In this document: one piece after another, positions 1 to 12,511 of the stretch
How positions within the stretch are numbered: position 1 is the first letter of the stretch
Layout: each line of letters starts with the position of its first letter
IMG/VR virus record: IMGVR_UViG_2693429508_000013
Reading direction: 5' to 3' (one strand)
Source of the DNA: a virus
Lineage: Duplodnaviria > Heunggongvirae > Uroviricota > Caudoviricetes
Length of the DNA stretch: 12,511 nucleotides
Notes under the pieces: generated by a model
Told to the model about the DNA's origin: nothing
Database searches by the model: none
Seen by the model: only the letters and a program-made list of their open reading frames with translations
Position numbers and translations under genes: made by a program

Positions 1-182
1 ACACTAAATCAGTAAGTTGGCAGCATCACCCCGCCACAGAACAATTATTGCTTTTGCCGTTGATGACAATAAAGTTTTTATCGCAGGCGTATACCACGGT
101 GGGCAAATCTATGAAACCGATTTTTTATCCAGTGCACCGTAAAACCCCCATCCTTCAGGGCGTGGCGGATATCAAACTTTGG

Positions 183-1265
183 TCATTTTCTCTGGCTGAT
201 CTTTACCGGATAACCATCCCGAAGATCAATTAAGTGCTCCGGTTCAGAAGCAAACCATGCATAAGATCCCCACGCCAATTCTGGTATTGCCTTTTTAAAA
301 GGCAGAGCACTTCTGTCCATAAATGCCGTAAGGAATGCAAGATTTTTCTCGCTGAACCCAGCGTCAATAGCCAAATGAGTGAGAGTAACTTTTCGTTCCC
401 TGTTTATAGGCCCATCTGTCGCAACTACTTCAGTGAAAACTACAAGCATGTCCGAACCCGTTCGGTCCTCTCCCAAATCAATCAAAATAATATCTGGAAG
501 TGCTTTTGAGGCATCAATATTCAGCCCCAATGCTTTTGCCAATACATCATCCTGAGCAACAACTTTATTCCCGGATTCAGACAACCAGAGCACAGTTGGA
601 TTCTTAAGAAAATTAGGAGCAAAAACTTCGATGACGGCCTTAGCTATTGTACTTGACGGGCCCGGAGCTAAAGTTCTCTTCTCTCCATTTGGGAAAGTGA
701 CGACTACGGCATCAGCAGCAATCACTGCCCCTGATTTCAATAAACGCAACCTAGCAAGAGCGGCTTTGTTCAAATGATTTTCTTGCCAGGAACTTATTGC
801 ACTCAGCAGCGAATCTCCTTCAAGCCCGGCATCAAAGAGTGCTGCAAAAGAGCGATTCAAACTGTAACGAGGACGAGAGGATGTGGTGGGTATACCTTTA
901 CGCTCAACAATTGCATTGCAAGGTATTAGGCCATTTTTTATAGTTTCATCACGTATTGGCTCACGCGTATTTTCCGCATACCATGCATCAGCAGGCCTTA
1001 TCTTTTGTTTAGAGAAAGTCATCTTTACCCAGCTTTCTCTGGACGCATCATCAGTAAGAGCAGCCTGCGAATCTCCCATACTTACAACCTGGCTGGGCCT
1101 TATCCATCGCCCCAGCCCCTCAACCGCACCAGCATAAAACATGACAAAAATTGTTTTTGCAGCTATTTCCCGAATTAAATATCCACGATTCTCAGTCCCT
1201 TCAGGGAAAATTAATTGTAATCTTTCCCGGATAACATTCAATGGGGGAACAACAGGCAGATTCAT
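183..1265 (-). CDS. Putative Type II restriction endonuclease, cognate to the upstream methyltransferase
   Basis: 360-aa ORF. Its ATG (1265-1263) overlaps the TGA stop of the methyltransferase gene (ATGA overlap on the minus strand), so M then R sit in one coupled operon. No methyltransferase motifs. The nuclease call rests on gene context and AT-rich cargo-like composition, not on a recognised catalytic motif. Confidence 0.55.
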   Translation of the reverse strand: MNLPVVPPLNVIRERLQLIFPEGTENRGYLIREIAAKTIFVMFYAGAVEGLGRWIRPSQVVSMGDSQAALTDDASRESWVKMTFSKQKIRPADAWYAENTREPIRDETIKNGLIPCNAIVERKGIPTTSSRPRYSLNRSFAALFDAGLEGDSLLSAISSWQENHLNKAALARLRLLKSGAVIAADAVVVTFPNGEKRTLAPGPSSTIAKAVIEVFAPNFLKNPTVLWLSESGNKVVAQDDVLAKALGLNIDASKALPDIILIDLGEDRTGSDMLVVFTEVVATDGPINRERKVTLTHLAIDAGFSEKNLAFLTAFMDRSALPFKKAIPELAWGSYAWFASEPEHLIDLRDGYPVKISQRK

Positions 1266-3094
1266 GCAATCATCACTCCATAGAAACCAGCGATAGTTCT
1301 CTCAATAATCCGTCTGTGGACGCCAGCATCAATTAACGATTGAATCTCCATCACCTGCTCCAGAGAAGGCAACGGGATTGAATTCAATTCATAGGCCGAA
1401 ACAGCAACACTTCCGCTTATACACCTGAACGCCCGATCGACAACATGCGAATTAAGTAGCATATCAATAACATCAGGGCGAACCGCAGAGAACAATCCGT
1501 TTGAATATACAATATTAATATGGTTTTCAACTACTACGCCACCAGTTTCATCTATAAATCCCTGAGGTAAAATTGCCGCTAAAATCCTTCTGTCCTGTTC
1601 CTTCGATGTTGTCCGCTGAACAAGCACACATTCAGATTTTGTCACAAGGAAACCCTGTTGTGGGGTTATATCGATATAGGGAACATGATTTTTTCTGTCT
1701 GCACTAAAACGAAAACCAGCTGAAGTTATTGATTCCGCCCAGACTAATGGGTAGCTATTTTTTCCTTTCGTCGTACGCAACTGCGACTTAAATCGATTCC
1801 AGACTAACTGACCTGTAGAGACTGAGTATCCCAGATCAGCTAAACGCGTAGACATCTGTTTTAATACATTAAGAAAACAGGCATCATCTTTAACGCGTGG
1901 CAAAAGCCACGTTGCTCCACCTTTTTCTATATCAACATTACCTATTTTCTCAATTTTTGCTTTGTTCAACCCCTTAGGGACAAGTGAGGATACCTGGGCC
2001 CGAACTTTATGTTCTCCCGCCTTGAATGCTGTCAACATTGTTTCCTGGAGAACATCGTCAAAGACCCCATCCCTGTCAGTGACGAAATCAAGGGCATACG
2101 GAGTAGTTTTTTCGGTCAAAAGGGTTCGCAGCGCGGTGAAATACTGCCCACCAAGAAAAGAAGTTGGCGTAAGAAATGCAATAACTCCTGTTTTCTCTTT
2201 AACCATGCGAACAGCTAAGTCGGTGAACAATCCATATAGATTTGCATGACCAAATAACGAACGAGAATATTTTTCTCTCGTTTTAATATCGAGAGTGACA
2301 CGTCCGTAAGGCGGATTCCCTACCACAAGATCATAACCAGAAAATTTATCTTGCTGAAGCGCATCAGCAACAATAATTGTATCTTCAGGCAATCTACGTT
2401 TTACCTTTACACATAGTGGCATTAGTACAGATTCGAGCAATACCAAACTCATCCAAGCCGCAAATGGATCGATTTCTATCCCCTTTAAACGACGACTGAT
2501 TCTCCTCAACATCCATTCAGGGGAAGACCCCTTGTCTTTTTTTAACATTCGAATGGCTACTGGTGCCAAAAATGCACCGCCACCACACGCAGGATCAATA
2601 ACCGATGCATGAGAAAAATCAACACCAGACTTTTCAGCCAGGTCCAAGAGACGCGCTACCAAAGGTGGGGGGGTATAGTAAGCCCCCAATTCCGAACGGT
2701 AAGCGGATGGCAGCATTACCGTATAAATTGACCCAATCAGATATCCAGCGTCCTCCGCCGGAAATTGAGCAATAAGCTCACCTGTTCGTTCAGCGAGCTC
2801 GCGTGCATCACATGGAATGTCTTCTATGTAAACAGTGTGCGGTACTGCCCTCATTTTAATGCTGCTTTTTTGCTTTTTTGCAAGGGTATCCCAATATGCA
2901 GCTACGATGCTGAAGCAGTATGAGCGGGCATGCATCAACCTTGACTGCCCGGTTTTGTAATTGCCCGCATAACCTTTGGCCATGGCTTTACAAGTTTGAT
3001 ATCTTTCCAGATTAGAAAACTCATTATCTGTAAAAAAATCAAAATGTTGCACATTCATAATGTAAAATCCTAATGTATCAAACATGCGGGCCAT
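1262..3094 (-). CDS. N6-adenine DNA methyltransferase, gamma class (Eco57I-like amino-MTase fold)
   Basis: 610-aa ORF with motif X (YYTPPPLV), motif I SAM-binding (VIDPACGGGAFL) and motif IV catalytic (DLVVGNPPYG) in the gamma-class order X-I-IV. The long C-terminal half is consistent with a target-recognition domain. ATG at 3094-3092. Confidence 0.88.
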   Translation of the reverse strand: MARMFDTLGFYIMNVQHFDFFTDNEFSNLERYQTCKAMAKGYAGNYKTGQSRLMHARSYCFSIVAAYWDTLAKKQKSSIKMRAVPHTVYIEDIPCDARELAERTGELIAQFPAEDAGYLIGSIYTVMLPSAYRSELGAYYTPPPLVARLLDLAEKSGVDFSHASVIDPACGGGAFLAPVAIRMLKKDKGSSPEWMLRRISRRLKGIEIDPFAAWMSLVLLESVLMPLCVKVKRRLPEDTIIVADALQQDKFSGYDLVVGNPPYGRVTLDIKTREKYSRSLFGHANLYGLFTDLAVRMVKEKTGVIAFLTPTSFLGGQYFTALRTLLTEKTTPYALDFVTDRDGVFDDVLQETMLTAFKAGEHKVRAQVSSLVPKGLNKAKIEKIGNVDIEKGGATWLLPRVKDDACFLNVLKQMSTRLADLGYSVSTGQLVWNRFKSQLRTTKGKNSYPLVWAESITSAGFRFSADRKNHVPYIDITPQQGFLVTKSECVLVQRTTSKEQDRRILAAILPQGFIDETGGVVVENHINIVYSNGLFSAVRPDVIDMLLNSHVVDRAFRCISGSVAVSAYELNSIPLPSLEQVMEIQSLIDAGVHRRIIERTIAGFYGVMIA

Positions 3095-3153
3095 AACATC
3101 TCATGGTGGCGCATAGCAAACTGGCCCGAAGAATATCACGCACCAAGTCGATC

Positions 3154-3169
3154 TCATAACCCGTTATGA
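3154..3169. promoter_or_regulatory. Perfect inverted repeat TCATAAC-CC-GTTATGA in the R-M upstream region
   Basis: 7-bp arms with a 2-bp spacer, about 60-75 bp upstream of the methyltransferase start codon in the 3095-3308 intergenic region. Candidate operator; no binding protein identified. Confidence 0.3.
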
Positions 3170-3308
3170 CAATAAATCTTTGTAGCTGAACTCACTTGGT
3201 GATTTGTCAATCATTCCTGGCCTCCAGTTCGTCCTGAATCTCTTTATCGAGTTCACCGTATTTGTTAGTCCTCATCACTCACGACTTGACTTCCAGAAAT
3301 AACCTTGA

Positions 3309-3665
3309 TTATTCGGGGCTATATTTTGTCACCCTGCGTATCCGCGCTTTCGCATTACGCTCAATCTGGATTAGCTTTTCTATATTTTTTCGCCTTTCCC
3401 GCTCCTCCTGGCGCAAGAGCCTTACATCATCTGCCAGTCTGGTTTCTCTTTTCGCCACAGAGAGCATCCAGTCAAATGGCTCCACAACTGCACCGCAAAT
3501 TTTACAGCGGACCTGACGCTCTTTTTCGTCAACCCGGACAGAAGCGTGATGGCAATATGGTCTTTCCGATGGCTCATAAAGAAAATTAACCTGATTACGA
3601 GGGTTATCCTCTTTTACCGGAAATAAAACAATATTGCTTAACTCATCTTCTGGTTTTATTTCCAT
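3309..3665 (-). CDS. Hypothetical phage protein with a possible zinc-binding motif
   Basis: ATG at 3665-3663 preceded by a strong SD (AAGGAGAGGAG); the longer ORF in the track begins at a GTG at 3722. 118 aa, MEIKPEDEL..., containing C-H-H ... C-x2-C (PYCHH ... CKICG). Same strand as and immediately downstream of the replication genes. Confidence 0.6.
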   Translation of the reverse strand: MEIKPEDELSNIVLFPVKEDNPRNQVNFLYEPSERPYCHHASVRVDEKERQVRCKICGAVVEPFDWMLSVAKRETRLADDVRLLRQEERERRKNIEKLIQIERNAKARIRRVTKYSPE

Positions 3666-3722
3666 GCTCCTCTCCTTTGATGCGAATGCCAGCGGTAATT
3701 GAAGCCTGATAGCTAATTTCAC

Positions 3723-4145
3723 TCACAGTACCGCCTCCTGAAAATCACCCTGATAGAAAGCCGGTACACGCTGCATAACTTCACTCTTCCGGCACTCGCG
3801 ACAGATTATGTTCTGATGTCTGTCGTAGCGGCGTATTTCTCCGTCTGGTAATGACCAGATAAGGTCAGGATCAACCACAGATGGTTTCTTCAGATTTGCC
3901 CTTGAGAGTTTTTTGCGGGCGTTTTGCCAGTCCTTACGAGCCTGTTCAGACGGGAATAACCCGTAGCCAGAGTTGTATACATCCCCACTGGCAACCAGCT
4001 CTCTGGCGAGAACGCTTATTAAATATCTTGTCGCCCCGGTTTTAGCTTCCAGTTGTCGTAACGTCTCGCGCCCACTCTGGCGTACGAGTTCAACAACCTG
4101 CCCCTTAATTTTTTCCCGCTCTTCCTGTGTAAATACTTTTGCCAT
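3723..4145 (-). CDS. Hypothetical phage protein
   Basis: ATG at 4145-4143 (MAKVFTQEE...); the track ORF starts at a TTG at 4160. 140 aa, basic, with a C-terminal CxxC (ICRECRK). Start lies 15 nt downstream of the upstream gene stop (coupled). Confidence 0.6.
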   Translation of the reverse strand: MAKVFTQEEREKIKGQVVELVRQSGRETLRQLEAKTGATRYLISVLARELVASGDVYNSGYGLFPSEQARKDWQNARKKLSRANLKKPSVVDPDLIWSLPDGEIRRYDRHQNIICRECRKSEVMQRVPAFYQGDFQEAVL

Positions 4146-4160
4146 AAGCGCCCCCGGCAA

Positions 4161-4886
4161 TCACTTTTCCGACACAATACGACCGGAGGAATCGACAATC
4201 TGTCGAACAATATCCCGGTGCTTGTTCAGCTCCCGCAACGCGGCGCAGACACGCTCCCACTTCTGGACATGACTTTTCGCCCGACGCAGTTCGCGGTTTG
4301 CCATATGCAGCGATGGTAAAACCAGGTCATCCGCTTGCGTTTCGGTGAACGATGGCAACGACTGCACAATGTCCGCCACAGTTTCTGTTTTAATTTCTTC
4401 CTGTGTTGCAGCTTCCTGTACCGGTAACGCAACACCTGCTGGCTGAGGAAAGACTTTACCATCCGTTTCCGCTATGGATGCGGCTTTCGGCTCTGCCGGT
4501 AAATCAGCGCCCGGTATGCAGTACCGAAATTTACCGCCCTGATTCACGCGAATCAGACGCCCTTTGCTGATTGCCATGGCCAGCGATGAATTCGCCCGGC
4601 GGGAGGTAATCCCGAACATCAGTGCCAGCTCATCCGCCGTTTGTGGGCCATGTTGTTCAATCGCCTCAGTCAGCATTTGCGCTGTCACTTTCGGTACCGG
4701 TGACACTGGTTCACTTTCACCAGCCTGAATCAGCCACCACATCGAACCCTTGTTATCCGCTTCACCACGGCGCTTCAGTTTCCACAGTTCGTTGACCGCA
4801 TCTTCACGGCTGATTCCAAGGCGGGACGCCACCACATGTGAAGAGGCTCTTTTCAGTGCTTTCAGTGCGTCAAATACAGTTTCCAT
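4161..4886 (-). CDS. Hypothetical phage protein with two winged-helix-like segments
   Basis: ATG at 4886-4884 with SD GGAGGA 6 nt upstream (minus strand); the track ORF starts at a TTG at 4904. 241 aa. N-terminal [26 protein letters not shown] and a second [31 protein letters not shown] segment resemble HTH/winged-helix units. Starts 22 nt after the DnaC-like stop. Confidence 0.65.
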
Positions 4887-4907
4887 TAAAACATCCTCCA
4901 ACAAAAA

Positions 4908-5654
4908 TTACTTCACAACTCCCGGAAAGCTGACATTTGAACGCCAGCTATCCCAGTTAAACGTCACCCACCGACAACCGTTCATGGTCATGCGGTCCAT
5001 AATCCTCTCACCAAGAAGCGTGCTCATTGCGGCATGATTCAGGTTTGTTAACATCCCGACACTGCACAGTGATGCTGTCCGGCGATCAATTATCTGGTGC
5101 AATACCACCTGCTCGTTTTTCGTCTCCCGCTGAATGCCTATTTCATCCAGGACCAGCAAATCAACCCCGCAAAGCTCCTGTAAAAATTTTTCACCGGATT
5201 TGCCGTTGTCGTAGCTGTCATGCAACACGCTCATGACATCAGACACGGTGACGATAATCACGCTGCGCCCCTTCGCCATCAGCCAGTTACCCATCGCCGC
5301 TGCAAGGTGATTTTTCCCGGTGCCGGTTTTACCGCTGAACACAAAATTCGTGCACCCGGTCATCAGTTCGTCAGCTATGGATTTGGCCTGGCTCAGCGCG
5401 TATTTTTGCCCGTCGTTCTGCACCTGATAATTCGCAAACGAGCATTTGCTGTGCAGAGGCTGGATGCCCGAACGATTCAGGATTTTTTCCACCCGCAACT
5501 GGCGATTCTGGCGGTTAATCTCCTCGCTGCGTTTTCGTCCTTCAGCAAGTTGCCATTCCCGCCACTCCTCCACCGTCCGGTACGGTGGAACCGCCCCCTG
5601 TGGTGCAAGTCTGTGAATACGTTCAAGAACCCCGGCTGCCGCAATGTTTTTCAT
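4908..5654 (-). CDS. DnaC-like replicative helicase loader (AAA+ ATPase)
   Basis: 248 aa with Walker A (FSGKTGTGKNHLA) and Walker B (DLLVLDEIG). ATG 5654-5652 lies 6 nt after the TGA of the upstream O-like gene (coupling). Confidence 0.9.
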   Translation of the reverse strand: MKNIAAAGVLERIHRLAPQGAVPPYRTVEEWREWQLAEGRKRSEEINRQNRQLRVEKILNRSGIQPLHSKCSFANYQVQNDGQKYALSQAKSIADELMTGCTNFVFSGKTGTGKNHLAAAMGNWLMAKGRSVIIVTVSDVMSVLHDSYDNGKSGEKFLQELCGVDLLVLDEIGIQRETKNEQVVLHQIIDRRTASLCSVGMLTNLNHAAMSTLLGERIMDRMTMNGCRWVTFNWDSWRSNVSFPGVVK

Positions 5655-5660
5655 GCCACA

Positions 5661-6725
5661 TCACCCCCTGAATCCCGGCGGAATTTCGGTATCCGGTTCA
5701 GAAATATGATTCACACAACGCTGGTTGTTCGTGCCGCTTACCGGGAGCAACCAGGGGTTTTCAAAATTCCGGTCCGGCCCAAAAAACGTCGTCGCTCGCT
5801 GAACAAATTCCGTTCCCGCTTTCCCGGTCGCCGCCAGGTATCTCGCGTAACGCCTCACACCATCCAGCATGGTCTCTGGTGGCACCCCCTCGCGCAATCT
5901 GGCCTTCCAGGCACTGAATGCGGATTTCTTCGGGTTTGCCCCGGCACGCAACGGGTATTCCCGCCAGACCTGTTCGAACACATCCGGATAATCCACTCGT
6001 CCCACAGGCTGCCCGGTGTTTTCCGGGGCTACCCGATCGGCTTCCCGCTGAATGGCGGAATCGGCTTCAGGCTGCTGCAGTTGGAGTGATTGCTCCGGCC
6101 TTGCGGTCATCACCTGCTGCACAGCGCCCGAATCGGCTTTCAGCGCATACGCTGAATCGGCTTCCGGTGTCGAGCCTGCTGGCTGACCAGGATTGACGGT
6201 CTGAACATCCCCTGCCTGGTTCGTGGCGTTTTTTACGCCATGGACCATAGTGTTTTGATCTTCTTTATCTGTATCTTTATCTGTATCTGTCGTGACTCGT
6301 CGTGACATGTGCGTGACATTTCGTGACGCGCCGTGACAATCGCCATTTTGTTCCCGCTTTCTTTCCCTCTCTCGCTGCGCCCTCTTGCGCTCTGCAGGAG
6401 ATTTTGCGGTTTGCGAAATATTGCCGTTGTCCTCTTTAAGCACCTGGCGTTTTTCCCATCCAGTGATTAAATCACCATCAAGTACCCGCCCCTGCATCGT
6501 CTGCAAAATTGAATCAATTACCTCTTCTGTCACGTCGAGCGCACTTGCCAAATCTTCTGTCGTGACATCAATGTGACCTCGCGTGACATTTCGTGACGCG
6601 CTCACCAGGAGGTGGATATACACTGCCATCACTGTTGCAATTGGCTGCCCTGACACCCTGGCAATTGTTCGCCACTTAGGGTCATTTGGCATGTCATGCC
6701 ATAATCTGAGCCAGGCGTTAGCCAT
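5661..6725 (-). CDS. Phage replisome organizer / replication initiator (lambda O-like)
   Basis: ATG at 6725-6723 (MANAWLRLWHDMPNDPKW...), SD-like AAGAGG just upstream; the track ORF starts at a GTG at 6731. The N-terminal domain resembles phage replisome-organizer N-terminal domains. The central region is low-complexity, T/D/K-rich, and is encoded by the iteron DNA. Directly upstream of the DnaC-like loader. Confidence 0.8.
   Translation of the reverse strand: MANAWLRLWHDMPNDPKWRTIARVSGQPIATVMAVYIHLLVSASRNVTRGHIDVTTEDLASALDVTEEVIDSILQTMQGRVLDGDLITGWEKRQVLKEDNGNISQTAKSPAERKRAQRERERKREQNGDCHGASRNVTHMSRRVTTDTDKDTDKEDQNTMVHGVKNATNQAGDVQTVNPGQPAGSTPEADSAYALKADSGAVQQVMTARPEQSLQLQQPEADSAIQREADRVAPENTGQPVGRVDYPDVFEQVWREYPLRAGANPKKSAFSAWKARLREGVPPETMLDGVRRYARYLAATGKAGTEFVQRATTFFGPDRNFENPWLLPVSGTNNQRCVNHISEPDTEIPPGFRG
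6263..6337. repeat. Iteron cluster 1 plus adjacent AT-rich direct repeat (candidate origin) inside the O-like gene
   Basis: 12-bp direct repeat CTTTATCTGTAT x2 (6263-6286), followed by five CGTGAC hexamers at 6291, 6301, 6312, 6322, 6332 (10-11 bp spacing, one helical turn). Includes the 20-mer GCGTGACATTTCGTGACGCG at 6311-6330. Confidence 0.65.
6529..6600. repeat. Iteron cluster 2 inside the O-like gene
   Basis: CGTGAC at 6561, 6582, 6592, TGTGAC at 6572, and an inverted copy GTCACG at 6529-6534. An exact second copy of GCGTGACATTTCGTGACGCG at 6581-6600, 270 bp from the first. Confidence 0.6.
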
Positions 6726-6796
6726 ACTCACCTCTTCTGATACCGAATCTTTTTACTCACGAGTTGCCGGGAGCGATTCGATATGGCTATTGTCAG

Positions 6797-7222
6797 TCAA
6801 TGTACTGCCACAGCATTTCCTGCCGGGCCACCACGGTTCATCTGATTGAAACCGGCGATTGCCACTGCGACAAAATCATCAGCGTCTCTCACCAGTCGTT
6901 CATGCGTCTCCACCAGTTCCCGAAAATAAGCTGAACTGTGGCTGCGCATTCGAGCCACCAGCGGAGGTGGCATTGCCCTTTCGATCGCAGGTAACAACGC
7001 CTGAATTTTTTCAACAGCGTCAGGGGTGTCTTTATCCAGCCAACGGAAAATCTTTTGGGTGTTGAGATAAAGCGTGTTGTGCTTGCTGTCGTTATGCAGA
7101 ACCGGAAACGTCATTCCCAGTTCGAAATAAACCCTGGTTATTTCAGCTGCCGGAACTTTTTCACCGTCCGGATGCGCCCAGGCTTTCATCGCCATGCGGA
7201 TGTGTTCATGCTTGATTTTCAT
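6797..7222 (-). CDS. ydaT: YdaT-like protein (CII-like regulator family of Rac-type prophages)
   Basis: 141 aa, MKIKHEHIRMAMKAWAHPDGEKVPAAEI...; recognised from memory as YdaT-like. Its ATG overlaps the TGA of the upstream Cro-like gene (ATGA at 7219-7222). Confidence 0.75.
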   Translation of the reverse strand: MKIKHEHIRMAMKAWAHPDGEKVPAAEITRVYFELGMTFPVLHNDSKHNTLYLNTQKIFRWLDKDTPDAVEKIQALLPAIERAMPPPLVARMRSHSSAYFRELVETHERLVRDADDFVAVAIAGFNQMNRGGPAGNAVAVH

Positions 7223-7482
7223 GAATCAACCCCCGCCGATGGTTGTGTGTTAGCCTGAAACTCAGCAGGCAAGCCGTCAGTTGGGTTGGGGTAGGTTTTA
7301 CTGTCAATCTCATGTGGGGTCACCACCCATCCCGTTGCTTCACACCAACGTAATATTTTTTCTCCTGTAAGTTTTGCACGCCCCGTTATAACGTGGCTGA
7401 CCATCCCTTGGGATGCGCCAACAATCTCAGCAAATGAACTCTGGGTTATATGAAAATGATGCAAATATTCTCCAAGATTCAT
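7219..7482 (-). CDS. ydaS: YdaS-like Cro-type HTH protein
   Basis: ATG at 7482-7480 (MNLGEYLHHFHITQSSFAEIVGASQGMVSHVITGRAKLTGEKILRW...); the track ORF starts at a TTG at 7509. 87 aa, single HTH. Divergent from the repressor gene across an operator-bearing intergenic region. Confidence 0.75.
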   Translation of the reverse strand: MNLGEYLHHFHITQSSFAEIVGASQGMVSHVITGRAKLTGEKILRWCEATGWVVTPHEIDSKTYPNPTDGLPAEFQANTQPSAGVDS

Positions 7483-7517
7483 AATCCGCCCTATGTGATG
7501 TGTTACCAATGCATAAT

Positions 7518-7559
7518 TAATAGCACTGTTATTTTTAAAAGTAAATAGTGATGCTATTT
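7518..7559. promoter_or_regulatory. OR-like operator pair in the divergent promoter region
   Basis: Two 17-bp palindromic sites separated by 8 bp: TAATAG-CACTG-TTATTT (7518-7534) and AAATAG-TGATG-CTATTT (7543-7559, perfect 6-5-6 palindrome). They lie between the divergent Cro-like and repressor starts. Confidence 0.55.
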
Positions 7560-7593
7560 CAAAGTGATTAGCAATCTTATTAGAATTGGATGT

Positions 7594-8094
7594 ATGAAAA
7601 GAAAATCATTGTCAGACACCGACCTCAACGCCGCCAGAAGACTGAAAGAAATCTGGATGGCAAAGAAATCTCAGTTGGGATTGACTCAGGAACGTGCGGC
7701 GGAAATTATGGGGTTTTCAACACAAGGGGCGGTAAGTCACTACCTAAATGGTCAAACCCCACTAAACCTTGAGGCTGTTCTAAAGTTTGCTGGCTTACTG
7801 AAAGTTCCCCCTGAGTCAATCAGGCCAGACATGGTAGATTTGCTGCAAATTGCAAGGATGTATTGTCGAGAACCACAGCAAGATAACATAGTCGCATTAC
7901 CAGCAGACACAGAACAAACAGAGGATGAACTACCGTTTGCCGTAGAGCCGATGGAACGAGATTTAATCCATACGTTCAGAGCTTTTCCGAAAGAAGATCA
8001 AGAACACATGCTTCAGGAGATGAAAGATAAAAAAGAATCAATGGATCGTACGGTTGCGCGGTGGTTAGCTGCACAAAAAGGCCGTCGCGCCTAA
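7594..8094 (+). CDS. Phage repressor-like HTH regulator without a peptidase S24 domain (PaaR-like)
   Basis: ATG at 7594 (MKRKSLSDTDLNAARRLKEIWMAKKSQLGLTQERAAEIMGFSTQGAVSHYLNG...); the track ORF starts at a GTG at 7564. cI/434-type N-terminal HTH, acidic C-terminus, no Ala-Gly/Ser-Lys LexA-like features. First gene of a three-gene unit ending in parE. Confidence 0.75.
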   Translation: MKRKSLSDTDLNAARRLKEIWMAKKSQLGLTQERAAEIMGFSTQGAVSHYLNGQTPLNLEAVLKFAGLLKVPPESIRPDMVDLLQIARMYCREPQQDNIVALPADTEQTEDELPFAVEPMERDLIHTFRAFPKEDQEHMLQEMKDKKESMDRTVARWLAAQKGRRA

Positions 8095-8113
8095 ATCAGA
8101 GGAGATATGTAAA

Positions 8114-8308
8114 ATGAGTACAGTCCTTTCCCCAATGGTTTCAGAATTTGAGACAGTTGAGCAAGAAAATAGTTACAACGAATGGCTGCGGGCCAAAGTA
8201 GCAGCAAGCCTCGCGGATCCCCGCCCGGCGATTCCGCATGATGAGGTAATGGCGGAAATGGAACAAATTATTGCCCAAATTGCTGCTGCAACTCACAGAG
8301 GTGAATAA
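8114..8308 (+). CDS. paaA: PaaA2-like antitoxin, partner of ParE
   Basis: 64 aa, MSTVLSPMVSEFETVEQENSYNEWLRAKVAASLADPRPAIPHDEV...; SD GAGGAG 9 nt upstream. Stop overlaps the parE start (TAATG). Confidence 0.7.
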   Translation: MSTVLSPMVSEFETVEQENSYNEWLRAKVAASLADPRPAIPHDEVMAEMEQIIAQIAAATHRGE

Positions 8309-8598
8309 TGTTACCCGTTTTATGGCTACCATCTGCTCGTGATGATTTGCGCCAGATCGTAGCCTACATAGCTAAAGAAAATCCCGCGGCAGCACGCAGA
8401 ATGAAAATTCGAATTGAAACATCCGTTTTGCCGCTCACAGAGCATCCTTACCTGTATCCTCCAAGCGAGCGAGTTCTTGGTCTTCGTGAAATTGTAACTC
8501 ATCCTAACTACATCATCCTTTACCGAGTAACAGCATCAAGCATAGAAGTAGTAAATATTGTGCATTCTCGAAGACAGTATCCAGGCAAAAACAGTTAA
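8308..8598 (+). CDS. parE: ParE/RelE-family toxin
   Basis: 96 aa, MLPVLWLPSARDDLRQIVAYIAKENPAAARRMKIRIETSV... HPNYIILYRV...; typical ParE length and conserved segments. Translationally coupled to the antitoxin. Confidence 0.85.
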   Translation: MLPVLWLPSARDDLRQIVAYIAKENPAAARRMKIRIETSVLPLTEHPYLYPPSERVLGLREIVTHPNYIILYRVTASSIEVVNIVHSRRQYPGKNS

Positions 8599-8614
8599 TT
8601 ATTCCCGCCGACAG

Positions 8615-8637
8615 AACCACCTTAGGGTGGTTTTTTC
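8615..8637 (+). terminator. Rho-independent terminator after parE
   Basis: Stem AACCACC / GGTGGTT with loop TTAG (8615-8632), followed by a T-run (to 8636). Confidence 0.6.
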
Positions 8638-8652
8638 TTGCCCCAACAAAAA

Positions 8653-8694
8653 CAATAGCGATGCTATTTACATCAAAAAATAATGATGCTATTG
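8653..8694. promoter_or_regulatory. OL-like operator pair upstream of the rightward dicB-type operon
   Basis: Two 17-bp sites separated by 8 bp: CAATAG-CGATG-CTATTT (8653-8669) and AAATAA-TGATG-CTATTG (8678-8694). Same half-site consensus and spacing as the 7518-7559 pair. Embedded in a larger inverted symmetry AACAATAGC ... GCTATTGTT (8651-8696). Confidence 0.55.
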
Positions 8695-8875
8695 TTTCAG
8701 GCGTCAACCCACCCCGCCCCACAGAATGCAGGGCAATACTTCGAGTTACCAGACAGTGGTCAGGGGTTAAGTAGCCAGCCCGAGGCGTAAGAACATGACG
8801 GCAGGGTTCAATCTTTAACTATGCAGCAGGTTTTTTGTTCCGCCACCCCGGCGTTAAGGGGAAATGAGGTCAGCA

Positions 8876-9027
8876 TGGATACTATCGATCTTGGCAACAA
8901 CGAATCTCTGGTGTGCGGCGTGTTCCCTAACCAGGATGGAACGTTTACCGCCATGACGTATACCAAAAGCAAAACGTTTAAAACCGAATCTGGCGCGCGT
9001 TGCTGGTTAGCCAGAAACACTGACTGA
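8876..9027 (+). CDS. Small hypothetical protein (YdfA-like by position and size)
   Basis: ATG at 8876 with SD GAGG 6 nt upstream. 50 aa, MDTIDLGNNESLVCGVFPNQDGTFTAMTYTKSKTFK.... First gene after the OL-like operators. A longer start at 8821 lacks an SD. Confidence 0.5.
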
Positions 9028-9038
9028 TGAGGCTGACG

Positions 9039-9404
9039 ATGGAATTTAAAGATTTACCGTCTGATGTACAGAAAACAGCAGCTCATACATTGCATTCTGT
9101 GCTGCGAGAAATCGGGAAAGATATTGCAAGCGAGCCAGCAAAAGATCTGGCCCGGAAAATCAAGACCGCTTTCGTTGAGCTTTATAATGTTGGCACTGAC
9201 TCTGAAACTGTCGAGACCAAGACCGTAAGTTCACCAATATTCTCACTTGAGCCAAGCGTATTATCAGGTGAAATATGCACCGAGATTTCCAGCGAACTGC
9301 TTCCGGTAATACGAGAAGCAATTCGCCGTCGCGGTTTGGATGGAAGTTATGATCATGACGTTCTGCAAGTTCTCAGGACAATGGTGACTTCACTGGGGAT
9401 TTGA
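9039..9404 (+). CDS. Hypothetical phage protein
   Basis: ATG at 9039 (MEFKDLPSDVQKTAAHTLHSVLREIGKD...) with SD GAGG upstream. 121 aa. Confidence 0.55.
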   Translation: MEFKDLPSDVQKTAAHTLHSVLREIGKDIASEPAKDLARKIKTAFVELYNVGTDSETVETKTVSSPIFSLEPSVLSGEICTEISSELLPVIREAIRRRGLDGSYDHDVLQVLRTMVTSLGI

Positions 9405-9573
9405 TCCCTGCGTCCTCTAAGCTTTTGATATAGCGGTCCTCCAAGAAGCGGTAAATTTTGTCGAAATCATCTTTTCCCTCTGGTTTATTCAGAGGATTAC
9501 AGGACCCGTAAGTAGCGGCATACATTTCAACCGTTTTATCAAAAATATAAGAGACAAATTCTTCTTTAGTCAT
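9373..9573 (-). CDS. Small hypothetical protein
   Basis: ATG at 9573-9571 with a good SD (AAGGAAA) upstream on the minus strand. 66 aa, MTKEEFVSYIFDKTVEMYAATYGSCNPLNKPEGKDDFDKIYRFLEDRYIK.... Convergent with the 9039..9404 gene and overlapping it by 32 bp. Confidence 0.45.
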   Translation of the reverse strand: MTKEEFVSYIFDKTVEMYAATYGSCNPLNKPEGKDDFDKIYRFLEDRYIKSLEDAGIKSPVKSPLS

Positions 9574-9758
9574 ATAGATTTCCTTCTTGGTTATTCGGGA
9601 TAAGAAGGATACCACCTCGCCTGACGTGGTTAAAAGCAGGCACACAACGCGAAATGACGCGGCGGTAAGTATGGCGGAGTTATTCCTTCCCCGTTGAGGA
9701 CACCGGGTTGTCAGGTTGACCATACGCTTAAGTGACAACCACGCCACAACACTCCATG

Positions 9759-9814
9759 TTGATTGGTACCTTTGGCGGCATCAGTTTCATTGCTGGCTGA
9801 TGTCCGCCCTTTTT
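9759..9814 (+). ncRNA. dicF: DicF-like sRNA with terminator hairpin
   Basis: TTGATTGGTACCTTTGGCGGCATCAGTTTCATTGCTGGCTGATGTCCGCCCTTTTT. The core TTTGGCGG.ATCAGTTT and the GC-stem plus T-run 3' end match my recollection of E. coli DicF; the 5' dozen bases differ. Hairpin GGCGGCATCAG (9774-9784) / CTGATGTCCGCC (9797-9808), then TTTTT (9810-9814). Sits upstream of dicB as in Qin. Confidence 0.5.
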
Positions 9815-10301
9815 AAAGTGAATTTTGTGATGCGGTGAATGCGGCTCAGCGCACGCGGCACAGTTAAAAAGCGATTAGTTCCCCCGTATCGGGTGGTTAT
9901 GGGTTTCCCTGTATCCGGCGTTAATTGTTAACTGGTTAACGTCACCTGGAGGCACCAGGCACCGCATCAACAAAGTTCACTTCGGTGATGAAAGGAAAGA
10001 GAAAATGTTGAATGTAGCTATTGAAAACCAGAACGGGTGGAATTATAGTGCACCTGCACCTTATAAAACGGGTGCCGGGCGTGGAAACCCGAACGTTACT
10101 CGAGCGCATAGCCGCGCTGAAGCGGTTTTTTTATGCGTAATGCACAGCTCCATTCAAATTATGGTGGGATGTGCAGGGCAGTCGCAAGACTGGCCGGGTT
10201 CTCGAGTGACCGGTATTTCCACCCCTGTACGTCTCACCACCCTTATGGTCGTGGAAAACCTCGGTGGTGAGTTAATTAACTTATCACTCGAGGATGCCAT
10301 C

Positions 10302-10859
10302 ATGGCTACTATCCCTGCCCTTTCTCACCCTGACGTAACCATCGAAAATGGTCGCGCTGTCACTACGTCTATTGCGATCGCAGAGTTCTTTGGCAAGCGT
10401 CACGACAATGTGTTACGTGCCATCGCAAATACTGAATGCTCACCTGAATTTAACGCCCTCAATTTTGAGGACGTCACCTACACTGACGCCAAAGGCGAAA
10501 AACGCCCGATGTACCAAATCACCAAAAACGGCTTCGTTTTCCTGGTGATGGGATTCACTGGCAAAAAAGCCGCTGCATTTAAAGAAGCCTACATTGCTGA
10601 GTTCGATCGCATGGAGGCCGAACTGCGCCAGAATAACACCCCACCCACTGACAAAATAATTCCAGGCGATGGCCGCACCCTGGTTGTTCACTTCGACGAA
10701 CGCGGCAACATCAGATTCACCGAAACCGTTCCTGATGGCGCACGGGTCTGTACCATGGAGACTTTCCGGTTTTATCTGGAAGAACAGGGATGGACTCTTG
10801 TTAACCGGGGCGCAATTAAAAATATGACTGTAGAGCAATTACTCAAAATTCATTGTTGA
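10302..10859 (+). CDS. rha: Rha-family phage regulatory protein
   Basis: ATG at 10302 with SD AGGA 7 nt upstream. 185 aa, MATIPALSHPDVTIENGRAVTTSIAIAEFFGKRHDNVLRAIAN ... YQITKNGFVFLVMGFTGKKAAAFKEAYIAEFDRME, i.e. a Rha N-terminal domain signature. An in-frame upstream ATG at 10005 would add 99 non-Rha-like residues. Confidence 0.8.
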   Translation: MATIPALSHPDVTIENGRAVTTSIAIAEFFGKRHDNVLRAIANTECSPEFNALNFEDVTYTDAKGEKRPMYQITKNGFVFLVMGFTGKKAAAFKEAYIAEFDRMEAELRQNNTPPTDKIIPGDGRTLVVHFDERGNIRFTETVPDGARVCTMETFRFYLEEQGWTLVNRGAIKNMTVEQLLKIHC

Positions 10860-10869
10860 GGACGCGATA

Positions 10870-11058
10870 ATGGAAACGTTATTACCAAACGTTAATACGA
10901 CTGAAGGTTGTTTTGAAATTGGTGTCACTATCAGTAACCCTGTATTTACTGAAGATGCCATTAACAAGAGAAAACACGAACGGGAGTCATTAAATAAAAT
11001 ATGCATTGTTTCAATGCTGGCTCGTTTGCGTCTGATGCAAAAAGGATGCTGGCGATGA
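10870..11058 (+). CDS. dicB: DicB-like cell-division inhibitor (copy 1)
   Basis: 62 aa, METLLPNVNTTEGCFEIGVTISNPVFTEDAINKRKHERESLNKICIVSMLARLRLMQKGCWR; SD GAGGA 7 nt upstream. Recognised from memory as DicB (62 aa in K-12 Qin). Confidence 0.8.
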   Translation: METLLPNVNTTEGCFEIGVTISNPVFTEDAINKRKHERESLNKICIVSMLARLRLMQKGCWR

Positions 11059-11246
11059 ATACAGCATTTGCACTCGTTCTGACCGTTATTCTTAATACGG
11101 GCGAACCAGCTGAACTGGTTACCGGAGTATACAACTCCATGAAAGAATGCGTGGCTGCTGCAGCTGAACAGAAAATTCCCGGTAACTGTTATCCGGTTGA
11201 TAAAATCATTCACCAGGATAATAAAGAAGTCCCGGCAGGTCTTTAA
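11055..11246 (+). CDS. ydfD: YdfD-like small membrane/lysis protein (copy 1)
   Basis: ATG at 11055 overlaps the dicB stop (ATGA), SD AAAGGA 8 nt upstream. 63 aa, MNTAFALVLTVILNTGEPAELVTGVY..., hydrophobic N-terminus. Same size and position as YdfD of Qin. Confidence 0.7.
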   Translation: MNTAFALVLTVILNTGEPAELVTGVYNSMKECVAAAAEQKIPGNCYPVDKIIHQDNKEVPAGL

Positions 11247-11334
11247 AGCAGCCACGTAATAAATATCCGGTTTCATTTTTATATGCCAGCAATGGCAGGG
11301 ATTTGTTCACCCTTAAATCTGTAATGAGGTTAAA

Positions 11335-11604
11335 TACATTGCTGAGTTCGACCGCATGGAGGCCGAACTGCGCCAGAATAACACCCCACCTGCTGACAAG
11401 ATGATTCCGGGTGATGGTCGCACTCTGGTTGTTCACTTCGACAAATTCGGCAATGTCGAATTCACCGAAACCGTTCCTGATGGCGCACTGGTCTGTACCC
11501 TGGAGACTTTCCGGTTTTATCTGGAAAAACAGGGATGGACTCTTGTTAACCGGGGCGCAATTAAAAATATGACTGTGGAACAATTACTCAAAATTCATTG
11601 TTGA
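11335..11604 (+). pseudogene. Truncated rha copy (3' portion only) created by the tandem duplication
   Basis: Homology to rha begins mid-gene at the duplication junction. The rha frame opens just after a TAA at 11314-11316; the first ATG (11356) has no SD. Encodes only the C-terminal 82 residues (MEAELRQNNTPPADKMIPGDGRTLVVHFD...). Confidence 0.65.
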
Positions 11605-11614
11605 GGACGCAATA

Positions 11615-11803
11615 ATGGAGACGTTATTACCAAACGTTAATACGTCTGAAGGTTGTTTTGAAATTGGTGTCACTATCAGTAACCCTGTATTTACTGAAGA
11701 TGCCATTAACAAGAGAAAACACGAACGGGAGCTATTAAATAAAATATGCATTGTTTCAATGCTGGCTCGTTTACGTCTGATGCCAAAAGGATGTGCACAA
11801 TGA
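11615..11803 (+). CDS. dicB: DicB-like cell-division inhibitor (copy 2)
   Basis: 62 aa, METLLPNVNTSEGCFEIGVTISNPVFTEDAINKRKHERELLNKICIVSMLARLRLMPKGCAQ. Differs from copy 1 at 5 of 62 residues, mostly at the C-terminus. Confidence 0.8.
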   Translation: METLLPNVNTSEGCFEIGVTISNPVFTEDAINKRKHERELLNKICIVSMLARLRLMPKGCAQ

Positions 11804-11991
11804 ATACAGTATTTGCACTCGTTCTGACGGTTTTTCTTGTTTCCGGTGAACCGGTTGACATGGTTACTGGCGTATACAGCTCAATGAAAGAATGTATGAC
11901 TGCCGCAGCGAAACAGAAAATTCCCGGTGACTGTTATCCGGTCGATAAAGTTATTCACCATGATAATAACGAAATCCCGGCAGGTCTTTAA
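11800..11991 (+). CDS. ydfD: YdfD-like small membrane/lysis protein (copy 2)
   Basis: ATG at 11800 overlaps the dicB copy-2 stop (ATGA). 63 aa, MNTVFALVLTVFLVSGEPVDMVTGVY.... Differs from copy 1 at 16 of 63 residues. Confidence 0.7.
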   Translation: MNTVFALVLTVFLVSGEPVDMVTGVYSSMKECMTAAAKQKIPGDCYPVDKVIHHDNNEIPAGL

Positions 11992-12075
11992 AACAGTTCC
12001 GTAATAAATATCCGGTTTCATTCTTATATGCCAGCAATGGCAGGGGTTCGCTCAACCTTAATTAAGGAGAAAAAC

Positions 12076-12351
12076 ATGATTACCAGTTATGAAGCCACTG
12101 TTGTAACTACTGATGACATTGTTCACGAGGTTAATCTGGAAGGAAAGCGTATTGGCTACGTGATTAAGACAGAAAATAAAGAAACCCCATTCACTGTGGT
12201 TGATATCGACGGTCCATCAGGCAACGTTAAAACACTTAACGATGGTGTAAAAAAAATGTGTCTGGTGCACATAGGAAAGAATCTGCCCGCAGAAAAAAAA
12301 GCCGAATTTCTGGCAACTCTGATTGCAATGAAATTAAAAGGTGAAATCTGA
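12076..12351 (+). CDS. Hypothetical phage protein
   Basis: ATG at 12076 with strong SD AAGGAG 6 nt upstream. 91 aa, MITSYEATVVTTDDIVHEVNLEGKRIGYVIKTENKETPFTVVDIDGPSGNVK.... The longer ORF in the track starts inside the duplication and is not supported. Confidence 0.6.
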   Translation: MITSYEATVVTTDDIVHEVNLEGKRIGYVIKTENKETPFTVVDIDGPSGNVKTLNDGVKKMCLVHIGKNLPAEKKAEFLATLIAMKLKGEI

Positions 12352-12381
12352 AAAAAAGAAAGCCTGCACACTGTGCAGGCC
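12351..12381 (-). terminator. Hairpin with flanking A/T run, canonical as a minus-strand intrinsic terminator
   Basis: Stem GCCTGCACA / TGTGCAGGC (12362-12380), preceded on the plus strand by AAAAAAAGAAA. Read on the minus strand this is a hairpin followed by a U-run. In plus orientation there is no downstream T-run. Confidence 0.45.
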
Positions 12382-12511
12382 TGAGTGAAGAACCTGGGAC
12401 ATTTATTCATCACTCGCAGTAATTTTAATCTGAGTTGAGGTTAAAAAACAATGAGCACCGATAAACAAGTTTACCCACTGTATGAGGTAGCCTGAGTTTA
12501 ACGGACACTCC

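Follow-up and report, generated by a model that had tools for sequence, protein, structure and literature searches.

Genes and features of the locus

The window, the whole 12,511-nt stretch of DNA that was analysed, derives from a defective (decayed) lambda-like prophage of Shigella sonnei. It carries a methyltransferase gene, M, followed by a restriction endonuclease gene, R, and the coordinates of both are collected in Table 1 with those of the associated features. An earlier note on this DNA had described two open reading frames here without giving their strand; both are present on the minus strand (1262..3094 and 183..1265), as is the ATGA stop/start overlap that it had reported.

Table 1 Features of the M-R cassette (positions in the window)
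Feature	Position	Strand	Evidence
40-nt spacer from the R stop to the convergent parE remnant; downstream edge of the cassette	143..182		Sequence
R gene, BsuBI/PstI/SdaI-family type II restriction endonuclease, 360 aa	183..1265	-	Pfam, PADLOC, SdaI match, conserved residues, selection
ATGA overlap of M stop and R start (translational coupling)	1262..1265	-	Sequence; related junctions
M gene, gamma-class N6-adenine DNA methyltransferase, 598 aa	1262..3058	-	Motifs, Pfam and PADLOC matches, homologue length, fold
12-codon in-frame extension of the 610-aa call, probably untranslated	3059..3094	-	Homologue length; indels in Kluyvera, Klebsiella and Salmonella copies
Conserved non-coding block 2 (5' leader, CACCATGAGATGTTATGGCCCGCATGTTTGATACATTAGGATTT), with the M ribosome-binding site	3065..3108	-	Identity among copies
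Conserved non-coding block 1 (CGGGTTATGAGATCGACTTGGTGCGTGATATTCTT)	3129..3163	-	Identity among copies
Candidate extended -10 promoter element, TGATATTCT	3130-3138	-	Lies in block 1; conservation of TGnTATTCT
Perfect palindrome TCATAAC-GG-GTTATGA, upstream edge of the cassette	3154..3169	-	Sequence

M and R are separate adjacent genes, as in type II (IIP-like) restriction-modification (R-M) systems. Of 80 species-representative related loci, 76 have M followed by R, and 47 of 75 related junctions overlap by 4 nt or 1 nt. The 598-aa M and 360-aa R proteins belong to a separate large clade (180 proteins at E <= 1e-30 in a search of 50%-identity cluster representatives). Purifying selection on both genes is strong, with dN/dS of about 0.05 (0.045-0.07, dS > 1).

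The methyltransferase

The longest reading frame of M encodes 610 aa from an ATG start. This frame exists as the earlier note had stated, but translation most likely starts at the ATG at 3058 to give 598 aa, because nearly all homologues are of this length and because indels of 1-3 nt between the two ATGs shift the upstream one out of frame in the Kluyvera, Klebsiella and Salmonella copies. A Shine-Dalgarno sequence, AGGA, is found at 3068-3071, 9 nt ahead of the ATG at 3058.

The gamma-class motifs that had been read from the sequence are all there and in gamma order: motif X (AYYTPPP, aa 126), motif I (DPACGGGAF, FxGxG-like, aa 155) and motif IV (NPPYG, aa 248), with the target-recognition domain C-terminal to them. 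In the 610-aa numbering YYTP, DPACGGGAF and NPPYG are at aa 139, 167 and 260. The expected Eco57I and N6_Mtase Pfam matches were obtained (1.7e-13 and 2.1e-9), and the PADLOC type II methyltransferase model matched M over its full length (1.8e-300). An AF2 model (pLDDT 81, pTM 0.80) had as its best folds CamA, M.BseCI, M.TaqI and the methyltransferase part of MmeI. M is a monomeric-type gamma-class N6-adenine methyltransferase.

The endonuclease

The second reading frame, which starts with ATG, has no methyltransferase motifs, in line with the first description of it, and the restriction-endonuclease fold that had been predicted for its product was found. Comparison with Pfam gave BsuBI_PstI_RE (PF06616, catalytic; 9.3e-45) and BsuBI_PstI_RE_N (PF17728, N-terminal helix-turn-helix; 1.2e-30), with bit scores of 152.2 and 106.6 against gathering cutoffs of 27 in each case and with each profile covered almost entirely. 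R matches both domains of PstI and BsuBI end to end, in a comparison made with the family profiles. The PADLOC type II endonuclease model also matched R at full length (2.8e-128). Among solved structures the sole significant match was SdaI (PDB 2IXS), by sequence (1.8e-16) and by fold (E = 1.3e-13), although the AF2 model of R is of moderate quality (pLDDT 74.5, TM 0.39-0.44 to SdaI).

As a result of the Pfam, NCBIfam, PADLOC and SdaI matches, the endonuclease assignment is now based on homology and goes beyond genomic context. R is a two-domain enzyme in which a winged-helix DNA-binding domain (aa ~10-172) is followed by a PD-(D/E)XK-variant nuclease (aa ~188-349). The suggestion in the earlier note that the 360-aa protein might be an effector of another, non-restriction kind accompanying the methyltransferase found no support; R carries full-length BsuBI/PstI domains, and it showed no confident homology to a non-nuclease family. 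This alternative is now extremely improbable.

SdaI aligns with R over aa 96-349 at 21% identity, and the two share the two-domain layout, the P-D...E motif and an N-domain helix, (S/T)RExx(F/I)R. In R the motif is formed by P257-D258 (codons at 492-497) and E279 (429-431), and among 57 diverse homologues the active-site residues P257, D258, D263, E279 and R291 show at least 88-98% conservation. The SdaI residue K251 is replaced by alanine (A282) in R, which could be taken to mean that the nuclease is dead and that M acts as a solitary epigenetic or anti-restriction methyltransferase; orphan methyltransferases are common on phages. The alanine is not a defect, however, since alanine is usual here in the family, lysine is found at this position in none of the 57 homologues, and R.EcoGIII, which has threonine there, is reported to be biochemically active (PMC3893438). 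The R reading frame is also intact, its PD...E residues are conserved, and with dN/dS of 0.05-0.07 (range 0.04-0.09) it is as constrained as M. Loss of R activity is therefore very unlikely.

The upstream region and expression

The earlier note had taken the cassette to extend over 183-3308. Both genes do lie in this interval, but positions 3095-3308 are non-coding and only the promoter-proximal ~105-160 nt belong to the cassette. M, R and ~105 nt of upstream sequence are conserved as one unit, and the conservation of the non-coding part is far above that of synonymous sites. Block 1 is 100% identical to the Citrobacter copy and matches the Kluyvera copy at 33 of 35 positions, whereas synonymous sites in the same comparisons are about 55-58% identical (dS > 1). 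Block 2 does not differ between the S. sonnei, Citrobacter and Klebsiella copies and has a single change in Kluyvera. Taken together, the upstream blocks are 95-100% conserved, against ~55% at synonymous sites.

The TGnTATTCT sequence in block 1 is present in all six lambdoid-borne copies, including a 70%-identical Enterobacter copy, and its conservation suggests that it may act as a promoter. A strict sigma-70 promoter scan of 3059-3308 called no site, this element included. A leader peptide (MRCYGPHV) and a hairpin were both considered for block 2 and rejected, as each is lost in the Salmonella and Enterobacter copies. An operator function for the 16-bp palindrome at the upstream edge was likewise rejected; the Citrobacter and Salmonella copies do not conserve its left arm, and for this reason it probably marks a recombination joint. 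No Rfam match was found within the cassette.

C-protein-controlled R-M systems such as PvuII and Esp1396I face the same problem as the present one, that M must be made before R in a new host, but they have a C gene and the present pair lacks one. The coding strand of 3059-3308 has no reading frame of 50 aa or more, the next gene upstream of M is phage backbone, and the genes on either side belong to the phage backbone or are parE, so that the small helix-turn-helix controller gene of such systems is lacking. Control presumably relies on translational coupling together with the conserved leader.

M and R are co-oriented with the phage early-right operon (cro-O-P-like genes), and no terminator was predicted between the Zn-ribbon gene and M. 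With the outcome of the promoter scan, this would be consistent with expression only from the early-right transcript after induction, the pair being silent in the lysogen and serving to mark progeny DNA and/or to attack host or competitor DNA. Such a role is improbable: the non-coding block with TGnTATTCT moves with the cassette across unrelated backbones and is conserved far beyond synonymous sites, and the pair is still intact in S. sonnei, where the prophage is defective.

Prophage context

The cassette has 43.5% GC (GC3 36-37%), compared with 51.9% for 3309-7222 (GC3 50-62%). It is thus more AT-rich than the replication block, as had been noticed, but within the early region taken as a whole its GC content does not stand out, because the rest of the window (7223-12511) has 45% GC. 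Homology to other E. coli prophages ends at 3305-3323.

The M-R pair lies in a prophage in all ten enterobacterial contexts examined. Eight genera are represented (Shigella, Escherichia, Kluyvera, Citrobacter, Klebsiella, Salmonella, Enterobacter and Serratia), the carriers being lambdoid or P2-like prophages, and two slots are used: the lambdoid one between the replication genes and RusA/DUF968/Q, and the gpA-portal defence hotspot of P2, where the Serratia copies are exactly between gpA and the portal gene. The P2 gpA-portal (gpA-gpQ) locus is a known hotspot of anti-phage systems (PMC9122126). The lambdoid slot is variable, and other prophages have genes such as Hok/Gef and DUF7167 there.

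The proposal that the pair is accessory cargo in a nin-type slot is supported by these comparisons, as near-identical or related cassettes occupy the same slot of different lambdoid prophages while other, otherwise syntenic prophages hold different cargo there, and the cassette is found on several unrelated backbones. Prophage hotspots of this kind (P2 gpA-gpQ and lambdoid nin-region morons) are known to carry R-M systems, and there is nothing unusual in this respect here. R-M as prophage cargo is well documented, with EcoGIII in Stx phages and the P2 and P4 hotspots as examples. Prophages of Enterobacterales carry the present clade repeatedly, in two phage architectures.

Comparison with characterised systems and the recognition site

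EcoGIII is a PstI-like R-M system of Stx2-converting phages that methylates and cuts CTGCAG. It resembles the M-R pair in being prophage-borne in Escherichia/Shigella, in its M-then-R order with a 4-nt overlap, in its BsuBI/PstI-family endonuclease and in its gamma-class N6-adenine methyltransferase, the catalytic and recognition domains of which are homologous to those of M. The proteins differ in length, M having 598 aa with ~100 extra N-terminal residues (M.EcoGIII, 489 aa) and R 360 aa (R.EcoGIII, 317 aa), and EcoGIII adjoins cI in the immunity region while the present pair follows the replication genes. Restriction of lambda-like phages and changes in host transcription have been reported for EcoGIII (PMC6602927; PMC3893438).

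That the cassette is itself EcoGIII was considered and rejected: both proteins are only 26% identical to their EcoGIII counterparts, so that the high identity and the place beside cI expected of an orthologue are both lacking; a megablast search of 50,697 phage records gave no match; and among 5426 complete E. coli genomes just 2 carry the cassette. SdaI, the other characterised relative, recognises an 8-bp site, CCTGCAGG, and is not known to be phage-borne. The characterised enzymes (EcoGIII at CTGCAG, SdaI at CCTGCAGG) share just 21-28% identity with the present proteins.

The most likely recognition site of the M-R pair is CTGCAG or a relative with a TGCA core, for which the chances are a little short of even. 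Flanking DNA of 80 carrier genomes, 1.05 Mb in all, was analysed for palindrome avoidance and gave no site-specific signal: CTGCAG was mid-rank (O/E 0.82) and the most avoided palindromes were CTCGAG and CAGCTG, which are generic words. The 12.5-kb window has too few sites for their counts to be meaningful. In the literature searched, no published methylome, biochemistry or enzyme name was found for the clade. Xanthomonas phaseoli ATCC 49119 has one family member on a plasmid, and XphI, from X. phaseoli, is a PstI isoschizomer. If the plasmid encodes XphI, CTGCAG would be favoured for the clade.

Host distribution and role of the system

At least 1000 contigs with the name S. sonnei or Shigella encode the exact M and R proteins, and a PADLOC survey of 994 S. 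sonnei genomes has reported 982 type II R-M systems (PMC13293514). Nearly every S. sonnei genome appears to have this pair as its type II R-M system. Knowledge of its site would aid genetic manipulation of this species and the interpretation of gene flow and, if the pair does form a species-wide barrier, it could shape the acquisition of plasmids and phages.

M and R very probably constitute an orthodox type II R-M operon, which belongs to the PstI/BsuBI/SdaI family and is accessory ('moron') cargo of a defective S. sonnei lambdoid prophage. By analogy with the family, M would use S-adenosylmethionine to methylate one adenine per strand of a short palindromic site and a dimer of R would cut the unmethylated site with Mg2+. 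Translational coupling and a promoter within the cassette (candidate TGaTATTCT) may ensure that M is made before or with R in the absence of a C-protein. In the lysogen the system would then cut incoming unmodified phage or plasmid DNA, and as a side effect loss of the prophage segment would be expected to be lethal (post-segregational killing).

This side effect could instead be the selected one, the pair acting mainly as an addiction module that keeps a decaying prophage segment in place, with defence secondary. Both genes are intact and sequence-identical on the S. sonnei contigs while neighbouring prophage genes have been broken by IS elements (parE, 31-142; recE, 12452-12483), and toxin-antitoxin modules adjoin the pair (ParDE in the E. 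coli copies, PaaA2-ParE in the window). Addiction is nevertheless compatible with defence, the cassette occupies known anti-phage hotspots and S. sonnei is a young clone in which intactness may reflect recent acquisition. As the main function, addiction is possible but rather doubtful.

Under the orthodox R-M reading, the unusually conserved leader would offer a simple model for the safe establishment of a cassette that has no C-protein. A more far-reaching combination can be put forward only tentatively, and is on balance unlikely to hold in all its parts: that the clade, at ~26% identity to characterised enzymes, has a site other than CTGCAG or CCTGCAGG, that the ~105-nt leader serves as a C-protein-independent timer setting M before R on prophage entry, and that the system forms a species-wide barrier in S. 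sonnei. The RefSeq and PADLOC names for M and R are already correct, and the system is an ordinary one.

Results and discussion

The N6-adenine methyltransferase gene M and the endonuclease gene R of the window belong to the PstI/BsuBI/SdaI family of type II restriction-modification (R-M) systems. Both BsuBI/PstI domains of Pfam were matched by R (PF06616, 9.3e-45; PF17728, 1.2e-30), each profile being covered essentially whole, and the PADLOC type II endonuclease model also matched it (2.8e-128). SdaI (2IXS) was the sole solved structure matching R, both by sequence (1.8e-16) and by fold (E = 1.3e-13, the next E being 0.09). The structure model of R was moderate (pLDDT 74.5), and its TM-score against SdaI was low owing to a different orientation of the two domains. 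The restriction-endonuclease fold that an earlier note had expected for R was therefore found.

The same note had predicted an Eco57I-like N6_Mtase for M, and this agrees with the Pfam matches (Eco57I, 1.7e-13; N6_Mtase, 2.1e-9); the PADLOC type II methyltransferase model matched end to end (1.8e-300). The best solved relative by sequence was M.TaqI. An AlphaFold2 model (pLDDT 81, pTM 0.80) was superposed on CamA, M.BseCI, M.TaqI and the methyltransferase part of MmeI, each a gamma-class adenine methyltransferase whose recognition domain is C-terminal. The YYTP, DPACGGGAF and NPPYG motifs reported previously are all present (AYYTPPP at aa 138-144, DPACGGGAF at aa 167 and NPPYG at aa 260, in 610-aa numbering), and their order, X - I - IV, is on sequence grounds that of gamma-class N6-adenine methyltransferases. 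Both genes are already named correctly in RefSeq and both are detected by PADLOC; the finding is thus an ordinary one, and the earlier observation of an R-M cassette, with its interpretation as prophage cargo, was right.

The coordinates of the two ORFs were also correct, as was the ATGA at 1262-1265 that ends M and starts R, but the length of 610 aa for M is almost certainly too long. Nearly all M homologues are 598 aa long and small indels between ATG 3094 and ATG 3058 break the longer frame in the Kluyvera, Klebsiella and Salmonella copies, so the real start is almost certainly 3058, which is preceded by AGGA at 3068-3071. The AT-richness claimed for the cassette (M, R and the upstream leader) applies against the replication genes only, because the rest of the window has a similar composition.

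Features of the window and their base composition
Feature	Position	Strand	Remarks
Multi-copy element end	1-30	+	
parE remnant	31-142	+	last ~37 codons
R ORF	183-1265	-	360 aa, long ORF
M ORF	1262-3094	-	610 aa, long ORF
Block 2	3065-3108		conserved, non-coding
Block 1	3129-3163		conserved, non-coding
Candidate extended -10 element TGATATTCT	3130-3138		within block 1
Mini-ORF MIDKSPSEFSYKDLLS	3164-3214	-	16 codons
Cro-like gene	7219-7509	-	
HTH repressor gene	7564-8094	+	divergent
PaaA2 antitoxin	8114-8308	+	Pfam 3e-23; directly after HTH repressor-like gene
ParE toxin	8308-8598	+	1.8e-17; follows PaaA2
isrK RNA	10056-10132	+	Rfam, 61 bits, above gathering score
C4 antisense RNA	10157-10244	+	Rfam, 77 bits, above gathering score
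recE start codon	12452	+	interrupted after 32 nt
Second multi-copy element end TGAGGTAGCCTGAGTTTAACGGACACTCC	12484-12511		
Cassette			GC 43.5%; GC3 36-37%
Replication block	3309-7222		GC 51.9%; GC3 50-62%
Rest of window			GC 45%; GC3 of two genes measured, 40% and 51%

The possibility that R is a decayed nuclease was considered. An alignment of R with 57 full-length homologues of diverse origin showed 88-98% conservation at P257, D258, D263, E279, G285 and R291. Lys251 of SdaI aligns with Ala282 of R, which might be taken for a defect; this was rejected, as none of the 57 homologues has lysine at this position and R.EcoGIII, from the PstI-like system of Stx2-converting phages, has threonine there and is reported to be biochemically active (PMC3893438). 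By this alignment, the motif lacking lysine is the family's variant of PD-(D/E)XK. Comparison with the Kluyvera, Citrobacter, Klebsiella and Salmonella copies gave dS > 1 and dN/dS of 0.045-0.07 for both genes; R is as strongly constrained as M, which argues against decay.

The pair also persists as a unit. R lies directly downstream of M, on the same strand, in 76 of 80 species-representative genomes encoding an M relative, two of the four exceptions being contig ends, and 47 of 75 M-R junctions are 4-nt or 1-nt overlaps. At two of the 80 loci, L049 (Pseudomonas pudica) and L089 (a Spirochaetia MAG), no R was detectable within 7 kb of the M relative; these methyltransferases may be orphans of M's clade.

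The pair is analogous to EcoGIII. An orthologous relationship was rejected since the two differ in clade, protein sizes and prophage position, M-R following the replication genes whereas EcoGIII lies beside cI. CTGCAG is the site of EcoGIII, PstI and BsuBI, the characterised relatives of R, and SdaI recognises CCTGCAGG. Identity of the characterised relatives to R is only 21-28%, and that of M.EcoGIII to M is 26%. An (S/T)RExx(F/I)R helix of the N-terminal domain, with R101, E102 and R105 invariant across R's clade, is common to SdaI, EcoGIII and R and fits a core recognition shared by all three; the residue that follows is D106 in R versus R or K in SdaI and EcoGIII. No palindrome avoidance signal was seen in 1.05 Mb around 80 carrier loci, and no methylome assignment was found in the literature. 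CTGCAG or a TGCA-core relative is put forward as the site tentatively, at slightly less than even chances.

No C-protein gene was found: in the 250 nt upstream of M there is no ORF of ≥ 50 aa, and the flanking genes belong to the phage backbone. Among lambdoid-borne copies shared homology starts at ~3163, and blocks 1 and 2 are 95-100% identical in copies whose identity at synonymous sites is no more than about 55-58%; the blocks are therefore likely to be under selection for a non-coding function. TGATATTCT would fit an extended -10 promoter, its TGnTATTCT form being kept even in a 70%-identical Enterobacter copy; a strict two-hexamer promoter scan made no call there. A mini-ORF and a hairpin in block 2, and a palindrome at 3154-3169, were rejected as conserved elements, none of the three being kept across the compared copies. 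Just upstream of the leader, the MIDKSPSEFSYKDLLS mini-ORF has a strong GGAGG Shine-Dalgarno; it is shorter in the Kluyvera copy, absent from the Citrobacter and Salmonella copies and likely a remnant at a recombination joint. No terminator was found separating M from the phage genes, so that during induction M-R is likely also to be read through from the early-right promoter.

The proposal that the cassette is accessory cargo in a lambdoid slot was supported by the end of homology to thousands of other E. coli prophages at 3305-3323 and by different cargo elsewhere, one other E. coli prophage filling the slot with DUF7167, small ORFs and Hok/Gef. The cassette was absent from the phage collection searched and nearly identical (99.3-99.9%) in only 2 of 5426 complete E. 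coli genomes, both with the order Zn-ribbon gene, cassette, convergent ParDE pair and DUF968-RusA-Q. In lambdoid prophages of Kluyvera, Citrobacter, Klebsiella, Salmonella and Enterobacter the same slot holds copies of 70-89% protein identity. P2/186-like prophages of Serratia marcescens and S. fonticola carry the pair between gpA and the portal gene, at the defence hotspot that Rousset et al. described (PMC9122126). Each of the ten enterobacterial contexts examined was a prophage.

In related prophages further cargo adjoins the pair: RecA-like and LexA-like genes in Citrobacter sedlakii (L011/L012, 9451-10560), a C5 DNA methyltransferase in Enterobacter (L104, 10122-11780) and, close to Q in E. 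coli VL7S7, a second DNA methyltransferase (L004, 3829-4887).

At least 1000 contigs that bear the name Shigella sonnei or Shigella, complete chromosomes included, carry the exact M and R sequences. For 994 S. sonnei genomes, a 2026 survey recorded 982 PADLOC type II R-M systems and remarked on how uniform these were (PMC13293514); this fits M-R being the standard type II system of S. sonnei, although the survey itself does not identify the pair.

Apart from M and R, the window is a lambdoid early region. Its gene order runs from the repressor and Cro-like genes through YdaT, a replisome organiser, a DnaC-like ATPase, DUF1627, DUF977 and the Zn-ribbon gene to M and R. The first 30 nt of the window are the end of a multi-copy element, with a median of 10 places per E. 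coli genome and a maximum of 68; we take this end to be the IS1 terminal inverted repeat. It truncates the ParE toxin gene of a ParD-ParE pair that is intact in the two E. coli copies. At the other end recE (exodeoxyribonuclease VIII) is interrupted by TGAGGTAGCCTGAGTTTAACGGACACTCC, which occurs at up to 43 places per genome, adjoins a transposase pseudogene on plasmid pRM9872-1 and is probably of the IS3 family. Such bounding by IS ends is typical of a Shigella short-read contig. Because these ends cut parE and recE, the prophage is defective, with M and R intact.

E. coli O157 prophages carry a three-component PaaR2-PaaA2-ParE2 module, which the layout at 7564-8598 resembles, and the 'cI-like' HTH gene may regulate the PaaA2-ParE module rather than being the prophage repressor. 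Both isrK and C4 lie inside the 5' part of an Ash/Rha-family ORF (10005-10859), and this stretch resembles an antisense immunity element of the P1/P7 type within a lambdoid early-left region.

Follow-up and report, generated by a model that had tools for sequence, protein, structure and literature searches.

What are the three small genes that sit between a helicase-loader gene and a restriction-modification cassette in this viral DNA, and do they work together? A sequence-only reading of the window (the whole 12,511-nucleotide stretch analysed here) had called them three coupled genes, had recognised none of them, and had put them forward as candidate regulators or anti-host factors. We find that all three can be recognised: ORF A belongs to DUF1627, ORF B to DUF977/phrog_142 and ORF C to phrog_1621, and all are common in prophages of E. 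coli and Shigella. These family identities are held with high confidence. Our preferred reading, to which we give a probability of roughly 0.6, is that they are three separate accessory genes in the early-right (pR-type) operon of a Rac/CP-933P-type lambdoid prophage, where they occupy the 'ren/nin' slot. The mechanisms that we propose for the individual proteins are tentative, more doubtful than probable.

The extent of each gene depends on the choice of start codon. ORF calling of the window gave longest open frames at 4161..4904, 3723..4160 and 3309..3722, all on the minus strand; in these, alternative TTG and GTG starts would abut the stop codon of the preceding gene. Starting from ATG recovers exactly the 241-, 140- and 118-aa proteins that had been described after the DnaC-like gene, with intergenic gaps of 21 nt (DnaC-like gene to A), 15 nt (A to B) and 57 nt (B to C). 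The genes had been characterised as close or overlapping; with gaps of this size they are close, and none of the trio overlaps another. The ATG starts are likely correct, because three kinds of evidence agree on them: the profile matches begin near ATG (DUF977 from residue 6 of a 145-aa ORF for B, and phrog_1621 from residue 20 of the 137-aa long frame of C), RefSeq homologues have lengths of 241 aa for A, 140-141 aa for B and 118 aa for C, and Shine-Dalgarno-like sequences lie 5' of A (GGAGGA) and 5' of C (AAGGAGAGGAG). The resulting coordinates, together with those of the features discussed below, are collected in Table 1.

Table 1. Positions in the window of the three genes, their predicted domains and motifs, and flanking features
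Feature	Position	Strand	Details
YdaV / DnaC-type helicase loader	4908..5654	(-)	Directly upstream of ORF A; PRK12377, 1.2e-150
ORF A	4161..4886	(-)	241 aa from ATG at 4886; DUF1627 / YdaW-family protein
ORF A winged helix 1	4731..4877	(-)	aa 4-52; AF2 H-beta-H-H-wing, pLDDT about 85
ORF A winged helix 2	4518..4682	(-)	aa 69-123; AF2 pLDDT 84-90
ORF A predicted disordered acidic linker	4314..4496	(-)	aa 131-191; pLDDT below 50
ORF A C-terminal long helix	4167..4316	(-)	aa 191-240; AF2 pLDDT 61-77
ORF B	3723..4145	(-)	140 aa from ATG at 4145; DUF977 / LygF / Ren-like protein
ORF B Ren motif	3753..3812	(-)	aa 112-131, N-x2-C-x-E-C-R-x-S-x2-M-x-R-V-x-A-F-Y
ORF C	3309..3665	(-)	118 aa from ATG at 3665; phrog_1621 protein, putative zinc knuckle plus long helix
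ORF C putative zinc site	3495..3554	(-)	C38-x-H40-x13-C54-x2-C57
ORF C single basic helix	3321..3479	(-)	aa 63-115, 53 residues
Mosaic junction	3298..3308		Just past the ORF C stop, at the start of the PstI-type R-M cassette

The three reading frames are real genes, as judged from their profile E-values together with a third-codon-position bias in their substitutions. Against diverged homologues, the counts by codon position are 6/3/30 in ORF B, where the third position dominates, and 2/2/11-19 in ORF C; in ORF A they are 14/13/26-32, a weaker bias than in B and C. Because substitutions concentrate at third positions, we conclude that purifying selection acts on all three. One might have supposed that these were chance open frames or decayed pseudogenes of a cryptic prophage, given that K-12 ydaW is a truncated remnant and that databases hold many fragmentary or fused versions. 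However, A, B and C each match their family profiles over the full length, and intact copies are present in sequenced, viable phages (Rac-SA53, mEp460, ArgO145 and the Shigella Stx phages 75/02 and POCJ13). The profile matches and substitution data refute this explanation, whose probability we put at virtually nil.

The surrounding gene set identifies the region as a Rac/CP-933P-type lambdoid immunity and replication region. Neighbours on the minus strand are a Cro/YdaS-like gene, a YdaT-family gene, a YdaU-type initiator (phrog_3729) and the YdaV/DnaC-type loader, whose gene also matches IstB_IS21 (2e-19) and phrog_50, and the gene order runs YdaU-like, YdaV-like, A, B. The plus strand carries an HTH repressor followed by a PaaA2-ParE pair (7564-8598), and a PstI/BsuBI-type restriction-modification pair lies downstream of the trio. 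Between about 7600 and 2400, a consensus scan of the minus strand detected nothing resembling a promoter or a terminator, so the arrangement is, as far as a consensus scan goes, compatible with one early operon. The 'ren/nin' slot itself extends from the replication genes to the late regulator.

Stretches related to this one are widespread, being present in 4104 of 5426 complete E. coli genomes. L019 matches positions 3305..9536 of the window at 99.7% identity and diverges at 3305; the IMG/VR contig L015 is 99.85% identical to positions 1..5979, restriction-modification cassette included, and both L015 and L012 have the same layout of C plus MTase plus REase as the window. At least 470 IMG/VR contigs encode a relative of B, and 502 encode a relative of C. 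Broader scans added little: an Rfam scan of 3309-4886 found no RNA family, NCBIfam held no family matching A, B or C, and a search of PDB chains with sequences and family profiles returned no meaningful match for A or C.

ORF A is a member of DUF1627 (PF07789; 3.9e-93, 309.8 bits against a gathering cut-off of 28.1), with residues 82-236 covering the entire profile (1-155 of 155), and it matches phrog_630 at 1.8e-121. A DUF1627 protein from Shigella sonnei shares 99% identity with it; YdaW (b1361) of the K-12 Rac prophage, which belongs to the same family and occupies the same slot after ydaV, shares 57% over residues 1-139. ORF A is full-length, whereas the K-12 protein is a truncated version that lacks the end of the linker as well as the conserved C-terminal helix. 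Built on a shallow alignment (22 sequences, 64-95% identical), the AF2 model of A reaches modest confidence, with a mean pLDDT of 66; in it, the two winged-helix-like segments that had been picked out from the sequence are both predicted as winged helices, and the long C-terminal helix contains a segment, L200-K222, that is almost invariant. The first winged helix has weak Pfam HTH matches over residues 8-51 and resembles ArsR, MarR and ScpB winged helices in Foldseek. The second matches phrog_142 weakly (1.4e-4), and residues 69-120 align to residues 14-64 of the winged helix of the B family (hhalign, probability 76%, E 2.3e-5).

Searched with Foldseek, the A model retrieved winged-helix proteins exclusively, with ScpB at the top, then ArsR and MarR, at borderline E-values. 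ScpB (3w6j_E) aligns over both N-terminal winged-helix domains, and CadC, AntR, PagR and MarR proteins align with a probability of about 1.0 and E-values of 4e-3 or worse. The likeness of A to ScpB, to tandem winged-helix proteins and to MarR/ArsR proteins is one of fold, with no sequence homology (E 1e-3 or worse). A basic 78-aa ORF in the +1 frame (4226..4462) was considered as an overlapping gene and rejected, as its frame is broken in most homologues, even 90%-identical ones. Short direct repeats within ORF A look like chance.

Could A and B be MarR/ArsR-like, sequence-specific regulators of phage or host promoters, with C as a zinc-ribbon DNA-binding co-factor? All three proteins are basic (pI 8.5-9.5), K-12 YdaW appears in a list of predicted transcription factors (PMC9308461), and Foldseek and Pfam matches extend to MarR, ArsR, TrmB and GntR winged helices. 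By AF2 model and Foldseek, A does adopt the winged-helix fold of MarR/ArsR-type regulators, but it does not qualify as a member of those families, since every HTH-family Pfam match falls under its gathering score, and the matches to solved regulators are all weak (E 1e-3 or worse). In addition, a search for operator- or iteron-like repeats around the trio turned up none that was convincing, and no regulatory role is reported for Ren, the lambda relative of B (PMC3640518; bioRxiv 10.1101/2021.04.19.439022). The best tandem winged-helix match is to ScpB, a protein binder; because winged helices of the ScpB type bind proteins, the ligand class of the winged helices in A is not fixed as DNA. We consider this regulatory role unlikely.

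ORF B is where the link to a named lambda gene emerges. The protein is a member of DUF977 (PF06163; 2.5e-30, 105.7 bits against a gathering cut-off of 22.1, profile 1-134 of 134), a small family for which a search yielded 102 cluster representatives at E ≤ 1e-3 among 1.84 billion. It also matches phrog_142, 'Ren-like exclusion protein' (2.3e-46, profile 1-115 of 116), and lambda Ren falls in the same PHROG (1.6e-41, profile 11-110 of 116). Compared directly by BLASTP, B and Ren align with an E-value of 1e-5, and the strong resemblance is confined to the C-terminal 20 residues, where the two have the motif N..ECRxSxxMxRVxAxY in common. N112, E117, C118, R119, S121, M124 and R126 are invariant in Ren and in 15 diverse DUF977 proteins; in ORF B, VLAFY directly follows these invariant residues.

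The N-terminal part of B is probably a winged helix, to go by weak matches of its profile to winged-helix proteins in the PDB, a published description of DUF977 as a winged helix (PMC2686095) and the hhalign alignment to the second winged helix of A. Both B and Ren thus combine an N-terminal region of winged-helix type with the C-terminal motif, and both genes lie downstream of the helicase-loader gene, in the same slot of the same operon; many loci have B immediately after the replication genes. The two also differ. Ren has 96 aa and lies directly after P as the first gene after the loader, whereas B is the second; B has 44 more residues, and an insert separates its winged helix from the motif. 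B is basic with a C-terminal CxxC, as had been noted (pI 9.5; C115/C118), and C115 is conserved in DUF977, whereas lambda Ren has Phe at that position and hence FxxC. We considered this CxxC as a zinc site common to Ren and rejected it on account of that substitution; nor is it a self-contained zinc site in B, because the protein has just two cysteines. LygF, from the Sdr I region of Salmonella Enteritidis, belongs to the same family and lends its label to phage annotations. That label was taken from a difference region of Salmonella Enteritidis and says nothing about function.

The relation to Ren, and the position that goes with it, might also suggest that A, B and C are accessory replication factors joining O (YdaU) and the loader complex at the phage origin. 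The trio directly follows the initiator and loader genes in the same operon, and A is always first after the loader, whether that is DnaC-like or P-like. In lambda, the transcript from pR covers ren along with O and P; ren has been described as 'likely involved in DNA replication', and the Rex proteins interact with both O and Ren in two-hybrid assays (bioRxiv 10.1101/2021.04.19.439022). Yet ren is dispensable for the lambda replication phenotypes of P-lethality and replicative killing (PMC3640518), each of the three genes is often missing from otherwise similar replication modules, and C usually lies far from replication genes, adjoining Q. A shared function in replication therefore appears distinctly unlikely.

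ORF C is a member of phrog_1621 (1.8e-54; long-ORF residues 20-134, profile 1-118 of 134). It has no NCBIfam or PDB relative and no Pfam family above threshold, the match to Zn_Ribbon_TF being weak (2e-4; 21.1 bits, below the threshold of 29). A sequence search found 150 homologues, in Escherichia, Shigella, Salmonella, Klebsiella, Kluyvera, Yokenella, Serratia, Erwinia, Pluralibacter and Yersinia. The C-H-H...CxxC motif that had drawn attention to this protein corresponds to C38-H39-H40...C54-x-x-C57; across 27 sequences from several Enterobacterales genera, C38, H40, C54 and C57 are invariant and H39 is not. The AF2 model (pLDDT 74, with a disordered N-terminus) predicts short beta-hairpins at 43-61 that bear the four putative zinc ligands. 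Alignment and model together thus indicate four conserved ligands in two pairs on hairpins, the pattern of a zinc ribbon or zinc knuckle. The core of the long helix that follows, LRxEExxRRxNIEKLIQIERNAKARIR, is almost invariant in the same 27 sequences.

In Serratia, Yersinia, Erwinia and Klebsiella, the homologue of C lies just upstream of an antiterminator gene, after RusA, NinH or YbcO. This is the pre-Q position of NinH, YbcO and other small proteins of the lambdoid nin region, although no relation could be detected between the sequence of C and those of NinB through NinH, YbcO or RusA, and C, unlike those proteins, has its own putative zinc knuckle plus long helix. ORF C is probably a stand-alone nin-region protein with a zinc-stabilised, oligomerising helix. 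Together with the kinship of B to Ren, whose gene follows P, the nin-region setting of C elsewhere bears out the original argument from position, which had likened the locus to the nin-type slot of lambdoid phages.

Whether the trio acts as a unit can be judged from how its members are distributed. Among 78 loci anchored on B, A is present without C in 19, C is adjacent without A in 16, neither is present in 13 and both are present in 16. Since every combination of A and C occurs around B, the trio is one of many mosaic combinations of independent modules. In 80 IMG/VR loci anchored on close homologues of C, B is usually directly upstream (at offset -480 in most of the E. coli-type loci), and A and the DnaC-like gene are often absent, leaving an 'O-B-C' arrangement. 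Where A accompanies C in these loci, its identity ranges from 61 to 100% while that of C is about 96%, and recombination breakpoints fall between the genes. Distant homologues of C have neither A nor B nearby in all four of the genera Serratia, Yersinia, Erwinia and Klebsiella. In one Salmonella locus, C comes after DnaC, DUF4406 and a 104-aa gene, and in another a 2.2-kb gap separates DUF1627 and DUF977 from C. In annotated E. coli Rac-type prophages, the order is ydaV, DUF1627, DUF977 and a 118-aa hypothetical gene, as in the window.

These distributions also bear on the idea that A, B and C form one system of three components, for example a complex for anti-defence or regulation in which the parts have to act jointly. 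The genes do share a strand and are separated by short gaps, the whole trio recurs in E. coli and Salmonella, B directly precedes C in most C-anchored E. coli-type loci, and A and B contain a related winged helix. Such a system is nonetheless very unlikely, given that every presence/absence combination is found, that breakpoints separate the genes and that distant homologues of C do without the other two. No PADLOC model matched at a meaningful score either: there was none for B or C and a single borderline match for A (E 0.0099, 12.5 bits). The three genes do not make up a fixed system; A, B and C assort independently, which runs counter to their original description as coupled. B and C, which sit side by side in most E. 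coli-type loci, are the commonest pair of neighbours in E. coli, and a functional B-C pair is therefore conceivable.

How might three such accessory genes act? None of the proteins has a catalytic signature, all resemble small adaptors or binders of nucleic acid or protein, and each is individually dispensable across phages. As separate accessory genes of the early-right operon, they would be dispensable modulators made early in lytic growth. By analogy with lambda Ren, B may let the phage develop in the face of abortive exclusion of the Rex type, probably by contacting the replication initiator or the Rex proteins. Toothman and Herskowitz reportedly found in 1980 that Rex+ lysogens exclude ren mutants. 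A point against a Ren-like reading of B is that the host in question does not have to encounter a Rex system. A, as a related winged-helix adaptor, may likewise neutralise a host or prophage factor, and C would act alone rather than with A and B, its typical position being just before Q.

Two observations on K-12 ydaW touch on what A might do. Deletion of the gene lowered early biofilm formation. Its overexpression blocked the RcaT toxin of retron-Sen2 in a screen (bioRxiv 10.1101/2020.06.22.160242; PMC11951105), a result that comes from the truncated K-12 YdaW and not from a full-length protein such as A. It is tempting to extend these leads to a role for A, B and possibly C as early counter-defence proteins, each directed against a different abortive-infection system, whether encoded by the host or by prophages resident in it. 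Rex-like systems would be the target of B, as they are of Ren, and retron-type toxins would be that of A, as the K-12 ydaW result might suggest. We think this proposal improbable as it stands. If it were true, the lambdoid 'ren slot' would be an anti-defence hotspot of exchangeable winged-helix adaptors. Leads to the anti-host role suggested from the sequence are limited to the Rex-resistance phenotype of Ren and this toxin-blocking result.

With respect to prior knowledge, A, B and C are already catalogued accessory families, and the window adds none to the databases. Their annotated records bear solely hypothetical, DUF or LygF labels, none with an experimentally defined function, in agreement with the first description of the genes as being of unknown function. 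The literature on LygF, DUF1627, DUF977, YdaW and Ren likewise offers names and screen results and no mechanism. Nor did any of the three prove homologous to a well-characterised housekeeping protein, Ren being named yet mechanistically uncharacterised. Taken together, the observation made by the sequence-only reading is confirmed, and its interpretation is partly supported.

These families are nevertheless carried by most E. coli and Shigella genomes, by way of lambdoid and Stx prophages, without a known mechanism, and lambda ren itself is still unexplained decades past its discovery. The link between DUF977 and Ren, the domain layouts of the three proteins and their behaviour as exchangeable single modules now provide hypotheses that can be tested cheaply.

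The restriction-modification pair beyond ORF C (the phrog_1621 gene) is, on sequence comparison, an inserted block of cargo, because the cassette is missing from L019, a prophage contig that is almost the same as the window (99.7% over positions 3305-9536) and diverges from it 4 nt past the ORF C stop, which puts the junction at about 3305. The same restriction-modification arrangement as in the window is present in the related loci L012, L013, L015 and L016.

Annotated features of the window outside ORFs A to C
Feature	Position	Strand	Length	Remarks
PstI/BsuBI-type restriction enzyme	within 183-3094	-	360 aa	
Eco57I/N6-type methyltransferase	within 183-3094	-	610 aa	
YdaT-family gene	7222..6797			divergent from toxin-antitoxin module
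Cro/YdaS-like gene	7509..7219			divergent from toxin-antitoxin module
HTH_3 repressor	within 7564-8598	+	176 aa	first of three toxin-antitoxin genes
PaaA2 antitoxin	within 7564-8598	+		PF21217, 3e-23
ParE toxin	within 7564-8598	+		PF05016, 2e-17
isrK	10056-10132	+		Rfam, above gathering score, 61 bits
C4 antisense RNA	10157-10244	+		Rfam, above gathering score, 77 bits

The window also contains a three-gene toxin-antitoxin module of the paaR2-paaA2-parE2 type, and the O157:H7 prophage CP-933P has the same layout, with the module divergent from Cro/YdaS-like and YdaT-family genes. Further along, the isrK and C4 matches both fall within a mechanically called ORF (10005-10859) that matches the Pfam family 'Ash' at its N-terminus and Rha at its C-terminus. 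The segment matching 'Ash' probably encodes RNA and not protein, and we liken it to an immI/anti-repressor control region. Near the window end lies a tandem duplication of ~745 bp (about 10844-11334 and 11589-12061), with near-identical ORF pairs (10870-11058 and 11615-11803; 11001-11246 and 11746-11991), and both copies match a single stretch of related loci.

Within the YdaU-type initiator gene, GTGAC motifs recur in two clusters (6262-6337 and 6559-6597) whose 39-nt units are 72% alike, and 12 nt are repeated perfectly in tandem at 6262-6285; these repeats are probably origin iterons. In many related prophages, L031, L028 and L034 among them, this initiator gene is followed at once by the DUF977 gene, with sequence corresponding to window position 5663 joined to that at 4149, and these loci have neither the DnaC-type loader nor DUF1627. 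Such phages therefore appear, from their gene content, to replicate without a loader gene of their own.

We also considered a very basic 78-aa ORF (4226-4462, minus strand) in the +1 frame of the linker region of ORF A, the DUF1627/YdaW-family gene. Its frame is open in about one third of 47 distinct ORF A homologues and interrupted in the others, including some that are 90% identical, and we therefore rejected it as a conserved overlapping gene.

Finally, sequence from ORF C recurs in the database proteins P0039, P0041, P0036, P0006 and P0043, fused to DUF977 or DUF1627 parts or to an Ea22-like N-terminus. These fusions mostly form single-member clusters and look like products of deletion or recombination; they show frequent recombination in the stretch spanning ORFs A, B and C.

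Follow-up and report, generated by a model that had tools for sequence, protein, structure and literature searches.

The helically phased 6 bp repeats carried by this 12,511 bp window (the whole stretch of DNA analysed, IMG/VR record IMGVR_UViG_2693429508_000013) probably constitute the lytic replication origin of a Rac/CP-933P-like lambdoid prophage, situated within the prophage's own initiator gene. The hallmarks of an iteron origin occur together here, namely at least three phased direct repeats, an adjoining AT-rich tract and a location in the linker between two protein domains. An origin inside an initiator gene is already an established principle, and the only unusual trait of this predicted iteron origin is a conserved second array. 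The preliminary description had read the locus as an origin embedded, as in lambda, within an 'O-like' gene; the predicted iteron-origin anatomy, the position of the gene and its modular logic bear that out, but homology to lambda O does not, there being no lambda O family among Pfam matches to the protein at E<=10.

All of the proposed origin elements lie within a single gene (5661-6725, minus strand, ATG at 6725) that encodes a 354 residue protein matching phrog_3729 ('replication initiation protein', E=3e-250), near-identical copies of which carry the RefSeq/NCBI name 'phage replisome organizer'. Because the gene is on the minus strand, the motif reads GTCACG in the sense of the gene, and the elements are ordered array 2, array 1, AT-rich tract. 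The 12.5-kb window contains 10 copies of CGTGAC, 9 of them within 6291-6597. Array 1 (6291-6337, plus strand) comprises five copies starting at 6291, 6301, 6312, 6322 and 6332 (spacing 10/11/10/10 bp), and is also detected by Tandem Repeats Finder as a 10-bp-period array at 6289-6338. Array 2 (6561-6597, plus strand) reads CGTGAC/TGTGAC/CGTGAC/CGTGAC with starts at 6561, 6571, 6582 and 6592 (spacing 10/11/10 bp), the TGTGAC at 6571 occupying what would otherwise be a phased gap. An inverted copy of the hexamer (6529-6534, minus strand) lies 27 bp from array 2 within Asp-Val-Thr codons. In dinucleotide-preserving shuffles of the initiator gene (n=2000), the five neighbouring same-hexamer pairs at 10-11 bp spacing were never reproduced (0/2000, shuffle maximum 1), and 8 copies of any one hexamer arose in 4 of 2000. 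The 20-mer GCGTGACATTTCGTGACGCG is found at both 6311 and 6581, 270 bp apart, and two copies of it appeared in 0/200 shuffles. The two clusters, the inverted copy and the duplicated 20-mer of the preliminary description were thus all recovered where it had placed them, and so was its 12-bp AT-rich tandem repeat (below).

As that description also held, the DNA repeats impose repeated peptides on the protein, SASRNVTRGHIDVTT and GASRNVTHMSRRVTTDTDKDTDKED. The nine direct cores (gene sense GTCAC) begin in all three codon phases, which points to repeats that are DNA-level rather than peptide-level. Array 1 encodes residues 130-145, inside a disordered inter-domain linker, and array 2 encodes residues 43-57, the end of a helix (29-48) plus a loop (49-55) whose length differs among homologues, such that both arrays occupy segments of the protein that tolerate change. 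We propose array 1 as the core set of initiator-binding iterons and array 2 as an auxiliary cluster of predicted initiator-binding sites. No DnaA boxes were found in or near the arrays, their total in the window being at chance level, and the lambda ori is not known to contain any either. An Rfam scan of the region returned no RNA family. A promoter-like match on the antisense strand inside array 1 (6313-6340) was set aside as incidental, the count from the promoter and terminator scan being at chance level.

Abutting array 1 is an AT-rich tract (6251-6290, no strand assigned) built on the 12-bp repeat ATCTGTATCTTT, or (GATAMA)n in gene sense, which we propose as the DNA unwinding element. Tandem Repeats Finder reports the 12-bp repeat TCTTTATCTGTA at 6262-6288 (2.2 copies, 100% match), and the 30-mers of the gene that are richest in AT (77%) and lowest in stability fall within the tract. 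The AT maximum begins 7-38 nt past the last array 1 core in 40 of 50 homologues, and keeps its place beside array 1 even when the host is GC-rich and the AT content of the gene no more than 32-40%. Aspartate codons in the island are strongly skewed (GAT:GAC of 65:5, versus 177:272 in the rest of those homologue genes), a comparison that is partly circular because the island was picked for AT-richness. The AGATAA motif is translated in two different frames, giving D-K in one and I-R in the other. Among 81 close relatives the tract varies from 3 to 11 hexamer units, whereas the numbers of iteron hexamers are stable at 4 and 5 in 78 of them; the homology break between relatives falls at the AT repeat.

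Just beyond the tract lies an imperfect palindrome (6217-6247, no strand assigned) with a TGGCGT-A5-ACGCCA core and a predicted DNA fold of -8.7 kcal/mol (z = -2.7; 0/200 shuffles fold as well), a weak candidate for a possible third origin element. A TGGCG-A5-7-CGCCA core is also present in four relatives (L008, L009, L010, L012). A hairpin 3' of the AT tract was rejected as a family-wide element, as only 16 of 57 genes fold better than their shuffles (p<=0.05), and the hairpin sequences beyond the tract are common only within an enteric DnaC-type subgroup.

The encoded initiator appears modular, with a proposed N-terminal origin-binding part and a proposed C-terminal loader-binding part. The codons for the N-terminal helical domain (residues 1-95; 6441-6725, minus strand) begin with a stretch, MANAWLRLWHDMPNDPKW, common to all homologues, and an AlphaFold2 model places helices at 3-11, 16-25, 29-48, 56-63 and 67-77 (block-mean pLDDT 64-89 for residues 1-80). 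Profile matches to this part fall below their cut-offs (PF09681, Phage_rep_org_N, 12.8 bits against 23.3, E=0.12; TIGR01714, 15.4 bits against 49.8, E=0.015), with alignments that span residues 5-125 and nearly the whole of each model; the only Pfam matches at E<=10 were weak ones to HTH_Crp_2, Phage_rep_org_N and PhyR_sigma2. Searching the PDB for folds similar to the AlphaFold2 model gave nothing significant (best E=1.7), probably because about 44% of the model is disordered, including residues 128-241 (pLDDT <50). The weak matches in that search were assorted HTH and winged-helix proteins, and were not used. The C-terminal domain (about residues 242-330; 5736-6002, minus strand), a proposed ssDNA- and loader-binding module, is DnaT-like by profile comparison: the family profile matches DnaT C-terminal domain structures (6aep_A, E=8.9e-7; 2ru8, 4.3e-5; 9zbt, 6.4e-4), and the single initiator sequence matches the DnaT tail in NCBIfam at E=0.0016.

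Homologues of the initiator gene (n=58) were compared across Gamma-, Beta- and Alphaproteobacteria. Both arrays are present in 48 of the 58 genes, so that a two-array layout, which the preliminary description had called unusual, is unusual relative to lambda but the rule within this family. A clear array 2 is missing from the other 10, some of which have no clear repeats at all, and a few relatives retain solely array 1 and the AT tract, suggesting that the two arrays are probably unequal in role. Wherever the motif is classifiable there is an array at the array 1 position, array 2 has 4-6 copies in relatives, and core spacing across the family is overwhelmingly 10 bp, followed by 11 bp. The cores fall into three classes, GTCAC (29 genes), GAACG (13) and GTAAC (6), which have an xxxACG core in common and are almost absent elsewhere in the homologue genes. 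Arrays 1 and 2 belong to the same class in 48 of 48 classifiable genes with no discordant gene, a concordance that represents only a few independent class switches since the homologues share ancestry. Gene conversion between arrays 1 and 2 may be partly responsible for this concordance, and the exact 20-mer found in both points in that direction.

Within the window and three relatives of 82-87% DNA identity, only 1 of 54 hexamer columns is variable. By comparison, the spacers vary at 8 of their 26 columns (Fisher p=4e-4), and third-codon positions elsewhere vary at 48 of 114 (p=4e-9). The inverted copy is similarly maintained in the GTCAC class, where all 21 genes with 'DVT' use the Val codon GTG and so preserve GTGAC. 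The overall layout is retained in homologues whose proteins are 42-100% identical, in all three proteobacterial classes and through concerted class switches. Comparative evidence shows that selection acts on the repeats at the DNA level, given cores read in three codon phases, hexamers conserved amid variable spacers, the AT island and the class concordance. At the level of genes, nothing but the N-terminal domain invariably accompanies the arrays. This association, together with the co-variation of core class between arrays, leads us to propose that the initiator binds the repeats specifically.

Directly downstream of the initiator is a DnaC-like helicase loader gene (4908-5654, minus strand; PRK12377, E=1e-150; IstB_IS21, E=2e-19). 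In relatives the downstream partner may be DnaC-like, lambda-P-like, a DnaB-like helicase or a protein of unknown type, the upstream genes differ as well, and the C-terminal domain of the initiator is exchanged jointly with the type of loader. Of 5426 complete E. coli genomes, 2524 contain near-identical copies of the initiator, as do 7 phages, EHEC genomes have several prophages each with this replication module, and relatives of the module are found in Salmonella, Yersinia, Pseudomonas, Bordetella and others. It is also present in isolated phages (Tritos, Evi and others) and on a 50.9-kb circular P. aeruginosa element. A search among plasmids for a minimal replicon built on the module turned up mostly large prophage-carrying records, and the idea was rejected; the 50.9-kb circular P. 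aeruginosa records, the only informative ones, resemble phage genomes. Our literature search found no paper defining the origin of this module, and no binding or replication experiment on this initiator family was found in the searchable literature.

In the mechanism we propose, an early rightward-type promoter would transcribe the cro-like, ydaT-like, initiator and DnaC-like genes, and the N-terminal helical (winged-helix-like) domain of the initiator would bind the 6-bp GTCACG cores, which are one helical turn apart and hence lie on a single face of the DNA. A phased oligomer of five protomers would then assemble on array 1, distort the DNA and melt the adjacent (GATAMA)n tract, after which the DnaT-like C-terminal domain could hold the single strand and/or bring in host DnaB via the phage DnaC-like loader. 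Array 2, 260 bp upstream in the initiator gene, would be bound by the same N-terminal domain as an auxiliary cluster, contributing by cooperative looping that gathers the arrays in a single nucleoprotein complex or, alternatively, by controlling dosage. Array 1 and the AT tract would make up the minimal origin.

The contribution of array 2 could be viewed differently. Both arrays might bind the initiator with array 2 outside the origin as a negative control element, either a roadblock through which accumulated initiator throttles transcription of its own operon or a site of titration or handcuffing like P1 incA and F incC, which we regard as rather unlikely. Plasmids with a second iteron cluster are precedents for such a control role, array 2 is separated from the AT tract by 260 bp and has no AT island of its own, its copy number ranges from 4 to 6, and some relatives, as well as the r1t and SPP1 genes, have the linker array alone. 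The array 2 data are nevertheless equally compatible with a positive auxiliary role, copy-number control would be of little apparent use to a lytic phage origin, and the orientation and phasing that array 2 shares with array 1 would suit cooperative looping too. Less probable again is an obligatorily bipartite origin, in which array 2 is coded in the variable loop of the DNA-binding domain and specificity switches in concert. If this were so, a change of iteron would rewrite the loop (SRNVTRGH, then NATERGRTQ, then VTQSNA), binding site and binding protein would be physically coupled in a way that lets origin specificity switch in concert, and class switches could allow related prophages of one E. 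coli genome to replicate without cross-talk.

Explanations that would take the repeats out of replication altogether fare worse than the predicted origin. The link between initiator and repeats is a predicted one, and phased short direct repeats are also known from pac sites and plasmid centromeres. The arrays might be recognised by a different factor and act, for example, as a packaging site, a partition site or an operator for YdaT or Cro, with the true origin elsewhere. We consider this very unlikely: the arrays go with the N-terminal domain even to loci without YdaT, where the regulators and loaders are different, there are no adjacent partition or terminase genes, the known YdaT operator is TTGATT-N6-AATCAA, and the AT island and linker position agree with proven origins. 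That the repeats are functionless, either slippage or gene-conversion products in flexible segments or a by-product of selection for repeated peptides, seems scarcely credible. Both arrays do lie in segments tolerant of indels, the neighbouring 12-bp repeat clearly expands and contracts, and arrays 1 and 2 have an exact 20-mer in common. Yet the cores occur in three reading frames and are kept while their spacers diverge, hexamer counts hold steady in 78 of 81 close relatives against a variable AT repeat, and the layout persists at 42-100% protein identity with concerted class switches.

The predicted origin concerns prophages found in close to half of the complete E. coli genomes that were searched, and the prediction extends to 6-bp cores, three specificity classes, an unwinding tract and a recombination joint. 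It would offer a handle for mapping prophage induction and replication, for building or curing phage-derived replicons, for origin-titration ('Per'-type) resistance, and for understanding the ways in which lambdoid prophages sharing a host evade or make use of one another's initiators. The invariable joint switching of class in the two arrays would also provide a test bed for initiator-iteron specificity.

Lambda has a single array of palindromic iterons of ~18-19 bp, followed by an AT-rich tract in linker codons, with an N-terminal domain that binds the origin and a C-terminal domain that pairs with the loader, and origin recombination in lambda-type phages creates hybrid initiators. The lambda ori is located within gene O (PMC6022878). 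The window resembles it in having the predicted origin in initiator linker codons, with iterons, AT-rich tract and possibly a palindrome following one another along the direction of transcription, and departs from it in asymmetric 6-bp cores that recur once per helical turn and are gathered in two arrays, as well as in a DnaC-like loader in place of P. Rac shares the gene order ydaS/cro-like, ydaT, initiator, DnaC-like, DUF977, and its ydaU has the same GATACAGATAAAGAT element in the initiator linker as the window gene and a similar C-terminal tail (IPPGFRG). The preliminary description had pointed to Rac oriJ for comparison, but beyond this AT-rich element and tail the correspondence fails. 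The common part of the window initiator and YdaU in BLASTP is only the 19-aa C-terminal tail plus linker, the N-domain of YdaU is DUF1376 while that of the window protein is not, and the candidate repeat in Rac is TGTTSAA (6 of 9 copies in 8 kb inside ydaU, 4 of them just upstream of the AT element). Identity with oriJ, for which our literature search found no paper giving a placement at sequence resolution, was therefore ruled out.

The closest parallels in arrangement come from phages whose hosts, unlike that of the window, are Firmicutes (SPP1 and the P335-type lactococcal phages). Pro11 of r1t is said, in work attributed to Zuniga et al. 2002, to bind 6-bp repeats. The oriL region of SPP1 in gene 38, which encodes the replisome organizer G38P, has been proven to act as an origin (PMC5737612, PMC6316719). 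The organizers of the lactococcal phages TP901-1 (ORF13) and Tuc2009 bind repeats in their own genes that serve as ori (PMC8965321). In SPP1, r1t, TP901-1 and Tuc2009, as predicted for the window, the origin lies within the initiator gene between the N- and C-terminal domains, with a helicase loader gene coming after it, and in SPP1 and r1t short repeats of 10-11-bp period are followed by an AT-rich, GATAA-containing repeat tract. The r1t ORF11 gene has 4 x GGAACC at an 11-bp period and then (AGATAAGAATAGATT)x3, and SPP1 gene 38 has phased GAAACGACA and GAAAAAGACAC repeats and then the AT maximum of the gene. We claim no homology to r1t ORF11, as hhalign of the family gave a probability of 6%. 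No second array of the same motif was seen in the N-terminal codons of r1t ORF11 or SPP1 gene 38, and in SPP1 the other site, oriR, lies at a distance of 13 kb, as against 260 bp for array 2. Two separated clusters of initiator repeats, only one of them adjoining the unwinding region, are known from P4 (ori and crr), P1 (incC/incA) and F (incB/incC). Those clusters are intergenic or kilobases apart and belong to unrelated initiators, whereas both clusters of the window are inside the initiator ORF. What the window carries is most likely an origin of an already known type, with a second, apparently co-evolving cluster of predicted binding sites.

The initiator gene of the window (354 aa; 5661-6725, minus strand; phrog_3729, 'replication initiation protein') houses repeats that together make up a well-supported predicted origin of phage replication, of a type already known. 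Nine of the window's ten CGTGAC hexamers fall within 6291-6597: five in array 1 (6291, 6301, 6312, 6322, 6332; plus strand), three in array 2 (6561, 6582, 6592; plus strand), where TGTGAC occupies a phased slot at 6571, and one inverted copy at 6529 (minus strand). A 20-mer, GCGTGACATTTCGTGACGCG, begins at 6311 and again at 6581, and Tandem Repeats Finder picks out 6262-6288 as a 12-bp repeat and 6289-6338 as an array with a 10-bp period. The clusters, the TGTGAC, the inverted copy, the 20-mer and the AT-rich repeat are thus all where the preliminary description had placed them, and the phasing exceeds that of 2000 dinucleotide-preserving shuffles of the gene, which gave at most 1 pair of the same hexamer at 10-11 bp spacing, against 5 in the real gene. 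A sigma-70-like match (GTGACA-16-GACAAT, 6313-6340, plus strand), made of iterons, lies antisense to the initiator gene; such matches number at chance level in the region.

Upstream of the initiator gene lie a ydaT-like gene (6797-7222, minus strand), a cro-like HTH gene (7219-7509, minus strand) and, divergently, a cI-like gene (7564-8094); downstream are a DnaC-like loader gene (4908-5654, minus strand) and DUF1627 and DUF977 genes, the same order as in Rac and CP-933P-type prophages. Of 5426 complete E. coli genomes, 2524 carry near-identical initiator genes, some at as many as four places, under the name 'phage replisome organizer'; seven deposited phage genomes have them too. The match to Phage_rep_org_N falls below threshold, and the C-terminal domain resembles the DnaT C-terminal ssDNA-binding domain (E=8.9e-7, family profile). 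The earlier label 'O-like' suits the gene's position and modular logic only; identity as a lambda O homologue was rejected. Prophage cargo lies downstream of the replication genes at 183-3094 (minus strand), namely a 360-aa BsuBI/PstI-type restriction endonuclease and a 610-aa Eco57I/N6-type methyltransferase. A PaaA2 antitoxin/ParE toxin pair (8114-8598, plus strand) follows the cI-like gene, as in the CP-933P paaR2-paaA2-parE2 locus. The Rfam models of isrK (61 bits) and of C4 antisense RNA (77 bits) match at 10056-10244 (plus strand), in the 5' portion of an Ash/Rha-family ORF (10005-10859), a region resembling the P1/P7-type c4-ant immunity element.

An AlphaFold2 model of the initiator (mean pLDDT 62) comprises a helical N-domain (helices 3-11, 16-25, 29-48, 56-63, 67-77), a basic helix (110-126), a disordered segment (128-241) and a helical C-domain (248-312). 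Array 1 codes for residues 130-145 of the disordered linker, and array 2 for residues 43-57, which cover the end of helix 29-48 and the loop preceding a helix-turn-helix-like pair; because relatives carry 7-22-residue insertions in that loop, both arrays sit in protein segments tolerant of change. The nine direct GTCAC cores (gene sense) begin in all three codon phases, yielding CH, SR and VT dipeptides, which marks the repeat as a feature of the DNA rather than of the peptide.

Conservation follows the hexamers. When the window is aligned with three E. coli relatives (82-87% DNA identity; 4-6 units per array), 1 of 54 hexamer columns varies, whereas the spacers vary in 8 of their 26 columns (p=4e-4) and the rest of the N-terminal part at 48 of 114 third-codon positions (p=4e-9). 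The inverted copy overlaps Asp-Val-Thr codons, and its valine is GTG in all 21 GTCAC-class genes with DVT. Across 81 close relatives hexamer counts are nearly fixed (4 and 5) and the neighbouring AT repeat has anywhere between 3 and 11 GATAMA units, its copy number shifting in frame among otherwise near-identical prophages (window 6262-6290; loci L001, L002, L003, L067-L146) and changing the (TDKD)n length of the linker with it. Of the earlier claim of an origin inside the initiator gene, the iteron and AT anatomy is borne out, and the comparison shows selection at the DNA level; that it serves as a replication origin is a prediction.

Homologues with 42% to 100% protein identity to the window initiator were fetched from E. 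coli, Shigella, E. albertii, Salmonella, Yersinia, Serratia, Pantoea, Erwinia, Pseudomonas, Stenotrophomonas, Bordetella, Acidovorax, Janthinobacterium, Massilia, Sphingomonas and others. Their cores form three classes, GTCAC(G), GTAAC(G) and (C)GAACG, with the common pattern xxxACG, spaced mostly by 10 bp and otherwise mostly by 11 bp. They lie at gene nt ~117-181, among the N-terminal codons, and at nt ~340-500, in the linker, and are almost absent from the rest of each gene. Both arrays are of one class in every callable gene (29 GTCAC, 13 GAACG, 6 GTAAC; 0 discordant), a concordance that amounts to a handful of switches, since the sequences are related, and to which gene conversion between arrays may contribute. 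Ten of 58 genes have no clear array 2; one (L047) keeps three linker cores and the AT tract without it, and L039, L041 and L051 retain one or two degenerate cores. Judged by these relatives, the core element seems to be the linker array with the AT tract, and array 2 seems accessory. Two homologues (L052, a Serratia MAG, and L065, Pantoea) have ACTACGTA-type repeats instead of hexamer arrays, and their protein carries an insertion that is GIY-YIG-like by look (YVY..GIS.NPWAR). Two circular P. aeruginosa records of 50.9 kb, L147 (CP124671.1) and CP137943.1, are classed as plasmids but look like lambdoid phage genomes, given CII, NinB, NinG and a DnaB-like helicase; L147 holds this initiator with 4 + 4 GTCACG cores, and the PLSDB gene table has no entry over the initiator ORF.

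The downstream partner varies within the family (DnaC-like, lambda-P-like, DnaB-family helicase or unknown), as do the upstream genes. Many loci lack YdaT, whose recognition site is an inverted repeat unlike the hexamers. Because only the N-terminal domain stays constant with the arrays, and because the array classes co-vary, this domain is most likely their ligand.

The 30-mers of the gene with the highest AT content (77%) and the lowest thermodynamic stability lie inside the AT tract (6251-6290), and in 40 of 50 homologues the whole-gene AT maximum begins 7-38 nt past the last linker core, even in genes only 32-40% AT overall. In GC-rich genes GAT:GAC is 65:5 in the AT island versus 177:272 elsewhere, and AAA:AAG 53:26 versus 120:186, comparisons that are partly circular, the island having been picked by AT content. 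AGATAA encodes Asp-Lys in some genes and Ile-Arg in others, which points to an element defined at the level of DNA. Homology between the window and O157-type relatives (L004, L005, L006) breaks exactly at this tract (~6256-6290); these share the N-domain and arrays, then carry a PF17948 C-domain and a lambda-P-like loader, so the predicted origin would also be the recombination joint between origin-binding and loader-binding modules, as is known of lambdoid O genes. Just beyond the tract lies an imperfect palindrome (6217-6247, core TGGCGT-A5-ACGCCA; DNA fold z = -2.7), whose core recurs in DnaC-type enteric relatives; lambda ori has a palindrome similarly placed beside its AT region.

Comparison with Rac oriJ did not support the window carrying oriJ: K-12 Rac YdaU is an unrelated DUF1376 protein, sharing only the C-terminal tail and linker with the window initiator. 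The ydaU linker (L011 3768-4135) has TGTTSAA repeats (6 of 9 copies in 8 kb within ydaU), four of which directly precede the same GATACAGATAAAGAT element as in the window, which hints that a further initiator family, DUF1376, may follow this design.

In SPP1, oriL within gene 38 has G38P-binding repeats beside an AT-rich unwinding element, and a 356-bp fragment drives in vitro replication (PMC5737612, PMC6316719); the lactococcal TP901-1 and Tuc2009 replisome organizers bind direct repeats in their own genes, which serve as ori (PMC8965321). The gene 38 linker (L150 7938-8040) contains two GAAACGACA and two GAAAAAGACAC at an 11-bp period, then the gene's AT maximum, GATAAACAACAATGATAACAATG..., and r1t ORF11 (L148 4211-4295) contains four GGAACC at an 11-bp period, with no other copies in 7 kb, then (AGATAAGAATAGATT)x3 and a DnaC-like gene. 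Like the window, both have short phased repeats in inter-domain codons and then an AT-rich repeat that contains GATAA, a shared layout that makes the array-1 module the proteobacterial equivalent of an established origin design. Since no protein homology between the window initiator and r1t ORF11 is demonstrable, the likeness may reflect deep ancestry or convergence. No earlier description of this predicted origin was found in the searchable literature, and to that extent it is new as a described member. Two arrays are unusual next to lambda but usual within the family, where most genes have both; neither SPP1 gene 38 nor r1t ORF11 has a second same-motif array in N-terminal codons. The sole less ordinary trait of the finding is array 2, lying in DNA-binding-domain codons and always switching class with array 1.

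Follow-up and report, generated by a model that had tools for sequence, protein, structure and literature searches.

Among the genes of a tailed-phage sequence (Duplodnaviria; Heunggongvirae; Uroviricota; Caudoviricetes; IMG/VR record IMGVR_UViG_2693429508_000013), four short palindromes surround a repressor gene and a toxin-antitoxin operon. This raises the question of what the repeats are, and which proteins read them. We analyzed the whole stretch of 12,511 nucleotides, hereafter the window. Its immunity region runs in the order ydaT, cro-like gene, OR, repressor gene, paaA2-parE, terminator and OL/PL, and its cargo, paaA2-parE (8114-8598), sits between the repressor gene and OL (Table 1). 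We consider it very likely, judging from sequence and comparative evidence, that the palindromes serve as OR and OL, the operators of a lambdoid prophage immunity switch.

Two pairs of palindromes around the repressor operon

The original prediction held that four palindromes of 17 bp, AAATAG-N5-CTATTT, form two identically spaced pairs resembling OR and OL. We found all four where it had placed them, and in both pairs the gap is indeed 8 bp, equivalent to 25 bp centre to centre. The 111-bp gap between the divergent Cro-like and repressor genes (7483-7593) holds the first pair. The second was said to lie just past the parE terminator, and the hairpin (8613-8635) with its U-run directly precedes the segment 8653-8694. 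The same motif could have been equally dense in other places, a concern raised together with the prediction; within the window, a search for AAATAG-N5-CTATTT at up to two mismatches returned no match beyond the four. None of 200 dinucleotide shuffles of the window reached four or more matches, and two pairs appeared in none of 3000 Markov simulations. We also scored the window with a matrix trained on the sites of other loci only, leaving out the window's own: the four sites reach 19-23 bits, and no other position exceeds 4.8 bits.

Table 1. Coordinates of genes, operator sites, promoters and terminator in the immunity region of the window (sites and promoters are predictions)
Feature	Position	Strand	Description
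YdaT (CII analogue)	6797-7222	-	Pfam YdaT 5e-9; 77% identical to CP-933P YdaT
YdaT operator OM	7212-7229	.	TTGATTTTCATGAATCAA; exact match to TTGATT-N6-AATCAA
Cro-like HTH protein, 87 aa	7219-7482	-	HTH; divergent from repressor
PR-like promoter	7517-7545	-	TTTACT (7545-7540), 17-bp spacer, TGC + TATTAA (7522-7517); read from sequence
OR1-like site	7518-7534	.	TAATAGCACTGTTATTT; 2 mismatches; matrix 21.3 bits; kept in all motif-bearing loci
OR2-like site	7543-7559	.	AAATAGTGATGCTATTT; 0 mismatches (perfect match); matrix 22.3 bits
PRM-like promoter	7558-7586	+	TTCAAA-17-TAGAAT
Candidate weak OR3-like site	7566-7582	.	GATTAGCAATCTTATTA; positional conservation across loci; matrix 4.0 bits
Repressor, 166 aa	7594-8094	+	N-terminal HTH (residues 1-90), disordered linker, C-terminal helical hairpin
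PaaA2-like antitoxin	8114-8308	+	Pfam PaaA2 3e-23
ParE toxin	8308-8598	+	Pfam ParE_toxin 1.8e-17
Intrinsic terminator, repressor-TA operon	8613-8640	+	hairpin 8613-8635, then U-run; dG -15.1, z -3.3
OL2-like site	8653-8669	.	CAATAGCGATGCTATTT; 1 mismatch; matrix 22.7 bits
PL-like promoter	8667-8695	+	TTTACA-17-TGC-TATTGT, TG extension; promoter scan
OL1-like site	8678-8694	.	AAATAATGATGCTATTG; 2 mismatches; matrix 19.1 bits

Comparison across loci refined the shape of the motif. The 28 distinct sites from eight loci all agree at positions 2-5 and 13-16, giving an invariant AATA/TATT core, and the centre is variable and nearly free. The same pattern of invariant half-site cores and drifting centres is seen both in relatives of about 80% identity and in much more distant loci. 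The palindromes themselves thus stand as predicted, but not their strict division into 6-5-6 half-sites: the conserved unit, AATA(G/A)(C/T)-N3-(G/A)(C/T)TATT, is nearer to an 8-1-8 palindrome. Similarly, three of the four central pentamers in the window do read (T/C)GATG; the relatives do not keep this centre, which therefore has no demonstrable meaning. We regard the similarity as incidental and dropped it as a meaningful element.

Promoter overlap and a candidate third site

PR and PL face outward and have one common layout, in which the outer sites overlap the -10 and the inner sites the -35 element. At OR, the left half of OR1 (plus strand) contains the -10 of PR (minus strand). OR2 overlaps the -35 of PR and adjoins that of PRM, its centre (7551) lying at about -42/-43 from the predicted PRM start. 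The distal cluster carries the same operator sequence at PL, beyond the repressor operon and its terminator: the right end of OL2 overlaps the PL -35, and the right half of OL1 contains the extended -10. PR was not listed by the promoter scanner because position 6 of its -10 is A; we assigned it by alignment to PL, with which it shares hexamers and spacing over about 45 bp. PR is predicted to drive the cro-like gene, ydaT and the replication genes, and PL the ydfA-like (DUF1391) rightward operon. The leader after PL is conserved; it had no Rfam match near threshold, and a covariation test found a compensatory change in one of its 38 predicted pairs. The -10 of PRM ends 7 nt before the repressor ATG, and a distance of 6-7 nt is kept in all loci, so the repressor mRNA is probably leaderless. 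Further to the left, the YdaT operator OM, published as TTGATT-N6-AATCAA (PMC9986795), spans the stop codon of the cro-like gene and the start codon of ydaT.

OR probably carries a third, weak site over PRM, at 23 bp from OR2, where it overlaps the PRM spacer and -10. Its offset and its deviation from the motif (A3 to T) do not change from locus to locus; in distant loci the sequence is GATTAGTAAAACTATTA. This conservation is confounded with that of the PRM promoter, and the score of the site is at background level in the window. We therefore retain it as a positionally conserved candidate only, as the matrix lends it no support. The original prediction did not include this site. At OL, a third site was searched for by eye and by matrix and none was found. 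The operator count is consequently two strong sites plus one weak candidate at OR, and two sites at OL.

Co-inheritance of the motif with the DNA-binding proteins

Related loci were collected by exact-protein look-up, and the locus of prophage CP-933P (L007) was reconstructed from published primer sequences. A motif search of related prophages, which had been suggested along with the prediction, recovered the same pairs at the same positions wherever the repressor N-terminal domain is shared: all loci with this domain (67-100% identity) have both. In those with a 67-85% identical domain, one pair precedes the repressor ATG by 35 nt and the other follows the operon, with a pair spacing of 24-26 bp. 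The operator positions are the same across loci with unrelated flanks, and the cargo of motif-bearing loci is ParE, HigB-HigA, HipA_2 plus DUF3037, or none. The Cro-like proteins of these loci are 61-85% identical with a conserved helix, and are replaced where the motif is replaced. CP-933P and two further loci (L017 and L018), which have a different HTH domain, gave zero motif matches; all three retain YdaT, PaaA2-ParE and a homologous repressor C-terminal tail. Inheritance of the motif thus follows the N-terminal domain of the repressor and the Cro-like protein, and not the cargo.

The repressor matches only HTH_3/HTH_31 in Pfam and has no S24 peptidase domain. Lacking such an S24/LexA autocleavage domain, it is not expected to undergo RecA-mediated induction in the manner of lambda. 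The N-terminal domain is a five-helix HTH with an N-terminal arm, homologous to residues 1-92 of lambda cI (phmmer against 1lmb, E 2.9e-9). The predicted fold matches the lambda cI N-terminal domain with Foldseek TM 0.81-0.93 (target-normalised), rmsd 1.1-2.1 A and 37-40% identity. A sequence search of solved structures returned no PaaR2 entry, its sole match being the lambda cI N-terminal domain. In the sequence alignment to lambda cI, the acidic repressor residues E33 and E37 fall on the lambda positive-control residues E34 and D38. Across 14 homologues, the recognition helix, TQGAVSHY.N, does not vary. At the other end of the protein, the model has residues 119-165 forming a helical hairpin. 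The only part that aligns with PaaR2 is residues 123-166 (PaaR2 residues 80-123; 52% identity over 44 residues), a similarity from which we extrapolate that the repressor may oligomerise through its C-terminal tail. The HTH of the Cro-like protein is in turn similar to that of the repressor (35% identity over 51 aa, E 2e-7), with a recognition helix, SQGMVSH, that resembles TQGAVSH.

These similarities bear on whether both proteins use the sites. The four palindromes might serve the repressor alone, with the Cro-like protein binding elsewhere or acting, for example, as an anti-repressor, and with no competition for shared operators. Nothing in the sequence proves that the sites are shared, and the CP-933P study did not pin down which exact sequences PaaR2 and YdaS bind. 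However, the homology of the two HTH domains, with near-identical helix starts, the co-inheritance of the Cro-like protein with the motif, and the overlap of the YdaS and PaaR2 footprints in CP-933P make this arrangement unlikely.

Less probable still is that the repeats reflect only a duplicated promoter, an ancestral -35/-10 cassette common to PR and PL and conserved for RNA polymerase. The alignment of the two promoters is what such a duplication would leave. Moreover, the -10 takes in the invariant TATT of the right half-sites, and the -35 takes in the CTATTTAC/CTATTGAC end. Since the cores overlap these elements, some of the half-site conservation could be promoter constraint. Yet the promoter-distal AAATAG halves, which contain no promoter elements, are equally invariant; exact dyad symmetry is preserved at a fixed 5-bp gap; and the whole motif is missing from heteroimmune loci that retain PR/PL-type promoters at these positions. 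An invariant recognition helix together with an invariant half-site points instead to a protein-DNA code.

The palindromes also bracket the toxin-antitoxin operon, and classical type II systems have palindromic operators at the operon promoter, so that the sites could be autoregulatory operators for the PaaA2-ParE complex. We give this very little credence: both pairs are present in HigBA, HipA and cargo-free loci, they are missing from PaaA2-ParE loci with another repressor, and PaaA2 has no DNA-binding domain (PMC8630535). Finally, the control regions are AT-rich (38% GC versus 47% for the window) and the motif is not enriched at a threshold of three mismatches, but chance clustering of near-palindromes in intergenic DNA does not explain the four sites, whose positions persist across unrelated flanks and for which none of 20,000 simulations with the local composition gave four matches or one pair per region.

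A probable lambda-like switch on the chassis of CP-933P

Returning to the operator reading, we propose that dimers of the 166-aa repressor would bind each 17-bp site by the lambda-cI-like HTH domain, placing one recognition helix on each AATA(G/A) half-site. Filling OR1 and OR2 would block leftward transcription from PR, and filling OL1 and OL2 would block rightward transcription from PL. The dimer at OR2 would probably activate PRM, with its predicted leaderless transcript. This promoter would transcribe the repressor gene with paaA2-parE, and the toxin-antitoxin pair would thus be expressed in the lysogenic state. The weak third site over PRM may provide negative autoregulation, and it may also be the site favoured by the Cro-like protein, for which we predict binding to the same sites as the repressor. 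With the two pairs 1.1 kb apart, the four dimers could form an OR-OL loop via the PaaR2-like C-terminal module.

The closest known architecture is that of CP-933P (Sp12) of E. coli O157:H7, a cryptic prophage that carries PaaR2-PaaA2-ParE2 with YdaS and YdaT; the experimental evidence for it comes from EMSA, DNase I footprinting and gfp fusions (Jurenas et al. 2021, PMC8630535). There, PaaR2 and YdaS bind OR, and PR, PRM and PL are repressed; paaR2 is leaderless, and PaaR2 octamerises and is likewise reported to have no S24-type autocleavage domain (PMC8630535). The two loci share the order ydaT, cro-like gene, OR, repressor gene, paaA2, parE, OL/PL. YdaT, PaaA2 and ParE of the window are 77%, 75% and 67% identical to their CP-933P counterparts, the YdaT operator is identical, and identity exceeds 90% in the leader that follows PL. 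Also in common are the C-terminal 44 residues of the repressor, a -10-to-ATG geometry consistent with a leaderless repressor mRNA, and a single promoter cassette for PR and PL. In contrast, the DNA-binding domain of the repressor is unrelated, being lambda-cI-like in the window (in a protein of 166 aa versus 124 aa), and blastp gives no match between the Cro-like protein and YdaS. The OR/OL sequences are unrelated as well, with AATAG-N5-CTATT in the window versus 18-bp inverted repeats of the GTTTAGTAA type in CP-933P, where four inverted repeats or three operators are described at OR and three at OL.

With lambda, the locus shares a homologous repressor N-terminal domain (about 40% identity) and 17-bp dyad-symmetric operators with neighbours 23-25 bp apart. 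At both PR and PL, O1 covers the -10 and O2 the -35, and OR2 adjoins the PRM -35. The cargo slot between the repressor gene and OL is common to both, occupied in lambda by rexAB, and the lambda cI mRNA from PRM is leaderless. Unlike in lambda, the repressor has a short helical hairpin in place of an S24/LexA-type C-terminal domain, the recognition helix and half-site differ (AATAG versus TATCAC), OL has two sites, and YdaT takes the place of CII. The prophages Rac (RacR-YdaS-YdaT) and Qin (DicA-DicC, ydfABC-dicB) of E. coli K-12 have a similar layout, a divergent repressor/cro-like pair followed by ydaT. In close relatives the rightward operon is, as in Qin, of the ydfA/ydfB/ydfC/dicB type. 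The OR/OL-like layout of the original prediction is thus borne out by promoter overlap, by the phylogenetic footprint, by co-inheritance and by the CP-933P precedent.

It is possible, though rather doubtful, that repressors of this kind are built of interchangeable parts. One part, also present in PaaR2, would be a portable C-terminal helical module some 45 residues long, joined to at least three unrelated HTH domains, with some proteins (244-255 aa) carrying two such domains in tandem. Four dimers may come together through this module as an octamer that loops the two operator pairs round a cargo slot holding ParE, HigBA, HipA or nothing. If this hypothesis is true, then the cargo would be mechanically coupled, in both its expression and its retention, to the lysogenic loop. 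A new immunity type would then arise when one recombination in the linker is accompanied by exchange of the cro gene and of the two operator clusters, with the cargo and the oligomerisation logic left intact.

On the operator reading, which we consider very likely, the locus is an undescribed immunity type of a well-understood kind of switch, with no new mechanism. It offers a testable operator code, aAATA(G/A)(C/T)-N3-(G/A)(C/T)TATTt, predicted to be read by the helix TQGAVSHY.N. It also extends the CP-933P paradigm, a toxin-antitoxin pair expressed from PRM under a cI-like repressor, to the same chassis with swapped DNA-binding specificity and cargo. This should help in predicting superinfection immunity groups, and in explaining how toxin-antitoxin or defence cargo is wired into prophage switches.

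Tblastn against deposited phages gave nothing above 60% identity (the best match was lambda cI, at 31%), and thus no characterised or isolated phage with this immunity type in the collection searched. A repressor search of genome contigs gave no confirmed relative. Features annotated 'cI' and 'DicC' in related phage records matched the flanks only when these records were aligned to the window. Our literature search on YdaS, YdaT, the operators and the repressor found no paper on this operator type, and that for paaR1 returned only papers on type VI secretion PAAR proteins. Among bacterial hosts, about 1.3% of complete E. coli genomes have the immunity type, which also occurs in Shigella sonnei (with 100%-identical proteins), E. 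albertii and Salmonella.

Probable operator pairs and the predicted promoters they cover

The original prediction that two operator pairs bracket the repressor-TA module in an OR/OL-like layout is supported, with corrections, by conservation, co-inheritance, promoter overlap and the layout of CP-933P, the cryptic prophage of E. coli O157:H7. All four palindromes lie exactly where they had been claimed, and they are the sole matches to AAATAG-N5-CTATTT with at most two mismatches in 12.5 kb. Shuffled versions of the window contained 0.66 matches on average, and none of 200 contained four or more. When three mismatches are allowed, the motif becomes indistinct from background, and thus the signal depends on the four good sites. 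Two pairs with 20-30 bp spacing arose in none of 3000 Markov simulations of the window, and four hits, or one pair per region, in none of 20000 simulations that reproduced the AT-rich base composition of both control regions. With a weight matrix built from the sites of other loci only, leaving out those of the window, the four sites score 19-23 bits and the next best window position 4.8 bits. An independent repeat finder recovered both pairs as a single 47-nt repeat, with copies 1135 bp apart.

Features of the immunity region and its flanks
Feature	Coordinates	Strand	Details
BsuBI/PstI-type restriction endonuclease	183-1265	-	end of leftward operon
Eco57I/N6_Mtase-type methyltransferase	1262-3094	-	end of leftward operon
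YdaT	6797-7222	-	Pfam
YdaT operator OM	7212-7229		TTGATTTTCATGAATCAA
Cro-like gene	7219-7482	-	HTH_3 (Pfam); start 7482 per RefSeq
PR (predicted)	7545-7540, 7522-7517	-	TTTACT, 17 bp, TGC, TATTAA
OR outer site	7518-7534		TAATAGCACTGTTATTT
OR inner site	7543-7559		AAATAGTGATGCTATTT
PRM (predicted)	7558-7563, 7581-7586	+	TTCAAA, 17 bp, TAGAAT
Weak OR3 (candidate)	7566-7582		overlaps PRM spacer and -10
Repressor	7594-8094	+	HTH_3/HTH_31 (Pfam)
PaaA2	8114-8308	+	Pfam
ParE	8308-8598	+	Pfam
Terminator hairpin and U-run	8613-8640		dG -15.1 kcal/mol, z -3.3
OL inner site	8653-8669		CAATAGCGATGCTATTT
PL (predicted)	8667-8672, 8690-8695	+	TTTACA, 17-bp spacer, TATTGT; TG extension
OL outer site	8678-8694		AAATAATGATGCTATTG
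Leader after PL	8706-8860		about 150 nt
DUF1391 (ydfA-like) gene	8821-9027		Pfam
ORF with Phage_ASH and Phage_pRha	10005-10859		Pfam
isrK	10056-10132	+	Rfam, 61 bits
C4 antisense RNA	10157-10244	+	Rfam, 77 bits

PR and PL are predicted to share the same cassette and are covered alike, the -10 by the outer site and the -35 by the inner site, as are the lambda promoters by OR1/OR2 and OL1/OL2. The repressor-TA operon is closed by its hairpin and U-run 13 bp ahead of the second operator pair. The PRM -10 ends 7 nt ahead of the repressor ATG, and 6-7 nt is kept in all loci; this short, conserved distance predicts a leaderless repressor mRNA. The lambda cI mRNA from PRM is also leaderless. A mechanical ORF list starts the repressor at GTG 7564 (176 aa), and one database entry gives it 178 aa; promoter geometry and RefSeq annotation instead favour ATG 7594 as the true start. 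The inner OR site is centred on 7551, about -42/-43 from the predicted PRM start; lambda CI bound at OR2 activates PRM from this same position. In the phmmer alignment to lambda cI, acidic residues E33 and E37 of the repressor fall opposite E34 and D38, which are positive-control residues in lambda. We infer that the repressor may activate PRM.

All loci also carry GATTAG-N5-(C/T)TATTA 23 bp past the inner OR site, with an A3-to-T departure from consensus that is identical in every locus. By analogy it would be a weak OR3, used for negative autoregulation and favoured by Cro; a score of just 4.0 bits in the window, and conservation inseparable from that of PRM, make it no more than a candidate. 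No third site was seen at OL.

Inheritance of the motif

Of 5426 complete E. coli genomes, 72 have this combination of OR and repressor; only two are at least 99% identical to the window, and the others about 78-80%. Across five of these ~78-80% relatives the half-sites are kept. The (T/C)GATG centres that had been singled out do occur, as TGATG and CGATG, but centres vary freely and also read CATCG, CAACA, CATTA and CACTG. We then traced distant repressors with the same N-terminal domain (67-76% identity) to their contigs: Salmonella diarizonae loci in which the cargo is HigB-HigA, metagenomic and Logan loci that combine HipA_2 and DUF3037 cargo with a two-HTH repressor of 244 aa, and cargo-less loci. 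Each has both pairs at the same positions, one ending 35 nt upstream of the repressor ATG and the other past the operon, with a pair spacing of 24-26 bp and an OR-OL distance of 977 to 2977 bp. Only three distinct matches fall outside control regions in the 18 loci together (two in L001, one common to L014 and L016). Two negative controls, CP-933P and L017/L018, contain zero matches. L017/L018 has PaaA2-ParE, YdaT and a 132-aa repressor with a different HTH domain, whose C-terminal region shares 62% identity with that of the window repressor over 64 residues.

All 28 distinct sites read AATA at positions 2-5 and TATT at 13-16; G predominates over A at position 6 and C over T at position 7 (1.2 bits), and there is almost no constraint at the centre. 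The repressor recognition helix, TQGAVSHY.N, does not vary among 14 homologues otherwise 46-90% identical to the window repressor. Wherever the motif is present, the Cro-like protein retains the helix SQGMVSHV and shows 61-85% identity to that of the window; the Cro-like HTH is homologous to that of the repressor (35% over 51 residues, E 2e-7). These comparisons indicate that the motif tracks the repressor and the Cro-like protein rather than the cargo, the pattern of inheritance expected of their operators. The Cro-like protein is predicted to share these sites with the repressor, and this is the least certain part of the reading.

Pure promoter duplication accounts neither for the invariance of the promoter-distal half-sites nor for the disappearance of the whole motif from heteroimmune loci. 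Autoregulation by the TA complex is excluded, since the motif is independent of cargo. Chance clustering is excluded by the empty simulations and the conserved positions.

The slot between the repressor gene and OL is equivalent in position to lambda rexAB. It holds PaaA2-ParE (window 8114-8598), HigB-HigA (Salmonella, L008:3112-3839), HipA_2 and DUF3037 (L011:3287-4860) or nothing (L014), and the same operator pairs frame it whatever the cargo.

A heteroimmune relative of CP-933P

This kind of system is already well known from lambda and CP-933P; in the literature searched, neither this operator sequence nor this repressor/Cro pair is described, and a search of deposited phages found none carrying the repressor. 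Work on CP-933P showed PaaR2, YdaS and YdaT to be CI, Cro and CII analogues, used EMSA, DNase I footprinting and gfp fusions to establish OR and OL/PL, and found paaR2 to be leaderless (PMC8630535), as we predict for the window repressor. We located this locus in an O157:H7 genome after rebuilding the paaR2 5' end from published primers. Its immunity region has the same layout as the window, and YdaT, PaaA2 and ParE are 77%, 75% and 67% identical. In contrast, only the final 44 residues of the repressor can be aligned to PaaR2 (52% identity), protein comparison detected no similarity between the Cro-like protein and YdaS, and the CP-933P operators are GTTTAGT-type repeats unrelated to AATAG-N5-CTATT, with no motif match in the locus. 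Relative to CP-933P, the window thus has an exchanged cro gene, exchanged operators in both clusters and an exchanged DNA-binding domain in its repressor, but it keeps YdaT, the TA cargo, the C-terminal tail of the repressor and the PL leader. This makes it a heteroimmune version of the same chassis. OM matches the published YdaT operator TTGATT-N6-AATCAA exactly (PMC9986795); it straddles the stop codon of the Cro-like gene and the start codon of ydaT, and is the same as the CP-933P site although the adjoining cro genes are unrelated.

The repressor N-terminal domain is homologous to that of lambda cI (phmmer E 2.9e-9); its AlphaFold model (pLDDT about 90) superimposes on the latter with a target-normalised TM of 0.81-0.93 and an rmsd of 1.1-2.1 A. 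Residues 93-112 are predicted to be disordered and 119-165 to form a helical hairpin. The repressor family shares a ~45-residue C-terminal tail, FPxEDQxxMLxEMKxKKESMxxxVARWLAAQKGRRA, and is modular: the tail is fused to three unrelated HTH domains (proteins of 124, 132 and 166 aa), and repressors of 244-255 aa carry two of these in tandem (set: P0013-P0023 from L011-L016, P0031/P0042/P0043 from L017, and PaaR2 from L007).

Predicted circuit and the PL operon

In the proposed circuit, repressor dimers at OR1/OR2 and OL1/OL2 would turn PR and PL off, and the OR2 dimer would stimulate PRM, with repressor and PaaA2-ParE co-transcribed as far as the terminator. The Cro-like protein would vie for the same sites and YdaT would work at its own operator. 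Four dimers on two pairs 1135 bp apart could assemble into an octameric loop, perhaps through the C-terminal module shared with PaaR2, for which octamerisation has been reported (PMC8630535). The repressor has no S24 peptidase domain, and derepression must therefore go by another route. In the PL operon, isrK and C4 lie back to back in the 5' part of the Phage_ASH/Phage_pRha ORF, and this arrangement with a Rha-family gene resembles the antirepressor control module of P1 immI. As a lead and nothing more, it could be an antirepressor induction route for this S24-less repressor.

The leader between PL and the first rightward gene (L007:4487-4650 in CP-933P, L017:3517-3679 in the other negative control) stays above 90% identity from about 8706 on, even where the loci compared are heteroimmune. 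This onset, ~11 bp past OL1, is a sharp mosaic junction. The leader has no Rfam match, and its conservation is too high for covariation to appear. The restriction endonuclease and methyltransferase genes that end the leftward operon are apparently prophage cargo.

Follow-up and report, generated by a model that had tools for sequence, protein, structure and literature searches.

We propose, with a probability of about 85%, that a lambdoid prophage from the Shigella/E. coli group has its immunity region in the stretch of viral DNA analysed here (12,511 nucleotides, hereafter the window), and that its maintenance repressor is co-transcribed with a PaaA-ParE toxin-antitoxin pair at the position held by rexAB in lambda. 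The operon arrangement is real and looks functional, and it is a new allele of a system known from E. coli O157:H7, where paaR2-paaA2-parE2 lies in the immunity region of prophage CP-933P and PaaR2 is a leaderless CI analogue without a peptidase domain, in a locus that is both bistable and addictive (Hallez 2010; Jurenas 2021, PMC8630535). The first-pass annotation of this DNA had noted a resemblance to the paaR-paaA-parE arrangement of O157 prophages, and the published CP-933P locus carries the same interpretation (PMC8630535, PMC9986795). What differs here from the described systems is the repressor allele.

Organization of the operon

The first gene of the operon is an HTH regulator, the predicted immunity repressor (7594..8094, plus strand; 166 aa counted from the ATG). 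It is separated by 19 bp, with no terminator in the gap, from the antitoxin gene paaA (8114..8308, plus strand; 64 aa), which has a Shine-Dalgarno sequence, GAGGAG, 9 nt 5' of its start. The toxin gene parE (8308..8598, plus strand; 96 aa) follows directly and is translationally coupled to paaA, the paaA stop codon (TAA, 8306-8308) and the parE start codon (ATG, 8308-8310) sharing one base in a TAATG link. An intrinsic terminator (8613..8641, plus strand), kept in related loci, closes the operon; it consists of a hairpin with a 9-bp stem at 8613-8634 (folding energy -15.1 kcal/mol, z = -3.3) and a U tract. Both the coupling of antitoxin to toxin and the terminator had been read from the letters at first pass, and so had the three-component composition, which was upheld by matches of the three products to HTH_3, PaaA2 and ParE_toxin, respectively.

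The antitoxin, a small protein without a DNA-binding domain, had PF21217 (PaaA2) as its sole Pfam match (3e-23; 81.9 bits against a cutoff of 27), exceeded the NCBIfam cutoff for NF050103 (94.3 against 50 bits) and, in a PDB sequence search, matched PaaA2 (3zbe; 1e-23, or 1.4e-23 unrounded). The toxin matched PF05016 (2e-17; 64.1 bits against a cutoff of 23) and ParE2 (5cw7, chain 5cw7_B; 7e-37, or 6.7e-37 unrounded, over residues 1-93). By local alignment the identities were about 79% between PaaA and PaaA2 and about 67% between ParE and ParE2. In comparison with four diverged alleles (dS > 1), dN/dS was 0.04-0.09 for each of the three genes, which implies that these are real, constrained genes and not chance ORFs. 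For parE, such strong purifying selection is consistent with a functional toxin without proving it; by analogy with ParE2, its toxicity would involve SOS induction or topoisomerase poisoning.

A promoter-like site inside the operon (7681-7709) and minus-strand terminator-like sites inside the genes were put down to chance, because shuffling gives similar counts and purifying selection on the plus-strand frames is strong.

Domain architecture of the repressor

The repressor comprises a lambda-cI-type N-terminal domain (residues 1-90), a disordered linker (residues 92-118, approximately) and a helical C-terminal domain of the PaaR/DicA type (residues 119-166). HTH_3 (8e-9) and HTH_31 were its only Pfam matches. 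The proposal that its HTH is of the cI type held on two counts: phmmer aligned the N-terminal domain with that of lambda cI (1lmb) at 2.9e-9 and 35-40% identity, and Foldseek gave TM values of 0.86-0.93 against the same domain. In lambda cI, E34 and D38 are the acidic residues that contact sigma in positive control; E33 and E37 of the repressor align with them, and an N-terminal basic arm is present as in lambda cI.

The remaining 76 residues are predicted to be disordered and then helical. In an AlphaFold2 model, five helices make up the N-terminal domain and a helix-turn-long-helix the C-terminal domain, with a disordered linker between them and no beta strands; the Foldseek matches listed for it were confined to HTH proteins, among them the N-terminal domain of lambda cI, and included no S24 structure. 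Peptidase_S24 was not found by Pfam search at E <= 0.01 or at E <= 10, either in the whole protein or in residues 90-166. The absence of S24 autopeptidase features suspected at first pass was thus confirmed, both by the empty HMM search and by the all-helical model. Judged on its sequence, the repressor is outside the LexA-like (S24) family, even though it is cI-like in its predicted DNA binding, because it lacks the C-terminal S24 domain with a Ser-Lys dyad and an Ala-Gly cleavage site that defines this family. No solved structure for the C-terminal domain was retrieved by PDB sequence search or was present among the fold matches listed. This helical domain, common to PaaR1, PaaR2 and DicA, would have a role in oligomerisation and not in RecA-dependent self-cleavage. 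PaaR2 has been reported to form octamers and to loop the DNA between OR and OL (PMC8630535); the counterparts seen here are the common C-terminal domain and an OR/OL pair 1.1 kb apart.

Promoters and operators

A promoter scan identified a pRM-like promoter (7558..7586, plus strand; TTCAAA-17-TAGAAT) immediately upstream of the repressor gene. Its predicted +1 falls at or beside the repressor ATG (7594), which predicts a leaderless mRNA. A gap of 7 nt separates the -10 element TAGAAT from the ATG, just as in paaR2 of CP-933P/Evi, for which leaderless translation has been demonstrated (PMC8630535). The repressor gene has no Shine-Dalgarno sequence, and an in-frame GTG upstream of the ATG is not conserved in related loci. 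The repressor would be made from a leaderless transcript starting at this promoter.

The divergent pR-like promoter (7517..7545, minus strand) was read from the sequence and has a -35 TTTACT (7545-7540), a 17-bp spacer and a -10 TATTAA (7522-7517). This -10 is a poor match, and the consensus scan missed the promoter because the hexamer lacks the final T; the promoter is kept in five related loci. A pL-like promoter (8667..8695, plus strand; TTTACA-17-TATTGT, with an extended -10 TG), also found by the scan, lies downstream of parE and reads into DUF1391, rha and dicB, in analogy with the PL933P promoter of CP-933P, which PaaR2 represses (PMC8630535). The pR-like and pL-like promoters have the same layout with respect to their two operators.

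The predicted operators follow the motif AATAGC-N3-GCTATT, three of them in the gap that separates the divergent promoters, the other two beyond the end of parE. The OR1-like operator, AATAGCACTGTTATT (7519..7533), has one mismatch, and its half-sites are conserved across alleles while its centre varies. The OR2-like operator, AATAGTGATGCTATT (7544..7558), was assigned by motif match and allele conservation. The OR3-like site, ATTAGCAATCTTATT (7567..7581), overlaps pRM and keeps its position across alleles; with three mismatches, it is a putative weak operator and the weakest of these assignments. Of the two OL operators, AATAGCGATGCTATT (8654..8668) is a perfect palindrome overlapping the -35 of pL, and AATAATGATGCTATT (8679..8693) overlaps its spacer and -10. 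No third OL operator was found within three mismatches, against three in CP-933P. The centres of the OR-like sites lie 20, 43 and 68 bp from the repressor ATG, compared with 19, 42 and 66 bp from the cI ATG in lambda.

Only four matches with two or fewer mismatches were found in the 12.5-kb window, every one inside the two regulatory regions, whereas about 0.5 would be expected by chance in the whole window and 0.02 in intergenic DNA; this test is partly circular, because the motif was derived from the same sites, a weakness mitigated by the conservation of half-sites, with variable centres, in five diverged alleles.

The lambda-cI-type domain would bind these 15-17-bp palindromes at the divergent promoters and at the pL-like promoter 1.1 kb away, thereby silencing the early-left operon as well as ydaS and ydaT, the analogues of Cro and CII; the repressor probably also activates its own promoter when bound at the OR2-like site. 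Because PaaR1 and PaaR2 resemble it in its last 50-60 residues only (47-56% identity), the basis for predicting its DNA binding, cooperativity and autoregulation is lambda together with the layout, and not what is known of PaaR2. Homology to CP-933P suggests leaderless translation, actual DNA binding, addiction and the oligomeric state.

The immunity region

The genes preceding the operon encode a replication initiator and a DnaC-like loader, followed by the CII-like ydaT, the Cro-like ydaS, the divergent promoters and the repressor. The ydaT gene (6797..7222, minus strand; 141 aa) matched Pfam YdaT_toxin (5e-9) and phrog_163, 'CII-like transcriptional activator' (3e-40), and its product is 86.5% identical to YdaT of phage Evi. 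The ydaS gene (7219..7482, minus strand; 87 aa), annotated at the same coordinates in L001, a record that is 99% identical at this locus, belongs to HTH_3 and to phrog_35 (repressor family, 8e-17), in line with the first-pass view that the repressor is divergent from a Cro-like gene. At the ydaS/ydaT junction, a predicted YdaT operator (OM-like; 7212..7229), TTGATT-N6-AATCAA, matches a footprinted motif (PMC9986795); the match is exact and unique in the window, with 0.07 expected by chance. YdaT bound at this site could drive the operon from a pRE-like start.

Thus the elements of lambdoid immunity logic are present, namely a divergent repressor/cro pair, shared multipartite operators and a second operator set at the early-left promoter. 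The lambdoid gene order, together with the same motif at the divergent promoters and at the pL-like promoter, substantiates the earlier claim that the addiction module is built into the cI locus.

It might be argued that the 166-aa protein only regulates the toxin-antitoxin operon, as a split-off DNA-binding function of the antitoxin, and that immunity comes from a gene outside the window. PaaA has no DNA-binding domain, so the regulator could be seen as its missing half, an idea discussed by Jurenas et al. (PMC8630535), and the window, at 12.5 kb, is only a part of the prophage. We find this reading scarcely credible, however, since the same operators are found with identical operator-promoter geometry at the pR-like (ydaS-ydaT) and pL-like promoters, the N-terminal domain is homologous to that of lambda cI, the whole prophage of L001 has no second repressor-like gene annotated, and PaaR2 represses both PR and PL of CP-933P (PMC8630535).

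Relationship to known systems

The locus shares with CP-933P its gene order, its operon structure and its position between ydaS-ydaT and the early-left genes, in addition to operators at OR and OL, a YdaT site where ydaS and ydaT meet and an S24-less repressor whose C-terminal domain is 47% identical to that of PaaR2 over about 60 residues. In contrast, the N-terminal domain is unrelated in sequence (the protein has 166 aa, against 123 aa for PaaR2), the operators are AATAGC-N3-GCTATT instead of the GTTTAGTAA-type repeat, and YdaS is only 30% identical. With identities of 75-79% for PaaA and 67% for ParE, the pair belongs to a different toxin-antitoxin specificity group.

A search for PaaR2 among the repressor homologues gave none beginning with MQKKE; its sequence was taken from phage Evi (LR597642), located by a ParE2 tblastn search. 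Evi has the same locus as CP-933P: its ParE2 is 100% identical to the chain in the PDB, and its PaaR2 begins with the published residues. Alignment to the PaaR2, PaaA2 and ParE2 proteins held for the antitoxin and the toxin and failed for full-length PaaR2, only the last 50-60 residues of the repressor aligning with PaaR1 and PaaR2 (47% identity to PaaR2, 56% to the L003 repressor) and the N-terminal domains not at all. Because the alignment is restricted to this segment, the repressor is a domain-swapped relative of the PaaR-type regulators and not their orthologue.

Among named systems, the closest toxin-antitoxin pair is that of L003, the second O157:H7 paralogue (ParE 86% and PaaA 78% identical). 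The DNA homology starts near repressor residue 125 and continues across paaA, parE and the terminator and on into the early-left genes. In place of the N-terminal domain, the operators and the Cro-like gene, L003 has other sequences, its 133-aa repressor being DicA-like at the N-terminus; no DNA similarity was found between window positions 7294 and 7966, which places the cassette breakpoints at 7293 and 7967. We infer that L003 is paaR1-paaA1-parE1 of CP-933M, because this O157:H7 copy is not identical to the PDB ParE2 sequence.

With lambda, the locus shares a homologous N-terminal domain, acidic residues at the positive-control positions, three operators at similar distances from the predicted leaderless start, and accessory genes co-transcribed downstream of the repressor. 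It differs in having a 48-residue helical domain in place of the S24 C-terminal domain, another operator sequence, paaA-parE for rexAB, and YdaS and YdaT for Cro and CII.

DicA, from the Qin prophage of E. coli K-12, has a different N-terminal HTH domain; nonetheless the repressor C-terminal domain matches positions 74-130 of the 135 in its model (NCBIfam PRK09706, 7e-8, below cutoff), and DicA occupies the equivalent place in its own prophage, which is lambdoid and defective, with genes of the ydfA-ydfB-ydfC-dicB type downstream of it. On the K-12 Qin map, DicA is not known to be followed by a toxin-antitoxin pair.

The module was present in 842 of 5426 complete E. coli genomes; the paaA-parE search had to be run in distant mode, since the alleles are too diverged for megablast, which returned only 6 genomes. 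A ParE2-like gene occurred in just one of 50,697 phage records, possibly because such prophages are defective or not SOS-induced. This rarity could also mean that the module no longer works and is left over from a cryptic prophage in decay, as CP-933P and the L001 prophage are defective (in the latter, IS elements have inserted and the terminase, portal and Q genes are frameshifted) and the repressor gene of one related locus, L006, is broken. We consider a relic very improbable, given that 3 of 3 reading frames are intact with good ribosome-binding sites, that dN/dS is 0.04-0.09 with dS saturated across alleles, and that operators, promoters and terminator are conserved in related loci.

Role of the toxin-antitoxin pair

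Each of the steps predicted here by homology is backed by experiments on the homologous system (PMC8630535, PMC9986795, PMC4803016). PaaA would neutralise ParE by direct binding; if the region were lost, the labile PaaA would decay and ParE would poison the cell, making the immunity region addictive. In support of this idea, PaaA2 neutralises its cognate ParE2 and is degraded by ClpAP/ClpXP, and a mini-F plasmid is stabilised through post-segregational killing when it carries the homologous RAE2 locus (PMC8630535).

Alternatively, paaA-parE could be mainly cargo for exclusion or defence against phages, a 'moron' that occupies the rexAB slot and shields the lysogen. The slot directly after a homologous repressor holds HipA_2 and DUF3037 in L009-L011, HigB-HigA in L018-L019 and an unknown protein of 112-120 aa in L015-L017, and lambda keeps its rexAB exclusion genes at the equivalent position (PMC9986795). 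Moreover, Jurenas et al. could detect ParE2 activity in neither of the two expression states (PMC8630535), so that even in CP-933P, the model system, any physiological role of the toxin is putative. Against a mainly protective role stand the plasmid stabilisation by RAE2 and the fact that no phage-defence phenotype of PaaA-ParE is reported in the literature cited here; we hold it to be a minority possibility, though one to be taken seriously.

In L012-L014, paaA-parE again follows a homologous repressor. Exclusion and addiction are not mutually exclusive roles for the pair.

Three heteroimmune cassettes adjoin homologous toxin-antitoxin genes, which fits the published proposal that the pair penalises recombinants losing it.

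Prophage switching and the Rha module

Switching would be expected from Cro/repressor competition (bistability), or possibly from an antirepressor, and not from SOS cleavage. CP-933P, whose repressor PaaR2 lacks the peptidase motif, is insensitive to mitomycin C (PMC8630535; PMC9986795). Toxin-antitoxin stoichiometry, named at first pass as a possible basis of derepression, would be another candidate trigger. In the window, LexA boxes (CTGT-N8-ACAG, at most one mismatch) numbered 5 against 3.9 expected; one such match, at 7526-7541 between two operators, lacks significance.

The Rha-family protein that the first-pass annotation saw downstream, and suggested as an antirepressor, is indeed encoded there (10305-10859; Phage_pRha, 2e-32 by Pfam). 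It forms part of a candidate antirepressor module (10056..10859, plus strand) with an isrK-like sRNA (10056-10132) and a C4 antisense RNA (10157-10244) directly 5' of rha, both above the Rfam gathering scores (61 and 76.7 bits, respectively). Two 9-nt segments of C4 are complementary to the rha leader, one of them overlapping the rha Shine-Dalgarno sequence; we used these two exact complementarities, as the energy of the long-range C4 duplex is uninformative alone.

Derepression might then be triggered by Rha acting on the S24-less repressor, its synthesis being gated by the isrK and C4 RNAs. The adjacency and complementarity of these RNAs give circumstantial support to this idea, and several of the PHROG families matched by Rha are annotated as anti-repressor, even though mostly through the common N-terminal pRha domain. 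The gene order is also that of isrK-orf45-anrP in Gifsy-1, where AnrP is described as anti-repressor-like and its expression raises antQ transcription (PMC4825925). However, rha belongs to the pL operon and should be silenced along with it by the repressor; it has no LexA box upstream; L003 and L004, which have the same repressor C-terminal domain, show no rha in the stretch analysed, within about 5 kb of the operon; and switching of CP-933P is explained by PaaR2/YdaS competition and stationary phase, with no antirepressor (PMC8630535). An RNA-gated Rha trigger is therefore unlikely in our judgement, and Cro/repressor competition is the reading that we favour.

The N-terminal domain, operators and cro are exchanged as a cassette, and throughout these exchanges the conserved helical C-terminal domain remains associated with paaA-parE. 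As a long shot, the role of this domain may go beyond oligomerisation: it may be a common receiver surface through which one signal, perhaps an RNA-gated antirepressor of the Rha/AnrP type or the PaaA-ParE complex, acts on several heteroimmune prophages simultaneously. If so, toxin-antitoxin status or a single antirepressor could derepress several independent prophages together, and the 244-aa relatives P0013-P0023, which have two different HTH domains on one PaaR-type C-terminal tail, would be dual-specificity repressors.

In summary, a ParE pair inside an immunity operon, behind an S24-less CI analogue, has already been published and tested, so that as a discovery it adds little. PaaR2 was termed a CI analogue 'despite lacking sequence similarity' (PMC8630535); the allele described here links the lambda cI and PaaR systems by homology, because it joins a true lambda-cI N-terminal domain to a PaaR-type tail and has an operator geometry close to that of lambda OR. 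This repressor would also be a convenient hybrid for asking what role the PaaR tail plays in replacing the S24 domain.

The immunity operon and its surroundings

The operon at 7594-8598 contains, as the first-pass annotation had placed them and the ORF call bore out, three genes on the plus strand. The first (7594-8094, starting at ATG) encodes a 166-aa repressor in which Pfam recognizes HTH_3 and HTH_31 only; it is followed by paaA (8114-8308, 64 aa; PaaA2, PF21217, 81.9 bits against a cutoff of 27, in agreement with NCBIfam) and parE (8308-8598, 96 aa; ParE_toxin, PF05016, 64.1 bits against a cutoff of 23). The naming of these two as a PaaA2-like antitoxin and a ParE toxin was sustained by matches to the solved structures of PaaA2 (3zbe, 1.4e-23) and ParE2 (5cw7, 6.7e-37). 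The proposed TAATG coupling and the ensuing terminator were both found: paaA and parE overlap by one base (TAA at 8306-8308, ATG at 8308-8310), and a 9-bp G+C-rich hairpin followed by a U tract lies at 8613-8641 on the plus strand (-15.1 kcal/mol, z = -3.3). Good Shine-Dalgarno sequences precede paaA (GAGGAG, 9 nt upstream of the ATG) and parE (GAGGTG, 5 nt upstream), and dN/dS values of 0.04-0.09 for the three genes, obtained against four diverged alleles (dS > 1), indicate strong purifying selection. The module is real and apparently functional.

The repressor gene adjoins the divergent ydaS, encoding a Cro-like HTH protein (7219-7482); also on the minus strand are a YdaT-family gene (6797-7222; phrog_163 "CII-like transcriptional activator", 3e-40), a replication initiator gene (5661-6731) and a gene for a DnaC-like helicase loader (4908-5654). 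Downstream of parE, the plus strand carries a DUF1391 (ydfA-like) gene, an unknown 125-aa gene, a Rha-family gene, dicB and DUF1482 genes. This is the gene order of a canonical lambdoid immunity region, with the repressor at the position of cI and paaA-parE at that of rexAB; the view that addiction-module genes are built into the cI locus thus holds. The early-right region of the prophage also harbors a PstI/BsuBI-type restriction-modification pair (183-3094, minus strand), composed of a 360-aa endonuclease with both BsuBI_PstI_RE domains (183-1265) and a 610-aa N6-adenine methyltransferase matching Eco57I and N6_Mtase (1262-3094), whose genes overlap by 4 bases.

A repressor of composite origin and a swappable cassette

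Residues 2-81 of the repressor align with the N-terminal domain of lambda cI, including the basic N-terminal arm (2.9e-9). In lambda cI, E34 and D38 are the positive-control residues contacting sigma-70, and E33 and E37 of the repressor align with them. In the AF2 model (mean pLDDT 77.7), a disordered linker (92-118) joins five helices (8-90) to a short helix and then one of 33 residues (119-165), and there is no beta structure; all Foldseek matches listed were HTH proteins, including structures of the N-terminal domain of lambda cI (TM 0.86-0.93, 34-40% identity). The cI-type HTH that had been proposed is therefore present, and a Pfam search of the 166-aa protein gave no S24 match even at E <= 10, as had also been anticipated.

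The C-terminal module hits the NCBIfam DicA model in its C-terminal part and is common to PaaR2, the 133-aa repressor of the second O157:H7 locus and many DicA-like proteins of 132-133 aa; the N-terminal domains of these proteins did not align with one another. The PaaR2 sequence (123 aa) was taken from phage Evi, whose ParE2 has the sequence of the PDB chain (100% identity) and whose repressor begins with MQKKE, the published PaaR2 start. The repressor of the window is a lambda-cI-type DNA-binding domain naturally fused to a PaaR/DicA tail.

In a BLAST comparison with the second O157:H7 locus, homology breaks at 7293, inside ydaS, and at 7967, at approximately repressor residue 125. A swappable immunity cassette thus comprises the N-terminal part of Cro, the OR operators, the N-terminal domain of the repressor and its linker; the repressor C-terminal domain, paaA and parE stay together.

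The genes following related repressors vary from locus to locus: paaA-parE in three loci (L012-L014), HipA_2 and DUF3037 in their place after a 244-aa two-HTH repressor (L009-L011; repressor gene at 3001-3735 in L009), HigB-HigA in Salmonella diarizonae-type loci (L018-L019, 3001-4339), and an unknown protein of 112-120 aa in further Salmonella loci (L015-L017, 3001-3915). This variability marks the position as a hotspot for toxin or defence cargo, so that paaA-parE may be exclusion cargo and not only an addiction module.

Relatives of the repressor (P0013-P0023, 240-255 aa) combine a cI-type N-terminal domain, a second HTH domain of the DicA/PaaR1 type and the common C-terminal tail; they look like repressors equipped with two distinct DNA-binding domains. 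In E. coli Z1323CEC0012 (L006, 2005-2391) the repressor is annotated as broken, with a partial HTH pseudogene and a separate 87-aa "regulator"; there paaA and parE are intact despite the broken gene.

Predicted operators and promoters

Allowing up to 2 mismatches, the 15-bp palindrome AATAGC-N3-GCTATT has four occurrences in the window, at 7519-7533 and 7544-7558 between the divergent genes and at 8654-8668 and 8679-8693 just downstream of the terminator, both pairs having a 25-bp spacing; a weaker third site lies at 7567-7581. Composition-matched random sequences gave 0.5 occurrences for the full window length and 0.02 for the 333 intergenic nt, a statistic that is partly circular as the motif was derived from the same sites. 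Five further loci with repressors of 75-80% identity keep the outer half-sites and vary in the central bases, the pattern expected of operators. The predicted operator centres are 20, 43 and 68 bp from the repressor ATG, compared with 19, 42 and 66 bp (OR3, OR2 and OR1) from the cI ATG in the lambda record.

A consensus scan predicted a repressor promoter (TTCAAA-17-TAGAAT, 7558-7586), its -10 ending 7 nt upstream of the ATG, and a promoter over the operators downstream of parE (TTTACA-17-TATTGT, 8667-8695). A third one (TTTACT-17-TATTAA, 7545-7517, minus strand), missed by the scan, was read from the sequence; it overlaps its two operators in the same way as the 8667-8695 promoter does. No Shine-Dalgarno sequence precedes the repressor ATG, an upstream in-frame GTG is not conserved in the related loci compared, and the -10-to-ATG spacing equals that of paaR2, whose leaderless translation is proven (PMC8630535). 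The repressor mRNA is therefore likely to be leaderless, by analogy.

The YdaT motif TTGATT-N6-AATCAA has a single exact occurrence in the window (0.07 expected), at 7212-7229 in the ydaS/ydaT junction, where YdaT was footprinted in CP-933P (PMC9986795). A 31-nt direct repeat with 71% identity links this region (7208-7238) to 8686-8716, just downstream of the pL -10; the second copy lacks the motif and the repeat is probably due to chance.

Derepression

The lack of an S24 match agrees with the earlier contention that RecA-stimulated self-cleavage is unlikely; to the extent that sequence allows, this route is excluded. No LexA box was credited in a window scan for the core pattern, whose total count was at chance level; CTGTTATTTTTAAAAG (7526-7541), in the pR spacer between the OR1-like and OR2-like operators, has one mismatch to that pattern and is probably meaningless.

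The Rha-family gene (rha, 10305-10859, plus strand) lies directly downstream of an isrK-like sRNA (10056-10132; Rfam, 61 bits) and a C4 antisense RNA (10157-10244; 76.7 bits), both above the gathering score. Two C4 segments of 9 nt match the rha leader as exact reverse complements: CTCGAGTGA (10201-10209) corresponds to 10284-10292, which overlaps the Shine-Dalgarno sequence, and CTCACCACC (10233-10241) to 10263-10271. This layout and pairing presumably resemble the operon logic of P1 c4-icd-ant. The gene order matches isrK-orf45-anrP of Gifsy-1, where AnrP was described as anti-repressor-like (PMC4825925). Together, the two upstream RNAs, the leader complementarity and this gene order make an RNA-gated Rha antirepressor plausible. 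A mechanical 284-aa ORF (10005-10859) spans both RNAs and continues in frame into rha; for S. dysenteriae, a supplementary legend of PMC4825925 mentions a 287-aa orf45-anrP fusion. At other loci with the same repressor tail, rha was absent from the stretch fetched, and in the model published for CP-933P competition between Cro and the repressor alone suffices (PMC8630535).

The 3' end of rha is duplicated in tandem with a period of 745 bp (10590-10889 and 11335-11634; at least 300 nt at 92% identity), the second copy being only an 82-aa C-terminal fragment (11356-11604). The duplication extends over dicB (10870-11058/11615-11803) and a DUF1482 gene (11001-11246/11746-11991), paired ORFs of matching sequence at the 745-bp offset.

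Relation to known modules

The likeness to paaR-paaA-parE of O157 prophages, pointed out in the first-pass annotation, proved right, since the same layout is published for CP-933P. As PMC4803016 recounts it, Hallez et al. (2010) defined the three-component systems, in which the PaaA-ParE complex represses partially and PaaR is needed for full repression. Jurenas et al. (2021; PMC8630535) located paaR2-paaA2-parE2 inside the CP-933P immunity region, a bistable locus that stabilised a plasmid; leaderless PaaR2 binds OR, represses PR and PL and, at high level, PRM, lacks the peptidase motif and is unresponsive to mitomycin C; YdaS and YdaT take the roles of Cro and CII. Prolic-Kalinsek et al. (2023; PMC9986795) described rexAB as replaced by paaA2-parE2 and CI by PaaR2. 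In light of these findings, the initial interpretation was correct and already published.

ParE is 67% identical to ParE2 and 86% to the paralogue of the second O157:H7 locus, the figures for PaaA being 75-79% (PaaA2) and 78%. By elimination, this paralogue should be paaR1-paaA1-parE1 of CP-933M, and PaaA-ParE of the window would therefore belong to that group; the summary of Hallez et al. (2010) in PMC4803016 states that PaaA1 and PaaA2 do not cross-neutralise.

Of 5426 complete E. coli genomes, 842 contain paaA-parE of any type; 72 of those genomes have the cI-type immunity cassette, and the exact window allele (at least 99% identity) was found in 2. Proteins annotated from Shigella sonnei share 100% and 99% identity with the repressor, and E. 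coli FDAARGOS_944 carries the immunity region at 99.3% DNA identity inside a defective lambdoid prophage adjoining a tRNA-Ser gene. A ParE2-like gene occurs in just one of 50,697 phage records, that of phage Evi, and the nearest phage repressor is lambda cI (31% identity). In summary, the operon of the window represents a heteroimmune allele of an already known kind of module.

Follow-up and report, generated by a model that had tools for sequence, protein, structure and literature searches.

The window analysed here is a stretch of 12,511 nucleotides from a Caudoviricetes record of IMG/VR (IMGVR_UViG_2693429508_000013), and at 9759-9814 on its plus strand it carries a short element in the place where dicF would be expected. 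DicF is a textbook prophage sRNA: it stops cells from dividing, reprograms sugar metabolism and enhances the virulence of EHEC. A sequence-only reading of the window had described the element as DicF-like, with a 5' dozen nucleotides unlike those of E. coli K-12 that could redirect it to other mRNAs. The question raised by the locus is whether the element belongs to the DicF family at all and, if it does, whether it can still pair with the mRNAs that DicF is known to regulate.

Operon context

Genes were assigned with Pfam and structured RNAs with Rfam. A minus-strand cro-like HTH gene (7219-7509) is followed by a cI/DicA-like HTH gene (7564-8094), a plus-strand DUF1391/YdfA-like gene (8821-9027; Pfam DUF1391, 3.3e-28), a plus-strand gene for a hypothetical protein of 125 aa (9027-9404), the element itself, isrK (10056-10132; 61 bits), a C4 antisense RNA (10157-10244; 77 bits), a Rha antirepressor gene (10302-10859), dicB on the plus strand (10870-11058; Pfam DicB, 6.8e-37) and a DUF1482/YdfD-like gene (11001-11246). 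With two insertions, this is the K-12 Qin order dicC / dicA-ydfA-ydfB-ydfC-dicF-dicB-ydfD, and the upstream gene order is the same in K-12, SE11, P393-F10 and pDCE7-1. The element thus has the genomic position of DicF, in a lambdoid-prophage dicB operon between ydfA/B/C-type genes and dicB. The earlier placement upstream of dicB, as in Qin, was right as to slot and operon order but not as to distance: dicB lies 1,060 nt downstream of the element, against ~175 nt in K-12, with an isrK-C4-Rha insertion of ~900 nt in between. That insertion is missing from the interval between slot and dicB in SE11, P393-F10 and pDCE7-1.

Several other features of the region were recorded. The isrK-C4-Rha module (window 9967-10869), which lies between the STnc100-like spacer described below and dicB, also occurs after alleles of the classes called B or C below, at the loci L034, L106 and L252 and in E. 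coli VL7S7 (L004). The immunity region also contains a PaaA2-type antitoxin/ParE toxin pair (8114-8598; Pfam), which separates the cI/DicA-like repressor gene from the ydfA-like gene. As a result of a tandem duplication (10590-10889 / 11335-11634, extending to 11991; period 745 nt, 92% identity), dicB and the DUF1482 gene each have a second copy (11615-11803 and 11746-11991), preceded by a truncated C-terminus of Rha (11356-11604). On the minus strand at 183-3094 there are two ORFs of 360 and 610 aa, which in the closest E. coli relatives are a prophage-borne BsuBI/PstI-family restriction endonuclease and an HsdM-type methyltransferase.

A structured spacer resembling STnc100 follows the terminator of the element (9821..9974, plus strand; RF02076, 31.6 bits against a gathering score of 47). 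The corresponding K-12 spacer (L125:2933-3142) scored 34.4 bits, and the spacer was present after every allele tested, with sub-threshold scores of 27-41 bits in K-12 and most alleles examined. The only promoter-like site found upstream on the plus strand was TTTACA-17-TG-TATTGT (8667..8695; a consensus match at 9/12 positions), before the ydfA-like gene, and from its sequence it could be the counterpart of dicBp. The element itself has no promoter-like site next to it. This fits K-12, where the operon transcript is the precursor of DicF. The interval 8560-9780 contained no terminator-like site. In K-12, RNase III cleavage gives a 190-nt species and RNase E a 53-nt species, and there is no internal promoter (bioRxiv 10.1101/2023.04.14.536235).

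Structure and family membership

The element consists of a 15-nt tail, a GC-rich hairpin of 13 bp and a run of five T. The predicted single-stranded tail UUGAUUGGUACCUUU (9759..9773, plus strand; TTGATTGGTACCTTT in the window) was unpaired in both the MFE and the centroid structures and aligned with positions 1-14 of the Rfam DicF model with one gap; taking 9759 as its 5' end is a guess, not the result of mapping. The hairpin, referred to as class B, was found by folding and by a terminator scan as GGCGGCATCAGTT/TCATTGCT/GGCTGATG(T)CCGCC (9774..9808, plus strand). Its base is formed by five invariant G-C/C-G pairs (GGCGG/CCGCC), above which lie a one-base bulge (U9803), eight more pairs (CAUCAGUU/GGCUGAUG) and the 8-nt loop UCAUUGCU. 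It is followed by C (9809) and TTTTT (9810-9814) on the plus strand, an intrinsic-terminator U-tail (9809..9814) that is the same as in K-12 DicF and, by analogy with it, is likely the Hfq-binding 3' end. The terminator scan matched 9777-9804 plus CGCCCTTTTT, and a GC-rich stem-loop with a T-run directly after it on the transcribed strand predicts a plain intrinsic (Rho-independent) terminator. A 62-nt stretch had an MFE of -21 kcal/mol (z = -3.2), with 1 of 200 shuffles folding as well. A 40-codon ORF overlapping the element (9716-9838) was ruled out as coding by frame-breaking indels among alleles, with 10 gap columns against K-12.

A short 5' tail, a GC-rich terminator hairpin and a U-run, together ~53 nt, make up the architecture of DicF, and the dot-bracket layout of the element equals that of K-12. 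Both RNAs have a tail of 15 nt, both hairpins are closed by GGCGG/CCGCC, and in both cases CUUUUU and the same STnc100-like spacer follow; both also occupy the orthologous slot, from ydfA-type genes to dicB, in a dicA/dicC-controlled operon. They differ in that the window stem is continuous and ~5 kcal/mol stronger (-21 against -15.9 kcal/mol by folding).

Family membership was assessed with the Rfam DicF model (RF00039), which has a gathering score of 48 bits and gives K-12 DicF 76.7 bits. The default scan of the window at gathering thresholds returned isrK and C4 only, and no DicF. A permissive scan of 9600-10000 (401 nt) matched the model end to end at 9761-9809 with 38.8 bits (E = 4e-7), and the silence of the default scan is explained by this score being under the gathering score. 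Every class-B allele tested scored 34.1-45.4 bits. The element therefore falls short of the Rfam threshold for DicF RNA, yet its resemblance to DicF is real and non-random. The sequence-only reading had let its identification depend in part on an Infernal match, and on that the outcome is borderline, since 38.8 bits is no match at the curated threshold while the E-value is 4e-7; homology, supported by a full-length match, stood, and a score at family level did not.

Localised replacement relative to K-12 Qin

Alignment with the K-12 Qin prophage, which had been proposed as a check, placed the divergence within the RNA itself, the body being 57.1% identical and the flanks 95-97%. The upstream leader (9648..9743, plus strand), homologous to the part of the K-12 190-nt precursor between the RNase III and RNase E cuts, is 96.9% identical (93/96 positions). 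The RNA body at 9744-9803 (60 nt) has 57.1% identity and 10 gap columns; from the stem base onward, 9804-9868 (65 nt) is 95.4% identical and 9904-9965 is 95.2% identical. Between TTTGGCGG and CCGCCC about 9 of the 43 positions differ. Because the architecture is the same, the flanks are 95-97% identical and the sub-threshold Infernal match is full-length, the element is, as judged from its sequence, a DicF homologue in the DicF slot.

K-12 DicF (L125:2883-2935) reads TTTCTGGTGACGTTTGGCGGTATCAGTTTTACTCCGTGACTGCTCTGCCGCCC, so the K-12 sequence that the earlier reading had given (TTTCTGGTGACG...) was correct, and the changed 5' tail that it described was borne out (UUGAUUGGUACC against UUUCUGGUGACG). 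The changes are not confined to that dozen nucleotides, however. The loop is UUUUACUCCGUGA in K-12 and UUUCAUUGCUGG in the window, and the 3' arm CUGCUCUG has become CUGAUGU, a change that turns the bulged K-12 stem into a nearly continuous 13-bp helix. Since the divergence fills the body, every DicF segment known to touch a target differs, and not the 5' dozen alone.

The K-12 tail also has 8 bases more than the window tail. These extra bases lie at the K-12 RNase E site, which accordingly has no aligned counterpart in the window/K-12 alignment, and this makes the mature 5' end, and even the release of a short RNA, uncertain. In the predicted MFE structure of the K-12 190-nt precursor (L125:2746-2940), the upstream sequence GCGGCGGUAAGUAUGGCGGGGU pairs with the DicF loop and 3' arm, and such internal pairing would mask the ftsZ-binding region before processing; in the modelled window precursor (9628-9814) the class-B hairpin folds by itself.

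Pairing with known DicF targets

The 5' end of DicF pairs with xylR, its loop with ftsZ and pykA, and its 3' arm with manX (PMC5069750, PMC5861419), and the DicF23 mutation affects pairing with both ftsZ and pykA (PMC5069750; PMC5861419). Pairing was evaluated as a co-fold ddG (dimer minus monomers), with a shuffled tail and loop as controls. RNAduplex without intramolecular structure had given meaningless whole-length duplexes for every pair and was replaced by this measure. With K-12 DicF the published sites were recovered for xylR (AAACGUCACCG with nt 5-15; -15.4 kcal/mol) and manX (GGGCUGCAGAGCAGUUGC with nt 36-53; -17.6 kcal/mol), and likewise for ftsZ, at -11 to -14 (-13.9) kcal/mol, and pykA, at -9.9 kcal/mol.

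The window allele gave -7.2 (ftsZ), -6.4 (xylR), -4.1 (pykA) and -6.6 kcal/mol (manX), energies that were equalled or bettered by 15%-27% of the shuffled controls. At the ftsZ ribosome-binding site, where K-12 DicF gave -13.9 kcal/mol, the -7.2 kcal/mol of the window allele was reached by 27% of shuffles, and xylR, pykA and manX lay within the range of the shuffled controls. The anti-Shine-Dalgarno loop motif ACUCC is absent from the window allele, and its tail differs from the K-12 tail UUUCUGGUGACGUUU that pairs with xylR (PMC5069750). Unlike K-12 DicF, the window allele thus has no above-chance pairing to the four mRNAs; it has lost complementarity to ftsZ, pykA, xylR and manX. All other class-B alleles likewise showed no strong target pairing by co-fold, and all class-A variants (K-12 being of class A) kept strong values.

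It could still be asked whether the element is an equivalent DicF that represses ftsZ through another pairing geometry. It has the same slot and scaffold as DicF and is co-encoded with dicB, and AUUGGU in its tail can pair with ACCAAU in codons 3-5 of ftsZ. That contact is the only one with ftsZ and is weak. The 6-bp match is destroyed in the sister allele UUGAUUUGUACC, the ACUCC motif is gone, and predicted ftsZ pairing, at -5.6 to -7.2 kcal/mol, falls short of the -11 to -14 kcal/mol of K-12 and is matched by 27% of shuffles. We regard continued repression of ftsZ as unlikely.

With complementarity to the validated targets gone, a change of target is a reasonable idea, as the sequence-only reading had suggested, although its emphasis on the 5' end was too narrow. 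Within the window, the only sites complementary to the tail or loop were the element's own locus and two wrong-strand matches with 3 mismatches. Across 20 class-B loci there was no cis-linked target at a constant relative position, and the energies were typical of chance.

Allelic variation in the dicF slot

In pattern scans of IMG/VR the slot was found to hold at least four hairpin classes, at least 12 tails in combination with the class-B hairpin, several loops, and chimeras. Class-B tails include UUGAUUGGUACC, UUGAUUUGUACC, GUUGAUUACCU, UGUGUGAGACC, CUGUGUGUAGUC and GGCAGUGGUACC. The class C hairpin (GGCGGGUAUCC...GAUACCCGCC) did not match the DicF model at all, and the class D hairpin (GGCGGACAUCGG...CUGAUGUCCGCC) scored 29 bits on it; both classes share the anchors, the downstream spacer and the set of 5' tails with the window allele and differ from it in inner stems and loops. 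The tail CCAUGUUGAUUACCUUUU was found with both B and C hairpins, one chimera (L262) joins the canonical tail to a non-canonical hairpin, and another (L287) has a class-A stem and a C-like loop. In an anchor-only scan, roughly two-thirds of the first 80 matches listed were class A and one-third other classes, as a rough estimate. E. coli VL7S7 (L004:12640-12760), the closest overall relative of the window, has a class C hairpin in the same slot, and the IMG/VR loci L200-L260 also carry class C or other hairpins there.

Folding was compared over 34 distinct hairpin alleles (261 loci), every one of which forms a closed hairpin (11-17 bp; -12.8 to -23.1 kcal/mol). In the structural register of these alleles the five basal pairs never vary, and at pairs 6-12 there are 4-6 different standard pair types. 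RNAalifold found no formal covariation in a sequence-based alignment of 13 alleles, where the shared pairs are invariant; the variation of pair types in the structural register leans towards a conserved structure. Variation across 135 distinct loci is lowest in the columns of the hairpin base, the T-run and the ~60 nt after it. Tails and loops vary freely in sequence and length (loops of 8-19 nt). Class A is almost clonal. Class-B loci have diverse upstream sequences, and their 5' tail is about as variable as the remainder of these.

These patterns bear on the possibility that the element is only an intrinsic terminator or attenuator of the early operon, limiting the antirepressor module and the toxic dicB, with no RNA function in trans, canonical DicF being one allele of this terminator that happened to gain targets. 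The best-conserved parts are those that termination would need, namely the stem base, the T-run and the following 60 nt, with tails and loops free to vary, and the class-B stem, stronger and nearly perfect at -21 kcal/mol, is what an efficient terminator would be expected to have. Complementarity to the tested targets does not exceed chance, and no target was found in the window or at a syntenic cis site. DicF is moreover toxic when expressed (PMC5069750), and alleles that terminate without pairing to ftsZ could be favoured. Three observations weigh on the other side: an RNA ending here would share the Hfq-type 3' module of DicF, which is Hfq-dependent (PMC5069750); the leader that contains the processing region is 97% conserved with K-12; and the replacement falls sharply within the RNA body, as discrete tail and hairpin alleles that re-assort, rather than as scattered decay. 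We hold a terminator without trans function to be a doubtful but serious explanation.

A broader picture, which we put forward tentatively, is that the dicF position is a modular, recombining cassette in which a fixed leader, the GGCGG/CCGCC base, the U-tail and the STnc100-like trailer frame tails, stems and loops that are shuffled. Canonical DicF would then be just the commonest allele, and the others might be functional Hfq-dependent sRNAs aimed at different mRNAs of the host or of rival phages.

Distribution and annotation

The exact 86-nt sequence was found in E. coli P393-F10 and pDCE7-1, with near-identical copies in C5 and others. The copies of P393-F10, pDCE7-1, C5 and SE11 are identical or near-identical and lie directly upstream of dicB, and those of P393-F10, pDCE7-1 and C5 are in prophages integrated at ompW or rspB. 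By blastn, at least 80% of the 86-nt query was present in 228 of 5,426 complete E. coli genomes; megablast with a 72-nt query having no 28-mer in common with canonical DicF found the class-B hairpin in 108 of the 5,426. The frequency of the class-B hairpin is thus about 2-4% of complete E. coli genomes. Most of the hosts come from cattle, pigs (ETEC) or poultry or are STEC, and SE11 and UMNF18 are also among them; none of the 60 class-B matches listed bears an O157:H7 label. The median number of DicF-related places per E. coli genome was 2. No full-length class-B copy was found in deposited phage genomes.

A pattern scan of genome contigs, with one genome per species, gave class-A copies in E. 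coli (two) and a single hybrid allele in Salmonella. The latter, from Salmonella enterica strain s1 (L194:3640-3684), joins a class-B-like 5' arm (GGCGGC) to the canonical ACUCC loop and 3' arm; it has a different 5' tail and unrelated downstream sequence, and in contrast to the window allele it keeps the ACUCC loop, with its predicted ftsZ pairing retained (-12.9 kcal/mol). Ten other contig matches were rejected as not DicF: eight, from Verrucomicrobia-type and WOR-3 MAGs, had a common context that looked protein-coding, and those from a Marinobacter genome and a Pseudomonadota MAG were unrelated sequences.

The distribution also bears on whether the element might be a decaying, non-functional dicF remnant in a degenerating prophage. 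A sub-threshold Rfam score would suit a remnant, as would a locus rearranged by the inserted module and the tandem dicB duplication. Its hairpin, however, is more stable than the canonical one and not degraded, stem changes preserve pairing across classes, and many unrelated strains, in various prophage contexts, carry exactly this allele together with an intact dicB. Decay is accordingly very unlikely.

At the class-B copies examined no ncRNA feature was listed, whereas K-12, the class-A genome used for comparison, has a dicF feature; the difference suggests, but does not prove, that the allele is overlooked by annotation. That class B is invisible to Rfam-thresholded pipelines is settled decisively by the bit scores. 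A survey of 27 genomes in 2012 (Skippington & Ragan; PMC3318445) scored dicF as lost in SE11. SE11 carries a class-B allele (L294:2511-2561, NC_011415.1 about 1781410-1781460) that scores 34.1 bits and lies inside an intact ydfA-ydfB-...-dicB-DUF1482 operon. In EHEC O157:H7, strain EDL933 has four Rfam-annotated DicF copies (PMC5331693, PMC7873438). These resemble class B in being further copies of this locus in prophages, of which one genome often has several, and differ in that they pass the Rfam threshold and are annotated as DicF.

The Pas sRNAs (bioRxiv 10.64898/2026.05.13.724894) are likewise prophage-borne, multi-copy and diverse in sequence, with STnc100 elements nearby, and that family diversifies by sequence variation and repeated acquisition; the Pas paper does not mention DicF. 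Identity of the element with a Pas sRNA was ruled out, Pas genes being unrelated in sequence and lying in the late region near Q, holin and structural genes.

What is new is a divergent allele that has the architecture and position of DicF and lacks both an Rfam score above threshold and complementarity to the DicF targets. No earlier account of the class-B allele was found in the searchable literature, the coverage of which is incomplete, and a prior description is possible.

Interpretation

The explanation that we consider the probable one, with some reserve, is that the element is a terminator-embedded sRNA of the DicF family, produced like DicF but with its specificity changed or lost, which also acts as an attenuator before the antirepressor module and dicB. 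Building on the homology, synteny, structure, localised replacement and loss of complementarity described above, we infer transcription, processing, Hfq binding and any regulatory activity along the following lines. Window 9759-9814 would be a class-B dicF allele at the orthologous position in the dicA/dicC-controlled early operon of a lambdoid E. coli prophage. The operon transcript would start upstream of the ydfA-like gene, be cut in the conserved leader and end at the hairpin and the U5 intrinsic terminator, releasing an RNA of ~50-56 nt whose terminator hairpin and U-tail would bind Hfq as in K-12 DicF. The hairpin may in addition hold back transcription into the isrK/C4/Rha module and into dicB, which is toxic. 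In the class-B allele all three target-binding segments of DicF, the 5' tail, the ACUCC loop and the CUGCUCUGCC 3' arm, have been replaced, from which it is predicted not to repress ftsZ, pykA, xylR or manX. It would act on other mRNAs through its 5' tail or have no trans targets, and the variability of class-B tails fits weak constraint and retargeting equally well.

Comparative work so far has treated DicF as either present, in near-identical form, or absent, and the class-B allele corrects such views: the slot can stay filled by a structurally intact relative that has none of the known DicF pairing segments and is missed by threshold-based annotation. As far as sequence goes, the alleles offer a naturally occurring set of seed and loop exchanges in which the scaffold stays the same. 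If the class-B allele is expressed, an uncharacterised Hfq-type regulator would be present in the prophages of ~2-4% of sequenced E. coli, chiefly ETEC, STEC and livestock-associated strains, and the locus would be a natural experiment in swapping sRNA targets on a retained scaffold. If it does not act in trans, the alleles would separate the terminator role of DicF from its regulatory role. Either way, tables of DicF presence and absence and Rfam-based annotation under-report the DicF family.

Follow-up and report, generated by a model that had tools for sequence, protein, structure and literature searches.

Two diverged dicB-ydfD units on one draft prophage contig are most likely separate loci brought together by scaffolding

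One of the closest described counterparts of the region studied here is the dicB-ydfD module (dicBF operon) of the Qin cryptic prophage of E. coli K-12. The literature presents DicB as both an inhibitor of cell division and a modulator of phage receptors, and characterises YdfD as a lysis protein which inhibits IspG (PMC6832061, PMC10448788, PMC8835842). The window, i.e. the whole stretch of DNA analysed, is an entire draft contig of 12,511 bp (CXDS01000125.1 in assembly GCA_001259615.1; locus L005 in the comparisons below). It presents two units of the Qin type in succession, each of which encodes a 62-aa DicB followed by an overlapping 63-aa YdfD/DUF1482 protein. By homology with K-12 Qin, the DicB copies would inhibit cell division and the YdfD copies would cause lysis via inhibition of IspG. 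The surroundings of the module differ between the two systems: in the window, isrK and C4-like RNAs and then a Rha-family gene come before it, whereas the K-12 Qin module is presumably located behind ydfABC-dicF. A DicF RNA was not found in the window by an Rfam search.

A second point of comparison is the type of join that assembly software can leave in a draft genome. In the Sanger pipeline, Velvet contigs are joined by SSPACE, which inserts Ns at read-pair links, and GapFiller is then applied; both programs are greedy and able to make false joins (PMC5320598). GapFiller works inward from each gap edge in single-nucleotide steps, halts where the overhang is ambiguous, and requires the extensions to overlap by 10 nt or more before it closes the gap (PMC3446322). 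A literature search on the single-n convention of SSPACE returned nothing citable. The arrangement in the window resembles N joins of the SSPACE/GapFiller type in several ways. In the source record the join consists of a single N, and the sequences flanking it match two different loci of a closed relative. The pieces joined are paralogous prophage modules, and small IS-bounded contigs adjoin. Ns at implausible joins also occur in other records of the series, as detailed below.

The initial annotation described a direct repeat of the segment from the middle of rha through dicB and ydfD, and a repeat search of the window together with a MAFFT alignment confirms it. The search returned a 300-nt seed at 10590-10889 and 11335-11634 (92% identity, spacing 745), which the alignment extends to approximately 727 nt in each unit. 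Ungapped identity between the units is 90.2% over these 727 nt, far above chance expectation. It is highest in dicB (94%), followed by the rha C-terminus (92%) and ydfD (85%); exact runs of 86, 49, 39 and 38 nt are common to both units. Tandem Repeats Finder did not report the repeat because its maximum period is 500. Coordinates of the features are collected in Table 1.

Table 1. Features of the 12,511-bp window around and downstream of the dicB-ydfD repeat.
Feature	Position	Strand	Content or basis
rha ORF, left ('B-prime') prophage locus	10005-10859	+	284 aa as gene callers draw it; ORF list
Repeat unit 1, left locus	10590-11316	+	89 rha C-terminal codons, dicB 10870-11058, ydfD 11055-11246
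ydfD-exonuclease intergenic tail, native to left locus, ending ...AATCTGTAATGAGGTTAA	11317-11333	+	Outside the repeat; flank comparison, 10 loci
Unclosed scaffold gap	11334	.	N in CXDS01000125.1, A in window
Repeat unit 2, second ('A-type') prophage locus	11335-12061	+	89 rha C-terminal codons, dicB 11615-11803, ydfD 11800-11991
82-aa ORF, Rha C-terminus in unit 2	11356-11604	+	ORF list
91-aa ORF (orf91), A-type locus, between ydfD and exonuclease gene start	12076-12351	+	ORF list
A-type exonuclease gene, first 10 codons, interrupted by IS600 insertion	12452-12482	+	Sequence
IS600 terminal repeat, 29 nt, TGAGGTAGCCTGAGTTTAACGGACACTCC, at contig end	12483-12511	+	Continuation in L031 and L022

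The two DicB copies match PF05358 over their full length with 125 and 136 bits (gathering cutoff 27; E-values of about 1e-37 to 1e-40), and the two YdfD copies match PF07358 (DUF1482), also over their full length, with 75.5 and 80.6 bits (cutoff 25). The copies differ at 5 of 62 residues in DicB and 16 of 63 in YdfD, exactly as first counted, and at 9 of 89 residues in the C-terminal piece of Rha. The dN/dS between the copies, a comparison which the initial annotation had proposed, is 0.29-0.38, as expected of diverged functional alleles. In the 284-aa rha ORF of the left locus, the Phage_pRha domain (PF09669, E=4.8e-32) is at residues 120-204; the true start of this gene is likely to be the ATG at 10303. 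Unit 2 begins at Rha residue 196, and nearly the whole of the Phage_pRha domain is consequently absent there. The 91-aa ORF downstream of unit 2 has no Pfam match. The region at 12424-12445, which contains the ribosome binding site of the A-type exonuclease gene, resembles 11313-11334.

The physical contiguity of the two units depends on one base. When the window was compared with CXDS01000125.1 (12,507 nt compared, window 5-12511), a single mismatch was found, immediately ahead of unit 2: at position 11334 the window has A where the deposited record has N. The contig contains no other N, and the deposited junction reads ...GAGGTTAA N TACATTGCTGAG. Since the deposited record has an N at precisely this point, the junction 11334/11335 is an unclosed scaffold gap, and the uninterrupted tandem of the initial annotation is not upheld. 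Other 'contigs' of the same WGS series also contain scaffold gaps, as indicated by Ns at implausible joins in L009 and by a run of 198 Ns in L012. The first single N in L009 (position 2832) separates the start of an exonuclease gene from an IstB-like gene in inverted orientation; the second (position 7972) lies beside a 162-nt redundant copy which recurs approximately 2 kb further on. From the accession series and the pattern of Ns, the pipeline was probably SSPACE plus GapFiller, as used at Sanger.

The sequence to the left of the N belongs to a locus which is found elsewhere with a single dicB-ydfD unit. Window positions 1-11333 are 99.7% identical to a locus of the closed chromosome CP180280.1 (L004), and two sister contigs (L006 and L007) match window 5-11333 at 99.94% identity and extend approximately 1.1 kb further, into the exonuclease gene. 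Past GAGGTTAA, these three relatives carry the exonuclease gene and not rha. The same continuation is seen more widely: all eight listed contexts of the exact Rha protein which extend past ydfD read CTGTAATGAGGTTAA followed immediately by AACAAAATGAGTAAAG, and in the flank comparison nine loci run on from the left flank into the exonuclease gene. The latter sequence is the start of a 3'-5' exonuclease/YdfE-family gene, as annotated in L001-L003; the exonuclease gene of the left locus starts AACAAAATGAGTAAAGTCTTTATTTGCG... The exact 284-aa Rha protein occurs on 25 contigs and is single-copy in all nine other contexts listed.

Unit 1 itself shares 99.8% identity with the loci L004 and L006-L013, 98.4% with the allele of E. 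coli RMDEC465, which is single-copy, and approximately 90.7% with the alleles of VL7S7 and CFSAN029787. Upstream of unit 1, the remaining half of rha shares 99.8% identity with VL7S7. The combination of a VL7S7-like upstream rha half with an RMDEC465-like unit 1 first suggested that one homologous and one illegitimate crossover had introduced a foreign 745-bp allele into a VL7S7-like prophage. This model was rejected: the hybrid Rha is an ordinary single-copy allele, present on the 25 contigs mentioned above. Mosaic alleles are ordinary in lambdoid early regions. In VL7S7 the N-terminal half of rha shares 99.8% identity with that of the window and in CFSAN029787 72%, while the rha C-terminal, dicB and ydfD segments of both match unit 2 at 99%. 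As a case of allelic early-region modules in the lambdoid prophages of E. coli and Shigella, the window is no different from this ordinary situation.

The sequence to the right of the N belongs to a second locus. Window positions 11335-12511 are 100.000% identical over 1,177 nt to positions 5260-6436 of L031, and the same is true for L033. In the closed chromosomes represented by L031, L032 and L033, a full-length rha (281 aa) is followed by dicB, ydfD, the 91-aa ORF and then IS600; in L031 the N-terminal half of this rha is located at 4684-5259. The L031 sequence beyond the window end is 99.3-100% identical to an 'IS3-like element IS600 family transposase' of plasmid records, and L022, a locus from another draft, continues likewise. 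Unit 2 is 100% identical to L031 and L033, 99.0% to CFSAN029787, RMDEC364 and VL46, 98.9% to VL7S7, and 90% to RMDEC465. The assembly collection lists the 91-aa gene in 2,525 blocks, most of them on contigs shorter than 5 kb; this suggests that the right piece is a small repeat-bounded island which is difficult to place in drafts.

Both loci are present in the closed chromosome CP180280.1. The left locus (L004) is at 2,236,062-2,256,916 in forward orientation; the second locus (L031) is at 2,019,662-2,031,937 in reverse orientation and carries an intact rha of 281 aa. The two alleles are thus approximately 220 kb apart and oppositely oriented, and neither rha is truncated. Two of the earlier interpretations are not supported. 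The 'decapitated' rha is a contig edge and not a product of recombination; rha is full-length at both CP180280.1 loci. A tandem joining of the alleles by recombination is likewise unsupported, as the join is an N and the alleles lie far apart in the closed relative. The proposal that the units are two pre-existing alleles and not a fresh duplication is well supported, since each unit is 98.4-100% identical to separate loci, whereas identity between the units is no more than 90%.

The window is best explained as a product of short-read scaffolding: read pairs joined two separate contigs, and the gap between them was never closed (probability roughly 0.86). The left piece (1-11333) would derive from one lambdoid (Qin/Rac-like) prophage which carries an R-M system, replication genes, YdaS/T, a cI-like repressor, ParE/PaaA2, isrK/C4 RNAs, rha, dicB and ydfD. 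The right piece (11335-12511), which ends in IS600, would be the 3' part of an rha-dicB-ydfD-orf91 module from another prophage remnant of the same genome. Owing to the 90% identity and the shared exact runs, read pairs of one locus may have mapped onto the other; such cross-mapping could have led the scaffolder to append the small right contig to the left one, its estimate of the gap being zero or negative. During gap filling, both edges would then have been extended base by base, with one N left for want of overlap. The right edge appears to stop at 11335 at the point where the A-type and a third rha allele, that of L022, first differ: the A-type reads GAAGCC/TAC and the third allele GAGGCA/TAC (slash at the edge), and the next 254 nt are otherwise 99.6% identical. 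Extension upstream of 11335 would be ambiguous because the preceding base differs between these two alleles.

If the two units were instead a genuine direct tandem, formed by illegitimate recombination between co-resident prophages, the N would stand for one uncalled base. The window as given does read through, and its units are distinct alleles, as this model requires. However, reads across a real junction would let the gap filler call the base and close the gap, and there is no microhomology at the join. In addition, the junction is missing from every collection searched. It was not found as a contiguous sequence in 5,426 complete E. coli genomes with either a 211-nt junction probe or a 2.5-kb probe. 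Both halves of the 211-nt probe were covered at five places, each time as two separate pieces; at the four of these which are rha-dicB-ydfD loci, the pieces span 742-747 bp, which is the single-copy order. The pattern CTGTAATGAGGTTAA-N{0,30}-TACATTGCTGAGTTCGA had no match in GTDB species representatives, JGI metagenome contigs or IMG/VR, and the exact junction 27-mer had none in GTDB species representatives. Together with the single-copy state of the exact hybrid Rha in all its other listed contexts, these results make a direct tandem very improbable.

Insertion sequences offer another route to true adjacency: the two units could be neighbours parted by unassembled sequence, most likely an IS such as IS600, hidden behind the single N. 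An IS-mediated rearrangement would in this case have brought the A-type remnant beside the left prophage, with the IS truncating the A-type rha. Genomes of this type are IS-rich and often rearranged, and the scaffolder linked the contigs, which implies that some read pairs connect them; several such pairs are required for a link, and they could reflect true proximity. The right piece ends in IS600; moreover, L022 contains the 1,177-bp piece at 99.9% identity after an IS600 end, across a single N. In closed Shigella-type genomes (L014-L020, L023), a similar rha C-terminal ORF is cut by a different IS end, 15 nt upstream. The left piece also stops at GAGGTTAA, short of the exonuclease gene which is reached in the sister assemblies.

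On the other hand, neither gap edge carries any IS-end nucleotides, in contrast to the 29 nt of IS600 retained at the 3' end of the contig. CP180280.1 holds both pieces (99.7-100% identity) at its two distant, oppositely oriented loci with rha intact, and the sister drafts run on into the exonuclease gene. An IS hidden at the gap is consequently quite unlikely; even if true, it would be an IS-mediated juxtaposition and not a tandem duplication. That the A-type rha'-dicB-ydfD-orf91 remnant really moved next to the left ydfD in this isolate, whether directly or with an IS, is also unlikely. Such a move would give one locus a pair of diverged DicB/YdfD cassettes together with an 82-aa fragment of the Rha C-terminus standing on its own. 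Its significance would be modest: one more mosaic rearrangement among the lambdoid prophage early regions of an IS-rich E. coli/Shigella-type genome.

The sequence similarity between the units is real; the tandem duplication is most likely a scaffold artefact. Each unit is most likely an ordinary allelic dicB-ydfD cassette from its own lambdoid prophage region, both regions belonging to a single E. coli/Shigella-type genome. The initial annotation had proposed that the cell would carry two such cassettes; it does carry two or more, but their presence within one locus is not supported. It had also cautioned that the repeat might be an assembly artefact. An artefact is indeed most likely, but of a different kind: collapse of a repeat had been expected, whereas here two true copies from different loci were probably joined falsely or without the join being resolved. 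Several dicB-ydfD cassettes per genome are already the norm in E. coli. In the set of 5,426 complete E. coli genomes, 4,675 contain matches to the region; among these, the median number of matching places is two and the maximum ten. The case also calls for caution with sequence records: an N silently shown as a base can turn a scaffold gap into an apparent structural variant, complete with a 'decapitated' gene and a 'recombination junction'.

Three further explanations of the junction and the contig edges were considered. A microhomology junction was suggested by TACA at 11335-11338, where BLAST hits overlap by 4 nt. The relatives read GAGGTTAA followed by AACAAAATG; the overlap is a gapped over-extension, which also leans on the artificial A at 11334. 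An IS600 lying exactly at the start of unit 2 was suggested by L022, but L022 also has an N at this point and the adjacency is unsupported. In the IS-truncated copies of the closed Shigella-type genomes, the IS end is a different one and lies 15 nt further upstream; the idea is retained only within the IS-mediated alternative described above. Finally, the edges are unlikely to be k-mer boundaries of a de Bruijn assembly, as the distances to allele-specific SNPs imply an implausible k of approximately 9-21. Base-by-base gap extension fits the contig edges better than k-mer boundaries do.

Base 11334 is an A in the window and an N in the source record. The base is invented and marks a scaffold gap, and any downstream analysis using the window inherits it. 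Ns in other drafts of related isolates likewise fall at joins that leave sequence locally redundant or genes beside implausible neighbours. At one such join, a 162-nt duplicate lies on both sides of an IS1/IS3-family pair; another, in the related locus L022, makes a 254-nt near-duplicate of rha. Many contigs of these draft series are probably affected by the same class of scaffold artefact.

Genuinely truncated rha C-terminal ORFs are found in Shigella-type genomes, in seven related loci (L014-L018, L020 and L023; at about 9925-10370 of each locus). The truncated ORF lies next to an ipaH gene and encodes the same 82-aa product as unit 2, the second rha-dicB-ydfD copy of the window. At the break is a different IS3-family element, the end of which (...GGTAGTGTCCGCTATTGCCAGTACACCTCA) lies 15 nt 5' of the point where unit 2 of the window starts; in six of the seven loci a further IS cuts dicB to 36 aa. 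There are thus genuine cases of decapitated rha, but in these an IS marks the breakpoint.

Features of the window and N positions in related draft loci
Feature	Position	Strand	Remarks
Restriction endonuclease (360 aa, type II, BsuBI/PstI-family) and N6-methyltransferase (610 aa)	window 183-3094	-	
PaaA2-type antitoxin (64 aa) and ParE-family toxin (96 aa)	window 8114-8598	+	
'Rha' ORF (284 aa)	window 10005-10859	+	
isrK RNA	window 10056-10132	+	Rfam, 61 bits
C4 antisense RNA	window 10157-10244	+	Rfam, 77 bits
RBS region, left-locus equivalent	window 11313-11334		
91-aa ORF	window 12076-12351	+	Pfam search, no match; strong Shine-Dalgarno AAGGAG
Hairpin	window 12360-12383		
RBS region, A-type locus	window 12424-12445		
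Exonuclease gene start, A-type locus, and IS600 end	window 12452-12511 region		
N positions, related drafts	L009 2832 and 7972; L022 8284; L012 112-309		single Ns or N runs

Gene callers and PGAP both start the 'Rha' ORF at the ATG at 10005, so that it contains both Rfam matches (10056-10244), which lie immediately 5' of the part coding for the Rha domain. Residues 14-109 of the ORF match the Ash protein family (PF10554) in Pfam; these residues are the translation of the isrK/C4 stretch. An alternative rha start, the ATG at 10303, is preceded by a GAGGA Shine-Dalgarno sequence. Either the 284-aa ORF begins too far upstream, in which case the PF10554 match may be to RNA genes read as protein, or the stretch has a dual use.

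The assembly collection lists the exact 91-aa protein in 2,525 blocks. Its ORF is located between ydaE/kilR or ydfD and a recE-type exonuclease gene in Rac-like prophages; in the window, it is followed by the hairpin. In the A-type locus (the prophage module holding unit 2), IS600 interrupts the exonuclease gene after codon 10 and also forms the end of the contig. Between the A-type and left (284-aa rha ORF) loci, the RBS regions share 82% identity.

The endonuclease and methyltransferase genes occupy one edge of the prophage early region and look like a prophage-borne restriction-modification system. The PaaA2/ParE pair is flanked by a cI-like repressor gene and ydfA. In contrast to the window, the relatives VL7S7 and RMDEC465 hold HigB or RelBE modules at this position, which makes it look like a slot where toxin-antitoxin modules can be exchanged.
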